Shown: one piece after another, positions 1 to 5,706 of the stretch
How the letters are laid out: every line of letters begins with the position of its first letter
How positions within the stretch are numbered: position 1 is the first letter of the stretch
Source of the DNA: Breznakia sp. PF5-3
Lineage (GTDB): Bacteria; Bacillota_I; Bacilli_A; Erysipelotrichales; Erysipelotrichaceae
Assembly: GCF_029504745.1 (NCBI RefSeq)
Contig: NZ_JAQFIQ010000069.1
Coordinates: 1 to 5,706 of the forward strand
Length of the DNA stretch: 5,706 bases
Reading direction: 5' to 3'
Position numbers and translations under genes: made by a program
Notes under the pieces: model-generated
The model's input: the letters and a program-made list of their open reading frames with translations, nothing else
Told to the model about the DNA's origin: nothing
Database searches by the model: none

Positions 1-94
1 TTATCGACTAAAATAGAGAAATTTCCTGCCTAATAGATTGTATCATATACCTTGTTATAAAAAAAGACCATTGACTTCTTTTGTCAACAGTCTG

Positions 95-129
95 AGAGTA
101 TATCTTTTAAAGATATACTCTTTTTTTTT
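95..129 (+). terminator. Rho-independent terminator, presumably for a gene upstream of the window
   Basis: A 13-nt perfect inverted repeat, agagtatatcttt (95-107) / aaagatatactct (109-121), runs straight into a 9-T run (121-129). The apical pairs must open to form a loop. Confidence 0.6.
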
Positions 130-177
130 AGGAAGCTGAAATTAAAAAATGAATATACGAGTGATTGGAGGTTTGAA

Positions 178-342
178 ATGAAATATTTAAAATTTTTATT
201 TAACATTTCATCATGGATAACAATACTTATAGGAGTATTAATCTGCTTAGGGTATTTGAATTATGAATATACTGCTATTCTTTTTTTTAGTGCGCTTATA
301 ATGAGTATATGCTCTTATTTTATTCATAAAAAACAAGCTTGA
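178..342 (+). CDS. Small hydrophobic two-TM protein (54 aa), candidate bacteriocin immunity protein; not in the supplied ORF track
   Basis: Hand translation gives MKYLKFLFNISSWITILIGVLICLGYLNYEYTAILFFSALIMSICSYFIHKKQA, ending at TGA 340-342. GGAGG at 167-171 lies 6 nt before ATG 178. Two hydrophobic stretches flank a YLNYEY loop, and the C-terminus is basic. It sits directly upstream of the bacteriocin exporter. Confidence 0.55.
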   Translation: MKYLKFLFNISSWITILIGVLICLGYLNYEYTAILFFSALIMSICSYFIHKKQA

Positions 343-365
343 CATATCTCGCTTTAAGTGATAAT
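339..365 (+). promoter_or_regulatory. Candidate sigma-A-type promoter for the exporter operon
   Basis: Perfect -35 TTGACA (339-344) and GATAAT (360-365), but with a short 15-nt spacer. An alternative -10, TAGAAT, lies at 376-381. The -35 overlaps the stop codon of the small ORF. Confidence 0.35.
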
Positions 366-406
366 TTATTATGTATAGAATATAGAAAGGATGGAAAGGG
401 GTTTTA

Positions 407-2617
407 ATGTTTAAAAAATATCCGTGTGTTTTACAACATGATCATAATGATTGTGCAGCTGCGGCATTATCAACAATTCTATTAACATATGGAAGCGAAG
501 TGTCCATATTAGAAATTAGAGATAGTATAAAAACGGATTTAAATGGGACGACAGTAAAAGGAATCATAGAAGGACTTGAGAAGTTCAAATTCCAAACAAA
601 AGCTTTACGTACAGAGACACAGGAGCTGACTTTGGATATTACATTACCAGCGATTGCAATGGTGCACACTAGTAATAATCAAGAACATTTTGTTGTTCTA
701 CATAAAATTAAAAAGAATGATACTTTTATTATTGCAGATCCTGCGAAAGGTATTATTGAAAAAACACGTGAAGAATTTGATAAAATCTTTACAGGTGTTT
801 TTATTATGATGATACCAATGAGTGATTTTGAAAAAATGAAATTTTCTTCTGCAACGATGTATGAAGTATTCAAGAATTTGATTTTTCCTCATAAAGCATT
901 ACTGTTGCAAGTTATTTTAATATCGATGTTACTTAGTTTTTTAGGAATTTTTGTATCTTTGTTCTCAAAGGTATTGATGGACGAAATAATACCTTATCAA
1001 TTAAAGAATACACTTTATATCTATTTGCTATTTTTTATAATTGTAACACTATTTCAAAATATATTGTCTGCTTTTAGACAGCATATTTTGTTGTTCTTAG
1101 CGCGAAAGATAGATATCCCATTATTGCTTGGTTATTATCAACATATTTTACATTTGCCATATAAGTTTTTTGTATCACGAAGAATCGGTGATATTATTAC
1201 TCGTTTTCAAGACGCAAGTACGATTAAAGAGATCTTTACTAGCTTATCTATCTCTTTGGTTATGGATATAGTATTGGCAAGTGTCACATGTATTGTTTTA
1301 TTTAGTTTGAATAGTACTTTATTTTTGGTTTTAGCAATTATTGTTTTAATAAATATAGTTTTAATTTATGCTTTTAAAGGTTCATATAAAAAAATCAATT
1401 ATAAACAAATGGAGGCATCTTCTAGATTAAATTCTCAATTGATTGAATCTTTGAAAAATATTGAGACAATCAAAGCTCAAAATGATGAAAAAGCACAAAT
1501 GAATCACGTTGAAGAAAACTTAGTCACATCAGAGAAAATTGCATATCAAGAAGGACGATTGCAAAATCTACAATCATTCCTTTCAAATACATTAAATGCC
1601 ATTGGAAACTTGGTATTCATGGGAGTGGGAGCAATATTTATCATTGATGGAAATATGACAATTGGTGATTTATTGGTATTTCAAACATTAAGTCAGTATT
1701 TCATGGAACCAGTGCAAAGTCTTGTATCACTTCAATTATCATTTCAAGAAGCACATATTGCTATGCAAAGGTTGAGTGAATTGATGTCACTAAAGATAGA
1801 AAATGCAGAAAAAACACTTATTCATAAGATTTCTTTGAATGAGCAAATAAGGTTTTCTAATGTTACATTTGCATATGGGAATCGCATTCCAATATTAAAT
1901 AATTTTTCTTTGGTAATTCCACCAGGGAAAGCAATTGCTTTAATTGGCGAAAGTGGAGCTGGAAAGAGCACAATTATAAAATTATTATTGAAATTTTTGG
2001 AAGTGAATGAAGGCAAAATATCATTTGGAAAACATAATATTGTTGATATTGACACCTATACACTACGTCAGAAAATAGCATATATTCCACAAAATATTGA
2101 ATTGTTTACAGGGACAATTATTGATAATTTACAAGTTGGACATCCAGAGGCTCGGTATGAAGATATTATTTTGGCTTGCAAACAAGCTGGTGCTGATGAA
2201 TTTATTGATAATTTACCTGATCGATATATGACGTTCATTGAAGAAGGTGCTAGTAATTTATCTGGTGGCGAACAGCAAAGATTGGCACTAGCCAGAGCAT
2301 TGCTCGGCAATCCCGATTTATATGTGTTTGATGAAGTTACATCAAATTTGGATTCTTTTAGTGAACTTAGAATACATGAATTAATTTTTAAGAAATTGTA
2401 TAAAAAAACAAGAATTATTGTTGCTCACAGGTTATCAACAATCCGTAGCTGTGATGAAATTTATTTTATTAAGGATGGAGAAATAATTGAAAAGGGTTCA
2501 CATGATGAACTGATGAGATTAAATGGACAATACGCAAAGATGATTTCTCTGCAAGAATCATCACCCGAAAAATATAAGCCTAGAGAAGAAGTGATGGAGG
2601 AAATGGTATATGAGTAA
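407..2617 (+). CDS. Bacteriocin-processing and export ABC transporter with an N-terminal C39 double-glycine peptidase domain (LagD/LcnC/ComA/PedD-type)
   Basis: 736-aa ORF with GAAAGGGG 5 nt upstream of the ATG. The N-terminus has the C39 hallmarks: Q10, catalytic Cys16 in HNDCAAAAL (codon 452-454), His in QEHFVVLHK and Asp in IADPAKG. A six-TM-like hydrophobic core follows. NBD motifs are Walker A GESGAGKST (1946-1972), Q-loop YIPQN, signature LSGGEQQRLALARA (from 2258), Walker B LYVFDE and H-loop VAHRLST. Confidence 0.95.
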   Translation: MFKKYPCVLQHDHNDCAAAALSTILLTYGSEVSILEIRDSIKTDLNGTTVKGIIEGLEKFKFQTKALRTETQELTLDITLPAIAMVHTSNNQEHFVVLHKIKKNDTFIIADPAKGIIEKTREEFDKIFTGVFIMMIPMSDFEKMKFSSATMYEVFKNLIFPHKALLLQVILISMLLSFLGIFVSLFSKVLMDEIIPYQLKNTLYIYLLFFIIVTLFQNILSAFRQHILLFLARKIDIPLLLGYYQHILHLPYKFFVSRRIGDIITRFQDASTIKEIFTSLSISLVMDIVLASVTCIVLFSLNSTLFLVLAIIVLINIVLIYAFKGSYKKINYKQMEASSRLNSQLIESLKNIETIKAQNDEKAQMNHVEENLVTSEKIAYQEGRLQNLQSFLSNTLNAIGNLVFMGVGAIFIIDGNMTIGDLLVFQTLSQYFMEPVQSLVSLQLSFQEAHIAMQRLSELMSLKIENAEKTLIHKISLNEQIRFSNVTFAYGNRIPILNNFSLVIPPGKAIALIGESGAGKSTIIKLLLKFLEVNEGKISFGKHNIVDIDTYTLRQKIAYIPQNIELFTGTIIDNLQVGHPEARYEDIILACKQAGADEFIDNLPDRYMTFIEEGASNLSGGEQQRLALARALLGNPDLYVFDEVTSNLDSFSELRIHELIFKKLYKKTRIIVAHRLSTIRSCDEIYFIKDGEIIEKGSHDELMRLNGQYAKMISLQESSPEKYKPREEVMEEMVYE

Positions 2618-3092
2618 ATTGAATGTGTTAGAGAATAAATCATTGCTATTGAAACAGGTTGTAAAATGTGAAATACACAATATTTCGATTTATGAGTTTG
2701 ATAGAAAACTACAATTATTTATTCAACGGTTACAAACTATGAACGCTGATTTATTTGGTCCATTGGTTACCCATATGAAAGGGACGACATTTAATGAAAA
2801 AGGCGAAGTTAAAGCGGATTATGAAATTTTTGTACAAGCAAATAATTATTTAGATTTTAAAGATGAATTTATTGTAATGGATATGTTTCGATTTGATCAT
2901 TGTATTTGCTTACGATTTGAAGATCATCCAAAATATTTTGATTTAGCTCATCAAAAGTTGCAAGTGTATCTTTATGAACATGATTTAGACAGCTCTGGAT
3001 CGGTGATTACAGTGCTTATGGAAGAAAGTGAAGCAATGATAAAAGCAGATATTTTTATTCCCATAGTAGGAGTAGGGTATGAAGTTTCATAG
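2610..3092 (+). CDS. Soluble acidic 160-aa protein of unknown function, possibly a duplicated beta-alpha-beta-beta (GyrI-like/SHS2-type) ligand-binding fold
   Basis: GGAGG (2596-2600) lies 9 nt before ATG 2610. The start overlaps the ABC stop by 8 nt (ATGAGTAA) and the 3' end overlaps the HlyD start by 14 nt. There is no TM segment. The fold call rests only on my reading of the sequence pattern. Confidence 0.8.
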   Translation: MSKLNVLENKSLLLKQVVKCEIHNISIYEFDRKLQLFIQRLQTMNADLFGPLVTHMKGTTFNEKGEVKADYEIFVQANNYLDFKDEFIVMDMFRFDHCICLRFEDHPKYFDLAHQKLQVYLYEHDLDSSGSVITVLMEESEAMIKADIFIPIVGVGYEVS

Positions 3093-4311
3093 TAAAGAAG
3101 AATTACAATCATCAAGAATTTTCTTTGATAAAAATCCACCTAAATATATTTATTTGTTTGTGTTTTTGGTATGCCTTTTTATTGTTGTTTGTTTATGGTT
3201 TTCATTGTATGCAACAAAAACATATGTCGTGAAAGCAAATGGAGAGATTATTACTACAGATAATCAATATATTACGTCAAATGTAAATGGAACAGTGAGT
3301 GAAATACAAAAAGCAGAAGGAAGCCAAGTGAGAAAAGGGGATATTCTTTTTATTGCAAATAATGGAATAACGGGTGTACAAGGAGAAGCATTATTAGAGC
3401 AGCTTAACTTTGCAAAAGAAAAATTAGCTGCTATGGATTTGTTTGAGCGCTCGCTAAACGAAAAAACAAATTATTTGGAGAATGATGGTGTGCAACAGGA
3501 ATATTTTGGGAAAGTGGAATATTATTTATTGCAAGTTTACGAAGATGAAATTAATTTGCAGCAACAGCAAAAAGAATATGCAAAAAAGAGTGAAAAAATT
3601 GTAAATATAGAGAAGGAAATAGAGAATTTGCGCAAAAGCACGGCAGAAGATTCTCAAGATGAAATAATAAGTAAAAGCAGTGAAATAGAAACGTTGAATA
3701 ATGAATTGGATACATTGCAGTTGCAGATGAAAAGCACTTCACAAAACGATAAATTGCGTACACAATTTATATCTGAATTGGGTTCTTCGCGAACGCAAGT
3801 GGAAACACAGATAACGGAATTGGAAGGGAATCGATCTGCTTCTGTAAATGAAGATAAAACATTTATTGCGAAAGCACAGAACGATGGAATAGTGCATTAC
3901 AGAATTCCTATTAAATTAGGAATGAATGTACAAGTGAATCAGATTGTTGCTGAAGTAAGTAAAAATGATGAAAAGGACTATCTAGTAGAAGCATATGTTG
4001 ATGCTGCTGAAATATCAAAAATTTCTGAAAAGAATAGCGTAAATATATCAATTATCGGTGTAAATACGCAGATATACGGTGATTTGAAAGGTGAAATTAT
4101 TTCTATTGATAATGGAACAATCACACAAGAAACTCAAGATGGAACGATATTGGTATATCGTTGTTTGATTCGTTTAGAACAAACGAAACTGAATGGAAAA
4201 GACGATACTTATATACAAGCAATGAAATCAATGCCAGTGGAGGTGCAGATCATTTATGATAATGAAAGTTATCTAGACTGGATTTTAGAATTATTGAGTT
4301 TTAAAAGTTAA
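3079..4311 (+). CDS. HlyD-family bacteriocin secretion accessory (membrane fusion) protein
   Basis: 410 aa, with AGGAG (3068-3072) 6 nt before the ATG. It has a single N-terminal TM (YIYLFVFLVCLFIVVCLWFSLYA) and a lipoyl-like hairpin motif (VVKANGEI...NGTVSEIQKAEGSQVRKGDILF). A long E/K/Q-rich coiled-coil region and a beta-rich C-terminus follow. It lies directly after a C39-ABC gene, the classic pairing. Confidence 0.9.
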   Translation: MKFHSKEELQSSRIFFDKNPPKYIYLFVFLVCLFIVVCLWFSLYATKTYVVKANGEIITTDNQYITSNVNGTVSEIQKAEGSQVRKGDILFIANNGITGVQGEALLEQLNFAKEKLAAMDLFERSLNEKTNYLENDGVQQEYFGKVEYYLLQVYEDEINLQQQQKEYAKKSEKIVNIEKEIENLRKSTAEDSQDEIISKSSEIETLNNELDTLQLQMKSTSQNDKLRTQFISELGSSRTQVETQITELEGNRSASVNEDKTFIAKAQNDGIVHYRIPIKLGMNVQVNQIVAEVSKNDEKDYLVEAYVDAAEISKISEKNSVNISIIGVNTQIYGDLKGEIISIDNGTITQETQDGTILVYRCLIRLEQTKLNGKDDTYIQAMKSMPVEVQIIYDNESYLDWILELLSFKS

Positions 4312-4322
4312 CATGTTATAAA
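4294..4322 (+). promoter_or_regulatory. Candidate extended -10 promoter for the first peptide gene
   Basis: TTGAGT (4294-4299), a 17-nt spacer, then TATAAA (4317-4322) preceded by TGt (4314-4316), giving a TGnTATAAA extended -10. It lies in the last codons of the HlyD gene and the intergenic region. Confidence 0.4.
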
Positions 4323-4366
4323 ATGAATACAGCTGATCATTTTATATATAGGAAAGGAGGAAGATT

Positions 4367-4654
4367 ATGGAACTAATTATGCCAAATAACAGTTTGGAAA
4401 TGAATGCGAATGAAATGGCATATGTTGATGGAAGTTGGAAACTTTATACAAATTGGTGGGGCTTATGCTTAAAGCTAACTAAGAATGAATGTTCAAAAAT
4501 AGCACTTGGTACAAGAGCTGCTAGCCTTATAACGGGAAATCCAACTGCATTAGCATTAGCTAAAGCGTTCTCTTGGGCAGCTAGCTGGGGTGCAGCTAAC
4601 AATGGCTTATACATTAATAAGACATGGACTGGATACGGCTGGGTATCTTGGTAA
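4367..4654 (+). CDS. Bacteriocin precursor candidate (95 aa) with a leader peptide and a Trp-rich cationic core
   Basis: GGAGG (4356-4360) lies 6 nt before the ATG. The N-terminus MELIMPNNSLEMNANEMAYVDG/S resembles a double-glycine-type leader (hydrophobic/E periodicity ending in Gly). The core of about 72-73 aa has 2 Cys, net charge about +6 and an Ala/Gly/Ser-rich hydrophobic centre. The gene sits immediately after the C39-ABC/HlyD genes. Confidence 0.8.
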   Translation: MELIMPNNSLEMNANEMAYVDGSWKLYTNWWGLCLKLTKNECSKIALGTRAASLITGNPTALALAKAFSWAASWGAANNGLYINKTWTGYGWVSW

Positions 4655-4664
4655 ATAGATAATC

Positions 4665-4835
4665 ATGAAAAATAAAATTTTATTTGTAAGTAGAGTAATG
4701 ACAACATTGGCAATGCTTATAATAGTGATATTTGAAATGATATACGATGTGCATTATGATTGGATATGGTTTGTGTTACTTATTCTATTGTCAATTGAGT
4801 TATGTTTAGAGATTATCAAAGAAAGGTGTTCTTGA
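4665..4835 (+). CDS. Small hydrophobic two-TM protein (56 aa), candidate cognate immunity protein; not in the supplied ORF track
   Basis: Hand translation gives MKNKILFVSRVMTTLAMLIIVIFEMIYDVHYDWIWFVLLILLSIELCLEIIKERCS, ending at TGA 4833-4835. The ATG lies 10 nt after the peptide gene stop. There is no clear SD, so coupling or reinitiation is possible. The terminator overlaps its 3' end. This is the classic position for a class II bacteriocin immunity gene. Confidence 0.55.
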   Translation: MKNKILFVSRVMTTLAMLIIVIFEMIYDVHYDWIWFVLLILLSIELCLEIIKERCS

Positions 4836-4853
4836 AAAGAACACTTTTCTTTT
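4824..4853 (+). terminator. Rho-independent terminator
   Basis: Stem gtgttctt (4826-4833) / aagaacac (4837-4844), extendable by a G:T and an A:T pair, followed by TTTTCTTTT (4845-4853). Confidence 0.75.
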
Positions 4854-4919
4854 AGGGAAATAGGCAGACAATATGAATTTAAAAGTAGAATATCTTGAAT
4901 ATTCAATTATGAAAGGAGA

Positions 4920-5258
4920 ATGGAATTGGAATTCATATTACCGAAAGTATGCGTTGAATTACAAACTGATGAAATTGTTGGGAAAGGTTATTGGACTCAT
5001 GTTAGAAATGCAGAATGGACATGGACTTTTACCAAAAGAGATTGTGCCAATATTTCTTGGATTATGAGCGCGGGAGCGAGTATCGCATCTGCAGTGGGGT
5101 ACTTTTGCCCACAAGTAGCCCCATATGCAAGTGTATTAGCATCAGCATTGGGGTTTGGATCTAAACTATTTAGTAATGGAGCTAAATATAATGGAATCCG
5201 TGTTTATTTCCACACAATGTGGTGGGGAAGAACGCCTCGGTGGGCGCAGTATATTTAG
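4920..5258 (+). CDS. Second bacteriocin precursor candidate (112 aa), paralogue of the 4367-4654 product
   Basis: By-eye alignment to the first peptide shows shared blocks. The leaders share P-x3-[LV]E[ML]-x3-E[MI][AV]. The cores share G-x-W-x4-N, [LF]TK[NR][ED]C-x2-I, an A/S/G-rich hydrophobic centre, NG[LI] and a Trp-rich C-terminus. Net charge is about +6. The start is uncertain: ATG 4920 lies only 1 nt after GGAG (4915-4918), while in-frame TTG 4926 has a 7-nt spacing. Confidence 0.75.
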   Translation: MELEFILPKVCVELQTDEIVGKGYWTHVRNAEWTWTFTKRDCANISWIMSAGASIASAVGYFCPQVAPYASVLASALGFGSKLFSNGAKYNGIRVYFHTMWWGRTPRWAQYI

Positions 5259-5262
5259 ATAA

Positions 5263-5297
5263 GAAGAGGATGTATTCCTCTTCCATTATATATTTTT
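5263..5297 (+). terminator. Possible weak terminator after the second peptide gene
   Basis: Perfect 8-bp stem gaagagga (5263-5270) / tcctcttc (5276-5283) with loop tgtat. The T-run (5293-5297) is separated from the stem by about 9 AT-rich nt. Confidence 0.4.
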
Positions 5298-5322
5298 GAT
5301 GTATGAGATTATTCAAAAATGA

Positions 5323-5351
5323 TTGACAAGATAAAAAAATATGCTTATAAT
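5323..5351 (+). promoter_or_regulatory. Consensus sigma-A promoter driving the T-box leader
   Basis: TTGACA (5323-5328), an exact 17-nt spacer, then TATAAT (5346-5351). Confidence 0.8.
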
Positions 5352-5367
5352 TACAACAATACAAAAA

Positions 5368-5619
5368 GACAGTGATAAGAACTAGTAAAGATATGGATTT
5401 TATAGAGACTTCTTGGTTGGTGGAAAAGAAGATATGAAGTATCTTGAACACATCTTTGAGTCATAAAGGTGAAATGAGTAATCTTTATCGGTTTCCTTGC
5501 ATCCGTTATCATGCTAGAGTATGTTAGTACTTGAAGAGGTTGGTATTGTGAAATACTGATAAAAAAAGGTGGAACCACGTGAGCTAAGACTTTCGTCCTT
5601 TGGATGAAAGTCTTTTTTT
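5368..5619 (+). promoter_or_regulatory. T-box riboswitch leader with specifier codon CAC (His)
   Basis: Stem I has base gac/gtc, a K-turn-like gtgat...tgag, and AGAGA (5404-5408). The distal helix is cttctt/aagaag with a ggttggtggaaa loop. An AGTA box lies in gaagta (5437-5440). The specifier loop GAA-CAC-A has the codon at 5449-5451, analogous to GAA-GGC-A in glyQS. Stem II carries gagtaa, and the F-box CCGTTA is at 5503-5508. Stem III is gtatt/aatac. The T-box reads AAAGGTGGAACCACGTG (5565-5581) with a 7-nt bulge UGGAACC. Antiterminator helices aaagg/ccttt and acg/cgt compete with the terminator. Confidence 0.85.
5586..5619 (+). terminator. T-box attenuator terminator
   Basis: A 13-bp stem aagactttcgtcc (5586-5598) / ggatgaaagtctt (5602-5614) with one G:T pair, running into a 7-T run that ends at 5619. 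Its 5' arm overlaps the 3' arm of the antiterminator. Confidence 0.85.
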
Positions 5620-5620
5620 G

Positions 5621-5706
5621 GTGTGCTAGGCATGGCATATATCTAGTGGTGAAAGTCCACTGTGGGGGGTGTAGTCGCTAACCCGTAGCCGAAGACAAGG
5701 GTGTCC
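5621..5706 (+). mobile_element. Group II intron, class C (IIC), 5' end of domain I; truncated by the window edge
   Basis: It starts with GUGUG (the GUGYG consensus) at 5621. From memory, it matches the 5' end of the Oceanobacillus iheyensis group IIC intron block by block: GTGTGC (5621-5626), GGCATGG (5629-5635), GGTGAAAGTCC (5648-5658, versus GGUGAGAGUCC), TAGCC (5686-5690) and CAAGGGTGTCC (5696-5706). It sits 1 nt after a terminator T-run, the characteristic IIC insertion site. Confidence 0.8.

Follow-up and report, generated by a model that had tools for sequence, protein, structure and literature searches.

New cargo for a known type of export locus: two Trp-rich peptide precursors in an Rtg-type cassette of Breznakia sp. 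PF5-3

Two genes for small Trp-rich proteins are located close to a C39-ABC/HlyD exporter in a stretch of 5,706 nucleotides from Breznakia sp. PF5-3 (contig NZ_JAQFIQ010000069.1; this whole stretch is referred to here as the window). Their presence raises the question of whether the products belong to an unrecognised bacteriocin family, as was suggested in an earlier note made from the sequence, or are the cargo of an export system that has already been described. The first gene encodes a precursor of 95 amino acids (peptide 1; 4367..4654, + strand, from the ORF and its translation), and its ATG lies 6 nt downstream of a GGAGG sequence (4356-4360). For the second gene the listed ORF begins at ATG 4920 and would give a product of 112 residues, but this codon is only 1 nt from the nearby AAAGGAG (4912-4918). 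The TTG at 4926 has a spacer of 7 nt from AAAGGAG and yields the N-terminus MEFILPK, and the orthologues begin with MEFVLPK or MELVLPK, in the same way as the product from TTG 4926. Peptide 2 is therefore probably a precursor of 110 rather than 112 residues (4926..5258, +). Both frames had been taken to be true genes, and, as judged by dN/dS values against their orthologues (0.28 for peptide 1 and 0.11-0.26 for peptide 2), these ORFs are conserved genes under purifying selection. Peptide 1 appears in the database as 'hypothetical protein, Breznakia sp. PF5-3'. The products were formerly titled leader peptides, although they are better described as leader-bearing precursors.

Peptides 1 and 2 are 26% identical over 107 columns in pairwise BLASTP (E=0.002), a value that is weak when taken alone. 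Profile-profile comparison of the two subgroups after removal of the leaders gave E=3.2e-5 (probability 73%, 58 columns), a HMM of the peptide 2 type cross-matches one sequence of the peptide 1 type (E=0.006) and a single profile recovers intermediates of the two types. These comparisons indicate that the two peptides are distant paralogues, in agreement with the relationship proposed in the earlier note. The core blocks named there also recur among the relatives, namely TKx[ED]C, an Ala/Ser/Gly-rich centre, NG[LIM] and a Trp-rich tail; the TKxxC cysteine is the only one that is positionally shared in the alignments, the computed net charge of each core is +6, close to the original estimate, and the YGNGV box of class IIa is absent from both translations, all as had been claimed.

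The core family is rare, with only ~20 relatives found among 15 billion proteins. An exhaustive search also returned a protein of 5,236 residues with 19 matched stretches, which was rejected as a spurious match to a repeat adhesin. P0020 is 51% identical to peptide 1, and the peptide 2 orthologues are 53-65% identical and occur in the same cassette in loci L001-L006 and in Breznakia pachnodae (L036); in L054 two family members, P0008 and P0021, lie in tandem. Neither peptide matched any Pfam or NCBIfam family at E<=1, including lactococcin 972 and the other curated bacteriocin families, in line with the earlier impression that they do not resemble lactococcin 972. The Bacteriocin_IIc model (PF10439) is touched by only four of 16 relatives (best E=0.0016), other Pfam and NCBIfam matches of the relatives are scattered and sub-threshold, and searches of PDB sequences with the peptides and with the 16-member alignment gave no usable match. 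No database source provides a functional name for the family, and the sole member named by any source (P0001) is a 'hypothetical protein'. On the basis of these searches the cores form a rare, unnamed family of secreted-peptide precursors. The suggestion of an unrecognised family therefore holds for the cores, which fall in no curated family, but not for the leader and the exporter, which are of the already described rtg type.

The pneumococcal rtg locus encodes peptides with a GG-type signal that carries Pro at -18 (MELVLPxNYVEIEQEEMMYLDGG); this signal was shown experimentally to direct secretion via RtgAB, which is less dependent on positions -4, -7, -12 and -15 (Wang et al. 2020, mBio 11:e02502-19; PMC7018657). 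The 23-residue leader of peptide 1 (4367-4435, +; MELIMPNNSLEMNANEMAYVDGS) matches over its full length a HMM trained on 30 foreign leaders of the Rtg type (E=1.7e-6). It contains E-L-I-M-P at -22 to -18, again with Pro at -18, and when numbered from the predicted cleavage site has V, M, M and S at positions -4, -7, -12 and -15, three of which are hydrophobic. The signal of peptide 2 (4926-4988, +; MEFILPKVCVELQTDEIVGKG) is a degenerate Rtg-type sequence that on its own gives no significant match to the same HMM (E=1.8). Its residues at the four positions, numbered likewise from the predicted site, are V, D, V and K (two of four hydrophobic), and E-F-I-L-P is found at -20 to -16 because the leader is two residues shorter. 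The peptide 2 orthologue of B. pachnodae starts with MELVLPKNYVEL, which is identical to canonical leaders in its first 12 residues (canonical position 12 being I or L). A near-invariant Rtg leader is joined to many unrelated Gly/Ala-rich cores in dozens of peptides. What had been described as a leader core characteristic of a new family is thus the Rtg-type GG signal, and the precursors, thought to be unusually long, are of a size that is usual for the type (about 100-127 aa). Searches of the full-text literature with leader strings gave no match.

The last residues of the peptide 1 signal, V-D-G-S, are in register with the DGG of P0020 (DGG/WKTYSNWWG), P0010 and P0014, and the signal thus has a GG-type ending (Gly-Gly, Gly-Ala or Gly-Ser). 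Cleavage is predicted after G-S, giving a core of 72 residues that starts at W24 (4436-4651, +; 7.97 kDa, 8 Trp). Of the mature lengths of about 73 and 89 residues previously proposed, the second is retained, but the first is probably one residue too long, as it placed the start at S23. In peptide 2 and its four orthologues G-[EK]-G precedes a conserved YWT start, so that Gly is absent at -2, a residue that according to the literature is required for PCAT binding and cleavage. The sister sequences P0006 and P0019 have the canonical arrangement DGG/YWTH. Cleavage of peptide 2 after the unusual G-K-G is predicted to release a core of 89 residues (4989-5255, +; 10.15 kDa, 7 Trp). When the C39 domains of G-x-G loci were compared with those of canonical loci, the catalytic residues were found to be intact and no interpretable change in specificity was apparent.

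The exporter resembles that of the rtg system in each of its components. The PCAT (RtgA-type; 407..2617, +) comprises C39 peptidase, transmembrane and ATPase domains (Pfam Peptidase_C39, 3e-36; ABC_membrane, 2e-43; ABC_tran, 3e-29), scores 528 bits on TIGR01193 (cut-off 523.85) and keeps the Q/C/H/D catalytic positions in the alignment, the C39 set being intact. It is 55-62% identical to PCATs adjoining canonical Rtg-type peptides, 56% identical to RtgA of the mitis group and 54% identical to a pneumococcal rtgA fragment. The HlyD-family accessory protein (RtgB/ComB/BlpB-like; 3079..4311, +) matches HlyD_3 (1e-11), TIGR01843 (5e-24) and TIGR01000 (5e-18) and is 33-47% identical to accessory proteins of other Rtg-type loci (38% for the mitis group). 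The mitis-group loci used for comparison are bona fide rtg loci, with RtgR (95% identity) upstream. These Pfam and NCBIfam matches confirm the earlier placement of both peptide genes directly 3' of a C39-ABC/HlyD exporter. A third gene, which overlaps both of its neighbours, encodes an RtgX-like conserved cytoplasmic protein of 160 residues (2610..3092, +; assigned by HMM). About 30 loci contain matches to its HMM (1e-46 to 1e-78), and with few exceptions the gene lies between those for the PCAT and the HlyD-like protein; peptide genes intervene between the module genes in two Helcococcus/Facklamia loci. The protein is 30-41% identical to its counterparts adjoining canonical Rtg peptides, and the PCAT/160-aa/HlyD module is present in about 30 loci across the Bacillota. 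From this comparison the exporter is an RtgA/RtgX-like/RtgB-type module, and the 160-aa protein is the third conserved component of such modules. No RtgR homologue was found in the window or in the other loci from outside the streptococci, and no regulator is visible in the window; a LytTR two-component system is located upstream of a peptide-1-type locus (L008).

The nature of the 160-aa protein bears on whether the peptides are modified. In Table 2 of Wang et al. (2020; PMC7018657) rtgX is listed as a 'GyrI-like hypothetical protein', but in Pfam searches that covered 10 orthologues the only support for this assignment was a match of the S. mitis orthologue to PF06445 that spans the full length and stays below threshold (E=0.063; 14 bits, cut-off 26). 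The window protein itself has no match to this model. PDB profile searches were empty, an hhalign comparison with an SbmC sequence was negative and the single-sequence AlphaFold (AF2) model was unusable (pLDDT 41). A conserved gene in this position might indicate that the peptides are RiPP precursors, or that they are chemically altered by the 160-aa protein before export, and some PCATs do export RiPPs; with the NHLP bacteriocin exporter model the PCAT of the window scores 484 bits, short of the cut-off of 853.3. We consider such modification very improbable, as neither the terminator-bounded cassette nor the flanks of four related loci, where housekeeping genes are found, include a recognisable modification enzyme, the 160-aa protein matches no enzyme family, and the cores have considerable length and a predicted ability to fold unaided.

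The upstream boundary of the cassette is marked by a terminator-like hairpin (94..122, +) with a 13-bp stem followed by TTTTTTTT, and a further terminator-like hairpin is found at its end (5263..5283, +). A hairpin at 4826-4844, followed on the + strand by the T-rich tail TTTTCTTTT (4826..4855), is probably a terminator that separates the unit comprising peptide 1 and ORF56 from peptide 2. Positions 5590-5706 of the window correspond in BLAST to the 5' end of a group II intron, and Rfam gave no match there.

Two small ORFs within the cassette encode proteins with two hydrophobic helices. ORF54 (54 aa; 178..342, +) is located upstream of the exporter and has a KD(17) maximum of 2.25. Homologues are found at the corresponding place in L036 of B. 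pachnodae (40% identity, E=9e-9) and in L004/L005, and L001 has a 59-aa ORF there. ORF54 travels with the peptide-2-type gene and is a candidate immunity or accessory protein. ORF56 (56 aa; 4665..4835, +) directly follows peptide 1 and has a KD(17) maximum of 2.45. As no sequence homologues of ORF56 were detected, its candidate role in immunity is proposed from position and hydrophobicity only. Small ORFs with two putative transmembrane helices (2-TM) also adjoin family members elsewhere, including those in L056 (55 aa), L054 (59 aa), L001 (48 aa) and L036 (52 aa), and in total are found beside family members in five independent loci. The KD17 values of the cores (1.0-1.3) are moderately hydrophobic in comparison with those of the small ORFs (2.0-2.45). 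The combination of cationic, moderately hydrophobic cores and more hydrophobic small ORFs fits secreted membrane-active proteins with integral-membrane partners.

The AF2 model of peptide 2 consists of a beta-hairpin, a helical hairpin and a second beta-hairpin, and was predicted with confidence (pLDDT 83, core >90). Foldseek searches of PDB and BFVD with this model found nothing at E<0.001, and the best matches, which were generic helical hairpins, were discarded. Lys and Arg occur within the central helices of peptide 1, so that a simple transmembrane-hairpin model does not suit both paralogues alike.

We propose that the window contains a self-contained rtg-type peptide-export cassette, and that the peptides are most likely narrow-spectrum class II (IId-like) bacteriocins (with a probability of roughly 60%). 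Peptides 1 and 2 would be the precursors of secreted, cationic, Trp-rich proteins of 8 and 10 kDa that undergo no modification. The PCAT and the HlyD-like protein, probably together with the RtgX-like protein, would recognise the Rtg-type signal, and the C39 domain would remove it during export by cutting after G-S in peptide 1 and after G-K-G in peptide 2. The released cores may then fold into N- and C-terminal beta-hairpins, rich in Trp, Arg, Lys and His, around an Ala/Gly/Ser-rich helical hairpin and act on the membrane of related Gram-positive bacteria, with ORF54 and ORF56 protecting the producer. A bacteriocin function is plausible; the use of one leader for many cores, the 2-TM ORFs, the LytTR system of L008 and the lack of a recognisable modification enzyme can be counted as bacteriocin-like logic.

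Export by the same PCAT would also be compatible with proteins that are not toxins but serve as signalling, adhesion, biofilm or colonisation factors, similar to the pneumococcal GG peptides BriC and VP1. Such non-bacteriocin roles of GG peptides are established, the functions of pneumococcal Rtg peptides are undefined (listed as 'Unknown' in a 2020 review and given no molecular function in a 2026 review), and the rtg locus confers a colonisation advantage by a mechanism that is likewise undefined; moreover, the compact alpha/beta fold predicted here departs from the short amphipathic helices that are common among class II bacteriocins. However, cores of 72-89 residues are far above the size of known GG pheromones, a receptor kinase is absent from the window and from the peptide-2-type loci, and recurrent 2-TM genes beside the peptides and highly polymorphic cargo on one leader are each hallmarks of toxin and immunity systems, so that we regard a non-toxin role as unlikely, though deserving of consideration. 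It is considerably less probable that peptides 1 and 2 are the two halves of a class IIb bacteriocin that is active only when both are present. The occurrence of two paralogous GG peptides in one cassette, the tandem P0008/P0021 pair and the small-residue-rich centres of both peptides are suggestive of such an arrangement, but class IIb peptides are always paired in one operon with a shared immunity gene and are much shorter. Here each type also occurs singly, with peptide 2 types accompanied by a complete exporter in L001, L004 and L036 and the peptide 1 type in L008, and in the window itself ORF56 and a terminator-like hairpin intervene between the two genes.

Within the favoured reading of the peptides as class II bacteriocins, a bolder version can be formulated, in which they represent a new structural class of secreted alpha/beta bacteriocins of 8-10 kDa, exported by a three-component Rtg-type machine in which the RtgX-like protein reads the -22 to -18 motif and the peptidase of the Breznakia clade has evolved for G-x-G; we offer this as a speculation that is doubtful as a whole. 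For bacteriocin discovery the family adds one more cargo, with a confidently predicted fold that so far has no structural match. In the earlier description the Rtg-type signal was confined to pneumococcal rtg peptides; the signal and its exporter now extend across the Bacillota, from streptococci, Helcococcus and Facklamia to bacilli, Clostridia and Erysipelotrichales, and are accompanied in nearly every locus by the conserved third gene between those for the PCAT and the accessory protein. These loci offer testable candidates for two questions posed by Wang et al. (2020), namely the role of the Rtg peptides and the identity of the reader of the distal leader motif. A natural test of whether PCAT substrates must have Gly at -2, as the rule states, is provided by the G-[EK]-G ending of the peptide 2 clade.

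Class II microcins (microcin V/colicin V) resemble the peptides of the window in having GG leaders and Gly/Ala/Ser-rich mature regions of ~60-90 residues and in being exported by a PCAT with a HlyD-family protein. They differ in that they are Gram-negative and TolC-dependent, with leaders of 15-19 residues, and in that the peptides carry a negative or no net charge and rely on receptors in the outer membrane. The class IId bacteriocins share with the window GG-leader precursors that are free of modification, a cationic Gly/Ala-rich core, a dedicated PCAT with an accessory protein and adjoining small immunity-like genes. Their mature size is typically 30-60 residues, in contrast to the 72-89 residues and mixed alpha/beta fold predicted for the window cores, and PF10439, the nearest model for this class, does not match the window peptides at E<=1 and is matched weakly by the few relatives mentioned above. 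The closest parallel is the pneumococcal rtg locus (PMC7018657). Both systems have the 23-aa type of signal with Pro at -18, an E-L-V/I-L/M-P motif and M at -7, long precursors of about 95-127 residues, a PCAT that is 54-56% identical, an RtgX-like 160-aa gene, an RtgB-like accessory gene and small membrane-protein genes beside the peptides. In contrast to the pneumococcal locus, the window lacks an RtgR/RtgS (Rgg/SHP) regulator, the host belongs to the Erysipelotrichaceae and comes from the insect gut, the peptide 2 leader is shortened and ends in G-K-G, and the cores are unrelated, the core HMMs missing the pneumococcal Rtg peptides found here. As both the export signal and the three-gene exporter match the rtg system, the two peptides are best viewed as new cargo of a probable bacteriocin locus whose kind is already known.

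The two peptide genes belong to one compact cassette, read throughout on the + strand, with a terminator-like hairpin at each end (94-122 and 5263-5283). Its first gene encodes a 54-aa two-helix product (ORF54, 178-342) and is followed by genes for a peptidase-containing ABC transporter (PCAT) of 736 aa (407-2617; Peptidase_C39 at 3e-36, ABC_membrane and ABC_tran, and a TIGR01193 score of 528 bits that exceeds the model cut-off), a 160-aa protein of no family whose gene overlaps both neighbours (2610-3092), a 410-aa HlyD-family protein (3079-4311), peptide 1 (95 aa, 4367-4654), a 56-aa two-helix product (ORF56, 4665-4835) with a hairpin and T-run after it, and peptide 2 (112 aa as listed, 4920-5258). 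Peptide 1 is identical to a database entry labelled 'hypothetical protein' from Breznakia sp. PF5-3, Breznakia being a genus of the Erysipelotrichaceae. The view of the earlier note that both frames are real genes is borne out by RBS-like motifs, conserved orthologues or relatives and dN/dS values of 0.11-0.28 (0.15 at a dS of 0.91 for L001/L036, the least saturated pair of loci). GGAGG lies 6 nt 5' of the peptide 1 ATG, and a relative of this peptide (P0020) shows 51-52% identity. Peptide 2 closes the same cassette in every locus where an orthologue (53-65% identity) was found, namely three metagenomic loci and one of Breznakia pachnodae DSM 16784. The ATG at 4920 leaves a spacer of only 1 nt to AAAGGAG; the TTG at 4926 gives a 7-nt spacer and an N-terminus (MEFILPK...) like that of the orthologues, so we take the peptide 2 product to be 110 aa, starting at TTG 4926.

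Distant relatives of the pair share an almost invariant 23-aa N-terminus, MELVLP(K/N)NYVEIEQEEMMYLDGG, which by its sequence is the signal of the double-glycine (GG) peptides of the pneumococcal rtg locus. The family-alignment search also brought in many peptides of ~100-130 aa, including examples from S. pneumoniae, S. orisratti and Helcococcus ovis, that are alike in the leader only and have unrelated cores. The RtgG signal carries Y/L/M/L at -15/-12/-7/-4 and Pro at -18, and residues -22 to -18 steer secretion to the PCAT RtgAB rather than to ComAB or BlpAB (Wang et al. 2020; PMC7018657). One of the peptides retrieved (P0034) lies in a pneumococcal locus that adjoins argG/argH and has an Rgg regulator and a disrupted rtgA, a layout that exactly fits the rtg description in that paper. 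Peptide 1 has a 23-aa leader with E-L-I-M-P at -22 to -18 and V/M/M at -4/-7/-12, and matches an HMM of 30 foreign leaders at E=1.7e-6; the leader of peptide 2 is shortened and degenerate (E=1.8 alone against the same HMM). The leader core and the unusual length, put forward earlier as features of a new family, belong instead to the described rtg system.

A genome scan seeded with the leader alignment and taking one genome per species returned 43 loci (L010-L052), in mitis-group and other streptococci, Helcococcus, Facklamia, Marinilactibacillus, Neobacillus, Natronobacillus, Amphibacillus, Proteiniclasticum and several Erysipelotrichales. In these loci the leader (MELVLPxNYVEIEQEEMMYLDGG) hardly varies between streptococci, bacilli, Clostridia and Erysipelotrichales, yet it is joined to many unrelated cores, often several in one locus; in published statements the motif is confined to the rtg peptides of pneumococci (Wang et al. 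2020; PMC7018657). About 30 of the 43 loci carry a three-gene module encoding a PCAT, a protein of ~155-185 aa and a HlyD-like protein (55-62%, 30-41% and 33-47% identical, respectively, to the window proteins). The mitis-group loci have an RtgR orthologue just upstream (86-96% identity to pneumococcal RtgR) and are therefore true rtg loci, with rtgA and rtgB intact; their middle gene is the counterpart of rtgX by size and position. Since leader type and module are shared with these loci, the window cassette is, at the level of sequence, an rtg-type export locus without an Rgg/SHP regulator. The pneumococcal study mentions rtgX in a table alone, under the name 'GyrI-like hypothetical protein'; it occurs in 21% of strains, a share similar to that of intact rtgB, 19% (Wang et al. 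2020; PMC7018657). The best match bearing on a GyrI-like assignment was a sub-threshold full-length Pfam match of the S. mitis orthologue (E=0.063). Genes of this rtgX-like type are found at 2610-3092 in the window, at 6124-6597 in L001, at 5021-5506 in L026 and in ~25 other loci, several of which repeat the overlap with both flanking genes. It is possible that this unstudied protein acts as the reader of the distal leader motif.

Peptide 1 aligns in register with the DGG-W... junction of P0020, P0010 and P0014, from which cleavage should fall after G-S and release a 72-aa core. The leader of peptide 2 ends in G-K-G, and those of its four orthologues in G-E-G or G-K-G. In two sisters (P0006 and P0019) a canonical DGG stands immediately before the same YWTH... 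start of the core, so the 89-aa core of peptide 2 very probably begins at YWTH. The G-[EK]-G preceding the conserved YWT lies at 4980-4988 in the window, 8058-8066 in L001 and 7058-7066 in L036 (B. pachnodae). Gly at -2 is considered necessary for PCAT cleavage in the literature; it is missing from five sequences of the peptide 2 clade, all behind an intact C39 transporter.

The proposed paralogy of the two peptides holds. Pairwise identity is only 26% (E=0.002), but this weak score is backed by a profile-profile comparison of the two subgroups with leaders removed (E=3.2e-5 over 58 columns), by a peptide-2-type HMM that also matches the peptide-1-type sequence of locus L008, and by intermediates, recovered when 1.84 billion representatives were searched exhaustively with a profile, that share a Trp-rich start, TKx[ED]C, an Ala/Gly-rich centre, NG[LIM] and an aromatic tail. 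The core figures also stand: net charge is +6 for each, with 8 Trp in peptide 1, 7 in peptide 2 and one cysteine position in common. The core family is rare (the exhaustive search gave 15 matches at E<1e-3, of which one is spurious) and among named genomes turned up only in Breznakia, although the leader-seeded scan could miss members with divergent leaders. As suspected, it is unrecognised: no Pfam or NCBIfam model covers it. Foldseek of the AlphaFold2 model against PDB and BFVD gave nothing significant. This model, of peptide 2 (19-sequence alignment; pLDDT 83, and >90 across the core) has strands at 22-26, 30-35, 91-98 and 101-109 and helices at 37-60 and 62-87, a predicted fold of N- and C-terminal beta-hairpins around a helical hairpin. 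Peptide 2 has a central run of 40 uncharged residues in which Ala, Gly and Ser are frequent; in peptide 1 the central part is shorter and includes Lys and Arg. Both centres are only moderately hydrophobic (KD17 1.0-1.3) compared with the neighbouring small ORFs (2.0-2.45).

Leader type, exporter type and the conserved cassette are matters of observation, and others have shown in the homologous system that this signal drives PCAT-dependent secretion, which by analogy would apply here. The C39 domain would remove the signal during export, and the cationic 8- and 10-kDa cores would then probably attack the envelope of related bacteria: their Trp/Arg/Lys-rich sheet would dock where membrane and water meet, and their helical hairpin, made of small residues, would insert or oligomerise. 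ORF54 and ORF56 would confer immunity on the producer. Such a toxin/immunity logic is supported by the joining of one leader to many unrelated cores, by small 2-TM genes adjoining family members in five independent loci, and by the two-component system upstream of L008; against it, no activity has been reported in the literature for any Rtg-type cargo. A mechanism requiring peptides 1 and 2 together is unlikely because each type is also found alone with a full exporter, and a RiPP route is likewise improbable, as the cassette and its flanks contain no modification enzyme. In L008, the locus of the peptide 1 relative, a LytTR response regulator and histidine kinase (474-2419) lie directly upstream of the exporter; streptococcal loci are under Rgg/SHP control and no dedicated regulator was seen in the Breznakia loci, so different control systems are attached to one and the same export module.

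On the 3' side of the cassette lies a T-box leader (5363-5603; Rfam RF00230, 119.8 bits) whose sigma-70 promoter at 5323-5351 is perfect (TTGACA-17-TATAAT) and whose terminator lies at 5586-5614. This T-box precedes a hisZ/hisG histidine operon in related loci, and in the syntenic L036 and L001 it runs straight into hisZ. In the window the T-run of this terminator is followed at once by a sequence (GTGTG..., 5620-5706) that both L036 and L001 lack; it shares 78% identity with DNA of Ligilactobacillus salivarius plasmids that lies ~380 nt upstream of ltrA, the group II intron reverse transcriptase gene. From this insertion and identity, 5620-5706 is probably the 5' end of a group II intron, placed behind the terminator, between the his T-box and its operon.

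The window peptides do not qualify as class IIa, class IIb or lactococcin 972 bacteriocins, nor as members of PF10439. The core family is unrecognised, but the leader core and the length are properties of a described system; interest lies mainly in the unmatched predicted fold, in the breadth of the Rtg-type module and its third component, and in the G-x-G site. As GG-leader peptides they are alike in kind to class IId, and in general terms they are alike in size to class II microcins. Of the known systems the rtg locus of pneumococci comes closest: signal, exporter and long precursors agree, but cores, regulator and host differ.

Follow-up and report, generated by a model that had tools for sequence, protein, structure and literature searches.

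The question raised by this locus is whether the bases that follow the terminator of a T-box leader, at the end of a 5,706-nt stretch of Breznakia sp. PF5-3 DNA (the window), belong to a mobile ribozyme, and what such a neighbor would mean for the riboswitch and for the genes under its control. An initial annotation of the window proposed a group IIC intron between the riboswitch and its gene. The analyses described here make it very likely that a IIC retroelement was inserted in the 5' UTR of the his operon in Breznakia sp. PF5-3-type strains, in sense orientation, with a single base between it and the T-run of the T-box(His) terminator on one side and 20 nt to the hisZ start on the other. 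The features of the window that bear on this reading are listed in Table 1.

Table 1. Features of the window, with positions counted from its first base
Feature	Position	Strand	Basis or remark
C39-peptidase ABC transporter	407-2617
160-aa ORF	2610-3092		no Pfam match
AprE/HlyD-like beta-barrel protein	3079-4311
Small ORF, 95 aa	4367-4654		no Pfam match
Small ORF, 112 aa	4920-5258		no Pfam match
Putative sigma-70-type promoter of the his leader, TTGACA-17 nt-TATAAT	5323..5351	+	12/12 consensus positions; consensus match only
T-box leader RNA, tRNA-His-specific	5363..5603	+	Rfam RF00230, 119.8 bits (gathering score 93), E 5e-27
Specifier codon CAC (His), Stem I specifier loop, context GAA-CAC-A	5449..5451	+	Rfam alignment and motif search
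T-box core AAAGGUGGAACCACG, antiterminator bulge pairing with the tRNA acceptor end	5565..5579	+	Rfam and motif search
T-box intrinsic terminator, 13-bp stem 5586-5614 and T-run to 5619	5586..5619	+
Last 5' exon bases TTTG, presumed IBS1	5617..5620	+	position only
Putative class C group II intron, first 86 nt (5' GUGUG and proximal domain I), ending with the contig	5621..5706	+	custom covariance model, homology to intron 5' ends

The T-box leader and its terminator

The leader carries the full T-box set of Stem I, core and terminator-antiterminator, with the 3' side of the antiterminator overlapped by the terminator, and its alignment to RF00230 spans model positions 1-219. Since the specifier is CAC, the leader is expected to sense tRNA-His. 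The GAA-CAC-A context was invariant across four aligned leaders from four lineages, including that of the window, which had a mean identity of 88%. The regulated gene matches the specifier, as the operon downstream is hisZGDCBHAFIE in the orthologous loci that lack the intron as well as on the PF5-3-type hisZ contig. The histidine specificity that had been assigned to the leader in the initial annotation is thus borne out by both the specifier context and the operon downstream.

The terminator folds with -16.6 kcal/mol as RNA and -9.9 as DNA. The promoter hexamers were conserved in the intron-less orthologues included in the leader alignment, and no second promoter-like site was found on the + strand between positions 5351 and 5706.

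Two side observations concern the leader region. The variable base of the T-box UGGN motif (window 5573; ~15832 in the B. pachnodae-like contig L007) is A in the window and in two further lineages (L092 and L094), and C in L007. This base normally covaries with the discriminator base of the tRNA, and bacterial tRNA-His usually has the discriminator C73. Neither A nor C pairs with the usual C73, and the G-1:C73 pair peculiar to tRNA-His may lie behind this mismatch. Additionally, an ATG-initiated ORF of 95 aa on the minus strand (5351-5638), antisense to the whole T-box and to the intron junction, was considered and rejected as a gene. It is a by-product of ORF listing and almost certainly spurious, yet gene callers could annotate it.

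The 5' end of the putative intron

A single G at position 5620 separates the T-run from GTGTG at 5621-5625, one base after the T-run, and from 5621 the sequence reads GTGTGCTAGGCATGG...GGTGAAAGTCC...CAAGGGTGTCC up to the window end. The GTGTG pentamer by itself carries no weight, but the full 86 nt, judged by their similarity to known introns, are far from chance. They align at ~75-78% identity with the starts of group II introns carried by Lactobacillaceae plasmids, and elements on 55 plasmids were aligned in all. In a Ligilactobacillus salivarius plasmid intron (L001; 1,906 nt), an RT/maturase is annotated ~460 nt downstream of the aligned start, and Rfam matches were obtained for D1D4-3 (135.5 bits), D1D4-1 (69 bits) and domain V/VI (48.2 bits). 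The junction of the related L. salivarius intron is similar, with TGTG before and TATA after the intron.

A covariance model was built from the aligned first ~87 nt of 31 related introns, with the window left out. These introns came from 80 metagenome loci encoding related RTs, in which the intron starts were then located, and the consensus fold of the 31 starts showed compensatory changes in 12 of its 16 pairs. Searched in 114 kb, the model matched the window with 57.2 bits (E ~7.5e-12) over model positions 1-87, starting exactly at 5621, and gave no match in the intron-less relatives. The coordinates proposed in the initial annotation, with a T-run ending at 5619 and an intron GUGUG at 5621 right behind the T-box terminator, are therefore exact, and both elements are recognised by covariance models (119.8 bits for the T-box and 57.2 bits for the intron).

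Rfam returned no group II match after 5620, including when the last 400 nt were searched at permissive thresholds (E up to 10). This blank is uninformative and is no evidence against an intron, because the D1D4-3 model begins ~84 nt inside such introns (as measured in L001, and equivalent to window position 5705), which is where the window stops. More generally, the Rfam group II D1-D4 models omit the first ~84 nt of class C introns (window 5621-5706; L001 3009-3093), and class C intron fragments at contig ends consequently escape Rfam annotation. Such fragments are common at contig ends since these introns are repeats.

Searches for exact copies covered several other collections. The 86-mer of the intron start and a 24-mer of the T-box had no exact match in the GTDB representative genomes; evidently the species representative is either without these exact sequences or missing there. 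The whole window gave no match by megablast against plasmids and phages, and exact scans of viral contigs found none of the intron ends.

Intron-less orthologous loci

The gene order of the locus is shared by three B. pachnodae-like contigs (L007, L008 and L009), which encode GntR, then a 54-aa ORF and the C39-peptidase ABC transporter, and after these a 152-aa ORF, the AprE-like protein and a 111-aa ORF. A spacer of ~390-460 nt comes next, and then hisZ-hisG-hisD-hisC-hisB-hisH, with no intron. In this spacer lie the orthologues of the promoter and the T-box, with 86% identity over 296 nt, and the T-box of L009 scored 133.8 bits. In the intron-less locus the terminator is directly followed by ...TTTTTTTGTTTATTATAAGGAGGAAACAACAATG, where hisZ starts. 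Two further lineages (L092 and L094) have a T-box (130 bits each) directly before hisZ, also without an intron. Upstream of it, the AprE-like protein and the small ORFs are kept in L094, and an LRR protein is found in L092.

Because these related lineages carry the T-box directly before the his operon and nothing that matches the sequence after 5620, the intron-less state is ancestral and the insertion derived. The same comparison addresses the possibility, raised with the initial annotation, that the bases after 5620 are ordinary leader or coding sequence: they have no counterpart in the relatives, which speaks against it.

The genes upstream of the leader deserve a separate comment. Positions 407-5258 resemble a bacteriocin-type export cluster, whose 95-aa and 112-aa ORFs look like paralogues and are candidate exported peptides. 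This cluster is syntenic but strongly diverged in the B. pachnodae-like contigs. The promoter and leader (5323-5618) are the sole part of the window with similarity detectable by blastn (86%) to L007, L008 and L009. The protein genes around the leader have diverged past detection at the DNA level in these contigs, so that the non-coding leader is the best-conserved DNA of the locus.

The hisZ contig and the 3' end of the intron

HisZ of Breznakia sp. PF5-3 (P0125) is encoded on contig JAQFIS010000055.1 (L011) of the sibling assembly GCA_029504795.1. This contig begins 113 nt upstream of the hisZ ATG, and positions 17-93 correspond to group II domains V/VI (Rfam Intron_gpII, 48.1 bits; gathering score 40), which differ very little from the 3' end of the ORF-carrying L. 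salivarius intron. Domain VI has a bulged UA 7-8 nt from the 3' end. The initial annotation had expected domains V/VI with an AGC triad and a bulged A further downstream. The domains and the bulged A were indeed found, while the domain V triad is CGC, the usual class C form.

The intron ends with ...CUACUCGAU at position 93 of this contig, where the 3' exon begins (...CUACUCGAU followed by UAUAUUAGGAGGUAUAAAAGAUG). The 3' exon reads UAUAUUAGGAGGUAUAAAAG and is followed by the AUG at 114, which places an AGGAGG ribosome-binding site 7 nt and the hisZ ATG 20 nt after the intron, both within the 3' exon. The his operon on the contig is intact (hisZGDCBHAF, PRA-CH, PRA-PH and PHP phosphatase). Joining the window sequence ...GTCTTTTTTTG (to 5620) to the hisZ contig from position 94 reproduces the empty-site layout of the relatives, and the spliced exon junction is predicted as ...GUCUUUUUUUG^UAUAUUAGGAGG.

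The synteny and the complementary intron halves suggest that the end of the window contig and the start of the hisZ contig are neighbors. Considering that bridging sequence is lacking and that such repeats can mediate rearrangements, the T-box might alternatively be followed by one copy of the intron and then by other DNA, with hisZ behind another copy, for example after recombination, which would take the his operon out of T-box control. This is exceedingly unlikely, as the synteny between leader and hisZ is kept in every related lineage, the 20-nt 3' exon with its ribosome-binding site fits the empty-site layout, and hisZ would be left without a leader and the T-box without a gene. With the two contigs read as neighbors, the intron-less orthologous loci and a sibling hisZ contig that starts with domains V/VI agree with the initial annotation in placing the intron between the riboswitch and its gene.

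Several assemblies are interrupted at the intron. The NCBI contig JAQFIR010000054.1 (L006) shares 99.8% identity with the window and stops at the identical base, with 86 nt of intron. Two Logan contigs (L003 and L004) end 21 nt into the intron, and protein look-ups indicated that contigs sharing the proteins of the window also break there. A GntR protein encoded just upstream has 100% identity to one annotated in Breznakia sp. PF5-3 (Erysipelotrichaceae), and this match identified organism and locus. Since the borders of the intron interrupt four assemblies, two from NCBI and two from Logan, the intron is probably present in multiple copies in the genome. By analogy with its relatives, the gap would hold a full intron of ~1.9 kb with an RT; many related introns assemble as contigs of ~1.9 kb, and the first 16 nt of the hisZ contig resemble the end of an ORF.

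A different content of the gap was considered, in which the intron bounded by the 86-nt 5' piece and the 93-nt 3' piece has lost internal sequence or its ORF, or has otherwise decayed, and no longer splices or moves. The intron interior is indeed unassembled in the contigs found, and none of the best 120 matches to the L. salivarius RT is annotated as Breznakia; the C-terminus implied by positions 1-16 of the hisZ contig is likewise absent among these 120 matches. Nonetheless, such a dead remnant is unlikely, given that both ends are intact and match their models over the full length and that domains V/VI hardly differ from those of an intron that carries its ORF. Furthermore, the assemblies of four data sets break precisely at both borders, as would be expected of a multi-copy and hence recently active repeat, whereas a unique remnant would have been assembled through. 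A full intron thus remains the preferred reading of the gap.

Class assignment and intron relatives

The RT of the L. salivarius intron is closest to solved IIC RTs, namely the GsI-IIC RT (6ar1; 1e-120) and 7uim_D (2e-114), followed among full-length intron maturases by LtrA (5g2x; 5e-45), which we take to be class IIA, and 6me0 (2e-37). In related introns whose ends are homologous, the RT/maturase ORFs are 452-466 aa long. The 31 relatives with a GTGYG start were all located 6-10 nt behind a GC-rich hairpin and T-run, and two plasmid comparator introns likewise lie just behind such a structure. Class C introns belong to an RT lineage without an endonuclease domain, and they use a very short EBS1-IBS1 pairing together with EBS3-IBS3 and no EBS2. 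Their insertion adjoining terminators is well established and has been described in the literature (PMC9481103). Altogether, the insertion site and the RNA homology of both ends to introns with class C RTs suggest that the intron of the window is of class C.

The relatives also showed some variation of their own. Among 38 intron starts examined, seven were not GTGYG (L014, L022, L031, L062, L070, L071 and L077); five of these appear to be GTTCG, GTACG or ATCG, yet they are still found behind a hairpin and T-run. Head-to-tail tandem copies of related IIC introns were observed in L040 (starts at 522 and 2393), L100 (478 and 2371) and L104 (802-871, then 955), where the second start falls within a few tens of nt of the first domain VI, as if the introns' own 3' hairpins had served as the target.

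Expected consequences of the insertion for the his operon and for the intron

The ribonucleoprotein (RNP) of IIC introns recognises a terminator-type stem-loop in single-stranded DNA, along with a 3-4-nt IBS1 and a 1-nt IBS3, and the intron reverse-splices just downstream. From this known behavior, the terminator at 5586..5619 is presumably the DNA hairpin that was recognised by the intron. Because a IIC RNP cannot distinguish an attenuator from an end-of-gene terminator, the T-box terminator would be just one more eligible target.

The T-box decision is expected to be unchanged by the insertion, since it falls at 5586-5619 and thus precedes transcription of the intron. Upon read-through in the presence of uncharged tRNA-His, the polymerase would cross the intron (~1.9 kb, by analogy with relatives) and proceed into hisZGDCBHAFIE, and splicing would restore the ancestral leader. 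The initial annotation had gone further in stating that the regulated mRNA must splice or the gene would be separated from its leader. This does not follow, because the T-box acts co-transcriptionally at its own complete upstream terminator, and the ribosome-binding site and ATG of hisZ are both in the 3' exon. Splicing is thus not formally required, and an unspliced read-through RNA could in principle be regulated and translated. As this unspliced RNA retains the hisZ ribosome-binding site and ATG, the insertion was probably largely neutral for the host. The description of a mobile ribozyme "nested inside" a regulatory RNA was also too strong, as the intron comes after a complete leader.

Transcription of the intron from the host promoter would become dependent on histidine starvation. 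That the intron is transcribed only upon tRNA-dependent read-through, as had been proposed, is a reasonable and plausible reading of the sole upstream promoter-like site, and an intron-internal promoter or leaky termination could uncouple intron expression from the T-box. Because this sole upstream site is gated by the T-box, the intron might even act as a histidine-starvation-inducible mobile element, with its RNA and RT abundant only upon antitermination by uncharged tRNA-His, and as a ~1.9-kb ribozyme that reshapes his output through splicing efficiency, RNA stability or polarity. We consider this extended role possible but rather doubtful. If true, it would represent a natural mobile ribozyme licensed by a tRNA-sensing riboswitch.

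A still closer relationship between the two RNAs would be a functional composite, in which splicing or folding is allosterically coupled to tRNA-His sensing, in the manner of the Clostridioides difficile c-di-GMP-II/group I tandem, or in which the host has co-opted the intron as an extra layer of his control. The strict adjacency of T-box and intron (1-nt gap, same orientation, same transcription unit) and an insertion common to strains differing by 0.2% across the locus are compatible with this idea. It is nevertheless very improbable, since the T-box has its own complete terminator/antiterminator platform, which is conserved unaltered in four contigs that lack the intron, there is no overlap between leader and intron, and the intron is missing from every other Breznakia-like lineage examined. 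The relatives of the intron are found behind ordinary terminators, and Breaker's group, for the same reason, judged the same arrangement behind a SAM-I riboswitch as unlikely to be functional (PMC9481103). The locus was separately compared with the definition of an allosteric riboswitch-ribozyme, in which the sensor lacks a separate expression platform and its helices are shared with the splice sites of the ribozyme; this candidate was rejected, the T-box terminator being complete and conserved.

Insertion of a IIC retroelement behind an independent T-box, the reading favored here, provides a clean natural example of a class C intron with a regulatory attenuator as its landing pad, for which sister lineages offer empty sites and the exon junctions are exact. 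It illustrates that the strategy of a "safe harbor behind terminators" can bring an intron into a 5' UTR that is under regulation, where the host-driven transcription of the retroelement would then be linked to amino-acid starvation. Strains of the intron-bearing PF5-3 type and intron-less relatives such as B. pachnodae could serve as a system for studying neutrality to operon control and stress-gated mobility.

Comparison with known systems

Class C introns behind intrinsic terminators include B.h.I1 of Bacillus halodurans, GsI-IIC of Geobacillus and the IIC intron of Eubacterium rectale. The PF5-3 intron shares with the known class C introns a GUGYG start 6-8 nt behind a terminator hairpin and T-run, the sense orientation, a conserved 5' domain I structure, and domains V/VI with a CGC triad and bulged A, and the RTs of its nearest relatives are closest to solved IIC RTs. 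In contrast to these introns, which follow end-of-gene terminators, it follows the conditional terminator of a T-box that precedes an operon, and is thereby located in a 5' UTR and in a regulated transcription unit.

To place this arrangement among its relatives, 60 related IIC loci were surveyed, many of them on soil or wetland metagenome contigs and some with flanks of only 150-300 nt. No Rfam cis-regulatory RNA was found upstream of the intron in any of the 60, and one locus follows a tRNA gene. An IIC intron behind a regulatory RNA is uncommon in this heterogeneous sample, whose flanks are often short, and it is not unprecedented. In contig L021, a related intron (~393) is situated just behind a tRNA gene (277-350) and its terminator hairpin.

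The leader itself belongs to a pattern that is known in Firmicutes, the Erysipelotrichaceae included. Ashniev et al. 2022 (PMC9413887) reported a T-box(His) directly 5' of the his operon in 7 of the 13 genomes of prototrophic Erysipelotrichaceae, and the intron-less Breznakia-like loci match this pattern, whereas in the PF5-3 lineage a retroelement has come between leader and hisZ.

Ligand-sensing RNAs beside self-splicing introns in one 5' UTR are known from the c-di-GMP-II/group I tandem of C. difficile (Lee et al. 2010; Chen et al. 2011), a likeness that the PF5-3 locus shares. According to the summary of that system in PMC9481103, its aptamer is without a platform of its own and directs splice-site choice through shared helices. 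The PF5-3 locus differs from the tandem, as so summarised, in having a complete T-box that is independent of the intron, and an intron that is a mobile group II element and that relatives lack.

In a close counterpart, a SAM-I aptamer with an uninterrupted terminator precedes a group IIC ribozyme (Sherlock et al. 2022, RNA Biol 19:1059; PMC9481103). Its authors regarded this tandem as a probable false positive due to selfish insertion of IIC introns beside terminators, and not as an allosteric ribozyme. A full-text literature search for group II introns together with T-boxes or attenuators retrieved no other description besides this SAM-I case. The PF5-3 locus is a well-documented new instance of known IIC behavior of which an equivalent has already been reported, and it changes little in the general picture, since it follows from a known targeting rule and the SAM-I case is on record. 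In both loci a IIC intron is located immediately behind a riboswitch that has its own intact terminator. They differ in the sensor, a SAM aptamer in one and a tRNA-sensing T-box in the other, and for the PF5-3 case the operon under control, the empty sites in relatives and the exact junctions of the exons are documented as well.
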